From assembly GCA_947628185.1 (NCBI GenBank), contig CANQYW010000008.1, positions 3,354 through 67,353 of the forward strand: a DNA stretch of 64,000 nt, read 5' to 3'. A model generated the notes under the pieces. That model saw nothing but the letters and a program-made list of their open reading frames with translations, did no database searches and had not been told where the DNA came from. How positions within the stretch are numbered: the stretch's first letter is position 1; each line of letters begins with the position of its first letter. Below, piece after piece: positions 1 through 64,000 of this stretch. A program made the position numbers and the translations under genes. This stretch comes from an uncultured Oscillospiraceae bacterium (GTDB taxonomy: Bacteria > Bacillota > Clostridia > Oscillospirales > Oscillospiraceae).

Positions 1-607
1 TGTGGGAACTCACGGTGAGGATGTCCGCCCCCAGCGTCCTTGCGGAGAAGGGCGTCTTTAAGAAACCCTGCACCGCGTCCGTGTGGACTATGGCCTCCGG
101 GTTCCTGGCGTGGACGAGGCGGGCTATCTCCCGGATTGGCGTTATGCCCCCGGTCTCGTTATTCACCAGCATCAGCGACACGAGGACCGTGTCCTCCCGG
201 AGAGATGCGGCCACGTCCTCGGCCCTCACCGCGCCGGAGGGGGACGGGGCGAGGTATGTGACATTCCAGCCCTCCCGCTCTAATGCCTTTGCCGTATTGC
301 GGACGGCGTCGTGCTCCGCGAGGGATGTTATCACGTGGCGGCCCCGGTGACGCCGCATATAGGCGCCGCTCCTTATGGCCCAGTTATCGCCCTCCGTCCC
401 GCCGGAGGTGAAGTATATCTCCTTGGGCTCGGCCCCCAGGGCCCGGGCCACGCTCTCCCGGGAATCGCGAAGGATCTTCGCGGCCTCACGGCCAAGGCCG
501 TGGCCGGAGGATGGGTTGCCGTAACACTCCGTCATGACCTTAATGGCAGCCTCGGCGGCCTCGGGGCAGACCCTTGTAGTGGCGGCGTTATCGAAGTACA
601 CTGTCAT
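1..607 (-). CDS. Cysteine desulfurase (NifS/IscS-type), N-terminal part; the gene runs off the left edge
   Basis: Not in the ORF track because it is open at the window edge. Hand translation of the minus strand from ATG 607-605 gives MTVYFDNAATTRVCPEAAEAAIKVMTECYGNPSSGHGLGREA..., a canonical NifS/IscS N-terminus. Confidence 0.8.
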   Translation of the reverse strand, partial: MTVYFDNAATTRVCPEAAEAAIKVMTECYGNPSSGHGLGREAAKILRDSRESVARALGAEPKEIYFTSGGTEGDNWAIRSGAYMRRHRGRHVITSLAEHDAVRNTAKALEREGWNVTYLAPSPSGAVRAEDVAASLREDTVLVSLMLVNNETGGITPIREIARLVHARNPEAIVHTDAVQGFLKTPFSARTLGADILTVSSH

Positions 608-615
608 AGCTCACC

Positions 616-644
616 TTGAATAATCGTCAGAATGGTGTTATAAT
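616..644 (+). promoter_or_regulatory. Sigma-A type promoter for mtaB
   Basis: TTGAAT (616-621), 17-nt spacer, TGtTATAAT (-10 at 639-644), about 60 nt upstream of ATG 704. Confidence 0.45.
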
Positions 645-703
645 TTGCGTTATGCCGTTTTCGGTATTATACACCATCTTTTTGCATCTAACAAGGGGCG
701 GAA

Positions 704-1990
704 ATGAAGATACACATCCATACATTGGGCTGTAAGGTAAATCAGTTCGAGTCCCAGGCCCTGGGGACCATCCTGGAGGGCCGGGGACATGAGGTCGTGG
801 AGTCCGAGACCGGCTGCGACGCCGTGGTCATAAACACCTGCGCCGTGACGGCGGAGTCCGTCCGCAAGTCCCGGCAGGCGGTGAGGCGCCTTCGCGCCAT
901 GAACCCCGGGGCTGTCATAGGGATATGCGGCTGCTGGCCCCAGGCGGAGGCGGAGAGCGCCGCCGCGCTTGGGGACGTGGTATTCGGGAGCGGCGACAAG
1001 CTGGCCTTCGCCGAAAAGCTTGAGGCGGCAAAGCGGGAGGGCCGTGGGACGCTGGCGGTGGATAACGTCTTTGAGCGCCGGACATTTGAGCGCCTACCCG
1101 CCGGCAGCGCCCAGACGAGGACGAGGGCGCTCCTCAAGATAGAGGACGGGTGCGTAAACTTCTGCACATACTGCATAATCCCCTACACCCGAGGCCGCAT
1201 CCGCTCACTGCCTTTGGATGAGTGCGTCGAGGAGGCCAAGGGACTCATGGAGGCGGGTTACCGGGAGATAGTCCTCACGGGCATCGAGATAGCCTCCTAC
1301 GGGCGCGACCTGGAGGGCTCCCCCACCCTCGCGGACGCGGTCTCCGCCATCGCCGGCGCGGCGCAGGGGTGCAGGATACGCCTGGGCTCGCTGGAGCCGC
1401 GAGTGGTGACCCGGGAGTTCTGCGAGAGGGCGTCGGAACTTTCAAATCTCTGTCCGCACTTCCACCTCTCACTCCAGAGCGGCTGTGACGAGACTCTAAA
1501 GCGTATGCACCGGCGCTACGACACGGCGAGGTTCTACGAGTCGGTGGAGCTTTTGAGGGAGTTCTTCCCCGGGTGCGGGATAACGGCGGACCTCATAACC
1601 GGGTTCCCCGGGGAAACCGAGGAGGAGTTTCAAAAGACGCTCTCATTTATCGAGCGGTGCCGGTTCTCCTCCATGCACATATTCCCCTACTCCCTCCGGG
1701 AGGGCACCGTGGCGGCGGGTATGCCGGAGCAGGTGGAGAAGTCCGTGAAACACTCTCGCGCTCACAGGGCATCGGAGCTGGCCTCACATATGCGGGAGGA
1801 GTTTTTGCGGGACATGATAGGCTCCACCCAGTCCGTCCTCTTTGAACAGCAGGAGGAGGGCGTCTGGTCGGGGCACACTGGGAATTACGCGGAAGTCCTA
1901 TCTCCCGGTAAGGACCTTCACAATACTGTCGCAAATGTACAAATCACAGATTTTAGGGATGGGGCGCTTTGGGGAAAAGTCCTCTTGTAA
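704..1990 (+). CDS. mtaB: tRNA methylthiotransferase, MiaB-like MtaB family (radical SAM)
   Basis: N-terminus MKIHIHTLGCKVNQFESQ (UPF0004 domain), radical-SAM motif CVNFCTYC, C-terminal TRAM-like region, RBS AAGGGG. Confidence 0.85.
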   Translation: MKIHIHTLGCKVNQFESQALGTILEGRGHEVVESETGCDAVVINTCAVTAESVRKSRQAVRRLRAMNPGAVIGICGCWPQAEAESAAALGDVVFGSGDKLAFAEKLEAAKREGRGTLAVDNVFERRTFERLPAGSAQTRTRALLKIEDGCVNFCTYCIIPYTRGRIRSLPLDECVEEAKGLMEAGYREIVLTGIEIASYGRDLEGSPTLADAVSAIAGAAQGCRIRLGSLEPRVVTREFCERASELSNLCPHFHLSLQSGCDETLKRMHRRYDTARFYESVELLREFFPGCGITADLITGFPGETEEEFQKTLSFIERCRFSSMHIFPYSLREGTVAAGMPEQVEKSVKHSRAHRASELASHMREEFLRDMIGSTQSVLFEQQEEGVWSGHTGNYAEVLSPGKDLHNTVANVQITDFRDGALWGKVLL

Positions 1991-2051
1991 GACCTCATGC
2001 CAAATGGTATAATTTTGGCTATAAATTCTAAAAATGAAAGGACCTGTTGCG

Positions 2052-3137
2052 ATGGTGCAAGGGCGAGTATATAATTTTTCAGCGGGGCCGTCCATGCTGC
2101 CGCTGCCGGCTTTAGAGCGGGCCGCGGGGGAACTCACGAACTACCGGGGCACCGGCATGAGCGTCATGGAGATGAGCCACCGCTCTAAGGTGTACCAGGA
2201 GATCTTCGACTCCACAAAGAGGGCTCTGCGGGAGGTCCTATCCGTGCCGGAGAGCCATGAGATACTGTTCATGCAGGGCGGCGCCACGGGGCAGTTCGCC
2301 GCCGTCCCCTTGAACTTAATTGGAACCACCGGCTCCGCCGATTACGTCGTCACCGGCAACTTCTCCGGCCTCGCGGCGAAGGAGGCCAGGAAGTACGGCG
2401 AGGTGCATATTGCCGCCTCCAGCGAGGACCGGCGCCACACCTACATACCGGGCCAGAAGGAACTCAAACTCTCCCCCGATGCCTCGTACCTCCACTACTG
2501 CGCCAACAACACCATCTACGGCACCGAGTGGCACTATGTGCCCGTCTCAAAGGCCCCGCTGGTGGCGGATTTCTCCTCCAGCATACTCTCGCACCCCATA
2601 GACGTGGCAAAATACGGCCTCATCTACGCCGGAGTTCAGAAGAACATGGCCCCCGCCGGGATGGCAGTCGTCATAATAGACCGGGCCCTGGCGGGGCACG
2701 AGCTCCCCATCACGCCGGTGATCATGAGCTACAAGACCATGATAGACAAGGAGTCCATGTACAACACTCCCCCCACCTACAACATCTACATGCTGGGGCT
2801 CGTCCTGGAGTGGGTGAAGGAGCACGGCGGCGTGGAGGGCATGGAGGAACTGCGGCGTCAGCGCGCCGGGATGCTCTACGACTTTTTGGACGGCAGCCGG
2901 TTCTTCCACGGCATCGCCGAGAGGGATTCCCGGTCTATGATGAACGTAACGTTCAGGACCGGCGACCCGGATCTTGACTCCAAGTTCGTCAAAGAGGCGG
3001 CGGAGGCCGGATTTTTGAATCTGGCGGGCCACAGGGTCGCCGGGGGCATGAGGGCCTCCATCTACAACGCCATGCCCCTGGAGGGCGTCCGGGCGCTTGT
3101 GGAGTTCATGAAGGATTTTGAGCTCAAGAATAAGTGA
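2052..3137 (+). CDS. serC: Phosphoserine aminotransferase
   Basis: RVYNFSAGPSMLP N-terminus typical of SerC. I prefer ATG 2052 (AAGGA RBS 10 nt upstream) over the track start at 2034, which has no RBS. Confidence 0.9.
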   Translation: MVQGRVYNFSAGPSMLPLPALERAAGELTNYRGTGMSVMEMSHRSKVYQEIFDSTKRALREVLSVPESHEILFMQGGATGQFAAVPLNLIGTTGSADYVVTGNFSGLAAKEARKYGEVHIAASSEDRRHTYIPGQKELKLSPDASYLHYCANNTIYGTEWHYVPVSKAPLVADFSSSILSHPIDVAKYGLIYAGVQKNMAPAGMAVVIIDRALAGHELPITPVIMSYKTMIDKESMYNTPPTYNIYMLGLVLEWVKEHGGVEGMEELRRQRAGMLYDFLDGSRFFHGIAERDSRSMMNVTFRTGDPDLDSKFVKEAAEAGFLNLAGHRVAGGMRASIYNAMPLEGVRALVEFMKDFELKNK

Positions 3138-3164
3138 AAAATAATAATTTAGGGTGTATTCAAT

Positions 3165-4349
3165 ATGTACAAGGTTAAGACGATAAACAACATCTCCCCC
3201 GCCTGTGAGAGCGTGCTCAAAAAGGACAAGTACATCGTGGGGGACGGCCTCACGGACCCCGAGATCATATTCGTGAGGGCGACGAACCTCCTGGACTACG
3301 ACTTCGGCCCGAGCCTCCTGTGCGTGGCGAGGGCGGGCATAGGCGTGAACACCATCCCGTTGGAGAAACTTGCCGGCAAGGGCGTCGTGGTTTTCAACAC
3401 CCCCGGCGGGAACGCCAACGGCGTCAAGGAGATATTTCTCACCGCCCTCGGCATGGCCTGCCGCGATGTCCTGGGCTCCATACAGTGGGTGCTGGACTTT
3501 GACACCACGAAGGGCGACGTCTCCGTTGTGATGGAGAAGGTGAAGAAGAACTTCACCGGCCCTGAGTACCTGGGCAAGAAGATAGGCGTCATCGGTATGG
3601 GCAACGTGGGCCGCAGGGTCGCAAACATCTGCCAGCACCTGGGGATGGACGTCTACGGCTACGACCCCTACCTCTCCGTGGACGCCGCCTGGGCTATATC
3701 CAACAAGGTGGAGCGGGTCGAGCGGCTGGAGGACCTTCGGGACTGCGACTTCCTGACGCTCCACGTCCCGCTCAATGACGAGACCCGGGATCTCGTTGAC
3801 AGTGAATTTCTCTCAAAGATGAAGGACGGGGTCCGGGTAATAAACTACGCCCGCCAGCAGGTGGTGAACGAGGAGGCCATGAAGGCCGCCCTTGAGAGCG
3901 GGAAGGTGGCAAGGTTCGTCACCGACTTCCCCACCAACACCCTCATCGGCACAAAGAACGTGGTCATGACACCGCACCTGGGCGGCACCACATTTGAGAG
4001 CGAGGAGAACTGCGCCGTGATGGCCGCCCACGAGGCGGTGGACTACGTGGAATACGGAAACATAACGAACTCCGTAAACTTTGGCCGCGCCGTACTGCCC
4101 CCCAGCCCCCTCGCGAGGGTCTGTGTCTTCCACAGCAACATCCCCAATATGATAGCCCGCATAGCCTCCGCCGTGTCCTCCCAGGGCATAAACATTGAGA
4201 ACATGGTAAACGCCTCCACCCGGGAGTTCGGTATAGCCTATACCATGCTGGAACTGGGCTCTGAGCCCGACGAGCGGCTCCTTGATGAGCTCGGGGCCAT
4301 TGAGGGCGTGGTGAGGTCCAGGCTCATTAGGGCGAGACACTTTGAGTAA
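3165..4349 (+). CDS. serA: D-3-phosphoglycerate dehydrogenase with C-terminal ACT domain
   Basis: 2-hydroxyacid dehydrogenase NAD fold (GVIGMGNVGRRVA) plus an ACT-like tail; adjacent to serC. Confidence 0.85.
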   Translation: MYKVKTINNISPACESVLKKDKYIVGDGLTDPEIIFVRATNLLDYDFGPSLLCVARAGIGVNTIPLEKLAGKGVVVFNTPGGNANGVKEIFLTALGMACRDVLGSIQWVLDFDTTKGDVSVVMEKVKKNFTGPEYLGKKIGVIGMGNVGRRVANICQHLGMDVYGYDPYLSVDAAWAISNKVERVERLEDLRDCDFLTLHVPLNDETRDLVDSEFLSKMKDGVRVINYARQQVVNEEAMKAALESGKVARFVTDFPTNTLIGTKNVVMTPHLGGTTFESEENCAVMAAHEAVDYVEYGNITNSVNFGRAVLPPSPLARVCVFHSNIPNMIARIASAVSSQGINIENMVNASTREFGIAYTMLELGSEPDERLLDELGAIEGVVRSRLIRARHFE

Positions 4350-4393
4350 GATATGCTTGCGGCGGCTCCAGCCGCTCATGCAGGAGGGGCAAT

Positions 4394-5290
4394 ATGGCAA
4401 AATCACTCCTAATAGTTAATCCCGTATCGGGGAAGGGCAAAGTCAAGACTATAATGCTGGATATCCTCACCTCCATGTGTACAGGGGGCGAGGCGGTCAT
4501 TGTGTGCGTCACTGAGAAACGCGGTGACGCTGCGGAATTCTCCGCAAAATATGGACCTGAGGTGGAGCGCATAGTCTGCACAGGCGGCGACGGCACCCTC
4601 AACGAGGTCATAAGCGGCCTCATGACGTTGGAGCGGGAACAGCGCCCCGCCATCGGATACATCCCCCTGGGCACGACCAACGACATGGCAAATTCCCTGA
4701 GCATACCCAAGATACCCAAGGACGCCATAGCCCAACTTGAGAGTTCCCTGGCTTACAGGCGCTATCTCGACGTGGGCCAGCTGGGGAGCGACTACTTCGG
4801 CTATGTTGCCGCCTTTGGGACCTTCACGAACGTCCCCTTCACCACGCCCCAGGCGGCAAAGAACACCTGGGGGTATCTCGCGTACGTGGGCGAGGCGCTG
4901 AGCCAGCTGACGGACATAACCTCCCACCACACCAAGATAACATATGACGGCGGCACCATAGAGGAGGACCTTCTCTTCGGCTTTGTGACAAACACCCTGA
5001 GAGTCGCCGGCGGCCTCGTGCGTCTGCCAGAGGACACCGTGGCCCTGGACGACGGACAGTTTGAGATCCTTCTCATAAAGAAACCCCGGAACATCATAGA
5101 GCTCAATGAGTGCATATCAAGCCTCATGACCAGAAACTTCTCATCGGAGCACGTTATGCTCCTCCAGTCCACGAAGATATCCTTTGAGTTCGACGAGTAC
5201 GTCCAGTGGACCCGGGACGGCGAGGACGGTGGCATATATAAGTCGGTGGAGGTGGTGAACCACCCCCAGGCCGTCAGGATCTTCGCGTGA
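4394..5290 (+). CDS. Diacylglycerol/lipid kinase family protein (YegS/DagK-like)
   Basis: GGDGTLNEV signature, about 300 aa, RBS GGAGGGG. Confidence 0.8.
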   Translation: MAKSLLIVNPVSGKGKVKTIMLDILTSMCTGGEAVIVCVTEKRGDAAEFSAKYGPEVERIVCTGGDGTLNEVISGLMTLEREQRPAIGYIPLGTTNDMANSLSIPKIPKDAIAQLESSLAYRRYLDVGQLGSDYFGYVAAFGTFTNVPFTTPQAAKNTWGYLAYVGEALSQLTDITSHHTKITYDGGTIEEDLLFGFVTNTLRVAGGLVRLPEDTVALDDGQFEILLIKKPRNIIELNECISSLMTRNFSSEHVMLLQSTKISFEFDEYVQWTRDGEDGGIYKSVEVVNHPQAVRIFA

Positions 5291-5301
5291 GGGGCGGCGG
5301 C

Positions 5302-6081
5302 ATGACAGTCAACATCCTGGCCGTGGGGGACATCGTGGGCAGCAGCGGAGTCGATTTCCTGGACCGCAAACTACGGGGATTTAAAAGGCTCAAGGGCATA
5401 GATTTCACCGTCGTCAACGGCGAGAACGCCAGCGTTGTGGGGCTGACCCCCAGGGACGCCGACGCCATATTCGACGCGGGCGCGGACGTAATAACCCTCG
5501 GGAACCACGCCTTCAGCAAGAACGCGATAGTCCCGTACCTTGACGATAACATGTATATACTGCGGCCCGCCAACCTCTCCCCCCTGTCCTCCGGGCGGGG
5601 CTGGGGCGTCTTTGAGGCGTCCTTCGGGAATGTATGCGTCATAAACCTCATTGGCCGGTGCGGGATGGATTTCGGCCCCGACAACCCGTTTTTCGAGGCC
5701 GACAGGATATTAAAAAAGCGCCTGGAAGCCGGCGTGATCCTGGTGGACATGCACGCGGAGGCCACAAGCGAGAAGTCCGCCCTGGGGCTATACCTCGATG
5801 GCCGCGTCTCCGCCGTCTGGGGCACCCACACGCACGTCCAGACAAGCGACGGCGGGGTCCTCCCCAAGGGCACCGGGTTCATAACGGACCTCGGCATGAC
5901 AGGCCCGGCCTTATCGGTGCTGGGTGTGGCGCCGGAGCTCTCAATAGGCCGGTTCCTGGGTGAGCCGGAGCGAAAATCGTATGTCCAGGCGCCGGGCCCC
6001 GCGAAACTTGAGGGCGCCATATTTGAGATAGACCCCGACAGCGGCAGGTGCCTGAGCGTCGAGGCGGTCAGGATATTATAA
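5302..6081 (+). CDS. ymdB: YmdB-like metallophosphoesterase (2',3'-cyclic-nucleotide phosphodiesterase family)
   Basis: MTVNILAVGDIVG...VVNGENA...GNH motifs. ATG 5302 has a GAGGGG RBS; the track start at 5287 is a GTG overlapping the previous stop. Confidence 0.8.
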   Translation: MTVNILAVGDIVGSSGVDFLDRKLRGFKRLKGIDFTVVNGENASVVGLTPRDADAIFDAGADVITLGNHAFSKNAIVPYLDDNMYILRPANLSPLSSGRGWGVFEASFGNVCVINLIGRCGMDFGPDNPFFEADRILKKRLEAGVILVDMHAEATSEKSALGLYLDGRVSAVWGTHTHVQTSDGGVLPKGTGFITDLGMTGPALSVLGVAPELSIGRFLGEPERKSYVQAPGPAKLEGAIFEIDPDSGRCLSVEAVRIL

Positions 6082-6150
6082 TTTGTGGTACGATCGAGCC
6101 CCGGAGAAATTTGCAAACTCCTCCGGGGCCCTATTAGCTTTATGACCTTC

Positions 6151-6888
6151 TCACCGGCCCATGAGGAGTTCGTAGACCTCCCCCAGACAATCGCCCTCAA
6201 AGACGAAGTCGGCGCCGGGCGTCTCCTCCACAGGCGATATGTTGGAGCGTATGTACACCGTGTGGAGGCCCACGCTCTTCGCCCCCTCTATGTCGCAGAG
6301 GCCGTCGTTGCCTATCATCACGGCCTCCCCGGGGACTATGCCGCGCTCGGAGAGGAGTATCTCAAAAAACCTCCTGTCAGGCTTTCGGCAGCCGTAGTCA
6401 GAGGAGAGGTATATCCCGTGGAAGAGGTCCTCTATGCCCAGTTCCCGGAGCTCCAGCCTTGTGAATATTGCCTGGGCGTTGGATAGGAGGTACACCCTCC
6501 CCCCGGCGTCCGCTAACCCCCGCAGCAGCTCCGCCGCGCCGTCGTAGAGACGAATATAGTCGAGTGACAGCCGCCTAAAGTGCTCCCCCGCCCGGATCGC
6601 GAGTTCCAATGTGGCCCCCACGCCCGCCTCGGTAAAGAGCCTTAAAAAGACCTCCTCTATCTTTATCTCCGGGTGTGCCTCGTGGGAGTCCTGCCGCACC
6701 GGCACGGAACCTGACTCAAGCTCGCGGACTATCTCAAAATATCTCCCCTTGAGGCCCTGGGGTGTATAGTCCGCCCCCATCCCTGAGAACCAGATTGAGA
6801 GCTCCTCCCAGAGCTCCGGCCTTTGCTCGTCGGTGTGTATGTCCACAAGGGTGCCGTAGAGGTCAAAAATAAATGTCTTGAAACGCAT
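6151..6888 (-). CDS. HAD-superfamily hydrolase
   Basis: Motif I FIFDLYGTLVD and a later GND motif. Confidence 0.8.
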   Translation of the reverse strand: MRFKTFIFDLYGTLVDIHTDEQRPELWEELSIWFSGMGADYTPQGLKGRYFEIVRELESGSVPVRQDSHEAHPEIKIEEVFLRLFTEAGVGATLELAIRAGEHFRRLSLDYIRLYDGAAELLRGLADAGGRVYLLSNAQAIFTRLELRELGIEDLFHGIYLSSDYGCRKPDRRFFEILLSERGIVPGEAVMIGNDGLCDIEGAKSVGLHTVYIRSNISPVEETPGADFVFEGDCLGEVYELLMGR

Positions 6889-6981
6889 AACTCTCGTAAC
6901 TCCCGGAATATTTTAAAAATTTCCCCGATTCGCCCGCGTGAGCCTGTACAAATAAACAGTTTTGTGATAAAGTAGTGCAAA

Positions 6982-7941
6982 ATGGAACTTGGAGGTGGCA
7001 CTGTGGACAGTCTTGTCCTTGCCTTTAATGTGGTCTTCCCGCTGTGCGTCTATATGCTCATCGGGGGCCTCGTGAAACGTGTGAAGATGCTGTCAGAGGA
7101 CACCATGCGGGAGATAAACAACATGATATTCAAGGTCCTCATCCCCCTCTCCCTGTTCTTTGACATCTATGAGTCGGACCTGAAGGCCACCGTAAAACCC
7201 ATGCTCTTTGTCTGGACTGCCGCGCTGATACTGGCGTCCTTCGGGCTCTCCTGGGTGCTGGTGAGCAGGACTGTCGAGGAGCGGGCGGACGTGCCCACCA
7301 TGGTCCAGGGCATATTCCGCAGTAATTATGTCCTCTTCGGCACGGTCATCTGCGCGAATCTCGCCGGGGACGAGGGCTCGGCCATGTCCGCCGCGCTGGC
7401 GGTGCTGGTGGTCCCAATGTTCAACATCCTGGCCGTGGTGCTCTTTGAGGCCACCCGCGGGGGCAAAGTGAACGCCGGGCGGCTCATAGTGCAGATTTTT
7501 AAAAACCCGCTGGTGGACGCGGGCCTCCTGGGGGCGGTGTTCAACCTCCTCCACATACATATACCCTCCATCCTCCAGAAACCGCTGGTGACGCTGGGCG
7601 ACATAGCCTCCCCCCTGGCGCTGGTGGTGCTGGGCGCCATGCTGTCCTTCAATAGCATCGTCAGCCACCGGGGCCGACTGGCGGCGGCAGTCGCCGCGAG
7701 GCTCATCGTCATCCCCGCCGTGGCACTCACCATAATGGCGCTATTGGGTTACCGCGGCGCCACACTGGTGGCGCTCCTCTCGGCCTTCGCCTCCCCCGCC
7801 GCTGTGGCGTCCGTCCCCATGGCCCAGGCCATGGGCGGGAACGGTAGACTCGCCGGGGAGATAGTGGCCATCTCCACAGCCGGGAGCATCCTCACGGTGT
7901 TCGGGTTCATCGCGGCCATCTCCGCCCTGGGACTAATATGA
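6982..7941 (+). CDS. AEC (auxin efflux carrier) family transporter
   Basis: About 10 predicted TM segments with the typical AEC layout. An alternative GTG start at 7003 follows GGAGGTG. Confidence 0.75.
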   Translation: MELGGGTVDSLVLAFNVVFPLCVYMLIGGLVKRVKMLSEDTMREINNMIFKVLIPLSLFFDIYESDLKATVKPMLFVWTAALILASFGLSWVLVSRTVEERADVPTMVQGIFRSNYVLFGTVICANLAGDEGSAMSAALAVLVVPMFNILAVVLFEATRGGKVNAGRLIVQIFKNPLVDAGLLGAVFNLLHIHIPSILQKPLVTLGDIASPLALVVLGAMLSFNSIVSHRGRLAAAVAARLIVIPAVALTIMALLGYRGATLVALLSAFASPAAVASVPMAQAMGGNGRLAGEIVAISTAGSILTVFGFIAAISALGLI

Positions 7942-7985
7942 TCATGGAAGTTTTTTCGGCGCGCCCTATGCGGACGCGCCGATTT

Positions 7986-8567
7986 TTACGCCCCGGCGAA
8001 CTTGAAGATCATCCCCACCACAGCGGAGAGGGCGATAAAGCAGACGGGGTGGAGCTTTTTTGTGGGTCTCACGTACCGCGTGAGCAGTATGAGCGCCGCG
8101 CCGAGGATGACGGCCTTGTAGTTTAGGAGGTCGCCCAGGGCGTGGCTCTCGCGGAACGCCGGCATGATAAATACCTCCAGCGCCACGGAGACCCCGGCGG
8201 CGGCGATGAGCGCCACGGAGGCGGGCCGCAGGCCGTAGAACACCGACTTCACAAGCTTGCTCTCACCGAACTTTTTGAGCATCCTCGCTATTATGAGGAT
8301 GACTATTATCGAGGGCGCCACAAGGCCAATTGTCGCCACAACGGCCCCCGCGACACCGCCGGTGGTGTACCCCACGTATGTCGCCATATTCACCCCGATG
8401 GGTCCGGGCGTTGACTCACTGACCGCCAGCATGTCGTATATCTGCTGGGTGGTGAACCACCCGGTGCTCTCGCTCATCTGGTGGAGGAACGGGAGCGTCG
8501 CGAGGCCCCCGCCTATGGAGAAGAGGCCCGTGACAAAGAACTCATAAAATAGTCTTAAATAGATCAT
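7986..8567 (-). CDS. Chromate transporter (CHR) family protein, second half-size subunit
   Basis: MIYLRLFYEFFVTGLFSIGGGLATLPFL. ATG 8567 overlaps the upstream stop (ATGA). Confidence 0.8.
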   Translation of the reverse strand: MIYLRLFYEFFVTGLFSIGGGLATLPFLHQMSESTGWFTTQQIYDMLAVSESTPGPIGVNMATYVGYTTGGVAGAVVATIGLVAPSIIVILIIARMLKKFGESKLVKSVFYGLRPASVALIAAAGVSVALEVFIMPAFRESHALGDLLNYKAVILGAALILLTRYVRPTKKLHPVCFIALSAVVGMIFKFAGA

Positions 8568-9100
8568 TTCCTCGCCTCCCAAGCCTTTATCGCGCAGCCG
8601 GCGACGGCCACGCACAGCACGATGATTATTGGCGACAGGCTGAAAAACAGCGACACGCACATAACGATGCAGAATATCACCAAACAACACCTGTCCACAA
8701 CGGCGGACTTCCAGAGCTTAATAACGGAGTTGAGGATGAGCACACACACGCAGACCCTTATCCCGGCGAAGGCGTTTTTCACCACGGCGAGCTCGGAGAA
8801 ATTTGTGATTATCCCCGCGATGAGGGAGATTATCACGATGGAGGGGAAGACGACGCCCAGCGTCGCCACTATCCCGCCAACGGTGCCGGCCCTCTTCTGC
8901 CCTATGAACGTGGCCGTGTTCACCGCGATTATGCCCGGCGTACACTGGCCGATGGCGTAGTAGTCGGCCAGCTCCTCCTCAGTGGCCCAGCCGTACTTCT
9001 CCACCACCTCCCGCTGCAGCAGGGGCAGCATGGCGTATCCCCCGCCGAAGGTTAGTCCCCCGATCCTCGCAAAGGTGAGGAACATCTTAAGTAATTCCAT
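8564..9100 (-). CDS. Chromate transporter (CHR) family protein, first half-size subunit
   Basis: MELLKMFLTFARIGGLTFGGGYAMLPLL. ATG 9100 has a GGAGTGAG RBS; the track start at 9196 has none. Confidence 0.8.
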   Translation of the reverse strand: MELLKMFLTFARIGGLTFGGGYAMLPLLQREVVEKYGWATEEELADYYAIGQCTPGIIAVNTATFIGQKRAGTVGGIVATLGVVFPSIVIISLIAGIITNFSELAVVKNAFAGIRVCVCVLILNSVIKLWKSAVVDRCCLVIFCIVMCVSLFFSLSPIIIVLCVAVAGCAIKAWEARK

Positions 9101-9235
9101 ATAAGTCTCACTCCTTTTGACCTTTAGACGCATTATAGCAAAAATGAGCGGATTTGAAAACCTCAAAACGTCCAAATACCTGTGCCCTTCTGGCATTATT
9201 GCCGGTCACTCAGCCAATTATCGGGCATATATGAT

Positions 9236-9281
9236 TTATGTAAACCTAATTAATTATGTAAACTTATCAATTTATGTAAAC
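9236..9281. repeat. Three perfect direct copies of TTATGTAAAC at exactly 18-bp spacing
   Basis: Copies at 9236-9245, 9254-9263 and 9272-9281, in the divergent spacer between the chromate transporter gene and the giant gene. Confidence 0.9.
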
Positions 9282-9320
9282 CATTGTGCTCTCTCGCCGT
9301 GTTTAGATCCATATTAAATA

Positions 9321-9338
9321 TTGTGCAATTTTGTGCAA
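9321..9338. repeat. Two copies of TTGTGCAA one helical turn apart
   Basis: 9321-9328 and 9331-9338, about 75 bp upstream of the -35 element of the giant gene. Confidence 0.8.
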
Positions 9339-9409
9339 CAAAATATAGTGGTATTTTCGGGTTTTTCCCTTAAAACTTGCGGACAAGTTGTGGTTTTGAT
9401 AATTATAGT

Positions 9410-9438
9410 TTGACTTTCATCCGTCACTCTGTTATCAT
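9410..9438 (+). promoter_or_regulatory. Sigma-A type promoter of the giant Cys-rich protein gene
   Basis: TTGACT (9410-9415), 17 nt, TATCAT (9433-9438). RBS AAGGAGG at 9464-9470 and ATG at 9477. Confidence 0.5.
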
Positions 9439-9476
9439 TATGACGTATGCCAAAATGCGATTTAAGGAGGAACCCT

Positions 9477-12400
9477 ATGAAGAGCATCAAGAGATTTTTT
9501 GCCGTCTTCCTCTGCGGGGTGATGCTGGTCTCCAGCACCGCCGTGCCGATCTACGCGGAGACGGCCCCCGAGGAACTGGGCCACGTACACGAGGATGAAG
9601 TCCCCGCCGAGCCGGGGCCGGAACCCTTTGAGGGCGACCTCGCGTCCCCCGCCGAGGAACCCGGGGAGCCCTCAACGGATGATGAACCGTCCCCGGGGCC
9701 AGCAGACGAGAGCAGTAAACCAATGATAACCGTCTATTCTGCCCAGGGCGGCCTAAAAGATGTTTTCTGCCTGGCCCCTGACTCCTCCAGCAGATACCCC
9801 AACACCGTCAGCGTCACGGTATCCGACCCCGACGGTCTCAGTGAGGTCACCATCGGCGGGAAGAAAGTTACCATTCCAAGTGATAATAATAAGACCATCA
9901 CGGTGACGATCACAGCGTCCTACATCCCCGCCGATAATAAGATGGCCATCACCGCGAAGGATTCAAGCGGCAACGAGGCCGCGTACACCGTCACTGTGTA
10001 CGCAAAGCACAAGTCCACCCCGGTGAGACTCTTTAACGAGGCCAACTGCAACACATTCGGTTTTAATAACCAGGCTGCATACTACTGTGAGCAGTGCCAC
10101 GGCATGGACATCTCTATGGCCATGCGCCCCACAAGTTACGCCAAGGGCCACAGCTTTGAGGAGTACAATAGGGGTATGGTGATCAAGCCGGACGCTGAGT
10201 TCACCGAGGTCACCCCTTGCGGAACGGAGACCCAAGTTAAGAAGTATGTCTGTGATACATGCGGCTACGCCGTTATGGAGGAGAACGCCGACCTCGGCGA
10301 GGACAGCGCGCACAAGTGGGAGCTCAAGTACGTAGCGCCTGACAAGACAAAAGGCGGCTACCGGCTCTATGAGTGCGCCGACTGCCACGCGGTGAAGGAC
10401 TGCGCCTCCATAAGCCAGCTCTGCCACATGGCGACCATCAAGGTCACGAAGGATCCCAACTGTGTCACCCAGGAGAACGGTGTCAGAAGTTACATATGCA
10501 TCACATGCGGTGAAGTCGTGGCCACCGACTCCCTCGCGTGGCAGCACAAGATGTCCCCCTGGGAAACCGTCAAACCGGCCGACTGCGTGAGCAATACACC
10601 GGGTCTGCGTCAGCGCCACTGCACCGTTGAGGGGTGCAACTACGTTGAGAGTCAGGAGATCTCCAGCCAGCACTCGTGGCTCATCAGCTACACCGTTGAT
10701 AAGGCGCCGACGTGCGTGGAGCCGGGCGTCAAGTCCCGGCACTGCAGCAAGTGCGGCGCCATCATGCCGGGGTCCGAGGAAACGATTCCCGCCACCGGCA
10801 GCCACAACTACGTGGACCACGACTCAAACTGCACCACCCAGAAACAGTGCTCCTCCTGCGGAGCTCCTGACCCCGAGGACGTTCCGCGGACATCGCACAA
10901 CCTCATGGAAATGAAGAACCTCACGCACCACTGGAAGGACTGCACTTACCCCGGGTGCGACTACAAAGAGGACGAGGAGGAGCACACCTACGGCCCCTAC
11001 ACCGTTGTGAACGACCTGCATCACCGCCGTTACTGCACGGTGTGCGGTCAGCAGAACTCCTTCTGGCACACCGCCGAGCAGAAACTTGACGACGGCAACT
11101 GCCTCACCCCCATCAAGTGCGAGGAGTGCGGCTATGTTTTCACGCCTGGGAAGAACGGCCACTCCTTTGACTCCGGCATTTGGATCTCCGACGAGACGCA
11201 CCACTGGAACACCTGTAGGAACACCGGGTGCAACGTGAAGGTCTCCTACGGCGAGCACCGGGCGGACACGGACTCCGACTGCACCCAGGGCATCTATTGT
11301 TACGTCTGCAAACGGGAAATTGTGAGTCCCACCCCCGAGCACACCTGGTCCGCCTGGGTCCTCAACAGCGAGAAAACCATGTACACGCGCCATTGTACCG
11401 TTGATGGGTGCTCCGTGGTGGAGACCGCTGACCACAAGCACACCTTCAGCAACTGGACGTCCACAGACGGCAAGACCCACTCCCGCGCCTGCACCGAGTG
11501 CGGCTTTGAGGAGACCGGGACCTGCAACGTCTCCCCCGACAACTCATGCCTCACCGCCACAACATGCGACACCTGCGGATACATAATTGAGGAGGCCCAG
11601 AGCTCCCACAACATGGTCTGGCACGATAACGGCGACGGCACCCACACCGGCCACTGCCAGAACACCGGCTGTCACGAGGAGATATCCGGCCAGCACACCT
11701 TTGGGGAATGGACCACTACCGGCACCGCGCACACCCGCGTCTGCTCCCTCTGCGGACTCACCGAGAGCGGCGAACATGAGTCAAATGAGGACGGCGACTG
11801 CTCCACCGAGGCCCTTTGCACGGTTTGCAACCGGGTCCTCACCGAGGCGCAGCCCCAGCACATCTACACGGACTGGACGTCCGACCCGGAGGACTACTAT
11901 TACCATTACCGCACATGCACGAACCCCGGCTGCACCCACCGGGAGACTGCCGCCCACAGCGGCACGGACGACGGCGACTGCTCCACGGGGCTTGAGTGCG
12001 ACGTCTGCGGTATGATGTACATCGCCCCCGAGCCCCATCACCCGGACGGCGAGTTCTTCAGCGACGCCAGCGGGCACTACCAGTACTGCTCTCACCCCGG
12101 CTGTACAAAGACCGTCACATACCCCCACATGCTGGTGAACGACGGCGACAGCGACTGCACCACCCCCACCTATTGCTCCGTCTGCGGCTATGTGGCCGTG
12201 GAGGGCAGCGGGGGCCACAACTGGTCTAATTGGGAGGCCACGGCCGACGGCACCGGCCACCACAAGCGGTGCCTCAATGAGAACTGTTCCGCCGCCACCT
12301 CCGCCGAGGGCCACTCCGGGGCCGCTACATGCGCCGGCCCCGCTGTCTGCGGCGAGTGCGGGTTGGAATACGGCGGCAAGGACCCCACGAACCACACCGG

Positions 12401-15400
12401 CGGCACCGAGGTCAGGGGGTATCTGGAGCCCACCGAGGACAGCGAGGGCTACACCGGCGACACGTACTGCCTCGGCTGTGAGACGGTAATAGAGAAGGGC
12501 AAGAGCATACCCGCCACGCCCCACTCCACCCACAACTTCGGCTCCGCCTGGCACACCGACAGCCTCCACCACTGGAAGGAGTGCGTGAAGTGCGGCACCA
12601 GGAATGAGGAGGGCGAACACGTCTTCGGGAGCCTCTATTCCGACGCCGCCGGTCACTTCAAAGTCTGCACCGTCTGCGGCTATGTTGAGCGGCACGACCA
12701 CTCCCCCGCCGCGGACGATAACGACTGCACCACCCCCACCCTCTGCACAGAGTGCGGGTACGCCGTAGTCGAGGCGAAGGAGACCCATGACTTCTCTGGC
12801 GGCGCCGTCGGAGACCAGGAGGGTCACCGCTACATCTGCCAAAATCCCGACTGTACTGTTAAGAGCGGCGTTGAGGAACACTCCGGCGGCAGCGCCACAT
12901 GTTTCACTCTGGCCGTCTGCCAGGTCTGCGGCTCCGCCTACGGCGAGCTTGACAGCTCCAACCACGTGGGCGGTCAGGTGGTTCTGGGCTATAGGGATCC
13001 CACGGACCTGGACGAGGGCTACACCGGGGACGGCTACTGCCTCAGCTGCGGCGCCGTGCTCCTCACGGGTCGCGCCATCCCCACCGGTGAACGTGAGCAC
13101 CCGGAGACGGAGATCGAATACGATGAGAACCACTGCTGGAAGTCATGCACCCACTGCGGTATGCGCGAGTCCGGGTCATACCAGGTCCACTCCTACCTCT
13201 CCGTGAGTTTTAGCGGCGCAATGATCGCCTATTCCACCGCCTCCGACGTGGAGACCTGTACGAACTGCGGGAACGTAAACCCCTACTCCGGGCACGAGCA
13301 CAACTTCTCCGCCCCCGAGGTACGCCTCCAGCCCACCTGCGGCGACGCCGGTATGACCGTCATGACCTGCTCCATATGCGGCGCGAATTTCGCCGAGGAG
13401 ATCGCGTCCACCGGGGAGCACAACTGGGACGGCGGCGTGAACGTGAAATACCCCAACTGCATCGAGGACGGCGAGATCCTGCACACCTGTACTGTGTGCG
13501 GTGAGCACAGGCGCGAGATAGTTCCCAGCGACCCCCAGGCCCACACTTGGGATGAGGGCACAGTCATAACCCCCGCCCTCGGCGAGACCGACGGCGAGAT
13601 GCTATTCACCTGCTTAGTCTGCGGCGACACCCACACCGCCGTCATTCCCGCCACCGGCGAACACACCTGGGGACAGGGCGTCGTCACCAAGGCCGCCGAC
13701 TGCACCAATACGGGCATAATGACTTACACCTGCGAGGTGTGCGGCACGGAAAAGACCGAGGTAATCCCCGTGGACCTCGACGCCCACGTCTACGGCCAGT
13801 GGATGTCAGACCCTGATGATTATGTAAATCACTACCGCCTCTGCAAGTACGACACCTGCCGCCACAGGGACACCGCCCCCCACTCCGGGCACGACGACGG
13901 GAACTGCGAGACCCCGGTGTTCTGCCAGGACTGCGGGTTTGAATTTGTGAGGGCGAAGTCGCACAGCCCCGCGGGCCAGTGGTACTGGGACGACGAGACG
14001 CACTACCAGCACTGTGAGAATCTCGACCACGACGGCAACCCCTGCACCGGCACCGTGGGCTACGCCCACATACCCGTCACTGACGACGATAGTTGTCTCA
14101 CCGGCGTCCACTGTCAGCAGACGGGCTGCGGATATGTCTTCTACGAGGGGCAGTCCCAGCACAACTGGTCGGCCTGGGAGCCCACAGCCGATGGCACTGG
14201 CCACACCCGCCACTGTCTCAATGAGTCCTGCAAGGCAACTGAGACGGAAACTCACACCGGCGGCACCGCCACATGCACCGATAGCGCCGTCTGCGCCCAG
14301 TGTAACGCCCACTACGGCGAACCCGACCCCGCGAACCACGCCTACCCAACGGAGCTCCGGGACTACAAGGCCCCCACGGACTGGGAGCCCGGTTACTCCG
14401 GGGATCTCTACTGCACAGGCTGCGGCGCGCTGGTGGAGGCGGGCCACGAGCTGCCGCCTGTGGACCACCAGCACGTCTACAGCGAGGAATGGAGTTCCGA
14501 CGGCACGAACCACTGGCACCAGTGCACCGTGTGCGGCGCTATAGATGAGGGCTCCGTCACCGCCCACACCTTCGGCGAGTGGACTGCGGACGCGGAGGGC
14601 CACGCCCACTCCTGCACAGTCTGCGGCCACGAGGAGAAGTACCTCCACAGCGCCGGGGACGACGACGGCAACTGCACCACCGGGGTACTCTGCGAGGTGT
14701 GCCAGTACGTCTTAGTGGCGCCAATGGAGCACGACTTCGGCGGTATCCCCATCGGCACCCCCTCTGGCCACTACCACCTCTGCCAGAACCCCGGCTGTAC
14801 CGCAAAGGGCGAGCTCGAGAGTCACACCGGCGGCACCGCCACATGTTACGCCAAGGCCATGTGCTCCGTCTGCGCCGTGGCCTACGGTGGGCTCGACCCC
14901 GAAAATCACGCCGGCGGCGAGATCGTCATAGGCTACATGGACGCCACCGTCACCGAGCCCGGTTACACCGGCGATGTCATCTGCCTCGGCTGCGGGGCGG
15001 TACTCTCAAAGGGGCAGGAGATCCCCGCCGGTGAACGGGAGCACGACTACGTCTGGGACCACGACGGGCAGAACCACTGGAGAGACTGTTCCCGCTGCGG
15101 GCAGCGCCTGGAGGAGTCCTTCGGGCCCCACAGCTACGGCGATGACGGCATCTGCACCGTCTGCGGCGCCTCCGACCCGTTCTTCGGGCACACCCACACC
15201 TGGAGTGGATACACTGTGGACGAGGAGCCCACGTGCGTCGAGACCGGCCTCGCGCACCGCAACTGCTCCCTGTGCAGCGCCCACGAGGTGGTGTATATCC
15301 CGGCCACAGGCAAACACGTCTTCAAGGACGGCCGGTGCACCATGTGCGGCATTCTGGAGCCCTCCGACCTGCCCCAGTCGCCTGAGACTTACGATAGGTT

Positions 15401-15491
15401 CCCCGGCATAGCCCTCCTCTCCGCCTCCGCCCTGCTGGCCGGCGGCCTGGGACTTGTCCTCGTCTCCCGCAGACGCAGAAGGAGCAGATAA
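9477..15491 (+). CDS. Giant exported, C-terminally membrane-anchored Cys/His-rich modular repeat protein (2004 aa); no family recognised
   Basis: Uninterrupted 6-kb ORF with a strong RBS before ATG 9477. Signal peptide MKSIKRFFAVFLCGVMLVSSTAVPIYA/ET, then an acidic Pro/Glu linker and one Ig-like beta segment. About 1750 aa of CxxCG/Cx4C + His modules follow. The C-terminus is a TM helix plus RRRRRSR. It has its own terminator. Confidence 0.9.
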   Translation: MKSIKRFFAVFLCGVMLVSSTAVPIYAETAPEELGHVHEDEVPAEPGPEPFEGDLASPAEEPGEPSTDDEPSPGPADESSKPMITVYSAQGGLKDVFCLAPDSSSRYPNTVSVTVSDPDGLSEVTIGGKKVTIPSDNNKTITVTITASYIPADNKMAITAKDSSGNEAAYTVTVYAKHKSTPVRLFNEANCNTFGFNNQAAYYCEQCHGMDISMAMRPTSYAKGHSFEEYNRGMVIKPDAEFTEVTPCGTETQVKKYVCDTCGYAVMEENADLGEDSAHKWELKYVAPDKTKGGYRLYECADCHAVKDCASISQLCHMATIKVTKDPNCVTQENGVRSYICITCGEVVATDSLAWQHKMSPWETVKPADCVSNTPGLRQRHCTVEGCNYVESQEISSQHSWLISYTVDKAPTCVEPGVKSRHCSKCGAIMPGSEETIPATGSHNYVDHDSNCTTQKQCSSCGAPDPEDVPRTSHNLMEMKNLTHHWKDCTYPGCDYKEDEEEHTYGPYTVVNDLHHRRYCTVCGQQNSFWHTAEQKLDDGNCLTPIKCEECGYVFTPGKNGHSFDSGIWISDETHHWNTCRNTGCNVKVSYGEHRADTDSDCTQGIYCYVCKREIVSPTPEHTWSAWVLNSEKTMYTRHCTVDGCSVVETADHKHTFSNWTSTDGKTHSRACTECGFEETGTCNVSPDNSCLTATTCDTCGYIIEEAQSSHNMVWHDNGDGTHTGHCQNTGCHEEISGQHTFGEWTTTGTAHTRVCSLCGLTESGEHESNEDGDCSTEALCTVCNRVLTEAQPQHIYTDWTSDPEDYYYHYRTCTNPGCTHRETAAHSGTDDGDCSTGLECDVCGMMYIAPEPHHPDGEFFSDASGHYQYCSHPGCTKTVTYPHMLVNDGDSDCTTPTYCSVCGYVAVEGSGGHNWSNWEATADGTGHHKRCLNENCSAATSAEGHSGAATCAGPAVCGECGLEYGGKDPTNHTGGTEVRGYLEPTEDSEGYTGDTYCLGCETVIEKGKSIPATPHSTHNFGSAWHTDSLHHWKECVKCGTRNEEGEHVFGSLYSDAAGHFKVCTVCGYVERHDHSPAADDNDCTTPTLCTECGYAVVEAKETHDFSGGAVGDQEGHRYICQNPDCTVKSGVEEHSGGSATCFTLAVCQVCGSAYGELDSSNHVGGQVVLGYRDPTDLDEGYTGDGYCLSCGAVLLTGRAIPTGEREHPETEIEYDENHCWKSCTHCGMRESGSYQVHSYLSVSFSGAMIAYSTASDVETCTNCGNVNPYSGHEHNFSAPEVRLQPTCGDAGMTVMTCSICGANFAEEIASTGEHNWDGGVNVKYPNCIEDGEILHTCTVCGEHRREIVPSDPQAHTWDEGTVITPALGETDGEMLFTCLVCGDTHTAVIPATGEHTWGQGVVTKAADCTNTGIMTYTCEVCGTEKTEVIPVDLDAHVYGQWMSDPDDYVNHYRLCKYDTCRHRDTAPHSGHDDGNCETPVFCQDCGFEFVRAKSHSPAGQWYWDDETHYQHCENLDHDGNPCTGTVGYAHIPVTDDDSCLTGVHCQQTGCGYVFYEGQSQHNWSAWEPTADGTGHTRHCLNESCKATETETHTGGTATCTDSAVCAQCNAHYGEPDPANHAYPTELRDYKAPTDWEPGYSGDLYCTGCGALVEAGHELPPVDHQHVYSEEWSSDGTNHWHQCTVCGAIDEGSVTAHTFGEWTADAEGHAHSCTVCGHEEKYLHSAGDDDGNCTTGVLCEVCQYVLVAPMEHDFGGIPIGTPSGHYHLCQNPGCTAKGELESHTGGTATCYAKAMCSVCAVAYGGLDPENHAGGEIVIGYMDATVTEPGYTGDVICLGCGAVLSKGQEIPAGEREHDYVWDHDGQNHWRDCSRCGQRLEESFGPHSYGDDGICTVCGASDPFFGHTHTWSGYTVDEEPTCVETGLAHRNCSLCSAHEVVYIPATGKHVFKDGRCTMCGILEPSDLPQSPETYDRFPGIALLSASALLAGGLGLVLVSRRRRRSR

Positions 15492-15525
15492 ACCCAGTAA
15501 TTCATATATAAAATCAACTAAAAAC

Positions 15526-15568
15526 GCACCCGGCGCCCTCTAAATCAGGCGCCGGGTGCTGTTTTTTT
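15526..15568 (+). terminator. Rho-independent terminator of the giant gene
   Basis: GCACCCGGCGCC / GGCGCCGGGTGC 12-bp stem followed by TGTTTTTTT. Confidence 0.85.
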
Positions 15569-15600
15569 GAAACTATATCGCGAAAAACTTTCCAGTCTAC

Positions 15601-16008
15601 TTATGACACGAACTTTTTTGCAAATTCCGCTGCGGACTTCACGTCGCCCTCGTCAGGGCGGCCCCTGTGGAGGATGGTAAAGGAGCCGGGGCAGGAAAAC
15701 TCCTCTTTTGCGAGGGGTATCCTCTTCTCCGCTAAGAGTTTCTCCACATACTTTCGTGTGGACCTCAGGGAGGCCGAGGTGCTGAAGTTCACGACCTTCC
15801 CAACGCGCACATTGATGCCCTTTATGAACGCCTTCACCTCGTCGGCCACGTCAAAGGCGTAGGGTGAACTGCCTAAAAATAAAATGTCCACATCACCGCT
15901 CAGCGGTTCCGACACCGTCTTCGCCTCCACGCCCACAGCCCCCGCTATGGCCTCCGCGATTTTTTTCGTGTTTCCGCCCCTGGTGTAGTACCGTACCGCG
16001 ATCTTCAT
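15601..16008 (-). CDS. Flavodoxin-like protein
   Basis: MKIAVRYYTRGGNTKKIAEAIA flavodoxin N-terminus, RBS GAGGTAA. Confidence 0.75.
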   Translation of the reverse strand: MKIAVRYYTRGGNTKKIAEAIAGAVGVEAKTVSEPLSGDVDILFLGSSPYAFDVADEVKAFIKGINVRVGKVVNFSTSASLRSTRKYVEKLLAEKRIPLAKEEFSCPGSFTILHRGRPDEGDVKSAAEFAKKFVS

Positions 16009-16017
16009 GGCGTTACC

Positions 16018-16497
16018 TCACAGTTCCAGCGAACGGACCCACTTCTCCCAGGCGTCCCTGCCCTGACGGCCGTGCAGGACTATGCCCTCCTCCAGCGCCG
16101 CGCTGCTGTCCACGCTGGCTTTTAAGTCGGCCAGTGAGCTCTCAAATCCGCTGCTGCCGGAGGTGGCAAATAGTATGACCCTCTTTCCCGCAAAATCGTA
16201 GCTCTCCAGGAACGTGTTGACGATCGTCGGTGCGGTGTACCACCAAATCGGGAACCCCAGGAAAATGACGCCGCAGTCCGCCACCGGCGCGTCCTCATCG
16301 GCGATCTTGGGCCTTGAGGACTTGTCCCTCATCTCAACGGAACTGCGGGAGTTCTCGTCACGCCAGTTCAGGTCCGCCTGGGTGTACGGCACCTCAGGCC
16401 GGATCTCATAGAGCTCCGCGCCCGTGACCTCGGCGATATTCTTTGCCGCGTCCGCAGTGACGCCGCTGGCACTAAAATAGGCTACTAATGTCTTCAT
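16018..16497 (-). CDS. Flavodoxin family protein
   Basis: MKTLVAYFSASGVT...FLGFPIWWYTAP. I prefer ATG 16497 over the track start at 16536. Confidence 0.8.
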   Translation of the reverse strand: MKTLVAYFSASGVTADAAKNIAEVTGAELYEIRPEVPYTQADLNWRDENSRSSVEMRDKSSRPKIADEDAPVADCGVIFLGFPIWWYTAPTIVNTFLESYDFAGKRVILFATSGSSGFESSLADLKASVDSSAALEEGIVLHGRQGRDAWEKWVRSLEL

Positions 16498-16584
16498 AAT
16501 TTGAACCTCCGATGTAAAAATATTAGATGCGCGCAAAAATCTATTGCGTGCTGTTCTACTAAAAAATCTCTCCCGCCGGAGCCG

Positions 16585-17550
16585 TCACTCCCCTATTATG
16601 TCCCTAAAAACCCGGAGGGCGTTGCCGCGGCATATCTTCTCCGCCGCGGACCCGCCGAACTCCCGCTCTATTGCCTCCGCGAGCCGCTGCTGGCCGGAGC
16701 AGTCGCCCCACTCAAGTTCGCTCCCTATGCCGTCATAATCGGAGCCCAGGGCGGCGCTCTCTATGCCGGCCACATCCGTTATATGCCTCAGATGCAAGAT
16801 AATGTCCGATATCCGGGAGAGCTTATCGCCGCCGTGGCGGGCGGTCTTTCTCAAAAATGCGTGGCAGTAATTTATGCCCACGACGCCCCCCGCCTCCGCG
16901 AGGGCCCTGAGCTGCCGGTCGGTGAGGTTCCGGCCCACGTCGCACAGCGCCCTGGCGCAGGAGTGGGACGCGAGGAACGGCTTTCTCGTGTGCTCCGCCA
17001 CGTCCCAAAAGCCGCCCTCACTGAGGTGGGAGACGTCCACCGCTATCCCCAGCTCGTTCATGCGCTCCACGCACTCTATCCCAAAGGGTTTAAGCCCCAG
17101 CATGTGTCTCTTGGGGTCCTCGCTCTGGGGATACCCCAGGGAGTTCTCGTAGTTCCAGGTGAGGGCCACCATCCTGACGCCCTTCCTATGGTAGTCATCA
17201 AGGTTCTCTATCCTACCGGCAAGGGTCACGCCGTCCTCCACCGTGAGTATGGAGCTTATGTACCCCCGCCGCTCGTTCTCCTCGATGTCCCCCGCAGTGA
17301 GCGCCGGGCGCAGTGAATCCTTGCAGAGCTCCAGCTCCCTCAAGTACGCGCTGTAGGCGCCGTCAAAATATGTCTGCGGGTCCGGGGGCAGTTCTGGGCG
17401 ATGGGTGGGAACGAATATCGCAAAGCACTGGGCGGTGGTCTCACCCTTCTTGAGCTTTTCAAGGTTAATGTGGGAGTTGGCGAGGCCCTCAAGGTGCTCT
17501 CCGTGATAGAGGCGCATTATGGTGTCGCAGTGGAGATCGATGATTTTCAT
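16585..17550 (-). CDS. Membrane dipeptidase (peptidase M19 family)
   Basis: MKIIDLHCDT...VDVSHLSE...HSCARA motifs. Confidence 0.85.
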   Translation of the reverse strand: MKIIDLHCDTIMRLYHGEHLEGLANSHINLEKLKKGETTAQCFAIFVPTHRPELPPDPQTYFDGAYSAYLRELELCKDSLRPALTAGDIEENERRGYISSILTVEDGVTLAGRIENLDDYHRKGVRMVALTWNYENSLGYPQSEDPKRHMLGLKPFGIECVERMNELGIAVDVSHLSEGGFWDVAEHTRKPFLASHSCARALCDVGRNLTDRQLRALAEAGGVVGINYCHAFLRKTARHGGDKLSRISDIILHLRHITDVAGIESAALGSDYDGIGSELEWGDCSGQQRLAEAIEREFGGSAAEKICRGNALRVFRDIIGE

Positions 17551-17678
17551 AAATTCAGCTCCCTTCCCGTCGTCTTTCTTATTATATGACCAAATTTTGG
17601 CCGCGTCAATCCCGATGGAATAAAAGAGAACGCCTCGGGTTATATTAAGGTCGCAACGATAAAGGAGGGATCATATCT

Positions 17679-17891
17679 ATGATCATGGACAGGATCGCCC
17701 TTATACTTGTGATAATCGGCGGCTTGAACTGGGGCCTTGTCGGAATATTCAAATTTGACCTGGTTGCCTATCTCTTCGGCGGCCAGACCGCCTCAATCAG
17801 TAGAGTCGTGTACACCCTCGTGGCCCTGGGGGCCCTCTGGTGCATATCACTGCTCTTCCGTGATAGGATCGAGTCAAGCGACAAGGCATAA
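17679..17891 (+). CDS. DUF378-family small membrane protein
   Basis: IIGGLNWGLVGIFKFDLVAYLFGG signature, RBS AAGGAGGG. Confidence 0.75.
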   Translation: MIMDRIALILVIIGGLNWGLVGIFKFDLVAYLFGGQTASISRVVYTLVALGALWCISLLFRDRIESSDKA

Positions 17892-17896
17892 CTTTC

Positions 17897-17915
17897 GGCG
17901 GGGCAAAGCCCCGCC
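17897..17915. terminator. Shared hairpin between convergent genes
   Basis: GGCGGGGC-AAA-GCCCCGCC between the DUF378 gene (+) and spoVB (-). Confidence 0.5.
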
Positions 17916-17934
17916 TACATACTTTTCATCCCGC

Positions 17935-19455
17935 TCACCTCATCGCCCTGGCGATGCTGAATAGCTCCTCCCTCCTCACCGCGTGAAATAGCTGTGAAAA
18001 AGTTATGTAAACTAATATGAATATCCCAACACCCAAAATGAGCCCGACGATCCCGTGGGCCCCACCAGTTATGTCAACCACGCACCGCGTGAGCACGGTC
18101 CCGGCCATTGCGGACACTGCCGAGAGTGCCATACCCCTGACCCCGGCGTTTATACTCGTGATCCTCGAGAGTCTGCCCATGCTCAGCGAGAAGTTGAATA
18201 TCTCCGAGGCATAGAGGATGAAGATATAGCCGTAAACGGCGTATCTCGGCAGGAGGAACCATATAAGGGCGGTTGAAATAAGGGAGTCCAGTATATTCAC
18301 GCCCATGGAGTAGATGTGCTGACCCAGTCCCCGCAGCATCCCGTCGGTTATGTTGTCCATGTACATAATGGGCATGAGCAGCGCAAGGAGCCTTATGTAG
18401 TGTCCTGCCTCGGTGCTTTTGTAGAACACCTCGCCCAGCTCATCCGAAAAACACAGGAGCACACCCGTCACCCCGGCTGAGAAGAGGAAACAGAGTCTCA
18501 AAAGCATATTCGCCGAGGCCGAGATCATCCTGTCGTTCCCCCTCACCTGCTCCTCGGTGAGCTCCGGGACTATGAGTTCCGAGACCGAGGCGAAGAGTAC
18601 CATCGGGAACGTGATTATCGGGAACACCATGCCCTGGATCATGCCGTAACCCGAGAGCGCCGCTTCCGCGCTGGCCCCGGACCTCCGAAGGCCCATGGGG
18701 ATGAGGAGATTCTGCACGGTGTTCAGCGCGACTCTGGCGTAGGCCGTCGCCGCCAGAGGCATGGCTATCCTCACTATCCGGCCTGTGATGCCACTCTCCG
18801 CCGTGACCGGCGTGCCGCGCCGCCCCGGGTCCCGGAGGTAGAGCGCCAAGATAACGAAGAAGGAGAATATCTCCCCCGCCACGCCCCCCATCACAACGCA
18901 GGCGCACATGAGCTCCAGGTTCACCGTCCTGATAGTCCCCAGCAGCAATACGGACACCACAATGCGGCATATCTGCTCGGATATATTTGCGGCGACGGCC
19001 TTGCCCACACGGCATATGCCCGTGAAGTACCCGCCAAGCACCGCGCCGGTGGAGAGAAACGGCAGACTCACGGAGAGCAGCCGCAGCGAGAGGACAGTCC
19101 GGGCGTCCCCTATCACGTTGACGCCGATATACCCCGCCAGGGAGTAGAGAAGTACCGAGGCCATGGAGCCAAAGGCCGCGGAGTAGGCAAGGCACCGGCG
19201 CATCACGGCGGCGGCCCCTCCGGGGCGCCCGCTGCCCACCTCCTCTGACACCAGGCGCGTGGTTGCAAATCTTATGCCGGATATGGCGAAGGTGGTGGCC
19301 AGCGAACTCACGGACATGACGAGCTGGAAAAGTCCTATCCCTGAGGCGCCCATGCGTCTTGAGAGATAGACCTGGAACATCAATCCCAGTGAGCGCATAA
19401 AAAGCGACGAGAGCGTCATCACCACCGTATTTACAAGCAGCCTCTTCCCTTTCAA
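17935..19455 (-). CDS. spoVB: Stage V sporulation protein B / MOP-superfamily flippase
   Basis: Multi-TM MOP flippase (LFMRSLGLMFQVYLSRRMGASGIGLFQLV). I prefer TTG 19455, preceded by GGGAGGTG. A TATAAT box lies inside the longer track ORF (to 19533). Confidence 0.75.
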   Translation of the reverse strand: MKGKRLLVNTVVMTLSSLFMRSLGLMFQVYLSRRMGASGIGLFQLVMSVSSLATTFAISGIRFATTRLVSEEVGSGRPGGAAAVMRRCLAYSAAFGSMASVLLYSLAGYIGVNVIGDARTVLSLRLLSVSLPFLSTGAVLGGYFTGICRVGKAVAANISEQICRIVVSVLLLGTIRTVNLELMCACVVMGGVAGEIFSFFVILALYLRDPGRRGTPVTAESGITGRIVRIAMPLAATAYARVALNTVQNLLIPMGLRRSGASAEAALSGYGMIQGMVFPIITFPMVLFASVSELIVPELTEEQVRGNDRMISASANMLLRLCFLFSAGVTGVLLCFSDELGEVFYKSTEAGHYIRLLALLMPIMYMDNITDGMLRGLGQHIYSMGVNILDSLISTALIWFLLPRYAVYGYIFILYASEIFNFSLSMGRLSRITSINAGVRGMALSAVSAMAGTVLTRCVVDITGGAHGIVGLILGVGIFILVYITFSQLFHAVRREELFSIARAMR

Positions 19456-19565
19456 AAAAGCGCACCTCCCGGGGGTTTCTGTACATTGTACATTATATTT
19501 CCCCAGGGCAGAAAAAATGACGGCGTTATCCAAAGCTGGACAACGCCGAAAGATTATCCATTAAT

Positions 19566-21623
19566 TTAATTGAAAGTGCCCTTATTCTTCTCTATCATCC
19601 CCAGGACGCTGTCCCGGAGGGCGGAATGTTCCGGGGCGGTGAGCTCCGGGTCCGCCACCATGAGGGTCCTCGCCGCGCTCTGGGACTCCTTCAGCATATC
19701 TATATCCGAGACGAAACTCGCGATCTGCATCTCCGGGAGACCGCTCTGGCGGGAGCCGAAGAAATCGCCAGGACCGCGTAGGCGCAGGTCCTCCTCGGCT
19801 ATCCTGAAACCGTCGTTGGTGCGGCACATGACGCTAAGTCTCTGGCGGGCGGTCTCACCCCCTGCCCCCTCAAAGAGCACGCAATAGGACTTATGCTTCC
19901 CGCGCCCCACGCGCCCACGGAGCTGGTGGAGCTGGGACATGCCGAACCGGTCGGCGTTCTCCACCACCATGAGGGCTGCGTTGGGCACGTCCACCCCCAC
20001 CTCTATGACCGTGGTGGCCACGAGGATATCGGCCTCCCCGGCGGCAAAGGACGCCATGGCCTCATTCTTCTCCTTGGGTCGCATCTTCCCGTGGACGAGG
20101 GCGATCCTAAGGTCCGGGAACACGCTCTCCCGAAGCGTCTTGGTGTACTCAAGGACCGATTTGAGGCCGTCGGGGCTCTCCTCCGTCTCCTCCACAGCTG
20201 GGCAGACGATGTAGACCTGGCGTCCCTCCCCCACGAGCCTCCGGATGAAATTATATATGCGCTGTCTCATGTTCTCGCCCACCAGGAACGTGTCGATCTT
20301 CTGTCTCCCCGGCGGCAGTTCGTCTATGACGGAGACGTCCAGATCCCCGTAGACGATGAGCGCCAGGGTCCTGGGTATGGGCGTCGCCGACATGACGAGC
20401 ACGTGGGGCGAGTCTCCCTTATCTGTGAGGGCCGCCCTCTGCTGGACCCCGAAACGGTGCTGTTCATCCGCGACGATGAGCGCCAGGTCCTTAAACTCCA
20501 CGCCCTCCGAGATGAGCGCGTGGGTCCCCACCACAAGGTCCACTTCCCCGGATAGGAGCCTGGCCTTGACCTCCCGTTTCTCCTTCGCCGTGAGGCCGCC
20601 CGTCAGGAGCGCCACGCTGATGCCCAGCGGCGTTAAGAGCGATGAGAGTGTCTTATAGTGCTGTTCCGCCAAAATCTCCGTGGGGGCCATAAAAGCGGCC
20701 TCGTGGCCCGCCCGGCAGACGGCGAATACCGCCGCCGCCGCGACGGCCGTCTTGCCGCTGCCCACGTCCCCCTGGATGAGGCGGCTCATGGGTTTCTCCC
20801 CGGCGAGGTCCCCCATGATGTCGTCTATGGCCCGCCTCTGGGCGCCGGTGAGCTCAAACCGCAGAGCGCCGTTGAAATCCGAAAAATCCGGCGCCGGTAT
20901 CTTTATGCCGCCCTTCTCCCTCTGGCGGGAGCGCATGAACGTGAGGGCGCAGGAGAGGACGAATAGTTCCTCGAATATGAGCCGGCGTCTCGCGAGCTCC
21001 AAACTCTCATAGTCCCTGGGGAAATGGATGTTCTCATAGGAGAACCTGGTCTGGGCCAGGTTATATTTTGCCCGAACCTCGGCGGGGAGTATCTCCGGCA
21101 GCTCGTCGCCGCAGGCGTTGAGCCCCGCGCGGACGGCGTTTGAGACCATGAGCTGCGATAGGCCCGTGGTGAGCCTATATATGGGCACGATGCGCCGTGT
21201 TGTAGCCGGGGCGTTGCGCTCCCTCTCAAAGGCGGGATTTGTCATCTCCGGCGCGCCTATCCGGCCTCCCACGCGGCCGTAGAAAACGTAACTCTCCCCA
21301 GGGGTGAGGAGATTTTTCACGTAACTGCGGTTAAAGAACGTAACCGTCATCATCCCGGCGCCGTCCACCACCTGGACCTTTGTTATATCGAGCCCCTTCC
21401 GCACCCGGCTGAGCCTCGCCGGGGCGGCCACAGTGGCCGCGACGCATACGGATTCCCCAAACTGGAGCTCGGATATCGTCTTGACAGCGCGCCTGTCCTC
21501 ATACGCCCTGGGGAAATCCATGACGAGCTCCTGGAGTGTGGTGATGCCCAGTTTCTCCAGGGACTTGGCCCGGGCCTCGCCCACGCCCTTTATGTACCTG
21601 ACGTTCTGTCCAAGTTCAGCCAC
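19566..21623 (-). CDS. recG: ATP-dependent DNA helicase RecG
   Basis: Wedge domain plus helicase motifs GDVGSGKT, DEQHRFG, QLRGRVGRG. Confidence 0.95.
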   Translation of the reverse strand: MAELGQNVRYIKGVGEARAKSLEKLGITTLQELVMDFPRAYEDRRAVKTISELQFGESVCVAATVAAPARLSRVRKGLDITKVQVVDGAGMMTVTFFNRSYVKNLLTPGESYVFYGRVGGRIGAPEMTNPAFERERNAPATTRRIVPIYRLTTGLSQLMVSNAVRAGLNACGDELPEILPAEVRAKYNLAQTRFSYENIHFPRDYESLELARRRLIFEELFVLSCALTFMRSRQREKGGIKIPAPDFSDFNGALRFELTGAQRRAIDDIMGDLAGEKPMSRLIQGDVGSGKTAVAAAAVFAVCRAGHEAAFMAPTEILAEQHYKTLSSLLTPLGISVALLTGGLTAKEKREVKARLLSGEVDLVVGTHALISEGVEFKDLALIVADEQHRFGVQQRAALTDKGDSPHVLVMSATPIPRTLALIVYGDLDVSVIDELPPGRQKIDTFLVGENMRQRIYNFIRRLVGEGRQVYIVCPAVEETEESPDGLKSVLEYTKTLRESVFPDLRIALVHGKMRPKEKNEAMASFAAGEADILVATTVIEVGVDVPNAALMVVENADRFGMSQLHQLRGRVGRGKHKSYCVLFEGAGGETARQRLSVMCRTNDGFRIAEEDLRLRGPGDFFGSRQSGLPEMQIASFVSDIDMLKESQSAARTLMVADPELTAPEHSALRDSVLGMIEKNKGTFN

Positions 21624-21780
21624 TGAGTCTACCCCCTCAATGTCTCACCAAAATGTTGATCTATGGTGAAATTATAGCATAATAATGGTAGTTTATCAAC
21701 CTGCCCACACGCGGATTTCAGCTTGCCAAAAACGGGATATGATGCTAAAATAATGTTCCAAGATTTTCTGGGGGTATTTT

Positions 21781-22638
21781 ATGCTTGATATAATAATAGA
21801 CGCCGTGCTGGACTGTCTAAAGCTCCTCCCCTTTCTCTATCTCACGTACCTGGTGCTGGAGTACATCGAGGAGAGGGCCGAGGAGGGCTCGCTGAAACTC
21901 GTCCGCCAATCGGGGGCCTGGGGGCCGGTGGCCGGTTCGGCCCTGGGGATAGTTCCCCAGTGCGGATTCTCCGCCTCCGCCGCAAACCTCTTTGCCCAGA
22001 GGCTCATCTCCGCTGGGACACTGGTGGCGGTGTTCCTCTCCACCTCCGATGAGATGCTGCCCATCCTCATATCAAACTCCGTGAAACTTGAGGTCATAGC
22101 GAAGATTCTGGCCGTCAAGTTTATGTCCGGCCTCGCGGTGGGGCTGGCGGCGGACAAGCTCCTCCACCTCTGCCGCCACGAGGACGAGCGCGTGGACCTC
22201 CACGAGATGTGCGAGGAGGAGAACTGCCACTGCGAGGAGCACGGGATATTCCTCTCCGCCCTCGTCCACACCGCACAAATCGCGGGATTTGTGCTGGTGA
22301 TAAACCTGGCGCTGGGGTTCCTCATCTACTTCATCGGCGAGGACAAGCTTGGCGGCCTCATACTCAATAGGCCCGTCGTGGGCCCCATACTCTCCACCCT
22401 CGTGGGGCTCATCCCGAATTGCGCGGCCTCGATAATCATCACCCAGCTCTACCTCTCCGGCGCCATGACCGCCGGCGCCATGGCCGCGGGGCTCCTCTCC
22501 GCCTCGGGCCTCGGGCTCCTGGTGCTCTTCCGCGTCAACCGCCGCGCCATGGGGGACAACCTCAAGATCCTGGCCTGCGTCTTTATAAGCTCGGTGGTCA
22601 TAGGCATCGGGCTCGACATCCTCGGCGTCGTCTTTTGA
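21781..22638 (+). CDS. Polytopic membrane protein resembling the putative 10-TM heavy-metal/manganese exporter (ArsP_2-like) family
   Basis: VPQCGFSASAANLF and IPNCAASIIITQLY paired motifs; Cys/His/Glu-rich central loop (EMCEEENCHCEEHG). Promoter TTGCCA-17-TAAAAT at 21723-21751. Confidence 0.6.
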   Translation: MLDIIIDAVLDCLKLLPFLYLTYLVLEYIEERAEEGSLKLVRQSGAWGPVAGSALGIVPQCGFSASAANLFAQRLISAGTLVAVFLSTSDEMLPILISNSVKLEVIAKILAVKFMSGLAVGLAADKLLHLCRHEDERVDLHEMCEEENCHCEEHGIFLSALVHTAQIAGFVLVINLALGFLIYFIGEDKLGGLILNRPVVGPILSTLVGLIPNCAASIIITQLYLSGAMTAGAMAAGLLSASGLGLLVLFRVNRRAMGDNLKILACVFISSVVIGIGLDILGVVF

Positions 22639-22661
22639 ACCGACGATTTGATATCAAAAAG

Positions 22662-22703
22662 GGACCCGGCAACCGATTTTTCACGGCTGCCGGGTCCTAT
22701 ATT
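22662..22703. terminator. Bidirectional terminator between convergent genes
   Basis: GGACCCGGCA / TGCCGGGTCC 10-bp stem, A-run before and T-rich after. Confidence 0.7.
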
Positions 22704-22726
22704 GCCTAAATTTGCTCAGTTACGGA

Positions 22727-24490
22727 TCAATCGAAACGCTCACGGGCGGCGTAGCTGGTGTGGAGGAGCTCGTGGGCCTTATGGGAGTTGGGCGCGCCCA
22801 GATAGTCCTTGTAGAGCTGCTGGATCTGGGGGTTATTGTGGGACTGGCGGATGGCAAGACGCTCGTCCTCGCTGTAGAGGGCGGCGGAACGCTTGGCCCT
22901 GTAAGTATCAAGGATGTCGGGGGCCTCGTTGGGGAGGAAACAGGGCTTCACATAGGGCTGACCGCCGCCGGCGACGCAGCCGCCGGGGCAACCCATGATC
23001 TCGATGAAGGTGTACTTGCTCTTGCCGGCGCGTATCTCGTCCATCAGGACCTTCGCGTTCTTCATGCCGTGGGCCACGGCCACGTAGATGGTGGAGTCGC
23101 CGATCTCTATGGCGGCCTCCTTTATCCCCTCGAGCCCGCGGACGGCCTCAAACTTTATGAGCTCGTGCTCATGGCCGGTGAGGACGTAGTACGCGGTGCG
23201 GAGGGCCGCCTCCATGACGCCGCCGGTGACGCCGAAGATGACGCCGGCGCCGGTGTAGTCGCCCAGGAGGTCCTGGTCGAACTCCTCGTCAGGCAGAGCG
23301 CGGAAGTTTATGCCGGAGCGCTTGATGAGGTCCCCCAGCTCCCTGGTGGTCAGGACGCAGTCCACATCGGGGAGGCCGTTGGTGACGAGCTGGCTCCGCT
23401 CCTTCTCGAACTTCTTGGCGGTGCAGGGCATGATGGAGACCACGAAGATGTCCTTCGGGTCGAGGCCGTTCTTCTCGGCAAAGTAACTCTTCACTATCGC
23501 GCCGAACATCTCGTGGGGGGACTTGCAGGAGGAGAGATGGTCGAGGAGGTCGCCGTAATTATACTCGGCGTAGTTCACCCAGCCGGGTGAGCAGGAGGTT
23601 ATCATCGGCAGGACGCCGCCGTTCTTCACGCGGTCAACGAGCTCGTTGGCCTCCTCCATTATCGTGAGGTCGGCGCCAAAGTTGGTGTCATAGACCTTGT
23701 TGAAACCCAGGCGCTTGAGGGCCGCCACCATCTTGCCGGTGACGGGGGTGCCTATCTTCATGCCGAACTCCTCGCCGAGGGCTGCGCGGACAGCCGGGGC
23801 GGTCTGGACGACTATGTACTTGCCGGCCTTCTTGGCGGCGTCCAGCTTGCCGATCTCGGACTTCTCCATGAGGGCCCCGGTGGGGCAGACGCTGACGCAC
23901 TGGCCGCAGAGGATGCAGGGGGACTTGGCGAAGGAGCGGTTCTCGGCGGGGGACACTATGGTGGAGAATCCGCGGTTCTCAAAGCCCAGGATGCCCAGGC
24001 CGTGGGCGTTCTTGCAGCGCTCGATGCAGCGGCCGCAGAGGATGCACTTGGAGGTGTCGCGCACGATGGAGGGCGTGAGCTCATCGACAGTTGTGGGGGT
24101 CTTGGCGCCAAGGAACTTATTCTCGCGGGCGCCGGTTATCTTGGCCACGTGCAGGAGCTCGCACTTGCCGTTCTTGGGGCACTGCTGGCAGTTGAGGGAG
24201 TGGTTGGAGAGAAGGAGCTCCACGCTCGTGCGGCGGGCCTCCGCCGCCTTGGGGGAGGAGATCGTTATCTCCATGCCCTCGCTGACGGGATAGACGCAGG
24301 AGGCCACAAGTCCCCTGGCGCCTGTGGCCTCAACGAGGCACACGCGGCAGGAGCCCTGGTTGCACTCGCCGTGGTTGAATGTGCAGAGGGACGGGATCTC
24401 GTAGCCGCAGAGTTTCGCGGCCTCGAGGATGGTGAGCCCGGCCTCTACCTCGTAGGGATAACCCTCGATCTTAATATTTACCTTTGACAT
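22727..24490 (-). CDS. hydA: [FeFe]-hydrogenase catalytic subunit (HydA, group A3 trimeric type)
   Basis: N-terminal 2Fe-2S and 4Fe-4S clusters, H-cluster motifs TSCSPGW, MPCTAKKFE, EIMGCPGGCVAGGGQP. Confidence 0.92.
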   Translation of the reverse strand: MSKVNIKIEGYPYEVEAGLTILEAAKLCGYEIPSLCTFNHGECNQGSCRVCLVEATGARGLVASCVYPVSEGMEITISSPKAAEARRTSVELLLSNHSLNCQQCPKNGKCELLHVAKITGARENKFLGAKTPTTVDELTPSIVRDTSKCILCGRCIERCKNAHGLGILGFENRGFSTIVSPAENRSFAKSPCILCGQCVSVCPTGALMEKSEIGKLDAAKKAGKYIVVQTAPAVRAALGEEFGMKIGTPVTGKMVAALKRLGFNKVYDTNFGADLTIMEEANELVDRVKNGGVLPMITSCSPGWVNYAEYNYGDLLDHLSSCKSPHEMFGAIVKSYFAEKNGLDPKDIFVVSIMPCTAKKFEKERSQLVTNGLPDVDCVLTTRELGDLIKRSGINFRALPDEEFDQDLLGDYTGAGVIFGVTGGVMEAALRTAYYVLTGHEHELIKFEAVRGLEGIKEAAIEIGDSTIYVAVAHGMKNAKVLMDEIRAGKSKYTFIEIMGCPGGCVAGGGQPYVKPCFLPNEAPDILDTYRAKRSAALYSEDERLAIRQSHNNPQIQQLYKDYLGAPNSHKAHELLHTSYAARERFD

Positions 24491-24506
24491 TATCTGTGGT
24501 CCTCCC

Positions 24507-26390
24507 TTATTCCTTAATGATAGCCTTGAACTTGCAGGTGGACATGCAGGCGCCGCACTTCACGCACTTGGCGGGGTCGATGGCCATAGCGGCAAGTTTC
24601 TTTCCGGGCGCCACGTAGTCCGTGCGGGAGATGGCGCCGGCGGGGCAGGCCTTGGCGCACATGCCGCAGCCAAAGCACTTATCGCGCTCTATCTTGTACT
24701 GCATGAGGTTCTTGCAGACGTGGGCGGGGCACTTCTTATCCTGGATGTGGGCCAGGTACTCGTCCATGAAGTGGGTCATGGTGGAGGCTATGGGGTTGGA
24801 GGCCGTCTGGCCCAGGGCGCAGAGGGAGTTGTTCTTGGTGGCGGCCACCAGCTCCTTCAGGTCCTCAAGATCCTGCATGGTGCCCTTGCCCTCGGTTATC
24901 TTGGTGAGGGTCTCCAGCATGCGCTTGGTGCCTATGCGGCAGGGGGTGCACTTGCCGCAGGACTCGTCGCAGATGAACTCCATGTAGAACTTCGCCACGT
25001 CCACCATGCAGTTGTCCTCGTCCATGACGATGGCTCCGCCGGAGCCCATCATGGAGCCCTTCGCCACCAGGTTATCGAAGTCGATGGGCTCGTCGAGGTA
25101 CTCGGTGGTGAGGCAGCCGCCGGAGGGGCCGCCGGTCTGGATGGCCTTGAACTTCTTGCCGTTGGGGATACCGCCGCCGATGTCGTAAATGAGCTCCCGG
25201 AGGGTGGTGCCCATGGGGACCTCCACGAGGCCCACGTTATTTATCTTGCCGCCCAGGGCGAAGACCTTGGTGCCCTTGGAGCGCTCGGTGCCGTACTTGG
25301 CAAACTCCGCGGCGCCGTTTCTCAGGATGTAGGGTACGCAGGCAAGCGTCTCCACGTTATTTACGATGGTGGGCGACTGCCAGAGGCCCTTCACCGCGGG
25401 GAACGGCGGACGGGGACGTGGCATGCCGCGCTTGCCCTCGATGGAGTTTAGAAGGGCCGTCTCCTCGCCGCAGACGAAAGCGCCGGCTCCGAGGCGGATA
25501 TGTACGTTGAAACTAAAGTCAGTGCCCAGGATGTGCTCACCCAGGAGCCCCTCCTCCGTGGCCTGCTTTATGGCGATGCGCAGACGCTTTACCGCCACGG
25601 GATACTCGGCGCGGACATAGAAGTAACCGTTCTTGGCGCCGATGGCGTAACCGGCTATGACCATGCCCTCGATGACGGCCAGGGGGTTGCCCTCAAGTAT
25701 CGAGCGGTCCATGAACGCGCCGGGGTCGCCCTCATCGCCGTTGCAGACCACGTACTTCTCGTCGCCCTTCTCGTTGTAGGCGAACTGCCACTTCCGGCCG
25801 GTGGGGAACCCGCCGCCGCCGCGGCCCCGGAGCCCGGCGGCCAGGACCTCATTTATGACCTCCTGGCGGTCCATGGTGAGTGCCCGGGCGAGGCCCTGAT
25901 ACGCGCCGCTGCCCAGCGCCTCATTAATGTTCTCGGGGTCGATGACGCCGCAGCCGTGCAGGGCTATGCGGTGCTGTTTCTTATAGAAGTTGATGTCGTC
26001 CTGGCGCTGGATCTTCTCGCCGCTGACGGGGTCAACGTAGAGCAGCCGCTCCACTATCTCGCCGCCGATGAGGTCCTTCTCCACTATCTCCTCAACGTCC
26101 TCCATCTTGACCATGCGGTAGAGGGTGTCCTCGGGGAATATCTTCACGAAGGGGCCCTGGGAGCAGAACCCAAAGCAGCCGACCTGGTTCACGGTCACCC
26201 GGTCGTCAAGGCCCTTCTCGTGGATGACCTGGGCGAACTTCTCTCTTATCTCCTTTGAATTTGAGGAGAGGCAGCCGGTACCACCGCAGAGAACCACGGC
26301 GCGCTTGCCCTCCGCGCCCTCGAACTTGCCATTGAGGCAGGCGGAGCATGCGGCGACTCTCTCATGTAATTCCTCAGGTGTCCTTATCAT
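24507..26390 (-). CDS. hydB: NuoF-like NAD(P)H-binding flavoprotein subunit of the hydrogenase (HydB)
   Basis: GRGGGGFPTGRKW FMN/NADH motifs, CGKCTPCR cluster, C-terminal 2x[4Fe-4S]. Confidence 0.9.
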   Translation of the reverse strand: MIRTPEELHERVAACSACLNGKFEGAEGKRAVVLCGGTGCLSSNSKEIREKFAQVIHEKGLDDRVTVNQVGCFGFCSQGPFVKIFPEDTLYRMVKMEDVEEIVEKDLIGGEIVERLLYVDPVSGEKIQRQDDINFYKKQHRIALHGCGVIDPENINEALGSGAYQGLARALTMDRQEVINEVLAAGLRGRGGGGFPTGRKWQFAYNEKGDEKYVVCNGDEGDPGAFMDRSILEGNPLAVIEGMVIAGYAIGAKNGYFYVRAEYPVAVKRLRIAIKQATEEGLLGEHILGTDFSFNVHIRLGAGAFVCGEETALLNSIEGKRGMPRPRPPFPAVKGLWQSPTIVNNVETLACVPYILRNGAAEFAKYGTERSKGTKVFALGGKINNVGLVEVPMGTTLRELIYDIGGGIPNGKKFKAIQTGGPSGGCLTTEYLDEPIDFDNLVAKGSMMGSGGAIVMDEDNCMVDVAKFYMEFICDESCGKCTPCRIGTKRMLETLTKITEGKGTMQDLEDLKELVAATKNNSLCALGQTASNPIASTMTHFMDEYLAHIQDKKCPAHVCKNLMQYKIERDKCFGCGMCAKACPAGAISRTDYVAPGKKLAAMAIDPAKCVKCGACMSTCKFKAIIKE

Positions 26391-26417
26391 TAAACTCCAA
26401 TCCTTTCTTAATTAGCC

Positions 26418-26894
26418 TTAGGCGTTCCTGTAGGACGCGACTATCTCGGGGACATCGCTGACCTTCACCTTGGGATAGACCTTGCCGTTTATCGAGACAG
26501 CGGGGGCGATACCGCAGGCGCCGATGCACCGGAGGGCGTCCAGAGTGAAGAGTCCGTCCTCGGTGGTCTCGCCGCCCTTGATGCCAAGGACTTCGGAGAA
26601 CTTGTCAAATACCTGTCCAGCACCCTTGACGTAGCAGGCGGTGCCGAGGCAGCAGCCGATGACGTACTTTCCCTTGGGCTTGAGGGAGAAGAAAGAGTAG
26701 AAAGTGACGACACCGTAGATCTCAGCGACGGATATGCCGGTCTTCTCGGAGACGAGCTCCTGTACCTCCAGGGGTATGTAACCGTATTCATTCTGGATGT
26801 CGCTGAGGATCATCATTAGCGGCGTGTTCTCATCGGCGTATCTCTGGCAGATCTCGCTGATTTTAACCACGGCGCTCTCACTGAGGTGAGCCAT
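26418..26894 (-). CDS. hydC: NuoE-like [2Fe-2S] subunit of the hydrogenase (HydC)
   Basis: Thioredoxin-like 2Fe-2S pattern CLGTAC...CIGACG. ATG 26894 lies 9 nt after AGGAGG. Confidence 0.88.
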   Translation of the reverse strand: MAHLSESAVVKISEICQRYADENTPLMMILSDIQNEYGYIPLEVQELVSEKTGISVAEIYGVVTFYSFFSLKPKGKYVIGCCLGTACYVKGAGQVFDKFSEVLGIKGGETTEDGLFTLDALRCIGACGIAPAVSINGKVYPKVKVSDVPEIVASYRNA

Positions 26895-26980
26895 AAACAT
26901 AACCTCCTAATATTTTGTGGGGCCGCGGCCATGACCGGGCCAGATTTTGCCCCGGAGCGCATACTCAGGGCATTGTTAGT

Positions 26981-27009
26981 AGAATATCATTCTTTGCCCC
27001 CGCTTGCAA
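26981..27009 (-). promoter_or_regulatory. Sigma-A type promoter of hydCBA
   Basis: Minus strand TTGCAA (27009-27004), 17 nt, TATTCT (26986-26981). Confidence 0.4.
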
Positions 27010-27135
27010 TAGTATTTTTAAGCTTTTTTGCCGGAAACGATTTATTTTTTCTATAATGAGACAAATTTCGGCGTTTTTACCTGTTTTCACCCGTTGCGCA
27101 CCACTAATCTTCCGCAATTTTTTACCGTTAAATTA

Positions 27136-27164
27136 TTGCTAAATGCGATTTGCCTTGCTATAAT
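27136..27164 (+). promoter_or_regulatory. Sigma-A type promoter of nadB-nadC
   Basis: TTGCTA (27136-27141), 17 nt, TGcTATAAT (-10 at 27159-27164). Confidence 0.45.
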
Positions 27165-27213
27165 AATAAATTAAATGTGAACTAATGTCACTATAAAAAA
27201 AGAGGTAATTTAT

Positions 27214-28749
27214 ATGCGCTACGCAATCGACGGCTCCGTGAGAGCCACAAGACACTCCCGCTATGACGTGGTGGTGGTGGGCGCCGGTATAGCGGGGTTA
27301 TACACCGCGCTCAACCTGGACCCCTCCATGAAGTGCTGCGTCTTCGCAAAGGAGACCATAGATATCTCCAACTCCTGGCTCGCCCAGGGCGGCATAGCCG
27401 TGGTCACCGCCCCGGACGACGACCCCGAGCTGCACTTCAAGGACACGATCGTCGCGGGGGCAGGGCTCTGCGACGAGGACGCCGTCCACGTCTTAGTGGA
27501 CGAGGGCCCCATGAACATAAGGAAACTCATTGAGATGCACGTCCCCTTCGACCTCACGGAGAACGGGGAGCTTGACCGCACCCGGGAGGGCGGGCACCAC
27601 AAGAACCGCATACTCCACGCCGGCGGCGACGCCACGGGGCGGGAGACCGTGAAGACCCTGGCATTCATCGCCTCCCAGCGGGACAACATAATCTTCAGGG
27701 ACAACACGGTCTTTGTTGACGTCCTGACTGACGAGGCGGGCGTCTCCGGCCTCGTGGTGAAGGACGACGACGGTCAGTACGAGGTGGTCTCCACCCGCCG
27801 GCTGGTGCTGGCCACAGGCGGCATCGGGCAGGTCTTTGAGACGAGCACCAACCCGGACATCGCCACCGGCGACGGGCTGGCGGCGGCCATCCGCGCCGGG
27901 GCTGAGCTCCGGGGCATGGAGTTTATCCAGTTCCACCCCACTGGGCTCTGGTCCGCGGACAGGGAGAGCCGGTCATTCCTCATCTCCGAGTCCGTTCGCG
28001 GCGAGGGCGGCCTTCTCAAAAATAGCGAGGGCGTGCGGTTCATGGTTGGCAAGCACGAGCTGGCGGAGCTGGCCCCCAGGGACATCGTAGCTCGCGGCAT
28101 ATATAACGAGCTGCGGCGCTCCGGGGAGAGCCACGTCTTTATCGACATAACCTCGAAACCAGAGGAGGAGCTTCGCCGCCGTTTCCCCACAATATTCAAC
28201 GAGTGCCTGCGCCGGGGGATAAACATCGCCCACGACCTCATCCCCGTCTGCCCCGTACAGCACTACATGATGGGGGGCGTGAAGACCGACCTCCACGCCC
28301 TGACGAAGGTCCCGGGGCTCTACGCCTGCGGCGAGACGGCCTCCACCGGCGTCCACGGCGCGAACCGGCTGGCCTCCAACTCAATGCTTGAGTGCCTCGT
28401 CTTCGGCCGCCGCGCCGCCGAGCACATAAACTCCGTCCACCCCTTTGACACGCCCTCTGACGCCGCTCTCCCCCCGCTCCCCGTCCGCCCGGCCCTTGAC
28501 GCTGACCTTAAATCACTGCGCCACGAGCTCCAGAGGATCATGAGCAAGGACTGCTTTGTCATCCGCACGAAGTCCGGGCTCGAGGAGGCGCTGCGGGAGG
28601 TCACGTCCATCCTTGAGACGCTGAAGGCCGGCTTTGACCCCTCAAAGGCGTATGACGAGACGCTGAGCCTCGCCATAATATCCGTGAACATAGTGAAGTC
28701 CGCCCTCGCGCGCCGGGAGAGCATCGGCGCCCACTACAGGGAGGACTGA
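27214..28749 (+). CDS. nadB: L-aspartate oxidase
   Basis: FAD motif VVVVGAGIAGL and a fumarate-reductase/succinate-dehydrogenase-like flavoprotein core. Confidence 0.92.
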   Translation: MRYAIDGSVRATRHSRYDVVVVGAGIAGLYTALNLDPSMKCCVFAKETIDISNSWLAQGGIAVVTAPDDDPELHFKDTIVAGAGLCDEDAVHVLVDEGPMNIRKLIEMHVPFDLTENGELDRTREGGHHKNRILHAGGDATGRETVKTLAFIASQRDNIIFRDNTVFVDVLTDEAGVSGLVVKDDDGQYEVVSTRRLVLATGGIGQVFETSTNPDIATGDGLAAAIRAGAELRGMEFIQFHPTGLWSADRESRSFLISESVRGEGGLLKNSEGVRFMVGKHELAELAPRDIVARGIYNELRRSGESHVFIDITSKPEEELRRRFPTIFNECLRRGINIAHDLIPVCPVQHYMMGGVKTDLHALTKVPGLYACGETASTGVHGANRLASNSMLECLVFGRRAAEHINSVHPFDTPSDAALPPLPVRPALDADLKSLRHELQRIMSKDCFVIRTKSGLEEALREVTSILETLKAGFDPSKAYDETLSLAIISVNIVKSALARRESIGAHYRED

Positions 28750-28758
28750 GGAGAAAAT

Positions 28759-29592
28759 ATGCTAAATTTAGGACTCGACAACCTCATTCTAAGCGCCCTC
28801 GCAGAGGACCTGGGCACCGGCGACATAACCACCATGAGCTGCATCCCGGAGGACGCCCACTCCACCGGCACATTCAAGGCGAAGGCCGAGGGCGTCTTCT
28901 GCGGCATGGAGGTGCTGGAGCGTGTCTTCGCCCTGGTGGACAGCTCCGTTAAGGTGACGCCCCTCATTCACGACGGCGACGCCGTGAGCCGCGGCGAGGC
29001 CATAGCGAAGATATCCGGCCCCTCCAGGTCCATCCTCTCCGGCGAGCGGGTGGCGCTCAACCTCATCCAGCACATGTCCGGCGTGGCCACGGCCACCCGG
29101 GAGGCCGTGGAGGCCGTCCGCGGCACCGGCGCCACGATAGTTGACACGCGGAAGATGACCCCCGGCCTCCGGGTGCTGGAGAAGTACGCCGTCAGGGCCG
29201 GCGGCGGCAACAACCACCGTTTCAACCTCTCTGACGGCGTCCTAATTAAGGATAACCACATCGCCGCCTCCGGCGGGATAGCGAACGCCATCAAGGCCGT
29301 CAGGAAGAACGCCCCCCACACCCTCCGGGTGGAGATAGAGGCGGAGACCATCGGGGAGGTCCTGGAGTGCCTTGAGGCCGGCGCGGACATAATAATGCTG
29401 GACAATATGTCCGTCGACGACATGCGCCGCGCCGTGGAGCTCATAGGCGGCCGGGCCCTCACCGAGGCCAGCGGCAACATGGGCGAGCGGGACCTCCGGG
29501 AGGTGGCCTCCACGGGCGTGGACTACATCTCCATCGGCGCCCTCACCCACTCTGTAAAGGCCCTCGACATAAGCCTCAAATTTAAAGATTAA
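28759..29592 (+). CDS. nadC: Nicotinate-nucleotide pyrophosphorylase (quinolinate phosphoribosyltransferase)
   Basis: TRKTxPGLR-type motif (DTRKMTPGLRVLEKYAVRAGG), LIKDNHI, MLDNM. Confidence 0.92.
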   Translation: MLNLGLDNLILSALAEDLGTGDITTMSCIPEDAHSTGTFKAKAEGVFCGMEVLERVFALVDSSVKVTPLIHDGDAVSRGEAIAKISGPSRSILSGERVALNLIQHMSGVATATREAVEAVRGTGATIVDTRKMTPGLRVLEKYAVRAGGGNNHRFNLSDGVLIKDNHIAASGGIANAIKAVRKNAPHTLRVEIEAETIGEVLECLEAGADIIMLDNMSVDDMRRAVELIGGRALTEASGNMGERDLREVASTGVDYISIGALTHSVKALDISLKFKD

Positions 29593-29620
29593 TTGGCGGC
29601 CTGCACGCCGGAATACGAAA

Positions 29621-29651
29621 AGCCCTCTGTCGCACTGACAGGGGGCTTTTT
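29621..29651. terminator. Bidirectional terminator (nadC / xerD convergent)
   Basis: AGCCCTCTGTC-gcact-GACAGGGGGCT followed by TTTTT. Confidence 0.7.
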
Positions 29652-29678
29652 GCTGCCTTGCGCGTTATAGAAAGCCGC

Positions 29679-30569
29679 TCACGCTCTCGGGTGGGCCTTA
29701 TTGTAGACGTCCTTGAGCTGCTTTTTCACTATCTGGGTGTACACCTGGGTGGAGGAGATATCCGCGTGGCCCAGCATCTCCTGGATGGAGTGGAGGTCGG
29801 CGCCGTTCTCCAATAGGTGCGCCGCGAAGGAGTGGCGCAGGGTGTGGGGCGTTATGTCCTTGTCTATCTTCGCCATCTCCTGGTAGTGCTTTATGACCTT
29901 CCAGAACCCCTGGCGGGACATGCGCTCGCCGCTCATGTTCACAAAGAGAGCCTGTTCGTCGGGGTCGGCTATGAGCTGTCCCCGGACGAGGTTTATGTAG
30001 TCGCTCATGGCCTTTATGGCGGCGGAGTACATGGGGATGTAGCGCTCCTTGCCGTGGCCTGAGCACTTTATGATCCCGGCGGAGAGCTTGACGTCGTCAA
30101 TATTAAGGGATATGAGCTCCGTCACGCGGATGCCTGTGGCGTACAATAGTTCCAGCATCGCCCTGTCCCTATAGCCCTTCACGTCGGTACACTTGGGCTG
30201 CTCCAGGAGGAGCTCCACCTCGGCGCTGGTGAGTATCTGGGGGAGTTTCTTCTCCCCCTTGTCGATGACCACGTCGTGCACCGGGTTCTGCTCCACCAGG
30301 CCCTCCCTCATGAGGTAGGTGTAAAAGCTCTTTATGGAGGCGACGCTCCGGGACACCGTGGCCGCGGACTTCCCGGCGCTCTGCATGTAGGCCACATAGC
30401 CCAGGAAGACGCCGTTGTCCACCGAGAGCAGGCCCTTCTTAATGTAGCGCTTGAGATAGGCTGAGAACTGGTTCACATCCCGGACATATGAGGAGTAGGT
30501 GTTCTGAGACGCATGTCTCTCCTCCTTTAAGTAGCTCTCAAAGCTCTCTATGTAATTCTCGTCAGGCAT
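29679..30569 (-). CDS. xerD: Tyrosine recombinase XerD (chromosome dimer resolution)
   Basis: ARG...HxLRHSFA...GHxxxxTTxxYTH catalytic pattern. ATG 30569 follows GAGGTGA. Sits next to spoIIM, as in Bacillus. Confidence 0.85.
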   Translation of the reverse strand: MPDENYIESFESYLKEERHASQNTYSSYVRDVNQFSAYLKRYIKKGLLSVDNGVFLGYVAYMQSAGKSAATVSRSVASIKSFYTYLMREGLVEQNPVHDVVIDKGEKKLPQILTSAEVELLLEQPKCTDVKGYRDRAMLELLYATGIRVTELISLNIDDVKLSAGIIKCSGHGKERYIPMYSAAIKAMSDYINLVRGQLIADPDEQALFVNMSGERMSRQGFWKVIKHYQEMAKIDKDITPHTLRHSFAAHLLENGADLHSIQEMLGHADISSTQVYTQIVKKQLKDVYNKAHPRA

Positions 30570-30573
30570 GAGA

Positions 30574-31197
30574 TCACCTCGTCTGTATGTACGCCGGCAG
30601 GTCAATGACCCCGGAGGCGATAATGCATCTCTGGGCAAGAGCCAGCAGAGACAGTATGAGCATCGCTATCAAAAATCTTATGAAGTACACCCGTCCGTAG
30701 GCACCGGGCCTCAGCGGGCCGCCCCTCCCGAAGGCCCCGCCCATGAGCTCCACCGACGCGGAGAGGGACTGCACGGCCAGCATGAAAAAGAGCGGGACCG
30801 ACACTATGGTGCACACCCCGAAGAGCATGTACGCCGCCACAGCGCCGCTGAAGGCGTAGAGCCGCACGAACATCGCCAGGGAATAGGCTATGGAGAACCC
30901 CCGGACGAATGAGAGGCCCGGCGCCAGCACCACCCCCAGCATGGAGAACCCGCAGAGGAAAACGGCTATGTGGAAGGCGGAGAGCTCAAAGAGCAGCGGC
31001 AGGAGCCCCGGCACGCCGCCGGCGGAGAGGCCCTCAAGATACGCCTCAATAAATTGGGCTCCCCCCTCGGCCCCGCCCGGCGCCGCCAGTGCCCCGGCAA
31101 AAACGCCGGCGGCAAATGCCACCGACACCACGCAAAGCCACACAAGGCCCCTATCGGGGATGTCCACAAATTCGGAAATAGCCTTTCTTTTGTTCAT
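30574..31197 (-). CDS. spoIIM: Stage II sporulation protein M-like membrane protein
   Basis: About 200 aa with 5-6 TM segments, conserved position upstream of xerD, RBS GGGGGTGAG. Confidence 0.6.
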   Translation of the reverse strand: MNKRKAISEFVDIPDRGLVWLCVVSVAFAAGVFAGALAAPGGAEGGAQFIEAYLEGLSAGGVPGLLPLLFELSAFHIAVFLCGFSMLGVVLAPGLSFVRGFSIAYSLAMFVRLYAFSGAVAAYMLFGVCTIVSVPLFFMLAVQSLSASVELMGGAFGRGGPLRPGAYGRVYFIRFLIAMLILSLLALAQRCIIASGVIDLPAYIQTR

Positions 31198-31214
31198 ATC
31201 ATCTCACCCCCTAA

Positions 31215-31242
31215 ACTATATGCGCGGGGCGGGAGGATATGC
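31215..31242 (-). promoter_or_regulatory. Possible sigma-E-like sporulation promoter for spoIIM
   Basis: Minus strand gcATATC - 13 nt - CATATAGT, compared with the Bacillus sigma-E consensus ATATT-N14-CATACAnT. Only about 20 nt before the RBS. Confidence 0.25.
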
Positions 31243-31305
31243 CTCGGAGTTTTCCGACCATAGATATAATAATACAGAACGCTAAAATAATCAATAAGGT
31301 TTCTT

Positions 31306-31360
31306 AAATTTGTCAATTATGCTATAATTTTATGTCAACTATATTATGTAAATGTGTCAA
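31306..31360. repeat. Three WWWTKTGTCAA units at exactly 22-bp spacing
   Basis: TGTCAA at 31311-31316, 31333-31338 and 31355-31360 (TTGACA on the minus strand). Confidence 0.8.
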
Positions 31361-31485
31361 CCGATTCCCTCTCGGCCCGCCTGCCGGAGGCGGTAAAATC
31401 CCATATGTCGGTTACAAACTGTAATCAGCCACTACATATTGGTTATAATCAACGAATTATGTAAACTAACGCCGAGATAACAGTT

Positions 31486-31501
31486 TGTAATCACGATTAC
31501 A
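31486..31501. promoter_or_regulatory. Perfect 7-2-7 palindrome TGTAATC-AC-GATTACA
   Basis: The arms are exact reverse complements. A 2-nt centre is too small for an RNA hairpin loop, so this is more likely a protein-binding DNA site. Confidence 0.5.
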
Positions 31502-31517
31502 GTCAAATTGCCAACCC

Positions 31518-31922
31518 TCACCTTCTCCTCCGGCGGCGTTTCACCGTCACTGCACCAGATATAAGGGCGCCGCAGAGCATGGATAGGCATATCTGCGCAT
31601 CGAGGGCGTCAAAGGCCCCTGACCTTCCGGAAATGAGCATTATGACAACACGCGCCAGCACAGCCAGCGCTCCGGAGGCCACGCCGCCTATTAGCGTGGC
31701 GCCGCCGTTCTTGATCCTCGCCGCCAGCGCCCCCGCCGCCCCGGAGACGAAGGAGGAGACTATGACTATCGGTCTCACTCCCCCCTCCCCCACCTTGCCG
31801 GAGGACACCAGCGGCGCGCACAGCGTCACCAGCACCACGGAGAACGCCAGCGTCACCAGAGCCCCCAGCAGCACCCCCGGCACTATCCTGCCCCAATCAC
31901 CTTTAAGTTCCTTTTTGGACAT
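31518..31922 (-). CDS. Small multi-TM membrane protein (function unknown)
   Basis: 134 aa, Gly/Ala-rich helices, C-terminal RRRRR, RBS GGGAGGG. Confidence 0.6.
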   Translation of the reverse strand: MSKKELKGDWGRIVPGVLLGALVTLAFSVVLVTLCAPLVSSGKVGEGGVRPIVIVSSFVSGAAGALAARIKNGGATLIGGVASGALAVLARVVIMLISGRSGAFDALDAQICLSMLCGALISGAVTVKRRRRRR

Positions 31923-31924
31923 AG

Positions 31925-31974
31925 AAAAACCCTCCCATTGACAAGCCTTGATAAAGACTTATTCAATGGGAGGG
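31925..31974 (-). terminator. yajC terminator whose 3' arm contains the next gene's RBS
   Basis: CCCTCCCATTGA / TCAATGGGAGGG 12-bp stem. The minus strand reads ...CAATGGGAGGGTTTTTCTATG. Confidence 0.65.
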
Positions 31975-32018
31975 TCAAAAATGCCTATTATTTACTTATG
32001 ACAGGCGGAGGGGTGAGA

Positions 32019-32450
32019 TCACTCGCTGGGCTTGTCCTCGGACTCCTCTGCGCCCTTGCCGGTGGAGGAGATGCCCCACTTGGCTATCTTGATGCGCACG
32101 CGGTCCTCACCGGTCTCGAAGGTGATGAAGTCCCCGCTGACATTCACTATCTTGCCGACCATGCCGCCGATGGTGGTGATATTGTCACCAACAGAGAGGC
32201 TGTTGCGCATCTCCTCGGCCTGTTTCTTCCTCTTCTTCTCCGGGCGGATCATGAAGAAGTAGAACACCGCAATAATGACCGCGAGATAGAGGATCATTGT
32301 CACGCCGCCGATACCCGCCGCGGACCCCTCGGTCCCTGTCCCGTCGGCGGTCCCTTCGGAGCCCGCTGGCACGCACCCGGCCAGGGCCGTCACGATCAGC
32401 ACCATCGAGAGAACGAGTACCACTATCTTTTTTACATCTTTTGAAACCAT
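32019..32450 (-). CDS. yajC: Preprotein translocase subunit YajC with N-terminal extension
   Basis: FFMIRPEKKRKKQAEEMRNSLSVGDNITTIGGMVGKIV YajC core. The N-terminus has a lipobox-like LAGC. Confidence 0.85.
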   Translation of the reverse strand: MVSKDVKKIVVLVLSMVLIVTALAGCVPAGSEGTADGTGTEGSAAGIGGVTMILYLAVIIAVFYFFMIRPEKKRKKQAEEMRNSLSVGDNITTIGGMVGKIVNVSGDFITFETGEDRVRIKIAKWGISSTGKGAEESEDKPSE

Positions 32451-32526
32451 TTTTCAACCTCCAAACTTTCGGGTTCTTTCATTATAAAACGCGGACGGAG
32501 GAATTGCAAGAAATATTTACCGACTT

Positions 32527-33657
32527 TCAAATTCTTCTTGAAAGAACCGGGGAATATTTCGCCCGGAAGGCGCCGAAAGTCCCCTCCTCCAGGCTCTCCC
32601 TTATCCGGGACATCAGCGTATTGTAAAAATATAGGTTGTGGGCGACGGCAAGGCGCAGGCCCAGGAGCTCCTTCGCCGCGAAGAGGTGCCTCAGATACGC
32701 CCTTGAATAATTTCGGCAGACAGGGCAGCCGCACTCAGAGTCGATGGGTGACTCGTCAAGCTCGTAGCGCTTATTTTTTATATTGAGGACCCCCTCCCAG
32801 GTGAAGAGGTGCCCGTGGCGTCCGTTCCGGGCGGGCATGACGCAGTCAAAGAAGTCCACGCCCCTCGCCACGCCCTCGATGATGTTTGAGGGCGTCCCCA
32901 CCCCCATGAGGTACCTGGGTTTGTCCTTGGGCATGTGCTCCTCCACGGCCTCTATCGTGTCGTACATCTCCTGGGTGCTCTCCCCCACCGCGAGGCCGCC
33001 TATGGCGTAACCCGGCAGGTCCATCTCGGCTATGGCGTCCATGTGCCAGATCCTGAGGTCCGCGTATGTGCCCCCCTGGTTTATCCCGAAGAGCACCTGA
33101 CCCGGGTTTGGTACGTCCCCCTCCCGGTGAAGACGCTCCAGCTCCGACTTGCAGCGGCCAAGCCAACGGTACGTCCTCTCACAGCTATTTTTCACATAAC
33201 CGTACTCCGCCGGCAGGCCGACGCACTCGTCAAAGGCCATGGCGATGTCCGAGCCGAGGTTCGACTGTATGTCTATGCTGTCCTCCGGGGACATGAACAC
33301 CAGGCGCCCGTCTATGTGGGAGTTGAAGGTGGTCCCCTCCTCCGTTATCTTCCGGAGCCTCGCGAGGGAGAATATCTGGAACCCGCCGGAGTCCGTGAGT
33401 ACGGGGCCGTCCCAGCCCATAAATCTGTGGAGCCCGCCGAGCTGACGGATGAGCTGGTCGCCGGGCCTTAAATGGAGGTGGTAGGTGTTGCAGAGCTCAA
33501 CCTGACACCCAAGGCCCCTTATGTCGGCGGAGGACAGCCCGCCCTTTATGGCGGCCTGGGTACCCACATTCATGAAAACGGGTGTCTCCACCGCCCCGTG
33601 GGGCGTCTCAAATCTCCCGCGCCGCGCGCGGCCCTCACTGCTTAGAACTGTGAACAT
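32527..33657 (-). CDS. tgt: Queuine tRNA-ribosyltransferase
   Basis: MFTVLSSEGRARRGRFETPHGAVETPVFMNVGT...TDSGGFQ...CxCxxC zinc site. I prefer ATG 33657 over the track start at 33810. Confidence 0.92.
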   Translation of the reverse strand: MFTVLSSEGRARRGRFETPHGAVETPVFMNVGTQAAIKGGLSSADIRGLGCQVELCNTYHLHLRPGDQLIRQLGGLHRFMGWDGPVLTDSGGFQIFSLARLRKITEEGTTFNSHIDGRLVFMSPEDSIDIQSNLGSDIAMAFDECVGLPAEYGYVKNSCERTYRWLGRCKSELERLHREGDVPNPGQVLFGINQGGTYADLRIWHMDAIAEMDLPGYAIGGLAVGESTQEMYDTIEAVEEHMPKDKPRYLMGVGTPSNIIEGVARGVDFFDCVMPARNGRHGHLFTWEGVLNIKNKRYELDESPIDSECGCPVCRNYSRAYLRHLFAAKELLGLRLAVAHNLYFYNTLMSRIRESLEEGTFGAFRAKYSPVLSRRI

Positions 33658-33799
33658 CTCTGACCTCTCTTTGACGTAATGTGGAAAAATAATCCCGCCC
33701 ACCCGGATATTATAACGTGATATCCCGCTCAATGCAACTAAAATTGCCGCAGGCACCGGACAGGGCGAGAAAAACATTGGAAAGTGATCGAAAAATCGC

Positions 33800-33828
33800 T
33801 TGACAATCACTCGCCTCCGGTGTATTAT
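33800..33828 (+). promoter_or_regulatory. Consensus sigma-A promoter for tRNA-Leu
   Basis: TTGACA (33800-33805), 17 nt, TGtTATTAT (-10 at 33823-33828). Confidence 0.6.
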
Positions 33829-33851
33829 AACACTTGCCGATTGCAGACCAT

Positions 33852-33939
33852 GCGCGAGTGGTGGAATTGGTAGACTCGCTAGATTCAGGTTCTAGTGTGC
33901 ATTACGCACGTGGGGGTTCGAGTCCCCCCTCGCGCACCA
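33852..33939 (+). tRNA. tRNA-Leu (anticodon CAG), CCA encoded
   Basis: Folded by hand: acceptor GCGCGAG/CTCGCGC, anticodon arm CTAGA-TTCAGGT-TCTAG, long variable arm, T-arm GGGGG-TTCGAGT-CCCCC. Confidence 0.9.
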
Positions 33940-33941
33940 AG

Positions 33942-33992
33942 GCGGGTGTCACCTCTCAGCTTTTGATAGCTGATGGGACGCCCGCTCTTTTT
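33942..33992 (+). terminator. Terminator after tRNA-Leu
   Basis: GCGGGTGTC...GACGCCCGC stem (one G-U pair) followed by TCTTTTT. Confidence 0.5.
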
Positions 33993-34070
33993 ATATTTAT
34001 TTTTCGCGCCCCCCTCAAAACGGAGATCTTTCCGCTTTGAAGGGGGCGCTTATCCTGCGTGATATCAGTG

Positions 34071-34259
34071 TCAGTCTCCCCCGCCGTCCGGTGCCTGGTA
34101 GTAGTACCCCTCGACGCGCACTTCGGAGTCGGTGTCCGGGACGGAGAGATCCTTCTCCCACTTCGAGACCGTCTGCCGCACCACATGGAGCCTCGCGGCC
34201 AGCTCCTCCTGTGTAAATCCCCTCTGTTTTCTGAGGGTCCTCAGATTTTCGCTAAACAT
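34071..34259 (-). CDS. Short XRE-family HTH protein (62 aa), C-terminal part atypical
   Basis: LRKQRGFTQEELAARLHVVRQTVSKWEK HTH_3 core, strong RBS AAAGGAGG. Confidence 0.7.
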   Translation of the reverse strand: MFSENLRTLRKQRGFTQEELAARLHVVRQTVSKWEKDLSVPDTDSEVRVEGYYYQAPDGGGD

Positions 34260-34385
34260 ATGTGATGACCTCCTTTTCGTATTTTGCCGGCGGTACCAAT
34301 ATAACGCCTACCCCGCCCCGCGGCAAGCAACTGGGATTAACATACGCGCAACTATCGAAATTTTGTACCCCAGAGACCTGTCCAC

Positions 34386-34420
34386 GCAAAAGCCGGCAGC
34401 AAATACCGCGCTGCCGGCTT
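34386..34420 (-). terminator. mgtE terminator
   Basis: AGCCGGCAGC / GCTGCCGGCT 10-bp stem followed on the minus strand by TTTTG. Confidence 0.7.
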
Positions 34421-34443
34421 AAACTTTATCTCTTGCCGTCCCG

Positions 34444-35820
34444 TCACAGCCCCAGGAGCATGCTGGCCACCTGGAAGTAGATGAGCAGGGAGAGGGCGTC
34501 CACTATCGTGGTGATGAAGGGGCTGGCCATGACGGCGGGGTCGAACCCCAGGCGTTTCGCCACCAGCGGCAGGGAGCAGCCCACGAGTTTCGCGCAGATT
34601 ATGGTGAAGGCCAGCGTGAGGCACACCACGAGGTTCACCGTGACGGTGATGCCCTTGTTCCCCAGCAGCATCACGTCCACCAACTGTATCTTCAAAAAGC
34701 TCACCGCCGCGAGGCTCACGGCGCACAGCACCGCCACCCGCAGCTCCTTCCAGAGTACCTTGAGGAAGTCCGAGAACTCCAGGTCCCCTATGGAGAGGGC
34801 GCGTATCACCGTGACGGATGCCTGACTGCCGGTGTTGCCGCCGGTATCCATGAGCATGGGTATGAAGGCCGTCAGGGCCACCCACTTGGCGAGGGCGCTC
34901 TCAAATGATGATATTATCATCCCGGTGAATGTGGCCGAGACCATCAACAGCATGAGCCAAGGGATACGGGACTTCCAGATCTCAAAGGGCGTCATCTTGA
35001 GGTAGGGTTTGTCAGTCGGCGTGATGGCGGCCATCTTCTCGATATCCTCGGTGGTCTCCTCCTCCATGACGTCGATGGCGTCGTCCACCGTGACTATGCC
35101 CACGAGGCGGGACTCCTTATCCACCACCGGCAGGGCCGCCATGTCGTACTTGGAGAGGGTGTTGGCCACCTCCTCCTGGTCGTCGGTGGTGGTGACGGAT
35201 ATGATGTCCGTGCCCATTATGTCGGTTATCTCCGTCTCGTCCTCCGCCATTATGAGGGACTTGAGCGTGACGTAACCCACAAGTTTCCTGTTGTTGTCCG
35301 TGACGTAACAGGTGTAGATGGTCTCCTTATCCACTCCCGTCCGGCGCAGACGCTTTATGGCGTCCTCCGCCGTCATGTCCGGCCTCAGGCTCACGTACTC
35401 CGTGGTCATGATACTGCCGGCGGAATCTTCCGGGTAGTTGAGGATCTCGTTGATCATCTTCCGTTTGTCCGGGTCAGCGCTCTGGAGTATGCGCTTCACC
35501 ACATTCGCCGGCATCTCCTCCACAAGGTCCGCCGCGTCGTCCACAAAGAGCTCGTCCACGACCTCCTTGAGCTCCGCGTCCGAGAAACCCCTTATAAGGA
35601 GCTCCTGCTCGTCGCTGTCCATCTCGATGAATGTCTCCGCCGCCAGCTCCTTGGGCAGGAGACGGAACATCAGCGGGAGGCGGCTCTCGTCAAGCTCCCC
35701 CAAGAGTATCGCGATGTCCATGGGCTGCATTGTCAGGAAGATGTCCCGCAGTGTGAGATACTTTTTGCTCTCAATAAGCGACTCTATGGTCGCCGAGAGA
35801 ATAGTGCTAACTTCCGCCAT
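34444..35820 (-). CDS. mgtE: Magnesium transporter MgtE
   Basis: N-domain, tandem CBS domains, 5-TM C-terminus (MDTGGNTGSQAS). Confidence 0.93.
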   Translation of the reverse strand: MAEVSTILSATIESLIESKKYLTLRDIFLTMQPMDIAILLGELDESRLPLMFRLLPKELAAETFIEMDSDEQELLIRGFSDAELKEVVDELFVDDAADLVEEMPANVVKRILQSADPDKRKMINEILNYPEDSAGSIMTTEYVSLRPDMTAEDAIKRLRRTGVDKETIYTCYVTDNNRKLVGYVTLKSLIMAEDETEITDIMGTDIISVTTTDDQEEVANTLSKYDMAALPVVDKESRLVGIVTVDDAIDVMEEETTEDIEKMAAITPTDKPYLKMTPFEIWKSRIPWLMLLMVSATFTGMIISSFESALAKWVALTAFIPMLMDTGGNTGSQASVTVIRALSIGDLEFSDFLKVLWKELRVAVLCAVSLAAVSFLKIQLVDVMLLGNKGITVTVNLVVCLTLAFTIICAKLVGCSLPLVAKRLGFDPAVMASPFITTIVDALSLLIYFQVASMLLGL

Positions 35821-35829
35821 TACCTTTCC

Positions 35830-35975
35830 TCCTTATCTCTCAGGTCGAAAGGCACATGCCGGGAACACCGGGTCACCGGACACAGAGCGACCCCAATATG
35901 CGTTCTCGGTCAACTGTGCCGCATGTACTGCCGCTTGCGTCCATCATCTCACCTCACATTTATGTGTTTTCATTA
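35830..35975 (-). promoter_or_regulatory. Probable M-box (ykoK-type) Mg2+ riboswitch in the mgtE leader
   Basis: The minus strand reads GAGGUGAG...GACCGAGAACGCAUAUUGGGGUC...CCGGUGA...CAUGUGCCUUUCGACCUGAG. This resembles my recollection of the B. subtilis mgtE leader (UAGGUGAGG...GACGCUAAUGGGUCAACAG...AAGGUGA...GUGCUAAAGC). A TTGACG -35 box lies upstream. Confidence 0.5.
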
Positions 35976-36129
35976 AAATACACCATTTATTGCTATTCGT
36001 CAAGTTATTTCTATAGAAGTCATGGCTCCACGCATCATATTTTCTCACCTCCGGGGAAAGATAACACTCCCGTATGATTTTTTGCGGGAGTAATGCACGC
36101 CGCCGGCAGCTTGGCCGCGGCGATGGGAG

Positions 36130-36333
36130 ATGATTTTTATGAGCGCGAATTTCCTCGACGAGACCATGCCCCTGGGGCTCTCCATGGCCCTGGCGCAAAA
36201 TAGCCTCGCCCTCTATAAGTTCTCAAATCTCACTGAGAAGGAGCGCCAGGAGCTCGTCTCCAGGAGCCACGGGGTGAAGTCCTCGGAGGACATGCGCCTC
36301 CTGGTGGACGGGATCGCGGAGGGGCGCATCTGA
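36130..36333 (+). CDS. Small hypothetical protein (67 aa)
   Basis: ORF with a GGGAG RBS. No motif recognised. Confidence 0.5.
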   Translation: MIFMSANFLDETMPLGLSMALAQNSLALYKFSNLTEKERQELVSRSHGVKSSEDMRLLVDGIAEGRI

Positions 36334-36334
36334 G

Positions 36335-37420
36335 CTATCTGTCGCCCTTGAGCCTCCGGCGGACCCTGTTTAAGTGCCGCTCAAAATAGCCCTGGGATAT
36401 GAACTCCGCCAGGACCAGCTGGTCGAAGAGGGGCACGCTGCAGGAGTAGAACCCGAGGCGCCTGTCGTACTCCTCCATGAGCCCCGCCGGCAATACCATG
36501 TAGCTCATCCGCATGGACGGGGCCAGGGACTGGGAGAAGGTGTTGAGGTATATCACCCGGCCGCGGCCGTCCAGGGAGAAGAGCGTCTCCTGGGGCCGGC
36601 GGCTGAGGAATATCTCGGAGTCGAAGTCGTCCTCTATGATATACCTCTCCCCCGTCCCCGCCCAGGCCACGTACTCGAACCTCTTTCCGGCGGAGGCACT
36701 TATACCCGTGGGATAGCTGTGAAAGGGCGTGACGTGCAGTACATCCGCTTTTGAGGCCGCCAGCGCCTCACTACTTATGCCGTCCTCCCCAAGCCTTAAT
36801 AGCTCGATCCTCGCCCCGTCAGCGGCATAGACCTTGCGTATCTTCTCATATGATGGGTCCTCCACGCCGTAGAGCTTGTCCCGGCCTAAGAGTTTCACCA
36901 CCATGCCGTATAGATACTCCGCCCCGGAACCTATTATTATCCTCCCCGGCTCCGCCCGCATACCCCGGTACCGGAGCAGGAACTCGCTGATGGCGTTGCG
37001 CAGCTCCGCGCAGCCGTAATTTGGGGATTTTGCCAGCAGGCGCTCGCCGTACTCATTTATGACCTCGCGCATTATCCGCATGAGGGCGGAGTAGCGGAAC
37101 CCCCTGTCCCCTATGGCCTCCGGCTCCGGGTCTACCACCGGGGTCAGCGTCCCCGGTTCCCGGGACTTCTTGGCGGAGGAGGCGAGATCCGAGACGTAAT
37201 ATCCGCTCCGCTGGGCCGAGAAGGCGTAGCCCTCGTCCACCAGCATATTGTATGCCCCCTCCACGGTCACCACGCTCACGGAGAGGCTCTCCGCCAGGGC
37301 CCTCTTTGAGGGCAGTTTCGCGCCGGGCTCCAGTATGCCCCTGGCTATGTCGTCCCTTATTAGCTCGTAGAGCCGCAAGTACTTCGGTCCCTGGGCGCCG
37401 GTCAAGTCATAGCGAAACAC
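36335..37420 (-). CDS. MocR/PdxR-type regulator (GntR HTH fused to aminotransferase-like domain)
   Basis: LPSKRALAESLSVSVVTVEGAYNMLVDEGY wHTH plus a fold-type I-like C-terminal domain; GTG start after GGGGAGG. Confidence 0.8.
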   Translation of the reverse strand: MFRYDLTGAQGPKYLRLYELIRDDIARGILEPGAKLPSKRALAESLSVSVVTVEGAYNMLVDEGYAFSAQRSGYYVSDLASSAKKSREPGTLTPVVDPEPEAIGDRGFRYSALMRIMREVINEYGERLLAKSPNYGCAELRNAISEFLLRYRGMRAEPGRIIIGSGAEYLYGMVVKLLGRDKLYGVEDPSYEKIRKVYAADGARIELLRLGEDGISSEALAASKADVLHVTPFHSYPTGISASAGKRFEYVAWAGTGERYIIEDDFDSEIFLSRRPQETLFSLDGRGRVIYLNTFSQSLAPSMRMSYMVLPAGLMEEYDRRLGFYSCSVPLFDQLVLAEFISQGYFERHLNRVRRRLKGDR

Positions 37421-37540
37421 CTAAAGCCGCCTCCCCTTCGCTTATCTACAAACTATTATACGCTCTCCAAAAATTAAGTCAAGAAAGTAATCCCGGGGGC
37501 TTATGTGGACCCCCGGGACTTTGATAAAAGCGATTTTTAT

Positions 37541-38791
37541 TTATTCCCTTCTCAGCGCCTCTATGGGGTTGAGCTTGGAGGCCTTGACGGCCGGCACGAG
37601 GCCGAAGACAATGCCTATCACCATGGAGAACACCACCGCCACGACGCACGCCGGGATACTTATCCCCACCGGCGTGCCCATGACGTTGGAGAGCATGTAG
37701 GCGAGCCCTATGCCCCCTCCCACGCCTATGACGCCGCCCAGTGATGTGAGCACCGCGGCCTCGGTGAGGAACTGCCACATTATCCTGGACTGCCGCGCCC
37801 CGATGGCTATCTTGAGGCCGATCTCCCTGGTGCGCTCCGTCACCGAGACGAGCATAATGTTCATGACGCCTATGCCGCCCACCAGGAGGGAGATGCCGGC
37901 TATCCATATGAGCTGGTTGTTGGCGCTCTCGGATAGGCTCTGGAGCTCCGCCGCCTGCTGAAGGAGGTCGTCCGCCTCGTAGGAGAAGTAGTCGTTCGTT
38001 ATGACGCCGCTCTCCTTGAGGGCGTCCGCCACGTTGGTGCCCGCAGTCGTCATCTCATCTGTGCCCTCGGCGTGGACGGCCACGCTCTGGGGCTCGTCGT
38101 ACCTATATACGATATCCCAGCAGTTTATGGGGATGAAGATGGTGCCGCCGCTGGTATTGGCGTACATGTAGTAGTCGTCCACGGAGTTTATGACCGGTGA
38201 GTTCTCCACCCGCTCAGATACTATGCCGATGATGGTGAAGGGCTCGCCCCTGAACTCAATGGTCTGCCCCACCGGGTTCTCACCGGCGAAGAGGCCGCTG
38301 GCGGCGGTGTCGTCCACCATCGCCACCTTGCGGGCCCTCTCAAAGTCCGTCTCGGTGAACCCGCGGCCGTACTGCACGTCATACCCCGCCACGGAGAAGT
38401 AGTGGCTGTCCACGCCGTAGATGGCGCCGTTAAAGCTGTTATTTTTGAAATACACCTCGTCCGCCCAGTCGCGCTTGCGGTAGAGGGAGGTCTCAAGGAC
38501 GCTGGGGAGCTCGTCAAGGGAGGCCCTGAGCTCCTCGCTTATGGTCCCTATCCCCTGGGGGATGGAGCCGTAACTGAAGTCCGCGGGGTACCCGTCGGCA
38601 TTTATGGTCACGTTCACCACGTTCGTCCCGGAGCCTATGAGGTTCGTCTTTATCTGCTCGTTTATGCCGGTGATGGTGGAGACTATGGTGATTATGGCGG
38701 CGATGCCGATGATTATGCCAAGCATCGTCAGGAACGAACGGAGCTTGTGGCTCCATATCCCCTGAAAGGCCAGTGATATATTTTCAAACAT
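37541..38791 (-). CDS. MacB-type ABC transporter permease (FtsX domain with large extracytoplasmic domain)
   Basis: MFENISLAFQGIWSHKLRSFLTMLGIIIG N-terminus and a C-terminal FtsX 3-TM bundle. Confidence 0.88.
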   Translation of the reverse strand: MFENISLAFQGIWSHKLRSFLTMLGIIIGIAAIITIVSTITGINEQIKTNLIGSGTNVVNVTINADGYPADFSYGSIPQGIGTISEELRASLDELPSVLETSLYRKRDWADEVYFKNNSFNGAIYGVDSHYFSVAGYDVQYGRGFTETDFERARKVAMVDDTAASGLFAGENPVGQTIEFRGEPFTIIGIVSERVENSPVINSVDDYYMYANTSGGTIFIPINCWDIVYRYDEPQSVAVHAEGTDEMTTAGTNVADALKESGVITNDYFSYEADDLLQQAAELQSLSESANNQLIWIAGISLLVGGIGVMNIMLVSVTERTREIGLKIAIGARQSRIMWQFLTEAAVLTSLGGVIGVGGGIGLAYMLSNVMGTPVGISIPACVVAVVFSMVIGIVFGLVPAVKASKLNPIEALRRE

Positions 38792-38803
38792 ACTGCCGCC
38801 TCC

Positions 38804-40387
38804 TCAATAGTTGTAGAGCTCATCGAGCTCCGCGTCCTGGGTCTCGGCCCCATCGACCACATCCCTGCCGTAGGGGAAGGCTATGCGGTCCTCAAGGGTC
38901 AGTCCGCCCAGCACCTCAACGCTGGACCCCCAGAGGTCCCTGCCGGTGCGTATCCAGCGCTGCTCCAGGGTCCCGTCCTCGCCCTTGACGTAGACGTAGC
39001 TCCGGCCGTTGTCTGTGCGGACGAACATCTTGTCGAGGTACCAGGCGTTGGGGTTCCCGCCGCTCTGGTAGGAGATGCTGACGTAGTCGCCGTCAATGAG
39101 CGCCGCGTCCTCGCCCACAAAGACCGTAAATGGGTACCAGGACACATTCTGGTTCCCCTGGGTCCAGCCGGTGGCGTTGGGGGCGGGGTCTGAGCTTATC
39201 TCCCGTATCTCGCCGGTTATGGTCTCCCCGGTGGACCAGGAGTTCACCGTGACCTCCTGCCCTATGGATATGGTGTCCAGCTCCAGCTCACTGAGAGTGC
39301 CGGTTATGTAGTAGCCGCCTCCGGCGGAGACCTCGATGAGCGCCTCGCCCGTCCACTGGACGCTCTCCTGGTCGCGGACAGCCTTCACCACGCCGTCAAT
39401 ATCGCTGCGGACGACGCCGTCGTCCAGCTCACGCTGTTTCTGCTTGAGTTCGTTCTCCGATATCTTTATCTGGAGGTCGAGGTCGTTTATCTCCTGCTGT
39501 TTCTCGCTCTGCATACGGGCGATCTCGCTGCGGGAGTAGGAGTTTGCCATGAGGCTCTCGATATTCGCAAGCTCACGCCGGAGCTGGGTGATCTCCTCGG
39601 TGTCCTCGCCCGGGATCTCCGCCAGGGGCTCCGCGTCAAAGAGGCTGAGGGTGAGGCGTTTCTCCTGCGGCTCCTGCGGCGCTGCCGGTTCCTCCCCCTC
39701 CTCGGGCTCCTCGGCCACCCAGGCGAGGTGGAGGCCGTGGAACGCGGCGTACTGTCCGCCCTCCACGTCCACAAGGACGATATATATGTCCTCAAGGCCG
39801 CTCTCCTCCAATATGGCCTCGAGATCGAGTCCGCCGGCCGGGGTGGGCATGTAATAGGGGTCCTCCTGGGTCCACGTGCCCATGGGTATGACGGGCAGTG
39901 TGGGGTTTGCGGAGGGCGTGTTGGCAAGCTCCTGGGTCAGGAGCTCCATAACGGAGTTATATTTGCTCTCCAGATACTCCCTGGAGGTGGCGTTTTTGAG
40001 GTTCCTGAGCTCCCGGTTGGCGGTCTCCAGCTGGGATTTGCTCTTCTCAAGGGCTATCTCGGCCCGGGTGACGTCTAAGTTACTCAACGTGGTGTCATAG
40101 GCCACCAGCGGGTCCCCCGCCTTGACCTCCTGGCCCTCGGTGACGAATACCTCGCTGACGGTCTGGGTGCCCGAGAGATAGACCTTCTGGATGCCGTCTG
40201 TGGTCACCATGCCGCTGGTCTCCGAGACGTCCCCCCAGTAGTTCGTCATGGCTATGCTCTCCACCGGGAAGACCTTCACGTTCTCCCTCTGGGCGTCCTT
40301 TAGAAGATTCATGCCGCCCCACACGCCGCCTACTACGACCGCCAGGACCACCACGGCGATGATGACGCGCTTTACATTTTTACTCAT
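38804..40387 (-). CDS. Periplasmic-adaptor (HlyD/MFP) family protein with long coiled coil
   Basis: N-terminal TM, biotinyl-lipoyl-like VKAGDPLVAYD, coiled coil, beta-barrel. ATG 40387 follows GGAGGTG. Confidence 0.8.
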   Translation of the reverse strand: MSKNVKRVIIAVVVLAVVVGGVWGGMNLLKDAQRENVKVFPVESIAMTNYWGDVSETSGMVTTDGIQKVYLSGTQTVSEVFVTEGQEVKAGDPLVAYDTTLSNLDVTRAEIALEKSKSQLETANRELRNLKNATSREYLESKYNSVMELLTQELANTPSANPTLPVIPMGTWTQEDPYYMPTPAGGLDLEAILEESGLEDIYIVLVDVEGGQYAAFHGLHLAWVAEEPEEGEEPAAPQEPQEKRLTLSLFDAEPLAEIPGEDTEEITQLRRELANIESLMANSYSRSEIARMQSEKQQEINDLDLQIKISENELKQKQRELDDGVVRSDIDGVVKAVRDQESVQWTGEALIEVSAGGGYYITGTLSELELDTISIGQEVTVNSWSTGETITGEIREISSDPAPNATGWTQGNQNVSWYPFTVFVGEDAALIDGDYVSISYQSGGNPNAWYLDKMFVRTDNGRSYVYVKGEDGTLEQRWIRTGRDLWGSSVEVLGGLTLEDRIAFPYGRDVVDGAETQDAELDELYNY

Positions 40388-41060
40388 TACCGGCACCTCC
40401 CGAAAGGACCCCGTCGCGGATGAATCTTATGTGATCCGCGTGGTCGGCTATGGATCTATCGTGGGTTATCATGAGTATCGTGGCGCCGCTGTCGTGGAGG
40501 CGCGCGAAGAGCTCCATGACCTGCTCGCCGCTGGCGGAGTCGAGGGCCCCGGTGGGCTCATCCGCCAGGAGCATCTTGGGTTTCCCAACGATGGCCCTGG
40601 CTATCGCAACCCTCTGGCACTGTCCGCCGGAGAGCTGGTCCGGCCTATAGTCCATCCTGTCGGAGAGGCCCACGGTCTCCAGCGCCTCGGCGGCGCGGCG
40701 GCGGCGCTCCGACTTACGTACCCCGCCGTATAGGAGCGGCAGAGCCACGTTATCGAGGGCCGTGAGTTTCGGCAGGAGGTTGAAGGACTGGAAGACGAAC
40801 CCTATCTCCTTGTTCCTCACCTCCGCCAGCTGCCGGTGGGTGAGTTTCGTTATGTCCCTGTCCCCCAGGTTGTAACTGCCGCTGGTGGGGGTGTCGAGGC
40901 ACCCCACAAGGTTCATGAGCGTGGTCTTGCCGCTGCCGGAGGGGCCCATTATGGCGAGGTACTCCCCCTGCTCCACGTCGAGGTCCACGTTTTTAAGGAC
41001 ATGGGTGACGTTCTTGCCCATGGCGTAGTCCTTGCAGATATCGCGCATCTCCAGGATCAT
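40380..41060 (-). CDS. ABC transporter ATP-binding protein (MacB/LolD-like)
   Basis: Walker A GPSGSGKTT, signature LSGGQCQR, Walker B LLADEPTGALD. ATG 41060 overlaps the upstream stop (TGATG). Confidence 0.9.
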   Translation of the reverse strand: MILEMRDICKDYAMGKNVTHVLKNVDLDVEQGEYLAIMGPSGSGKTTLMNLVGCLDTPTSGSYNLGDRDITKLTHRQLAEVRNKEIGFVFQSFNLLPKLTALDNVALPLLYGGVRKSERRRRAAEALETVGLSDRMDYRPDQLSGGQCQRVAIARAIVGKPKMLLADEPTGALDSASGEQVMELFARLHDSGATILMITHDRSIADHADHIRFIRDGVLSGGAGNE

Positions 41061-42355
41061 CAATGACGCACCCCCATCCCAAGTGTGTACCAATCGACGT
41101 CGTATATCACCCCTTCGAGGACGTCGGGCGTGGCGGGCATCACATTGACGCCCGGCATCACGTTGACGCCCGGCGCGGGGGATATGGCCTCGCCGGAGCC
41201 GCCCTGGTCGGAGCCGTCGTTGAAGGAGTTGTCGTCAAACTCCACGCACTCCGCCCCCTCCACGACGGTGTCGTCGGGGAAGGCTATGAAATCCTCCGCT
41301 GTGAGGCCGGATATGACGACGTAGGTGTCCATCATCTCGTCGTACTCGCCGAGTGTCAACTGGCGTTTTTCTATCTTGCCGCGGCTGTTCTGGGCCCAGA
41401 CCCAGGGGCTCTCGGTCTCGGCGTCCATGACGAAATACGCCGGGAGCCGGAGGGCGGTGTCCGCCGGGCCCTCGCCCTGGCCGAGGTCGGGCTCTATGTA
41501 GACGTGCTGGCCCAGCATGAGGCCCTGACTGTCCTCCAGCACCACGTAGAATGGGTATTTAGAGGAACTGCTGGTGCCGTCCCCGTAGTAGCTGTTGTTC
41601 TGGGTCGGGTTCTCCAGGTCCACGCTGTCGATATACCCGCGCCAGGTGGAGTCGTCCACCCGTGAACGCACCAGGACGCCGGTGCCGATGGGCAAAGAGG
41701 CCACATTCGTCTCGTTTATGTACCCCATTATCCTGAAATCATCCGAGGAGACGATGGTCATAAAGGGCAGAGGATTGCCGTAGTCGTCGTAGCCGCCGTC
41801 CTTATTAATGCTTTGTATCTTGCCGGATATGGGCGCCGTGACGGCGGTATCCCCCACCGACTCCTCGATACGGGTGACCTCCTGCTCCTTCTGCTTGAGG
41901 TTATACTCCGCCTCCAATATGTCCGTCTCCAGCTGGCGTATCTCCAGGGAGTAGGAGAGCTGCTGACTTGAGGGTGCGGAGTCGCGCTCCTTCTCAAGGC
42001 GCGTCAGTTCCTCCCGCTTGTCCTCAAGGCTCTTGGTCTGCTGTTCAAGCTCCAGCCGGGCCCGCTCCAGCTCCAGCTCCGCCCGCTCGGTGTCGTAGGT
42101 GAAGAGATCCTGGCCCGCGGTGACGCTGTCCCCCACCTTCACAAGTATCTCCGCCACCTCGGCCTCGCCGGACTTCTCCACGTCCGTCTCCGCCTGGGGC
42201 GAGACTATCCCGGCGAACCTGTCCGCCAGTCCCAGGGAACCCACGCCGCATATCGTCCCCACGTTCTGCACGGACACCGTCGCCCCATCCTCACCGCACC
42301 CGGCAAGGACGGCGAGCAGCATCAATACCGCCATCAACAGCGCACATTTTCTCAT
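41060..42355 (-). CDS. Periplasmic-adaptor (HlyD/MFP) family lipoprotein
   Basis: Lipobox LLAVLAGC, VTAGQDLFTYD lipoyl-like motif, coiled coil. Confidence 0.8.
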   Translation of the reverse strand: MRKCALLMAVLMLLAVLAGCGEDGATVSVQNVGTICGVGSLGLADRFAGIVSPQAETDVEKSGEAEVAEILVKVGDSVTAGQDLFTYDTERAELELERARLELEQQTKSLEDKREELTRLEKERDSAPSSQQLSYSLEIRQLETDILEAEYNLKQKEQEVTRIEESVGDTAVTAPISGKIQSINKDGGYDDYGNPLPFMTIVSSDDFRIMGYINETNVASLPIGTGVLVRSRVDDSTWRGYIDSVDLENPTQNNSYYGDGTSSSSKYPFYVVLEDSQGLMLGQHVYIEPDLGQGEGPADTALRLPAYFVMDAETESPWVWAQNSRGKIEKRQLTLGEYDEMMDTYVVISGLTAEDFIAFPDDTVVEGAECVEFDDNSFNDGSDQGGSGEAISPAPGVNVMPGVNVMPATPDVLEGVIYDVDWYTLGMGVRH

Positions 42356-42454
42356 ATCTCATTTTCCTCCTTTATCTGGTAACGGCCAGGCCGCCACATA
42401 ACTATAACCCTTTAGACTCCAAAAATCAAGAAAAGTTCCACACCTTAACGCAAA

Positions 42455-42495
42455 AATTAAAAAAAGTCCGGGAGGGCTTTTCGGCTCTCTCGGAC
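42455..42495 (-). terminator. Terminator after the GtrA-family gene
   Basis: Minus strand GTCCGAGAG...CTCCCGGAC followed by TTTTTTT. Confidence 0.7.
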
Positions 42496-42510
42496 TTTAC
42501 ATCGCGGCGG

Positions 42511-42957
42511 TCACTTGCGGAAGACCACCAGATTGCTGAATACATAATTCATTATAAGCACTATGACCTGCGCTATGAGTTTCGTCCAGTTCTCACTGAG
42601 CTCCAGGACCTCCACGAAGATGAAGAGCACCCCCTCCTCGACCCCCAGGGATGTGAGACGCGCCGCCGCGAAACTCCCCGCCTGGCTAATTACCGCCCTG
42701 CAGTCCCAGCGCCGGTCCTCAAACACAAAAATCTTGTTCGTCACGAAGGCGAAGTCCACGGCCCCCACCCACGCGATGACGTTCGCCGTGAGATACCCCA
42801 TCGCCGCCTTCACGGGGAAGTAGATTATGAAGTTCACCGCCGTGGTGAGCGCCCCGAAGACGAGGTAGCTCAGGATCTTCTGGTTCCTCAGGACAAACCC
42901 CCGGAGGGGCTTTGGCACCATGGGCTTTATAAGTACATAAAATCTCGACTCTCTCAA
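42511..42957 (-). CDS. GtrA-family membrane protein
   Basis: 4-TM GtrA pattern (YLVFGALTTAVNFIIYF), TTG start after GAGGA. Confidence 0.75.
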   Translation of the reverse strand: MRESRFYVLIKPMVPKPLRGFVLRNQKILSYLVFGALTTAVNFIIYFPVKAAMGYLTANVIAWVGAVDFAFVTNKIFVFEDRRWDCRAVISQAGSFAAARLTSLGVEEGVLFIFVEVLELSENWTKLIAQVIVLIMNYVFSNLVVFRK

Positions 42958-43008
42958 GGTATTTTCCTCGTCTAAATCATCTTATCCGCGTGGGCCATTT
43001 ACGGGCGG

Positions 43009-44130
43009 TCAGTCCAAAATATACACGAGAGCGTCCCTCACGCCGAAGTTCCAGCACTCCTCCTCGGTCTCCATGAAGAGGTCCAGGATGTCCCCGCCGG
43101 GGGTGTCCCCCACCAGGGCGAAACCGTATGTCCAGGAGCCGTCAGGGGCGGTTATGTAGACGTGGGTCCCCTGGGGGATGGTGCTGGGCAGCGCCGCCAC
43201 TATCCCCACCTGCACCGGGGCGCCGCTGGCAGTTATGCTGCCGGCGCTGTAGGTGTAGGCTGTGGCCGTCATCCTTATGCTGCGGGTGTACGCCACCACC
43301 TCACCAGAGGCGGTGGTGAAGGTCTGTCCCCCGCCGGAGGGCGCATCTGAGGAACCGCCGGATGGATCATCAGAGGAGCCGCTGGATGGATCATCGGTGG
43401 ATGGTATCTCCTCGGGCTCACTGTTCCTCACGGGCTCCGGCTCCGGTTTTACCTTTGTGCCTCTTAAAATGACGGTGTCCTCCGGCTCCTCCACCAGAGT
43501 CTCCTCCACCTTCTCGCGGGTGTAGAACTCGCCGTCTATGTACTGCTCCTTATATTTCGTCCGGCGCAGTCCGTCGGACCCCTCCGTCAGCACCTGGGTC
43601 TTGCCCCTCTCAAGGTCCGGGTCATCCCGGTACTCGGCGCCGTGCTCCACCGGGGTGTCCTCGGTGGAGTAATCGTAGGTCACGCGGCGGATGACTATCT
43701 CTATCCCGTCGTATATTGGGGCGTCCGGGTCCTCTGAGATCATATCGTCCTCCCCCACCGTGACTCCCAGCTCATTTAGCTGGTCCGCCACCGTCCCGCC
43801 GGAGGCCCGCAGCTCATCCCGCTGGCCGTCGTGGGTGACGGCGACATCAAGCGCGTCGTAGAGCTCCACCGCCGTGAAACTCTCGTGCTCCGTGAGGACG
43901 TAGAGATATTCCTCCGGGTCCATGCCGAGCTCGGAGAGTATGACGTCCACGGACCGCTCCTGGGTGGATATGACTGTCAGCGAGTTTCCATGAGAAAGGA
44001 CAAAGTTCCTGGGCTCCGAGACGGAGCTGGCCGAGGTCCCCAGCATGAGACCCGCGGCGGCCACTATCATAGGAAATATCGACCGCAAAAGCCATTTCAT
44101 AGGTATTCGGGGTTTTTTAGACTCTCCCAC
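43009..44130 (-). CDS. Secreted cell-wall protein with DUF348-G5-3D architecture (YabE/RpfB-like)
   Basis: Signal/TM region, G5-like segment (GKTQVLTEGSDGLRRTKYKE), C-terminal 3D domain (TATAYT...GDTPGGDILDLF). The start is uncertain (GTG 44130 or ATG 44100). Confidence 0.8.
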   Translation of the reverse strand: MGESKKPRIPMKWLLRSIFPMIVAAAGLMLGTSASSVSEPRNFVLSHGNSLTVISTQERSVDVILSELGMDPEEYLYVLTEHESFTAVELYDALDVAVTHDGQRDELRASGGTVADQLNELGVTVGEDDMISEDPDAPIYDGIEIVIRRVTYDYSTEDTPVEHGAEYRDDPDLERGKTQVLTEGSDGLRRTKYKEQYIDGEFYTREKVEETLVEEPEDTVILRGTKVKPEPEPVRNSEPEEIPSTDDPSSGSSDDPSGGSSDAPSGGGQTFTTASGEVVAYTRSIRMTATAYTYSAGSITASGAPVQVGIVAALPSTIPQGTHVYITAPDGSWTYGFALVGDTPGGDILDLFMETEEECWNFGVRDALVYILD

Positions 44131-44197
44131 TTATGATCACTTCCCATATTAGTTTACACGTTCAGTTACAAATTGGTTACAATTTCGTAACAAACGC

Positions 44198-44226
44198 ATT
44201 ATAACACTATGCGCCTCATTTGTCAA
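44198..44226 (-). promoter_or_regulatory. Perfect consensus sigma-A promoter of the G5/3D gene
   Basis: Minus strand TTGACA (44226-44221), 17 nt, TGtTATAAT (-10 at 44203-44198). Confidence 0.65.
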
Positions 44227-44331
44227 ATATCACTGAAAAATTATTCAAAATTTGTTGGCGCCCGGAATAGCGAAACAAATTCGCCCATATCCTGACAAAA
44301 AAATAAAAACAGAAAAAATGATGATTTGGAC

Positions 44332-44360
44332 TTGCAATGTTCGCGGAAGTGTGCTATTAT
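44332..44360 (+). promoter_or_regulatory. Sigma-A promoter for tRNA-Pro
   Basis: TTGCAA (44332-44337), 17 nt, TGcTATTAT (-10 at 44355-44360). Confidence 0.55.
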
Positions 44361-44383
44361 ACTCAGGCACGAGAGATGAATAT

Positions 44384-44460
44384 CCGGGTGTGGCGAAGTT
44401 TGGTATCGCGCTTGAATGGGGTTCAAGAGGCCGCTGGTTCGAATCCAGTCACTCGGACCA
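44384..44460 (+). tRNA. tRNA-Pro (anticodon GGG), CCA encoded
   Basis: Folded by hand: acceptor CCGGGTG/CACTCGG (one G-U pair), anticodon arm CTTGA-ATGGGGT-TCAAG, T-arm GCTGG-TTCGAAT-CCAGT. Confidence 0.88.
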
Positions 44461-44500
44461 AGTCGGAGTAGGCTTTGAGCTTGCTCCGACTTTTGTTTTC
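44461..44500 (+). terminator. Terminator after tRNA-Pro
   Basis: AGTCGGAG...CTCCGACT followed by TTTTGTTTT. Confidence 0.7.
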
Positions 44501-44556
44501 TCATATTGGTGTTAAAAAAATCGGAGCAGGCTCAAAATCGCCCGCTCCGTTTTTTG

Positions 44557-46173
44557 CTATGCCGCCGCCGCGTCCGCCGGCTCCAAATTGTAGACGCCCG
44601 TGAACTTGGCCTTCCGCTCCGGGCTCAGGTGGTGGCTAACGAGAATGAGCGTGAGCTCCGGGTTCGCAAGTAAACTCTCCTCCACGATCCCGGCGTTCTT
44701 CTGGTCCAGGGCGCTGGTGCCCTCGTCCACCAGGAGGATGGAGCGGTTATGAATCAGCGCCCTGGCGATAGCGACACGTTGCTTTTGTCCACCTGAAAGA
44801 TTGCTGCCGTCCTCCCCCACCGGGGTGTCGAGGCCCTCCGGCATCGCGGCCAGATCCCCCAAGAGCGCGCTGTCCCGCAGGGCCCTCTCCATCTGCTCCT
44901 CGGAGAAGTCCTCCCCCAGGGTGATATTGTCCCGGATGGTGGAATTAAAGAGGAACACGTTCTGCTCGATGTAGCTCATCTGCTGCTGAAGTTCCTCGGC
45001 GGTGAAACCGTGGGCGTCCGCGCCGTCAAATCGAATGGCGCCGCTGTAGTCCGGCAGCCAGCCCAGGAGAAGTTTCAAAAAGGTGGACTTTCCGCAACCG
45101 GAGGGGCCGGTGAGGGCGTACTTGCCGCCCTTTTTGAAGGTGAGGGACAGATCGCGGAGAACGGGTTTCTCGTCATACTGGAAACTGAGGTCCCTCACGG
45201 TGATTGCGCTGGCAAGCTCGGGAAGATTGCCGGTTTCTTCGTCCTGGATACTTTCGCCGTGTTCGGTGATTTTATCAAAGTAGGGCTTTGTGGATGAGAA
45301 GGAGAGTAGGAGCTGGGCCACGTTTCCGAGGCCGCTCGTGAGGCTGCCGCACAGGTTTCCGCCGCCCAACAGCGCCCCTTGCAGGATTACACCCCGGATC
45401 GACAGAACTCCGATCAAGACGTCGAGCAGCATCTGGCAGACGATATTTAAGTAACTCATGCCCGCCACCGCAAAGCCCTTCGCGTAGGCCAAACGGAATT
45501 TTGGTCTCTCGATTTGGTCGCTGGCCGCATTTGTGCCGCGGCTGAACCGCTGTTCCCGGCCAAAGGAGCGCAGAACATCAAAACCCGCCAGTAAATCTTT
45601 GAAGTTACTGGTGGCCGCCGCCTGCTCACGGGTGCAGACACCGCCCAGCTCCTCCATCCGTTTATTAAATAGCTGCGGGACAAACAGCATGATTGCCGCG
45701 TTCACCAGCGCCGCCACCAATAGTGACCAGTGGAGCGTCAGCAGAGCCGCTACGCTGAATACCACAAGCGCCGCATACTCTATACAGTTGAAAAACGGTG
45801 TCCACGCCAGATTCTCCATCTGGTTTACGTCGTTGGTGAACCAGGAGAGGTATTCCCCGGTGTCCAGCTCGTGAAACTCACTGTGGGATTTTCTCAGGAG
45901 TGTAGCCGTCATGTCGCGCCTGACGGCGTTGTTCATCAGGCGGACCGCACGGGCCTCAAAGTAGGTCTCTAATCCGCCCACGGCGATCAAAATCACCCAG
46001 TTCCCCATGAGAGCCAGACACCAAAGGAAGAATTTCCGCAAATCAAGTTCGATTATCCCCTGAAAAACACGCATCATGATCAGACTTGCGAGGGTATTGA
46101 GCGCGGAGTGCACCAGCAGAAAAATGATAGCAAGAGCATTGGCCTTCCAATATTTTCTCAAATAATACGTCAC
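44557..46173 (-). CDS. ABC exporter, fused TMD-NBD half transporter
   Basis: 6-TM N-terminal half, Walker A GPSGCGKST, LSGGQKQR, LLVDEGTSALD. GTG start 1 nt after the XRE stop, with GAGGAGG. Confidence 0.88.
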   Translation of the reverse strand: MTYYLRKYWKANALAIIFLLVHSALNTLASLIMMRVFQGIIELDLRKFFLWCLALMGNWVILIAVGGLETYFEARAVRLMNNAVRRDMTATLLRKSHSEFHELDTGEYLSWFTNDVNQMENLAWTPFFNCIEYAALVVFSVAALLTLHWSLLVAALVNAAIMLFVPQLFNKRMEELGGVCTREQAAATSNFKDLLAGFDVLRSFGREQRFSRGTNAASDQIERPKFRLAYAKGFAVAGMSYLNIVCQMLLDVLIGVLSIRGVILQGALLGGGNLCGSLTSGLGNVAQLLLSFSSTKPYFDKITEHGESIQDEETGNLPELASAITVRDLSFQYDEKPVLRDLSLTFKKGGKYALTGPSGCGKSTFLKLLLGWLPDYSGAIRFDGADAHGFTAEELQQQMSYIEQNVFLFNSTIRDNITLGEDFSEEQMERALRDSALLGDLAAMPEGLDTPVGEDGSNLSGGQKQRVAIARALIHNRSILLVDEGTSALDQKNAGIVEESLLANPELTLILVSHHLSPERKAKFTGVYNLEPADAAAA

Positions 46174-46174
46174 G

Positions 46175-47047
46175 TTAATCCTCCTCGTCTCTCCATTTTT
46201 TGCCCTGTAAAAGGGGTTCGGTCTTCCACATGTATAGATAATTCATCCCTGTCTGCATCAGGCACCGGGCCATGTAGAGGAACGGGACGAGCGGGGCGGG
46301 CTCTGAGAGCCGGTACGCTCTCACCTTTCCCCCCGAGAGCTCGAGGTCCGTGTAGTACACCATCTGCCGTTCCTCCAAGGCGGACAGCAGCGCGTCCACC
46401 GTCTCCCGCGTCATGTTCAACCGGTCCGCCGCCACCTCCGGCACGAAGTAGTCGTTCTCACGGGAGTGCAAATATTCCAGCAGTTCGAGACAGCCCGGTC
46501 TCGCCAGGAGCTCAAAGAGGCGCCGGTACTCGCTTTTCGTCGCAAACCATTGGGCATAGCCGCCCTTCGGCTCGGGCCAGAGGGTGACGAAGGACAAATC
46601 TTCCGCGTGGATATCAAGTATGATCCCTCCGCCTACCCAATACTTGGTGTACATCAGTTGGTCAGTGCCATTCTCCATGTCGGGATGACAGGACTCCAAG
46701 TACTCCATCTTCGGCAAATTGATGCCGTCGTCCCGGAAGTATTTAAGTGACCTCCACACCAGCCGGCAGAACTGATCAAGCCGCTCCTTGGCGGGGAACC
46801 CCCGGAGCCACCGTCCAACAGCCTCCGCCGGGTCCTCCTGCTCCCCGCCCTCCATGCCGAAGAGGGCGTCGATGGTCACGCCAAGCTGCCGGGACAGGAT
46901 CGGCAGCAGCTCAACATCCGGCGTGCCGCCCTTCTCCCACTTGCTCACCGCCTGGGAGGACACACCCACCAGGTTGCCCAACTGCTCCTGGGTGAGTCCG
47001 CGCTCTTTTCGCAGCGCCGCGATCTGTTCACTAAGTTTACTTGCCAT
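46175..47047 (-). CDS. XRE-family transcriptional regulator with ~220-aa uncharacterised C-terminal domain
   Basis: LRKERGLTQEQLGNLVGVSSQAVSKWEKGGTPD HTH_3 N-terminus. Confidence 0.85.
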   Translation of the reverse strand: MASKLSEQIAALRKERGLTQEQLGNLVGVSSQAVSKWEKGGTPDVELLPILSRQLGVTIDALFGMEGGEQEDPAEAVGRWLRGFPAKERLDQFCRLVWRSLKYFRDDGINLPKMEYLESCHPDMENGTDQLMYTKYWVGGGIILDIHAEDLSFVTLWPEPKGGYAQWFATKSEYRRLFELLARPGCLELLEYLHSRENDYFVPEVAADRLNMTRETVDALLSALEERQMVYYTDLELSGGKVRAYRLSEPAPLVPFLYMARCLMQTGMNYLYMWKTEPLLQGKKWRDEED

Positions 47048-47080
47048 TCAAAGCACCGTCCTTTTTTGTTTTCTGGTTGA

Positions 47081-47148
47081 ATTATACTAAAAATGGCGGT
47101 TGAGTTCAACGGAGGCGCTTTTGCGTGTTTTCAACCGGCGGTTGAGTT
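47081..47148 (-). promoter_or_regulatory. Consensus promoter of the XRE-ABC operon flanked by GGTTGA/TCAACC palindromes
   Basis: Minus strand TTGAAC (47109-47104), 17 nt, TATAAT (47086-47081). GGCGGTTGAGTT is repeated at 47095-47106 and 47137-47148. Confidence 0.6.
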
Positions 47149-47151
47149 TTG

Positions 47152-49017
47152 TCACTGTTCATTGTAGTACTGGGCCTGGGCGGTCCAGAGCTCGTGGTAT
47201 TTGCCGGACTCATTGGCCAGCAGCTCCTCGTGGGAACCCCTCTCCACTATTCTCCCCTCATGGAACACCACGATCTCGTCACAGAACTTGCAGGAGGAGA
47301 GGCGGTGGGAGATGTAGATGGCCGTCTTGTCGCCGGCTATGCCGTCGAATTTACTGTAAATCTCCGCCTCCGCTATGGGGTCCAGGGCCGCGGTGGGCTC
47401 GTCGAGGATTATAAAGGGGGCGTTCTTATATAGGGCCCGGGCGATGGCTATCTTCTGGGCCTCGCCGCCGGATATCTCCACGCCGTCCTCCGTGAAATCC
47501 TTATAGAGCTGTGTGTCGAGGCCCAGGGGCATCGTCTCCAGGCGCTCGCCAAAGCCCGCGTCTATGAGGGCCCGGCGAACCCGCTCCCTGTCGTACTCCG
47601 TGCCGCCCGCCACGTTCGCGCCCAGGGGCTGGGAGATGAGCTGGAAGTCCTGGAACACGACGGAGAAAATGTTCATGTAGTCGTCGTACCGGTATTTGCG
47701 GATATCAATGCCGTTTAGCAGGATCTGCCCCTCCTGGGGGTCGTAGAGGCGGCACAGGAGTTTTATGAAGGTGCTCTTGCCGCTGCCGTTCTCCCCCACG
47801 ATGGCAAGCCTCCGGCCCACGCGGAACTTAATGCTCACGTCCCTCAGCGCCCAGTTCTCGGAGCCGGGATATTTAAATGAGACGTTCCGAAATTCCACCT
47901 GGTAGTTCCTATCCGAGCGTTTCTCCGTGGTAAGGCTCCCCTGGTACATAGCGTTGGGGATATCCAGGAACTTGAAGGTGGTGTCGAGGTACGCGCTGTT
48001 TGCCCTTATGTCCCCGAAAAAGCTCACCAGCTCAAATATGCTCCCCGCCATGGCGGTGGCGGCCCCCACGTACTGGGTGACGCTGCCCACGTCGAAAGCC
48101 CCAGCCCAGGCCTTGAGGCACGTGAACACGTAGACGCAGCCGGTTATAAGAACGGTTATCCCCGTGCCCAGGCCGCTAAACAGCCCCATGGGGCCCCGGG
48201 CGTACCGGGCGAGGAGGCCATCGACGCCGAAACTACTGTTCTTCTCCCAATAGGCGCTCACGAGCCGCTCCTGGCTGTAGATACGCACGTCCGCCGCCCG
48301 GTGTTTCTGCAAGCCGAAAAAGCCGAAGAAACTAAATAGCCGGTTGCCCAAGGTGGCGTCACTGGCGGCGCTGCTCCAATATGAGACGGACTTTGCGCTG
48401 CAAAAGCCCGCAAGCAAACTCACCAGCACCATGGCCGAGGCGAGTAGAAGTATAAATATGGGGCTATTTAGCGCCGTGAGGCCCCCGGCGGACTCGGGAA
48501 CCGGCGAGGTAAATAGGCTCACCGTCAGGGCGGCGCCGCCGGCGAGCCCTATGAGGCTCCTCAGACCCTCCTCAAGCATCGCGGGGACGTCCATGAGCCC
48601 CCAGGAGGACCAGGTCTCATTCTGGCGGATCTTATTTCGGAGGTCCAGGGTCTGCTGACTGTCCATGTCGGCGTAGTCGAGGGAGAACATCTTCCGGGCG
48701 AAGATTATCTCCTTCCGGCCGTAGAGGTCGTCAAGCAGCGTCTCCTTGCGCTCATAGAGCACCATCTTTAAAACGGCGAAGATGCCGGTACATAGAACGC
48801 CCGCGATGACCCACCGCCAAAGAGCCTCGGGCCTGCGGCCCGTGGCCAGCTCACTGAGGAGCCGGGCGGAGAAGAACACGGCCACATATGGGGTGAGCGC
48901 GTCCACCGCGCAGAACGCGGCGAGCGTCGGGAAGAATTTTCGGCTCACCCCGCCCAGGAGTTTTACCGCCCTTACGGTAACCGCCACGGCGTGGGACAAT
49001 TTGGCTTTATTTTCCAT
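47152..49017 (-). CDS. ABC exporter, fused TMD-NBD (heterodimer partner B)
   Basis: Walker A GENGSGKST, ISGGEAQK, ILDEPTAALD. ATG 49017 lies 2 nt after the upstream stop. Confidence 0.9.
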   Translation of the reverse strand: MENKAKLSHAVAVTVRAVKLLGGVSRKFFPTLAAFCAVDALTPYVAVFFSARLLSELATGRRPEALWRWVIAGVLCTGIFAVLKMVLYERKETLLDDLYGRKEIIFARKMFSLDYADMDSQQTLDLRNKIRQNETWSSWGLMDVPAMLEEGLRSLIGLAGGAALTVSLFTSPVPESAGGLTALNSPIFILLLASAMVLVSLLAGFCSAKSVSYWSSAASDATLGNRLFSFFGFFGLQKHRAADVRIYSQERLVSAYWEKNSSFGVDGLLARYARGPMGLFSGLGTGITVLITGCVYVFTCLKAWAGAFDVGSVTQYVGAATAMAGSIFELVSFFGDIRANSAYLDTTFKFLDIPNAMYQGSLTTEKRSDRNYQVEFRNVSFKYPGSENWALRDVSIKFRVGRRLAIVGENGSGKSTFIKLLCRLYDPQEGQILLNGIDIRKYRYDDYMNIFSVVFQDFQLISQPLGANVAGGTEYDRERVRRALIDAGFGERLETMPLGLDTQLYKDFTEDGVEISGGEAQKIAIARALYKNAPFIILDEPTAALDPIAEAEIYSKFDGIAGDKTAIYISHRLSSCKFCDEIVVFHEGRIVERGSHEELLANESGKYHELWTAQAQYYNEQ

Positions 49018-49019
49018 AT

Positions 49020-50828
49020 TCAAAACTCCTTTCCCTCCTGATAGTAGCGGCTCTGGACCTCGAAGAGTTTCGCGTACTGGCCGCCCAGCGCCAATAGGCT
49101 CTCGTGGGTGCCCTCCTCGGCTATGTGCCCGTCAGCCACAAATATTATCCTGTCGCAAAAGCGCGTGGACGCCAACCTGTGGGAGATGAACACCGAGGTC
49201 TTCCCCTCCGTCATATCGTTATACTTCATGTAGATGTCGTTCTCCGCGATGGGATCCAGGGCCGCTGTGGGCTCATCGAGCAGGAGAATGGGGGCGTCCT
49301 TGTAGAGCGCCCGGGCCAGCATGAGCCGCTGGGTCTGTCCGCCGGAGAAGAGAGCTCCGTCAAGATATACCTCCCGGCCCACGTGGGTCTCAAGGCCGTT
49401 TGGCAGCTCCTCAATGGTCTTTGTGAGGCCGGCCTCCTCCACCGCGGCCCGGACCTTATCGTAGTCGATGTCACGACTCGTCTGGGCGATGTTCTCCGCC
49501 ACGGTCACATTTAATATGGAGAACTCCTGGAATACGGCGCTAAAGAGTCCGTAGTACTCACGCCTATTGAATTTCCGGATGTCCCGGCCATTTAAGAGCA
49601 CCCGCCCCTCGGTGGGGTCAAAGAGCCCGCATAGGAGCCGCACCAATGTGGTCTTCCCTGCGCCGTTTAGGCCCACCACCGCCAATTTCTCGCCGGGACT
49701 CACGGTGAGGTCAAGGCTGTGTATGGTGTCCTCCTCCGCCTCGGGGTAGCGGAAGGAGACGTTCTCCAGCCGCAGTTCGTAACTCTGGGCCCTGGGCACC
49801 GGCTCCCCCTCCTCAAATTTGAAGGGCTCCGGGTACTCGATAAACTCCCGGACCTGGGAGATGTCCAGGCTCTGCTGGTGGAGTTTCACCGTCTGCTGGA
49901 GTATCCCCATGACCCAGGTGGTGAAGGTGGTGACGGCTGTGAAGTAGAGTAGGAATTCCGGCACTCCCAGCCCCTCCCGCAGCGCCATGCGGATAAGGTA
50001 CACGTAGGCGATGCCGTTCCGAGCCGCCGTCAGCAGTGCCTCGGTGATGTCCGCCAGCAGCCGGACGCGCTCCACCTTCAGCCGAAAGTCGAGGTACACG
50101 TCGTGGACGTTCTTCAGTAGCTCGTTCATCCAGTTCTGTAGTCCGAAGATGCGGATATCCTTCGCAAGCTCCAGGGACTCCGCCTTCCCGCGGATGTACT
50201 GTTTCTTCGCGTAGTAGACGTCCTCCGCCTCCCGGTGGGCGAACACCCAGTTGTTGCTGTGAAGGGACGCCAAAAAACCGATGACGCAGGTGACGGCCAC
50301 CACGGCCAGCAGAGTCCAGTCAAGGCGGGAGAGGATCGTGAGGTATATGACGAGACCCCCGATATTCTGGATGAGCAGAGTGAGCGTCTGCCAGATGAGC
50401 TCCGTGGCCTCCCGGTTGCCCTCGCAGGCCATATGGGCCTTCTCCCGGAGCTTTATGAAATTAGCGTCCAGGGTGTTTGGGAAGGAGGTGGTGTTGCTCT
50501 TTACATTTACCTTCGCGATCACCGCGCTGCGCACGTCCACCCGGGGGAACATGGTGTTCTCCTCAAGGTAGCTCTTGAGCCCCTGGATGAGGAAGAGTAC
50601 GGCGGTGAAAAATCCTATGGTCCCCAGGAGCGACCCCAGGGAGGCGCGGCTCTCCACCCGGCTCAAGATCTCCGGGGCCACGTATAGCTGGGCCAGGTTA
50701 TAGGCGATCTCCAGCCCCGCCGTCACAAAGCAGAACACCAGCACCCGTTTTCGCACGCGCCAGGCGATCTTCGCCATCCAGCCCACGTTACTGACGATAC
50801 CGTATTTCGGTCTTGTTTTTTCTTTCAT
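49020..50828 (-). CDS. ABC exporter, fused TMD-NBD (heterodimer partner A)
   Basis: Walker A GLNGAGKTT, FSGGQTQR, LLDEPTAALD, RBS GAGGTGAG. Confidence 0.9.
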   Translation of the reverse strand: MKEKTRPKYGIVSNVGWMAKIAWRVRKRVLVFCFVTAGLEIAYNLAQLYVAPEILSRVESRASLGSLLGTIGFFTAVLFLIQGLKSYLEENTMFPRVDVRSAVIAKVNVKSNTTSFPNTLDANFIKLREKAHMACEGNREATELIWQTLTLLIQNIGGLVIYLTILSRLDWTLLAVVAVTCVIGFLASLHSNNWVFAHREAEDVYYAKKQYIRGKAESLELAKDIRIFGLQNWMNELLKNVHDVYLDFRLKVERVRLLADITEALLTAARNGIAYVYLIRMALREGLGVPEFLLYFTAVTTFTTWVMGILQQTVKLHQQSLDISQVREFIEYPEPFKFEEGEPVPRAQSYELRLENVSFRYPEAEEDTIHSLDLTVSPGEKLAVVGLNGAGKTTLVRLLCGLFDPTEGRVLLNGRDIRKFNRREYYGLFSAVFQEFSILNVTVAENIAQTSRDIDYDKVRAAVEEAGLTKTIEELPNGLETHVGREVYLDGALFSGGQTQRLMLARALYKDAPILLLDEPTAALDPIAENDIYMKYNDMTEGKTSVFISHRLASTRFCDRIIFVADGHIAEEGTHESLLALGGQYAKLFEVQSRYYQEGKEF

Positions 50829-50857
50829 TATGTCTCACCTCTTGAGGATACTCTACC

Positions 50858-50893
50858 ACAAAAAGTCGTCCCCAGGGCGTTCTGGGGACGAAC
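50858..50893 (-). terminator. Hairpin plus U-run between the kinase gene and the ABC genes
   Basis: TCGTCCCCAG / CTGGGGACGA 10-bp stem. On the minus strand it is followed by TTTTTG, about 30 nt before the ABC RBS. Confidence 0.6.
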
Positions 50894-50922
50894 TGTCATT
50901 TTTGGGTGACGAATCGCAAAGC

Positions 50923-51585
50923 TCACACCTGCGGGAGAAGGATCTCCGTCGTAAAAGCCCCGTCCTCGCTGTTGCGGCTTATGTATCCGCCCAGGCGCTC
51001 CACGATGGCGTCAATGCGGACGAGCCCGAACCCGTGGCCCTCGCCCTTTGTACTGCGAAAGAGCGCCCCCTCCTTCTTCATCTTCTTCCCGGCGGTGAAG
51101 TTTGTGAAGGAGATGTAGAGCTGGGTGTTCTTCATGTCCATGTATACGCGGATGAGGCGCTGGTCCTCCGGCAGTTTCACGCTCGCCTCGATGGCGTTAT
51201 CAAATAGATTACCTATTATGCAGCATAGATCTATCTCCGAGGAGCTGAGCCGCACGGGGATCTGGGCGTCCACCACCACCGCGATCCCCTTCGATTTCGC
51301 GAGGGAGATCTTTGAGTTTAGTATGGCGTCCGTCATGGGGTTGCCGGTCTTTATAGATGTGTCCACAGTGGTCAGGTCCTCGTCCAGAAGGTCGAGATAG
51401 TGCTCAATGGCCGCCCAGTCGCCGGCGGCGGCATAAGCCTTCATCGTCTGGATGTGGTTGCGGTAGTCGTGCCGCCAGCCGCGGATCTGACGGTACATGT
51501 TGTCCACCTCCCGGTAGTGGGTCTCAATGAGCTCCCGCTGGTAGGAGGCTATGCGGTCGTCTATGAGTCTTGAAAATAGTCCCAT
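50923..51585 (-). CDS. GHKL histidine kinase of the AgrC/LytS (HPK10) type lacking any membrane sensor domain
   Basis: 220 aa. H-box WRHDYRNHIQ, N-box IGNLFDNAIEA, G-box GEGHGFGL. No hydrophobic N-terminal segments. Confidence 0.8.
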   Translation of the reverse strand: MGLFSRLIDDRIASYQRELIETHYREVDNMYRQIRGWRHDYRNHIQTMKAYAAAGDWAAIEHYLDLLDEDLTTVDTSIKTGNPMTDAILNSKISLAKSKGIAVVVDAQIPVRLSSSEIDLCCIIGNLFDNAIEASVKLPEDQRLIRVYMDMKNTQLYISFTNFTAGKKMKKEGALFRSTKGEGHGFGLVRIDAIVERLGGYISRNSEDGAFTTEILLPQV

Positions 51586-51589
51586 GTCC

Positions 51590-52288
51590 TCACCCCATAT
51601 CTATTATCGCCCGATTGATCCCCTCGTAGGCGCCTCTGGGGATGGGTACCGATGTGCCGTCGGAGAGTCTCACCTCGGTCCGCGTCACGCGGCTCACCAA
51701 CGCGAGATTTATGATGGCGGAGCGCCCCACGCGGTAAAAGTGCCCGTCGAGCCTCCCCTCCAGCTCCCCCAGAGTCATCTTCACGGTGACGTCGGTCTTA
51801 GCGTGTATGGTGACGTAATTTCCCAGGACGTCGGCGTACCTTATCTCGTGGACCGGCACGCGCACCATCTCGCCGCCCACCTCAAAGCTCAGGACTCTCC
51901 CGTTCCGGGAAACCCTCTCCGCCGCCCGGTCGAGGACGGAGCGGAGCTTATCAGCGTTTACTGGTTTCATGAGGTAGTGCAGGGCCTCCACCTCGTACCC
52001 CTCGGAGATGTAGTCCGAGTACCCGGTTATGAAGATTATCTGGAGGGTCCTGTTGTCCCTCCGCAGTTCCTTCGCCATGGATACGCCGTCCATGGCGCCC
52101 ATCTCGATATCCAGCAGGAGAATGTCGTAGTCGCTCCTCTCCGCGTAGTGAAAGAGGAAACTCTCCGCGGATTCAAAGGCGGATAACCTGGCGGTGTGGC
52201 CCGCCTCCCGGGCCCACCGGGCCGCCAGGTCCGCTATATACTGCCTGTCCGCCTCGGAATCGTCGCAGACGGCTATTTTTAGATCCAT
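51590..52288 (-). CDS. LytTR-family response regulator
   Basis: Receiver domain (MDLKIAVCDD...LLLDIEMG) plus a LytTR DNA-binding C-terminus. I prefer ATG 52288. Promoter TTGAGA-17-TATAGT lies upstream. Confidence 0.88.
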   Translation of the reverse strand: MDLKIAVCDDSEADRQYIADLAARWAREAGHTARLSAFESAESFLFHYAERSDYDILLLDIEMGAMDGVSMAKELRRDNRTLQIIFITGYSDYISEGYEVEALHYLMKPVNADKLRSVLDRAAERVSRNGRVLSFEVGGEMVRVPVHEIRYADVLGNYVTIHAKTDVTVKMTLGELEGRLDGHFYRVGRSAIINLALVSRVTRTEVRLSDGTSVPIPRGAYEGINRAIIDMG

Positions 52289-52476
52289 CTCAAAACTCAC
52301 CGGCCCCGATAATTTTTTCAATATACGCTAAAACTATATCACAAGGCGGCGTCCATCTCAAGTTTTTTTAAGTTTAATGTCCTCGCCCCCGGCGCTCAAA
52401 AATTGCTTGCATTTTGCGGGATGTATAGTATGATAGACTTATGTTGCGCCGCGGTACGGCGATATTTGGAGGACAG

Positions 52477-53364
52477 ATGGATCTTTGCAATATAAATGAT
52501 ATAAACTCCCTGCTCTCCCGCCACGGGTTTCGTTTCTCAAAGTCGATGGGGCAGAATTTCCTCGTTAGCCGGTGGGTGCCGGAGAGGATCGCGGCGGAGT
52601 CCGGGGCGGACGGGGGCTCCGGCGTCTTGGAGATAGGGCCCGGAGTGGGCTGCCTCACAAGGGAGCTTGCAAAGCGCGCCGGGAAGGTGGTGTGCGTGGA
52701 GCTCGATAGGCGTCTCATACCCTTACTCGGCGAAACTCTCGAAGGTTTCGATAATGTGTCGGTCATCGAGGGGGACATTTTGAAGGCCGACTTAGGCTCC
52801 ATAGTCCGGGAATATTTCCCCGGCCTCGCGCCCTCGGTCTGCGCGAATCTCCCCTACAACATAACCTCCCCCGTGCTCTCAAAGCTCCTGAGTTCCGGGC
52901 TCTTCGGGACTATCACCGTCATGGTCCAGCGGGAGGTGGCACTCAGGATGGCGGCAGCGCCCGGCACGGCGGATTACGGGGCCTTCACGCTCCTCGTAAA
53001 TTACTACGCCCGGCCGGAGATACTATTTGACGTGCCGCCCGAGTCATTCCTCCCGAGGCCCAAGGTGACAAGCTCGGTGATACGGCTCCGGTGCGGCGTC
53101 TCCCACCCGGAGGTGACGGACGAGGAGCTCTTTTTCAAAGTCGTCCGGGCGGCATTTAACCAGCGGAGAAAGACTCTGGCAAATTCCCTCTACTCCGGCC
53201 TCGGGGGCCTTGCGGGGAAGGAGGAGATATCCGCGGCCATAGAGAGCGCCGGGCTCTCCCCCGCCCTCCGGGGCGAGACGCTGGGGCTCCATGAGTTCGC
53301 CGCCCTCACAAATGCCCTCGCCGCATATGATGGCCCTCACGCCCCCAGTGTACGCCACATATAG
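52477..53364 (+). CDS. rsmA: 16S rRNA (adenine1518/1519-N6)-dimethyltransferase
   Basis: KSMGQNFL...LEIGPGVGCLT SAM motifs. ATG 52477 follows GGAGGACAG. Confidence 0.9.
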   Translation: MDLCNINDINSLLSRHGFRFSKSMGQNFLVSRWVPERIAAESGADGGSGVLEIGPGVGCLTRELAKRAGKVVCVELDRRLIPLLGETLEGFDNVSVIEGDILKADLGSIVREYFPGLAPSVCANLPYNITSPVLSKLLSSGLFGTITVMVQREVALRMAAAPGTADYGAFTLLVNYYARPEILFDVPPESFLPRPKVTSSVIRLRCGVSHPEVTDEELFFKVVRAAFNQRRKTLANSLYSGLGGLAGKEEISAAIESAGLSPALRGETLGLHEFAALTNALAAYDGPHAPSVRHI

Positions 53365-53519
53365 TGGTCCCAGATCCTTTTGTAATAGGAATCAATAAAA
53401 ATTTGCCCGGTGACCTGATAATTTTTTGTCAAAGATGATGTTGAAAAAATGTAGGTTTTTGTAGTAGAATGATATTCAGCAGAGTTTGGATTTTCAACCA
53501 TCTAAGGAGGTAATTCCAC

Positions 53520-55292
53520 ATGTACACCAAAAACAAGGCCGTTCTCTCCTGGGTCGAGGAAATGGCCGCGATGACCAAACCCGACAGCATCGTCTGGATC
53601 GACGGCTCCGAGGAGCAGCTTGAATCTCTCCGTCAGGAGGCCTACAAGACCGGCGAGCTTATCAAGCTCAATCAGGAAGTTCTGCCCGGTTGCGTATATC
53701 ACCGCAGCGCCGTCAACGATGTCGCCCGCGTTGAGGACCGCACCTTCATCTGCTGTGAGCGCAAGGAGGACGCCGGCCCCACAAATAACTGGATGGACCC
53801 CGCCGAGATGCACAAGATGCTCAATGAGATATATGACGGCTCCATGCGCGGCCGCACCATGTATGTCATCCCCTACTCCATGTCCATCGTCGGCTCCCCC
53901 TTCGCCAAGTACGGCATTGAGCTGACGGACTCCATCTACGTGGTCGTCTCCATGGCCATCATGACCCGCGTGGGCCTCGATGTCTATGACGCCCTCGGCG
54001 ACAGCCCCGACTTCATCAAGGGCCTCCACTCCAAGGCTCAGCTCGACGCCGAGAAACGCTATATCGTCCACTTCCCCCAGGAGAACACCATCATGTCCGT
54101 CAACTCCGGTTACGGCGGAAACGTCCTCCTCGGCAAGAAGTGCTTTGCTCTGCGCATAGCCTCCTGCCTGGGCCGTGACGAGGGCTGGATGGCCGAGCAC
54201 ATGCTCATACTGGGCGTAGAGTTCCCCAACGGCGAGATCCACTACATCTCCGCCGCCTTCCCCTCCGCCTGCGGCAAGACCAACCTCGCCATGCTCATCC
54301 CCCCCGAGGGATACAGGGCCAAGGGCTACAAGGTCTGGACCGTTGGCGACGATATCGCCTGGATCCGTCCGGGTCCCGACGGCCGCCTCTGGGCGGTGAA
54401 CCCGGAGAACGGTTTCTTCGGCGTGGCCCCCGGCACCTCCATGAAGTCCAACCCCAACGCCATGATGTCCACCAACAAGAACACCATATTCACGAACGTG
54501 GTGCTCAAGCCCGACGGAACGGTCTGGTGGGAGGGCATGGACAAGAATCCTCCTCACGACGCTCTCAACTGGAAGGGCGAGCCCTGGAACCCCGAGGACG
54601 GCTCCAAGGGCGCTCACCCCAACTCCCGTTTCACCGCTCCCGCCCGCAACTGCCCCTGCCTCTCCAAGGAGTATGACAATCCCCAGGGCGTTCCTCTGGA
54701 CGCCATGCTGTTCGGCGGCCGCCGCGCCAAGACCGCTCCCCTGGTATATCAGTCCCGTGACTGGAACCACGGCGTGTTCCTGGGCGCCACCGTCGCCTCC
54801 GAGACCACTGCCGCCGCCACCGGCGCTGTGGGCGTAGTCCGCCGCGACCCCATGTCCATGCGTCCCTTCATCGGCTACCACGTGGCCGACTACTGGCAGC
54901 ACTGGATCGACATGGGCAGAGACCCCCGCGTCACCAAGCTCCCCAAGATTTTCCACGTCAACTGGTTCCGCACCGATGACGAGGGCCACTTCCTCTGGCC
55001 GGGCTTTGGCGACAACATGCGCGTCCTTGAGTGGATACTCAAGCGCTGCTCCGGCGAGGTCGATGCCGTCGAGACGCCCATCGGCTACATGCCCAGGCCC
55101 GAGGACATAAACCTCGAGGGCATAGAGGACGAGGTCTCTCTCGACACGCTCCGTGAGCTCCTGACCATCGACAAGGATGTGTGGCGTCAGGAGGCCGCGG
55201 ACATTCGCGGGTTCTTCGACCAGGTCGGCGAGGGCAAGCTCCCCAAGGAGTTGGCAGACTGCCTTGCGACCCTGGAGGAAAACCTCAAGTAA
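53520..55292 (+). CDS. pckG: Phosphoenolpyruvate carboxykinase (GTP-dependent)
   Basis: GTP-PEPCK hallmarks: FPSACGKTNLAML kinase-1a loop and WPGFGDNMRVLEW. Confidence 0.92.
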   Translation: MYTKNKAVLSWVEEMAAMTKPDSIVWIDGSEEQLESLRQEAYKTGELIKLNQEVLPGCVYHRSAVNDVARVEDRTFICCERKEDAGPTNNWMDPAEMHKMLNEIYDGSMRGRTMYVIPYSMSIVGSPFAKYGIELTDSIYVVVSMAIMTRVGLDVYDALGDSPDFIKGLHSKAQLDAEKRYIVHFPQENTIMSVNSGYGGNVLLGKKCFALRIASCLGRDEGWMAEHMLILGVEFPNGEIHYISAAFPSACGKTNLAMLIPPEGYRAKGYKVWTVGDDIAWIRPGPDGRLWAVNPENGFFGVAPGTSMKSNPNAMMSTNKNTIFTNVVLKPDGTVWWEGMDKNPPHDALNWKGEPWNPEDGSKGAHPNSRFTAPARNCPCLSKEYDNPQGVPLDAMLFGGRRAKTAPLVYQSRDWNHGVFLGATVASETTAAATGAVGVVRRDPMSMRPFIGYHVADYWQHWIDMGRDPRVTKLPKIFHVNWFRTDDEGHFLWPGFGDNMRVLEWILKRCSGEVDAVETPIGYMPRPEDINLEGIEDEVSLDTLRELLTIDKDVWRQEAADIRGFFDQVGEGKLPKELADCLATLEENLK

Positions 55293-55321
55293 GGTTAGTT
55301 TCTTAAAATAAGTGCAAAAGA

Positions 55322-55355
55322 GAGCGAGGAGTTTCGGCCCCTCGCTCTTTTCTTA
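55322..55355 (+). terminator. Terminator after pck
   Basis: AGAGCGAGG / CCTCGCTCT stem followed by TTTCTT. Confidence 0.7.
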
Positions 55356-55421
55356 TATCCCCCACCCTATCTTTCAATTGAGTCTGTGAAATAATCTCCG
55401 ATTCGGCTCAAACAATATCTC

Positions 55422-55766
55422 CTATAAAAGCCTTATCTCAATACCCACCACTCCGTATTTCTCCTGCTGCTCCTTCGTGTAGTATGTGTCCATGTCACGG
55501 GGCGAGGCGGAGGCGATATTCTCCTCGGTATATCCGCATTTTAGCAGCGGGAGACGGCGGTAGAGTTCATCGAAGGAGTCGAAGACGAAAAGGTCAACGA
55601 CCTCCGCCGTCAGCACCTCGTTCGGGCCGTCAATTTTGATGAAAGTGATCACGTCACCGATTTTAATTTTTCTTCTCTTCTCATCGTATAGGCGCAGTTC
55701 GATCGTCTTTCTGCCGCTTTTGATGAGCTCAAAGGGTGACGGGAAAAGTCTCATGGTGTGTGTCAT
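55422..55766 (-). CDS. ASCH-domain protein
   Basis: LIKSGRKTIELRLYDEKRRKIKIGDVITF beta-barrel ASCH pattern. Confidence 0.75.
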   Translation of the reverse strand: MTHTMRLFPSPFELIKSGRKTIELRLYDEKRRKIKIGDVITFIKIDGPNEVLTAEVVDLFVFDSFDELYRRLPLLKCGYTEENIASASPRDMDTYYTKEQQEKYGVVGIEIRLL

Positions 55767-55897
55767 GTCAAGCGCCCCGTGAAGTGGACCTGAACCACCG
55801 ACTTGCGGGGCTCCGATGCCTGCTGCGGCGCGGTGTCCATAACCTCAGTAGGCTCATCGCCCGAGTGTTCCGCGGCGAATCCTATCTTGAATGCCAT
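55763..55897 (-). CDS. Unlisted 44-codon ORF translationally coupled to the ASCH gene
   Basis: Hand translation: MAFKIGFAAEHSGDEPTEVMDTAPQQASEPRKSVVQVHFTGRLT. GAGGAGG lies 6 nt before ATG 55897. The stop TGA overlaps the ASCH ATG (ATGA). Confidence 0.45.
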   Translation of the reverse strand: MAFKIGFAAEHSGDEPTEVMDTAPQQASEPRKSVVQVHFTGRLT

Positions 55898-55913
55898 GCT
55901 CCGAACCTCCTCG

Positions 55914-56615
55914 TTAATATAAGTTTTCCTCACTATTTAATCTCTCTGTGATGAGTTTCGCGACGCCGCGGTGCAGTTCCTCGATAGCCTGTTTATTGCC
56001 CCAAATGAGCTTTTCGGCGCGTTCTATCCTGTCCTCCATTTTATCAAACTGCTCGTCGCTCAAGGGGAGCTCGACATCAGGAAACAGCTCGTCGATAATG
56101 CGCCGCATTAGACCAGCAAATTGCGCGGCTCCGATCTCATTTAGGGCGTCGATCATCTCCGGGATGTGATCAAAAGCGAGTATCTCATCGATATCATCCG
56201 ATAAACCGTCACTGAATTTCAAAACGAGCGCGAGGAGCTGCTCATCCGGAGATAGTTCAAATATACGGTCCCCGAATATGGCGCTACGGAACTTTTCAAA
56301 GTGGAATGAGGGCAAAGGGGACATATTTTGGCCGGAACAAATATAAAATTCATTGTATGAGTCCTTCCGCCACGCGCCTGCCCTTATGAGCTCGATGTTA
56401 TACTCCGGGAGGCCGCTGTCACGGACCACGGCGTTCCGCTCAAAATAGGCGATGTAGTCCACAATGTAATAGGCGCCGGCCCTCGGAACCTCCGCGCTTA
56501 TTGTCCCGCCATTTTTTATTTTCCCCGCAAACTGGCCGTTAATATAGATGCGGTACGGCAGGAGCGCCCCCGCGAACGCCGGTTTCCGGTGGATAGTGAA
56601 ACGAACATTCCCCAT
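55914..56615 (-). CDS. Hypothetical protein (beta-rich N-domain plus helical C-domain)
   Basis: ATG 56615 follows GGGGGTGA; the track start at 56630 is a TTG. No confident family assignment. Confidence 0.6.
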   Translation of the reverse strand: MGNVRFTIHRKPAFAGALLPYRIYINGQFAGKIKNGGTISAEVPRAGAYYIVDYIAYFERNAVVRDSGLPEYNIELIRAGAWRKDSYNEFYICSGQNMSPLPSFHFEKFRSAIFGDRIFELSPDEQLLALVLKFSDGLSDDIDEILAFDHIPEMIDALNEIGAAQFAGLMRRIIDELFPDVELPLSDEQFDKMEDRIERAEKLIWGNKQAIEELHRGVAKLITERLNSEENLY

Positions 56616-56691
56616 GGTTTTCACCCCCAAAACTTAATAAAGAAAGGACCCTAACTTCGATACACTTTGTATCAAAATCAGGGTCCTTATT

Positions 56692-56765
56692 TGGCAGCGG
56701 GAGAAGGATTCGAACCCTCACATACGGAGTCAGAGTCCGCTGTGCTACCTTTACACAATCCCGCT
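56692..56765 (-). tRNA. tRNA-Gln (anticodon CTG), CCA encoded
   Basis: Folded by hand: acceptor AGCGGGA/TCCCGCT, anticodon arm GCGGA-CTCTGAC-TCCGT, T-arm GAGGG-TTCGAAT-CCTTC. Hairpin AAGGACCCT...AGGGTCCTT lies downstream (56644-56689). Confidence 0.88.
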
Positions 56766-56835
56766 AAACGCAAGTGCTATTATACCCACACGGGGCCTAA
56801 TTGTCAAGGATTTTTTTCAAAAACCCCAAAATTTT

Positions 56836-57840
56836 TTAGGCCCGCCGGACGGTGAGCGGCGGGAGGTCAGACTCCGTGAACTTCACGCCCTTTAAACAAA
56901 ACTCCCCCATGAGCGCTGAGACGTTCGCCCTGTGCTGTCCCGTGGCGGCGGAGGTGCGCCCCTTAGGGACGAGGAACGTGACGACCCTCCCCGCGTCGGA
57001 GGGCCCCAGAAGTTCGCGCTCCCGGGCAAGATAGCGCCTTGAGAGGACAAGTTCCCCCAGCGCCGGGTGGTACGCCCCTCCCGCGGCGTCGCCAGCGCTC
57101 AGCTCCTCCGTGGGGTTGAGCCCCAGGCGAATGACGGGTATGCCGGAGGCGTCAAAGATCTCGGCAAGCTGCGCGCAGAGCCCCACGGCCTCCTCCACAG
57201 TGTGCTCCTGGTACGCGCCGGAGGTCCACATATCGTAGAGGGGCGTCTCGCGGATTATGACGGTGGGGTATATCCGGACGCCGTCAGGGCGCAGACTGCA
57301 AAACTCACGGGCTGTCATGAGGGACCTCTCCGGCGTGTCCCCGGGCAGTCCCGTCATCATCTGGAGTATGAGTTCAAAACCGGCCTCCCTCACCATCTTC
57401 GCGGCGCGGCGGGCGTCCTCCGGGGTGTGGCCGCGCTCCGAGAGGCGCAGGACCTCCTCGTCCATGGACTGGACCCCCAGCTCCACCGTGCGGACGCCGA
57501 AACGGCGCAGGCGCTCCAGGACCGCGTCGTCTATGGCGTCGGGCCGCGTCGAGAGGCGTATGCCGGCTATCTCGCCCCTTGACAAAAATGGCTGCGCCGC
57601 GCCCAGAAGTTCCTCCTGCTCCGCGGCGGGGATCGCCGTGAAACTGCCGCCGTAAAAGGCGAGCGTGACGGGGGTGCCGGCGGGGAGCCGGGCGAGGCCC
57701 TCCGCCACTGCCCTCTCCACGTCCCCGGCGCTGGCCGGGTGCTGCTCACCTGATATCCGTCTCTGGTTGCAAAATACGCACATATGCGGGCACCCCAGGT
57801 GCGGCACGAACACCGGGATTATCGAGCGCCGTGCCGTCAC
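56836..57840 (-). CDS. Radical SAM protein (Elp3/coproporphyrinogen-oxidase-like fold), conserved downstream of rnc
   Basis: CPHMCVFCNQ CxxxCxxC cluster motif near the N-terminus. Confidence 0.75.
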   Translation of the reverse strand: MTARRSIIPVFVPHLGCPHMCVFCNQRRISGEQHPASAGDVERAVAEGLARLPAGTPVTLAFYGGSFTAIPAAEQEELLGAAQPFLSRGEIAGIRLSTRPDAIDDAVLERLRRFGVRTVELGVQSMDEEVLRLSERGHTPEDARRAAKMVREAGFELILQMMTGLPGDTPERSLMTAREFCSLRPDGVRIYPTVIIRETPLYDMWTSGAYQEHTVEEAVGLCAQLAEIFDASGIPVIRLGLNPTEELSAGDAAGGAYHPALGELVLSRRYLARERELLGPSDAGRVVTFLVPKGRTSAATGQHRANVSALMGEFCLKGVKFTESDLPPLTVRRA

Positions 57841-58511
57841 TCCAGCACCTCGAGGGCCCGTTTGGCCGCCTTCTGCTCCGCGTCCTTCTTGCTGTGCCCG
57901 TCTCCGGAGGCCAGGACCCGGCCATTGAGCCGCGCCTCCACCGTGAATGTCTTGCTGTGGTCGGGGCCCGACGTGGCCACTAAGACATACTCAAGGGTCC
58001 GGCCGTTCTTGCGCTGGACAAGCTCCTGGAGCTCGGACTTGTAGTCCCGGCCCAGGACGGCCTCCCCGGCCTCGTAGACGTCAAGTATAAAGCGCCGCAC
58101 GAAACTCTCCGCCGGTTCGAGGCCGCCGTCGAGGTATATGGCGGCCAGGACGGCCTCCACGGCGTCCGCCTTGATGGAGGTCCTGGTGCGGCCCCCGCCA
58201 CGCTCCTCTCCGCGTCCAAGGCGCAGATATCCGCCAAGATCAATGGCCGTCGCCACGCCGTTGAGACTCGTCTCACAGACGAGCTCCGCCCGGAGGCGCG
58301 TCATCTTGCCCTCCGGCAGGTCCTTGTATTTTCCGTATAGGTACCCCGCCACCACGAACCCCAAGACGGCGTCGCCCAAAAACTCCAAGCGCTCGTTGCA
58401 CACCGCCCCGGCGGCCCGGTTCTCGTTGGCGTAGGAGCTGTGGGTCAGGGCGTCAGTGAGGAGGGACTTATTTTTAAATGTGTAACCAAGTTTACTCTCA
58501 AGGTCCTCCAT
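57837..58511 (-). CDS. rnc: Ribonuclease III
   Basis: ALTHSSY...NERLEFLGDAVL signature plus a dsRBD. I prefer ATG 58511 over GTG 58517. Confidence 0.92.
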   Translation of the reverse strand: MEDLESKLGYTFKNKSLLTDALTHSSYANENRAAGAVCNERLEFLGDAVLGFVVAGYLYGKYKDLPEGKMTRLRAELVCETSLNGVATAIDLGGYLRLGRGEERGGGRTRTSIKADAVEAVLAAIYLDGGLEPAESFVRRFILDVYEAGEAVLGRDYKSELQELVQRKNGRTLEYVLVATSGPDHSKTFTVEARLNGRVLASGDGHSKKDAEQKAAKRALEVLE

Positions 58512-58513
58512 GC

Positions 58514-59551
58514 TCACTCCTCACCCCTCGTCTGGGATACCTTCATGTACTCCACGTTACTGGCTATGCTCTCGCACACGCCGCTGTTCACCGTGGCTAT
58601 GGCCTGGCGGACAGCGCCGCGTATGGCGGCGGCATCCGAGGAGCCGTGGGCCTTTATGACGGGTTTCGTTATGCCCAGAAGCGGCGTCCCGCCCACCTCG
58701 GAGGAGTCGGTGAGGCGCTTTAACCCCCGGAGCCCGTCCTTTGTGGCGGTGTAGGCGAGTTTCGTCTTCCAGTTTTTCAAGAATATGGACTTTAGCTCCT
58801 TCATGAAGAATATGCCCATTCCCTCCATGTTTTTAAGGAGGATATTCCCAGTGAAACCGTCGCACACCAGCACGTCGCAGGGGCCGTTCATGACCTCCCG
58901 GGACTCCACGTTCCCCACGAAGTTTATCCGGCCCTCGTCGCCCGCGGCCCTCAGGAGTTTATAGGTCTCCTTATAGAGCTCACTGCCTTTTGTCTCCTCT
59001 GTGCCGATATTGAGAAGGCCCACCTTTGGGTTTTCCACCGACTTAAAGGACTTCACAAAGTAACTGCCCATGTAGGCGAACTGGAGAAGATACTCCGGTG
59101 TACACTCCGCGTTGGCGCCCACGTCCACTAATAGCGTGCCGCCGTTTGAGGGCGTCGGCACCACCGGCGCGAGGCACGCGCGCCTTATCCCCCTTATGCG
59201 CCGCACTATGAGCGTCGCCCCGGTGAGGAGCGCGCCGGTGGAGCCGGCGGACACCATGGCGTCCGCCTTGCCGTCCCGCAGGAGCTTGAGGCCCACCGTC
59301 ATGGAGGAGTCGGTCTTCACGCGGGTGACGGTGGTGGGGTCGTCCTCCATCTCCACCACCTCGCTGGCGTTGGCTATCTCCACGCCCTTGGGGAGGTCGT
59401 CTCTGCCTATCTCCTGCAGGGCGCGGAGTATGTCCTCCCCGCGGCCCACCAATATGATCTCCACGCCCAGCTCCTCGGCCGCCATTATGGCGCCCTTCAC
59501 GGTCTCCAGCGGGGCGTTGTCTCCGCCCATGGCGTCAACTATGATCTTCAT
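58514..59551 (-). CDS. plsX: Phosphate acyltransferase PlsX
   Basis: MKIIVDAMGGDNAP N-terminus. Confidence 0.93.
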   Translation of the reverse strand: MKIIVDAMGGDNAPLETVKGAIMAAEELGVEIILVGRGEDILRALQEIGRDDLPKGVEIANASEVVEMEDDPTTVTRVKTDSSMTVGLKLLRDGKADAMVSAGSTGALLTGATLIVRRIRGIRRACLAPVVPTPSNGGTLLVDVGANAECTPEYLLQFAYMGSYFVKSFKSVENPKVGLLNIGTEETKGSELYKETYKLLRAAGDEGRINFVGNVESREVMNGPCDVLVCDGFTGNILLKNMEGMGIFFMKELKSIFLKNWKTKLAYTATKDGLRGLKRLTDSSEVGGTPLLGITKPVIKAHGSSDAAAIRGAVRQAIATVNSGVCESIASNVEYMKVSQTRGEE

Positions 59552-59569
59552 CTCAATTCCTCCCTGTTT

Positions 59570-60874
59570 CTATGATAGCCTCTCTCTTTTTATCCTCTCT
59601 ATCTCGCCAAGGGCCCTGGCGGATAACGCCAGGTTCTTCTCCCTCTTCTTCCTAACTCTCTCGCCCAGTGGGCTTATGATCCCGAAATTTATATTCATGG
59701 GCTGGAACGCCCCAAGACTGCCGCTGGTGACATATGCCGCCAGCGCGCCTATGGCGGTCTCCGCCGGGAAATCCGCCGCCGGGAGGTCCAGGACCTCCCG
59801 GGCCGTCTCAAGCCCAGCAAGAAGTCCCGACGCCGCCGACTCTATGTAACCTTCCACGCCGGTTATCTGCCCGGCGAACGATATCCTGGGCTCTGTCCTC
59901 AGTCTATAGTACCTATCTAAGAGCTCCGGGGAGTTTAAATACGTGTTCCTGTGCATGACGCCGTACCTGACGAACTCGGCGTTCTTGAGGGCGGGTATCA
60001 TGGAGAGCACCCTCCTCTGCTCCGGGAACTTTAAATGGGTCTGGAACCCCACCATGTTGTAGAGTGTCCCCTCGCGGTTGTCCATTCTGAGCTGCACCAC
60101 GGCGTATGGCTCCCGCCCGGTGCGGGGGTCCCTCAGTCCCACGGGTTTCAACGGGCCGTAGCGGAGGGTGTCAGTGCCCCGCCGGGCCATCACCTCCACC
60201 GGCATACACCCCTCAAAGACGCCGCTGTCGTCAAAGCCGTGGAGCTGTGCCTCCTGGGCGGCGGCCAGCTCCCGGACGAAGGACTCGTACTCCTGCCGTT
60301 CCATGGGGCAGTTTACATAATCATCTGTGCCCTTATCATAGCGGGAGGCGAACCAGGCGCTGTCCATGTCCACGCTCTCGAGGGTTACTATTGGCGCCAC
60401 GGCGTCAAAGAAGTGGAGCTCGGACCCCGCTGTGAGGTCCTGTATGCTCTTGGCGAGAGCGCCATCTGTCAGGGGGCCGGAGGCCACGATGACCCGCCCG
60501 GTGGGGATGGATGTGACCTCCCCCTCCACCACCGTGATATGGGGGTCGCTCCTTATGGTCTCCGTGACTGACCTTGAGAAACCCTCCCTGTCCACCGCCA
60601 GCGCGCCGCCGGCAGGGACGCGGTTTTTGTCCGCGCTCTCCATGATGACGCTGCCGAGGCGGCGCATCTCCTCCTTTAAAAGGCCCACGGCGTTCGTGAG
60701 CTCGTCGCTCCGGAGGGAGTTTGAGCACACGAGCTCCGCGAAGTTATCGGAGACGTGGGCGGGTGAGCGGCGAAGGGGTTTTTGCTCATAGAGCGTCACA
60801 TCGACGCCGCATTTCGCCAGCTGATAGGCCGCCTCACACCCCGCAAGGCCCGCCCCTATGACAGAGACGTTCAC
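59570..60874 (-). CDS. trmFO: Methylenetetrahydrofolate--tRNA-(uracil54-C5)-methyltransferase TrmFO
   Basis: VSVIGAGLAGCEAAYQLA FAD motif. GTG start overlaps the topA stop. Confidence 0.9.
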   Translation of the reverse strand: MNVSVIGAGLAGCEAAYQLAKCGVDVTLYEQKPLRRSPAHVSDNFAELVCSNSLRSDELTNAVGLLKEEMRRLGSVIMESADKNRVPAGGALAVDREGFSRSVTETIRSDPHITVVEGEVTSIPTGRVIVASGPLTDGALAKSIQDLTAGSELHFFDAVAPIVTLESVDMDSAWFASRYDKGTDDYVNCPMERQEYESFVRELAAAQEAQLHGFDDSGVFEGCMPVEVMARRGTDTLRYGPLKPVGLRDPRTGREPYAVVQLRMDNREGTLYNMVGFQTHLKFPEQRRVLSMIPALKNAEFVRYGVMHRNTYLNSPELLDRYYRLRTEPRISFAGQITGVEGYIESAASGLLAGLETAREVLDLPAADFPAETAIGALAAYVTSGSLGAFQPMNINFGIISPLGERVRKKREKNLALSARALGEIERIKRERLS

Positions 60875-63279
60875 ACGGACTCACCCCCGGCGGCCTTCTT
60901 TCGGCTCCGAGTTGTCTTCTTGGGCTCCTCCCCGGGGGCGGTCTCCTTCGCCTTGCTCTTTTTTGCCGTCTTCGCGGGGGCCTTCGCCGTCTTCGTCTCG
61001 GCGGTCTTGGTCTCCGCCTTCTCAGCGGTACGGGTCCGGGTGGACGTCTTTCTACCGGCGGTCTTGGTCTTCGCGGCGGTCTTACCCTCGGCGGGGGCGG
61101 TGTCGCCGGGTGCGGCGCCCTCCGCTGCGCCCTCGGGCGCGGCGGTTTCATCCGTGGGTTTCGGCTCCGTCTTCTTCCTATAGCCCCGCTTATCCTCCGG
61201 GAGGAAGTTGGAGCACTTCTCATTTATGCAGAAGGGTTTTTTGAAACCCTTGCCGGTCTTTTTAAACATTGTGTGGCCGCACTCGGGACAGTTCTCCTTC
61301 ACGGGGACGTCCCAGGTCATAAAGCCGCACTCCTGGCCCCGCTCACAGGCGTAATAGGTGTAGCCGTTTTTGGACGTGCGCTTTAGTATGCGGGAGCCGC
61401 ACTTGGGGCACTTGCCGGGCATCTCCACAACGATGGGCTTTGTGAATTTGCACTCCGGGTACCCTGGACAGGCCAGGAAACGACCAAAACGGCCTGATTT
61501 TATGACGAGCTTGCGCCCGCAGATATCGCAGGTCTCGTCGGTCTCCTCCGCCGGAATCTTTATCCTCTCCCCCTCCAGGGCCGTCTCGGCGCTCTTGAGT
61601 GAGCGCTCGAACCCCTCGTAGAAGTCGCCGAGGACCGACTTCCAGGGCCGCTCACCCTTCTCTACGCCGTCCAGCTGTTCCTCCATGGCGGCGGTGAAAC
61701 CGGGACTCACGATGTCGGAAAATCGCTCCTTCATGAGGTTCGTCACCACCTCGCCCAGGGGCGTGGGGCGGAGGTTCTTGCCCTCCTTCAGCACGTATTC
61801 CCTGTCGAGGATTATGGACACCGTGGGGGCGTAGGTGCTGGGGCGGCCTATGCCCGTCTCCTCCATCTCCCGGATGAGGGTGGCCTCGGTGTAGCGGGCC
61901 GGGGGCTGGGTGAACTTCTGCTCCTTGACGAGCTCCACGAGGTCCACCACCTCACCAACTGTGAGGTCGGGGAGGGGGACCTCCCGCTCCTCCGGCTCCT
62001 CGTCCCGGCCCTCCTCATACACTGCGGTGAAACCGGGGAATTTTATGACGGAGCAGCTTGAGCGGAAAAGCACACCGGCGGACTCAAAGTCCATGGTCAC
62101 GCTGTCATAGACAGCGACGGACATTTGGCTCGCGATAAATCTATTCCATATGAGGCGGTAGAGCCTATACTGGTCGTTCGGCAGGCTGGAGCGGACCCTG
62201 TCGGGCGTGAGCTCGGGGTCTGAGGGCCTTATGGCCTCGTGGGCGTCCTGGGCGGAGTTCTTATTTTTAAAGCGCCGTGGGGTCCCGGGGTAGTAGGGCT
62301 CGCCGTAACGGCCCCGGATGACTCTCCCCGCGGCGGCCAGAGCCTCCTCCGAGAGGCGCAGGGAGTCCGTTCTCATGTAGGTTATGAGGCCCAGCGTGCC
62401 AACTCCGGCTATATCCACGCCCTCATAGAGCTGCTGGGCCACGGCCATGGTGCGCCGGGGCGTCATGCCAAGTTTCCGGGACGCCTCCTGCTGCAAGGTG
62501 GAGGTTATGAAGGGCGGCGCCGGGGAGCGCTTTGAGTCCTTGCGCTTGACGCTCTTTACGAAAAACGGGGAGTTCTTCACAAGGGCCTCCACCCGCTCCA
62601 CGTCCTCCAGGGACTTTATCTCCCTCTTCTTGCCCTCCTCCCCGTAGTAGCGGGCGAGGAATGCCGGGGCCTTGCCGCTCTTGAGGCGCGCGTCCAGGAG
62701 CCAGTACTCCTCCGGGACGAAGGCGCGGATGGCCTCCTCCCTGTCCACCACGAGGCGCGTGGCCACGGACTGGACGCGCCCGGCGGAGAGCCCGTACTTT
62801 ATCTTCTTCCAAAGGAGCGGCGAGAGCTCGTAGCCCACTATGCGGTCAAGTATCCGCCTGGCCTGCTGGGCGTCCACCAGGTTCTGGTCTATGGGCCGGG
62901 GCCGCTTTATGCTCTCGGTGACCACCTTTTTCGTTATCTCGTTGAATGTGACCCGGTAGACCTCGTCGTCCGGGATGTTCAGGAGCTGCTTGAGGTGCCA
63001 GGATATGGCCTCCCCCTCCCGGTCCGGGTCGGTGGCCAGGTACACCCTGTCGCTGGCCTTGGCCGCCCGCTCCAGGGCCTTTATCGTGTCCTCCCTGCCC
63101 TTCACCGGCTGGTAGTCAGGGATGAAACCCCCGGCAATGTCCACGCCCATCCTGCTCTTGGGGAGATCCCGGAGGTGGCCCATGGAGGCCTCCACCTCAT
63201 AGTCCGGGCCCAGATATTTGCCTATCGTCTTGGCCTTCGCGGGCGACTCGACGATAACAAGATTATGTGCTTTTGCCAT
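60871..63279 (-). CDS. topA: DNA topoisomerase I with three C4 zinc ribbons and a ~105-aa Lys/Ala/Thr-rich tail
   Basis: MAKAHNLVIVESPAKAKTIGKYLG TOPRIM N-terminus, catalytic-Tyr region GLITYMRTDS, CxxC...CxxC ribbons. Confidence 0.95.
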   Translation of the reverse strand: MAKAHNLVIVESPAKAKTIGKYLGPDYEVEASMGHLRDLPKSRMGVDIAGGFIPDYQPVKGREDTIKALERAAKASDRVYLATDPDREGEAISWHLKQLLNIPDDEVYRVTFNEITKKVVTESIKRPRPIDQNLVDAQQARRILDRIVGYELSPLLWKKIKYGLSAGRVQSVATRLVVDREEAIRAFVPEEYWLLDARLKSGKAPAFLARYYGEEGKKREIKSLEDVERVEALVKNSPFFVKSVKRKDSKRSPAPPFITSTLQQEASRKLGMTPRRTMAVAQQLYEGVDIAGVGTLGLITYMRTDSLRLSEEALAAAGRVIRGRYGEPYYPGTPRRFKNKNSAQDAHEAIRPSDPELTPDRVRSSLPNDQYRLYRLIWNRFIASQMSVAVYDSVTMDFESAGVLFRSSCSVIKFPGFTAVYEEGRDEEPEEREVPLPDLTVGEVVDLVELVKEQKFTQPPARYTEATLIREMEETGIGRPSTYAPTVSIILDREYVLKEGKNLRPTPLGEVVTNLMKERFSDIVSPGFTAAMEEQLDGVEKGERPWKSVLGDFYEGFERSLKSAETALEGERIKIPAEETDETCDICGRKLVIKSGRFGRFLACPGYPECKFTKPIVVEMPGKCPKCGSRILKRTSKNGYTYYACERGQECGFMTWDVPVKENCPECGHTMFKKTGKGFKKPFCINEKCSNFLPEDKRGYRKKTEPKPTDETAAPEGAAEGAAPGDTAPAEGKTAAKTKTAGRKTSTRTRTAEKAETKTAETKTAKAPAKTAKKSKAKETAPGEEPKKTTRSRKKAAGGESV

Positions 63280-63329
63280 CTCAAACCTTCTTTAATTCAA
63301 TGCTGTTCCGTTACCACGGGTGCAGTTCG

Positions 63330-64000
63330 CTATTTGAACTTGAACCTCGGGGCAAAGTGTTTTCCCGGCTCCTGGGACACGGCGCCCGATATCTCCAACA
63401 TCGTGAGTGCCGAGGACACCTCGCCGGCGCTGAGTCCTGTGCGCGCTATTATATCATCTATGTGGAGGGTGGCGTCCAGCGCCTCCAGTACCTTCCTCTC
63501 GCCCTCGGTGAGCGCGGAGGGGTCCACCACTATTATGTCAATATAATCCGAGTCCCCGGAGTTGTCAATCACTTTTTTTGCCGGCTTATCTGGTGTTTTG
63601 TCGCTCTGGGGCGATGTTTTCTCCCGCCGCTCCGGCGCCGCCGCCATCTCGGAGGTCACGAGCGTCTCGGCCATGTCCACCTCCAGGGGCACGATACTGC
63701 CCCGGCGGGAGAGTTTTACCCGGCTATTATAGAGCGCCGCGTAATTTTCCAGCACGTCCGCGCCGGACATCACCGGTATGGCGCCCTCCTTCAGGAGATT
63801 ATTTGACCCCTTGCAGGAGGGGGCGTCAATATTCCCCGGCACCACGAAGACGTCCCGCCCCTGATCCAACGCCAGGGATGCCGTTATGAGAGCGCCGGAG
63901 CGCTCCGGCGCCTCCACCAGCGCCACGCCCAGGGATATGCCGGAGAGTATCCTGTTCCTCGCCGGGAAATTCCCGGCCAGCGGCTGTGTGCCGGGGGGAT
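63330..64000 (-). CDS. dprA: DNA-processing protein DprA (C-terminal two-thirds; the gene continues past the right edge)
   Basis: ...FPARNRILSGISLGVALVEAPERSGALITASLALDQGRDVFVVPG Rossmann core plus a C-terminal winged helix. Classic dprA-topA-trmFO synteny. Confidence 0.88.
   Translation of the reverse strand, partial: PPGTQPLAGNFPARNRILSGISLGVALVEAPERSGALITASLALDQGRDVFVVPGNIDAPSCKGSNNLLKEGAIPVMSGADVLENYAALYNSRVKLSRRGSIVPLEVDMAETLVTSEMAAAPERREKTSPQSDKTPDKPAKKVIDNSGDSDYIDIIVVDPSALTEGERKVLEALDATLHIDDIIARTGLSAGEVSSALTMLEISGAVSQEPGKHFAPRFKFK

Follow-up and report, generated by a model that had tools for sequence, protein, structure and literature searches.

What is an exported bacterial protein of 2004 amino acids for, when most of its length consists of small Cys/His modules, and what holds such a chain in shape? 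The gene belongs to an uncultured Oscillospiraceae bacterium of the gut and lies within a 64-kb stretch of its DNA (64,000 nt, here called the window), and its features are collected in Table 1. The open reading frame, stop codon included, encodes a product identical to the NCBI protein (P0001 of the protein collection). Position 9477 was taken as the start in preference to an upstream ATG at 9447 because of the position of the ribosome-binding site, and the NCBI product is likewise 2004 aa long. Promoter, ribosome-binding site and terminator all re-read as an earlier note on this DNA had described them, the GC-rich hairpin of the terminator spanning 15526–15559 and being followed by a T-run. 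Neighbouring genes encode two chromate-transporter halves, two flavodoxins, an M19 dipeptidase, a MurJ-like flippase and RecG and, as that note had also stated, no sortase or maturation gene flanks the locus. A syntenic ortholog was not found in the two nearest species representatives.

Table 1. Positions in the window of the gene, its signals and the parts of its product.
Feature	Position	Strand	Basis or detail
Sigma-70-type promoter-like site	9410..9438	+	TTGACT, 17-nt spacer, TG-extended TATCAT; 10/12 matches
Ribosome-binding site AAGGAGG	9464..9470	+	6 nt 5′ of ATG at 9477
CDS of 2004-aa surface protein	9477..15491	+	ORF read; identical to P0001
Sec signal peptide, aa 1–27 (MKSIKRFFAVFLCGVMLVSSTAVPIYA)	9477..9557	+	read from sequence
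Acidic Pro/Glu-rich low-complexity linker, aa 28–80	9558..9716	+	sequence
N-terminal Ig-like beta-sandwich domain, aa 81–177	9717..10007	+	Pfam sub-threshold, jackhmmer, AF2, Foldseek
Array of 54 contiguous Cys/His modules, aa 178–1965	10008..15371	+	manual parsing; IgAse ZBD1/ZBD2 homology; AF2
Superrepeat copy 1, aa 796–1208, modules 19–31 including two ‘d’ units	11862..13100	+	self-alignment
Superrepeat copy 2, aa 1438–1856, modules 38–50	13788..15044	+	self-alignment; absent from ortholog P0071
Sortase-motif-like pentapeptide SPETY, aa 1968–1972	15378..15392	+	position matches SPQTG/SPQTA of relatives (C-termini compared)
C-terminal hydrophobic helix, aa 1975–1997 (23 residues), and Arg-rich tail RRRRRSR, aa 1998–2004	15399..15488	+	sequence
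Bidirectional intrinsic-terminator-like hairpin	15526..15569	.	12–13 bp GC-rich stem, T-runs on both strands

Recounting reproduced exactly the 138 Cys (6.9%) and the 53 knuckles (40 CxxC, 13 Cx4C) previously counted by hand; there were also 118 His (5.9%) and 31 CxxCG. Composition-preserving shuffles gave far lower numbers: CxxC 10.3±3.0 (maximum 22 in 2000 shuffles), CxxCG 1.1 (maximum 6) and strict four-ligand modules 4.5±1.8 (maximum 10), compared with 35 such modules observed. By manual parsing, the array comprises ~90% of the protein in modules of 18–54 aa, with 134/136 of its Cys at ligand positions. Four ligands were present in 44/54 modules (25 CCCH, with three Cys and one His; 18 HCCH, with two of each; 1 HCCC), a density of one site per ~33 residues. 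All four module types (a–d) recognised earlier were present, including four ‘d’ units of ~70–73 aa each. The remaining ten modules had one ligand missing, among them all four GYTGD ‘d2’ modules, so that a complete set of four ligands cannot be available at every junction.

The many CxxC motifs, two of them CxxCH (positions 204 and 300), might recall an extracellular multihaem cytochrome or an iron–sulfur wire for electron transfer. However, His followed just 2/40 CxxC and Gly 31, each module offered a single site with His and only two or three Cys, cytochrome-maturation or Fe–S genes were absent nearby, and no Pfam cytochrome match was obtained; the motif counts effectively refute such a wire.

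Very improbable, too, is a metal-free protein of EGF- or knottin-like, disulfide-stabilised repeats, even though disulfides are classical in exported proteins and the Cys content is as high as 6.9%. Twenty-five modules had an odd number of Cys (three) and an invariant His, and 18 had just two Cys, 2 or 4 residues apart, with two invariant His. Ligand His was conserved as well as Cys: in the collinear ortholog P0071, 149/154 aligned ligand residues were identical (97%), compared with 43% at non-ligand positions, and other His were retained in only 9/31 cases. Cys and His also exchanged at ligand columns, residue 683 being Cys here and His in P0071; among 218 relatives, a-type modules had His 667 times and Cys 6 times as their first ligand (L1), and the ligand preceding b-type modules was His 557 times and Cys 21 times. 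By these alignments, the ligands are under strong selective conservation. Moreover, the IgA protease (IgAse) of Thomasclavelia ramosa, a homologue with 24 Cys, shows no disulfides in experimental structures or models (PMC12237041), and the present host is an anaerobic gut bacterium. The preference already expressed for four-ligand metal sites over disulfide knots is thus upheld at the level of sequence, by the parity of three Cys plus His, the 97% ligand conservation, the Cys/His swaps and the homology to domains predicted to bind zinc.

That homology also bears on the claim that the modules belonged to no nameable family. Pfam and NCBIfam indeed hold no family for them, but a homologous domain has already been described, ZBD1/ZBD2 of the T. 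ramosa enzyme (IgAse/ThomasA, M64, UniProt Q9AES2). In a phmmer search of PDB sequences, this protein (9qa6_A) was the sole match (E=3.4e-9, two stretches within ZBD1 and ZBD2), and a profile of modules 19–25 and their relatives matched it with E=1e-10 in three stretches: a c-type module (ATCTTAGNSAYYTCDGC), an a-type module (HWHECTVAGC...H) and ZBD2. Two papers from 2025 present ZBD1/ZBD2 (=CTD2/CTD4), from AI models and SAXS, as a new elongated, putative metal-binding “periscope” fold (PMC12237041, PMC12415215); SAXS of isolated CTD2 agreed with the elongated model, and a metal-associated ‘periscope’ stalk was proposed (PMC12415215). A rigid stalk, among the options of the earlier note, is likewise how the IgAse domains have been interpreted in print (PMC12237041, PMC12415215). 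Both proteins share ligand patterns (2His+2Cys and 3Cys+1His), the motifs ‘W.sD..HW..C...GC....H’ and ‘ATC...G.....C..CG’, a small beta sheet per module, Sec export, and a C-terminus composed of an SPxTG-type signal, a TM helix and a charged tail. In IgAse, however, five modules form two short domains that flank a beta-barrel and follow the protease, whereas here there are 54 and no enzyme domain; a short ‘b’ module (C-x5-C-x2-C) and a composite ‘d’ unit of ~72 aa are additional here, and SPETY stands in place of SPQTG. Zinc binding is putative for both.

An AF2 model of aa 796–1016 (mean pLDDT 87.1) confidently predicted short beta strands only, and DSSP mapped on the modules of this model showed that a beta turn carries the CxxC/Cx4C knuckle and that the last strand is followed directly by the terminal His. 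Foldseek found no PDB fold match for the module model, and the zinc-ribbon or treble-clef likeness suggested earlier was accordingly not matched by any significant fold. As in classical zinc ribbons and knuckles (TFIIS, TFIIB, Rpb9, NrdR N-terminal domains), the modules carry a CxxC(G) knuckle on a beta turn and their other ligands on neighbouring strands; unlike these, they have one knuckle rather than two, use a His ligand routinely, and are extracellular and concatenated in tandem without linkers. Weak similarities to zinc-ribbon proteins (NrdR and Rpb9 by Foldseek, RpoM and eL37 by profile search) were non-significant in structure and profile alike, and a TFIIB zinc ribbon was sub-threshold in relative P0090. 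Subdomain I of ZBD1 has been reported to resemble the C-terminal domain of TFIIS distantly (PMC12237041).

An exhaustive search recovered 5030 related protein clusters, with some members having up to 144 knuckles. The module design is therefore common among Clostridia surface proteins, and not, as had been supposed, out of the ordinary in the exported surface protein of a strict anaerobe: a Cys/His module without a database family, yet present in thousands of gut Clostridia surface proteins. In relatives, modules lie beside BspA-type LRR, Big_2, FN3, Flg_new, SLH and dockerin domains.

Both ends of the protein have the architecture of a surface protein. The signal peptide reads as a basic n-region, a hydrophobic core and an IYA cleavage-type end, without a lipobox; equivalent N-termini occur in orthologs P0071 and P0003, and acidic Pro-rich regions equivalent to the linker in P0003, P0071 and P0072. 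The Ig-like domain, with motif ..VSD..GL..V.I.G....A.D.SGN....V.V and a conserved His as last residue, recurs in 20 relatives (jackhmmer). Its Pfam matches (Glucodextran_B, Big_9, Big_7) were all sub-threshold, its AF2 model had 7 strands (pLDDT 70–89), and its Foldseek matches were to generic Ig-like folds (SiiE BIg, MG, PKD; E 2e-3 to 4e-2); neither Pfam nor Foldseek revealed an adhesive domain whose ligand is known. At the other end, the earlier note had overlooked a C-terminal sorting signal, consisting of SPETY, TM helix and Arg tail, which aligns with its counterparts in relatives and IgAse (SPQTG/SPQTA/xPxTG; SPQTG in T. ramosa, PMC12237041); this tripartite pattern occurs in ~48/218 relatives. 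SPETY ends in Tyr and not in the Gly or Ala that sortases normally require, and the sortase TLxTC signature was not found anywhere in the 64-kb window, so the protein is perhaps anchored by its TM helix only; the anchor would be either this membrane helix or a sortase-type wall linkage.

We consider it probable that the protein is a surface-anchored, metal-stiffened rod displaying its N-terminal Ig-like domain, zinc binding and function being putative. After Sec export, the C-terminus would hold the protein at the cell surface. Each module would be a small, 2–3-stranded antiparallel beta unit nearly devoid of hydrophobic core, in which one tetrahedral metal ion, most likely Zn2+, bound by His/Cys-Cys-His (HCCH) or Cys-Cys-Cys-His (CCCH), holds the module and locks its neighbour. 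The last ligand, His, would be the module's final residue, directly abutted by the next module; with no linkers between modules, the metal sites should fall at the junctions. Such a chain would form a long acidic rod of ~150–200 nm at full extension, scaled from the ~110 Å reported for the three subdomains of ZBD1. Like fibrillar adhesins and periscope-type stalks, the rod may project the N-terminal acidic segment and single Ig-like domain far off the cell wall, and this tip, not the rod itself, would presumably be the functional end. Linkers between ZBD1, BB8 and ZBD2 of IgAse are flexible by SAXS (PMC12237041), and a 54-module chain therefore need not be a straight rod.

Alternatively, the array itself may be the working surface and not an inert spacer, a long, multivalent binder whose variable module loops would attach to host mucin or immunoglobulin, to dietary polysaccharide or to other bacteria, the Ig-like domain being one more stalk element. 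The generic tip, the internal, apparently stalk-forming position that the same Ig-like domain takes in other relatives, the existence of several relatives made of modules only (e.g. P0019) and the fast divergence away from ligands (43% identity to the ortholog, 41–50% among paralogous blocks) are all consistent with this. It is nevertheless unlikely: IgAse needs the homologous domains neither for recognising its substrate nor for catalysis (PMC12237041), modules in many relatives are spacer-like between LRR, lectin, glycosidase and dockerin domains, and in the module consensus, apart from the ligands and a few Gly/Trp/Asp residues, no surface patch is conserved.

Somewhat less likely again is a role in metal handling or redox sensing, in which ~45–54 sites per molecule would store or buffer zinc (or iron) outside the cell, or would act as a switch sensitive to redox state or zinc, in which oxidation or zinc starvation makes the thiolates give up their metal and the stalk collapse. 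Thiolate-rich zinc sites are intrinsically oxidation-sensitive, the density of sites, 44 of them complete, is very high, and the Oscillospiraceae relatives point to a gut anaerobe as host. Full CCCH/HCCH coordination, however, is typical of tightly bound structural zinc rather than exchangeable storage; the genes flanking this one and its homolog P0003 include no zinc transporter, Zur-type regulator or redox partner; signal peptide, tip domain and anchor make up the architecture of a surface stalk protein; and many unrelated enzymes and adhesins contain the modules.

The rod that we favour resembles fibrillar adhesins and Periscope proteins (SasG, Aap; PMC8286594, PMC9704523) in its signal peptide, N-terminal non-repeat domain, C-terminal wall or membrane anchor, and long stalk of tandem, small beta-rich domains without a normal hydrophobic core. 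Its modules, however, have no sequence relationship to G5/E, Big, FN3 and other stalk domains, with internal Cys/His metal sites proposed to stabilise them, and, unlike in fibrillar adhesins, no known adhesive domain was identified. Near-identical DNA tandem repeats, the defining feature of Periscope proteins, are absent from the gene; rapid length switching is therefore not expected, and the superrepeat duplication within the array is old. The two copies aligned over aa 796–1016 and 1438–1664 (197 bits, 50% identity) and over aa 925–1215 and 1573–1857 (275 bits). Module number nonetheless varies between orthologs, as in adhesin stalks, P0071 being gapped across aa ~1440–1906 and differing by a 15-module block.

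Residues 178–1965 of the 2004-aa surface protein could be parsed manually into an unbroken array of 54 Cys/His modules, each 18–54 aa long, with no linkers between them and with His last in every module. A complete set of four putative metal ligands (L1–L4) is present in 44/54 modules (25 CCCH, 18 HCCH and one HCCC), and the other ten, among them all four GYTGD ‘d2’ modules, lack one ligand; 134/136 Cys in the region occupy ligand positions. The earlier note's hand counts (138 Cys, 118 His, 40 CxxC, 13 Cx4C and 31 CxxCG) proved exact. Compared with 2000 composition-preserving shuffles of aa 178–1965, CxxC numbered 40 versus 10.3±3.0 (maximum 22), CxxCG 31 versus a mean of 1.1 (maximum 6), and strict four-ligand modules 35 versus 4.5±1.8 (maximum 10). 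The array is acidic, with 289 Asp and Glu versus 106 Lys and Arg.

Modules of class ‘a’ (HCCH) follow the consensus H.[FYW]..W..D...H...C-x2/4-C...H, and those of class ‘b/c’ (CCCH) read C-x5-C-x2-CG or C-x9-12-C-x2-CG, frequently with an IPATGH ending. The b and c modules are linked in hhalign (94% probability, E 1e-7); between a and b/c modules hhalign gave no demonstrable link, the knuckle (CxxC or Cx4C) alone aligning at ~30% probability. An AF2 model of aa 796–1016, built from 26 aligned rows of paralogous and homologous segments, reached a mean pLDDT of 87.1 and contained short strands only. As mapped by DSSP, an a-type module in this model has three strands, with the L1 His and L2 Cys four residues apart on strand 2, the L3 Cys in the turn after it and the L4 His just past strand 3, and a b-type module is a hairpin with its CxxC knuckle at the turn. 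Of the zinc-ribbon-like sites proposed in the earlier note, small beta-sheet modules were thus modelled confidently, but the fold itself found no counterpart: Foldseek of this model against the PDB returned nothing at E≤1e-3, the zinc-ribbon proteins NrdR and Rpb9 appearing as insignificant matches (E>1, probability ≤0.07). A classical zinc ribbon has two CxxC knuckles, two beta hairpins and one Zn, whereas the query has one knuckle per module, and no Pfam zinc-ribbon match rose above cut-off in the query or in the relatives tested.

Module 3 (aa 280–317, nt 10314–10427; KWELKYVAPDKTKGGYRLYECADCHAVKDCASISQLCH) is atypical, with four Cys and two His. It contains one of the query's two CxxCH motifs and, at residues 309 and 316, the sole Cys outside the regular ligand scheme. 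An equivalent is kept in the relatives P0071, P0072 and P0003 (for example ‘YYECKDCGAVKDAVALSALGH’ in P0071).

Comparison with P0071, a collinear ortholog of 1565 aa and 48% identity recovered by exhaustive search, shows strong purifying selection on the putative Cys/His ligands: 149/154 ligand positions (97%) were identical, compared with 43% of other positions, and only 9/31 non-ligand His were kept. Where ligands do change, Cys and His can replace one another. Residue 683, Cys in the query, is His in this ortholog; among 218 relatives, a-type modules had His at L1 in 667 cases and Cys in 6, and the ligand preceding b-type modules was His in 557 and Cys in 21. Both the odd Cys counts and the exchange of Cys for His are consistent with metal ligands and inconsistent with disulfides. 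That the modules are disulfide repeats is therefore very improbable, disulfides also being absent from the characterised protein discussed below, and disulfide-knot repeats were ruled out on Cys parity and the Cys/His swaps. A multihaem or Fe–S wire can be given almost no credence: multihaem c-type cytochromes carry multiple CxxCH motifs, whereas just 2 of the query's 40 CxxC are of this form, on which ground a multihaem cytochrome was rejected.

The array contains two ~50% identical 13-module blocks (aa 796–1208 and aa 1438–1856), which are read as an old duplication. P0071 is without this second superrepeat, showing a gap opposite query aa 1440–1906 (nt ~13794–15194, 15 modules), so module number differs between orthologs by a 15-module block. 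TRF found zero tandem repeats in 9477–15491, and dispersed direct repeats in the gene reach just 60–77% identity over 35–67 nt. Periscope proteins are defined by long tandem DNA repeats of high identity, which allow them rapid length variation; the query has none, and a classical Periscope protein was rejected for this reason.

The modules had been described earlier as belonging to no nameable family, which does not hold. A phmmer search of the query against PDB sequences gave a single match, in two stretches, to the Thomasclavelia ramosa IgA protease (IgAse, 9qa6_A; E=3.4e-9), and profile A1, built from modules 19–25, matched it at E=1e-10 in three stretches corresponding to ZBD1 subdomains I and II and to ZBD2. 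These putative zinc-binding domains are named ZBD1/ZBD2 in PMC12237041 and CTD2/CTD4 in PMC12415215. In the AI models of both studies, each ZBD subdomain is a three-stranded antiparallel sheet, tetrahedral zinc sites (2His+2Cys, plus one 3Cys+1His) lie at subdomain interfaces, and ZBD1 is 129 residues in three subdomains, ~110 Å long; disulfides were not found, and the sites are ‘pending experimental validation’ (PMC12237041, PMC12415215). The elongated model of isolated CTD2 agrees with SAXS (PMC12415215). The ZBDs are not needed for catalysis and have been proposed to form a metal-associated ‘periscope’ stalk (PMC12237041, PMC12415215).

Sequence similarity of this significance shows the query modules to be of the IgAse ZBD type, 54 of them contiguous; the 2His+2Cys or 3Cys+1His pattern is shared by 44/54, and they too are modelled as small antiparallel beta sheets, a fold match in the PDB being absent. 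The differences are of scale and composition: the module is seen in IgAse as five copies, whereas the query is stalk only, an array of ~1800 residues, with a short ‘b’ module and a composite ‘d’ unit added.

Nor is the design unusual, as had been supposed. Searching 1.84 billion representatives with aa 400–1215 (phmmer) recovered 5030 proteins at E≤1e-3, 1841 at ≤1e-10 and 253 at ≤1e-30, that is, at least 5000 module-bearing protein clusters with no Pfam or NCBIfam annotation for the module. In keeping with the earlier note, scans of the query and seven relatives against Pfam (2025 copy) and NCBIfam (2026) gave no family above cut-off for the modules; DUF7838, TFIIB zinc-ribbon and Big-type matches were all weak and sub-threshold. 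Neither the query nor the module-only relative P0019 has precomputed Pfam domains, so PF26918 and PF26182, which are listed for some relatives, cannot be the Cys modules and were excluded. Members with a name are called ‘hypothetical protein’ or take their title from another domain, and their source is Oscillospiraceae/Eubacteriales MAGs; BspA-LRR, Big_2, FN3, Flg_new, ricin-lectin, SLH or dockerin domains adjoin the modules in further relatives. Literature on the module motifs, and on zinc ribbon/LPXTG in Clostridia, yielded nothing outside the IgAse work. The family is barely known: it was described in 2025, from models, in a single enzyme, and databases have no family entry for it. The query is not its extreme, since the relative P0178 (4479 aa, 7.7% Cys) has 144 CxxC/Cx4C knuckles, nearly three times the query's module count.

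The features collected in the table mark the product as an exported protein with a predicted C-terminal anchor signal. The signal peptide, acidic linker, Ig-like segment and Cys/His array reported previously were all recovered; the C-terminal signal had been overlooked. A hydrophobic segment and a positive tail lie at the extreme C-terminus, as in a sorting signal, but Tyr follows the Thr of the SPETY pentapeptide where signals of the LPxTG/SPxTG type have Gly or Ala. The pentapeptide at this position is SPQTA in P0071 and SPQTG, APKTG or IPNTG in other relatives; from SPETY and SPQTA together, the lineage of these two proteins seems to place a residue other than Gly after Thr. About 48/218 relatives finish with xPxTG, a TM helix and a basic tail, SPQTG being commonest. 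The query may be anchored by sortase or by its TM helix.

Features of the large gene and its product, in window (nt) or protein (aa) coordinates
Feature	Position	Strand	Basis
CDS, 2004 aa	9477–15491	+	ORF; identical product P0001 in protein collection
RBS AAGGAGG	9464–9470	+	6 nt before ATG 9477
Promoter-like site TTGACT-17-TG-TATCAT	9410–9438	+	sequence
GC-rich hairpin with flanking T-runs, closing gene	15526–15559		sequence
Sec signal peptide	aa 1–27		query sequence
Acidic Pro/Glu segment	aa 28–80		query sequence
Ig-like domain, single	aa 81–177		query sequence
Cys/His region	aa 178–1965		query sequence
Pentapeptide SPETY	aa 1968–1972		query sequence
Hydrophobic helix, 23 residues FPGIALLSASALLAGGLGLVLVS, then RRRRRSR	C-terminus		query sequence

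In a subgroup of module-rich relatives of 2500–3300 aa (P0002, P0004, P0005–P0009, P0011, P0012, P0014, P0016, P0030, P0053 and P0055) a conserved Cys/His-rich amphipathic tail replaces the sortase signal (for example ‘..CFCHGTGFRALVYRFVRLIWKLFKVNQYCTCGAKHW’ and ‘..HCICHSFLGGFWISILNMIYRLFGRKIVCCYDMFATHGDRLIYGK’); this tail is possibly an anchoring or sorting element of another kind, so far undescribed.

The Ig-like domain was found again in 20 relatives, where a conserved His always ends it, directly before the first module. Its AF2 model (aa 78–320, 8-row alignment) was poor overall, with a mean pLDDT of 52.8, the seven-stranded Ig-like part reaching 70–89. Foldseek with this part of a mediocre model gave generic matches (SiiE BIg, alpha2-macroglobulin MG and PKD; E 2e-3 to 4e-2), Pfam gave sub-threshold matches only, and a word-index homolog search with the domain alone gave no match.

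In the mechanism proposed, each module probably binds one Zn2+, and the final His ligand, which abuts the next module, would allow the metal sites to staple successive mini-sheets into a semi-rigid chain. Scaled from 110 Å per 129 residues or three modules, such a chain would be ~150–200 nm long if extended, and would carry the acidic segment and the Ig-like domain of the N-terminus well past the wall, as in fibrillar adhesins. The tandem-domain stalk and surface anchor of those proteins are matched by the query's 54 modules, TM helix and basic tail. Fibrillar adhesins also have a recognised adhesive domain; at the N-terminus of the query a generic Ig-like domain is seen. It is possible, if rather unlikely, that the array itself serves as a multivalent binding surface, and zinc storage or a redox/zinc switch is a decidedly doubtful candidate for its main role.

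Disulfides, calcium or isopeptide bonds usually give extracellular proteins their stiffness, and a stalk that relied on Cys/His zinc-type sites by the dozen would be another solution, fit for the reducing gut lumen. As a speculation to which we give little weight, the rod might be a metal-dependent switch, its ~50 Cys/His sites tying stalk extension and tip exposure to extracellular zinc and redox state, such that oxidants or host zinc sequestration (e.g. by calprotectin) would remove the metal and make the chain looser or collapse it. Were this so, thousands of gut Clostridia surface proteins would contain a passive environmental sensor, and would also make up a sizeable extracellular zinc pool. 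The main value of the findings lies in a large, unannotated, putative extracellular metal-module family to be defined; its definition would give an annotation to many surface proteins now called ‘hypothetical’ in Oscillospiraceae and in further Clostridia of the gut and rumen. A pure-module protein, such as the query or the 556-aa relative P0090, offers a handy construct for metal stoichiometry and structure. Questions are also raised as to the zinc demand of module-bearing bacteria, and whether oxidative stress, or nutritional immunity on the part of the host, puts their module-bearing surface proteins out of action.

The promoter, RBS and terminator noted previously are all present, and AAGGAGG, 6 nt upstream of 9477, favours a start there over the in-frame ATG at 9447. 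A pseudogene reading was set aside, given an intact 6-kb frame and strong constraint on the ligands. As had been claimed, the gene stands alone: it is surrounded by unrelated genes of housekeeping type, which encode two halves of a chromate transporter, two flavodoxins, an M19 dipeptidase, a MurJ-like flippase and RecG, and the sortase signature TLxTC is absent from all frames of the 64-kb window. The gene of the homolog P0003 is also stand-alone, with different neighbours. RecG shares 73–74% identity with RecG of uncultured Oscillospiraceae gut MAGs, which points to an uncultured member of this family, of gut or rumen type, as the source; in the nearest species representatives by RecG no ortholog lies beside recG, synteny stopping after murJ, and no relative of the query protein was found in contigs of GTDB species representatives.

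An Rfam scan of the 64-kb window at gathering threshold detected nothing besides three tRNA genes (Leu-CAG 33852–33939, Pro-GGG 44384–44460 and Gln-CTG 56692–56765). The adjacent, apparently overlapping minus-strand ORFs 7986–8690 and 8564–9196, each with one Chromate_transp (PF02417) domain, are a split two-gene ChrA-type chromate transporter (7986–9196), not the fused form. Between the end of this divergent gene at 9196 and the large gene, a 13-nt motif occurs three times (ATTTATGTAAACC, AATTATGTAAACT, ATTTATGTAAACC) at a spacing of exactly 18 nt (9234–9282). Overlapping two promoter-like sites of the minus strand (TTTACA at 9280 and 9244), the copies resemble repeated operator sites for some regulator.
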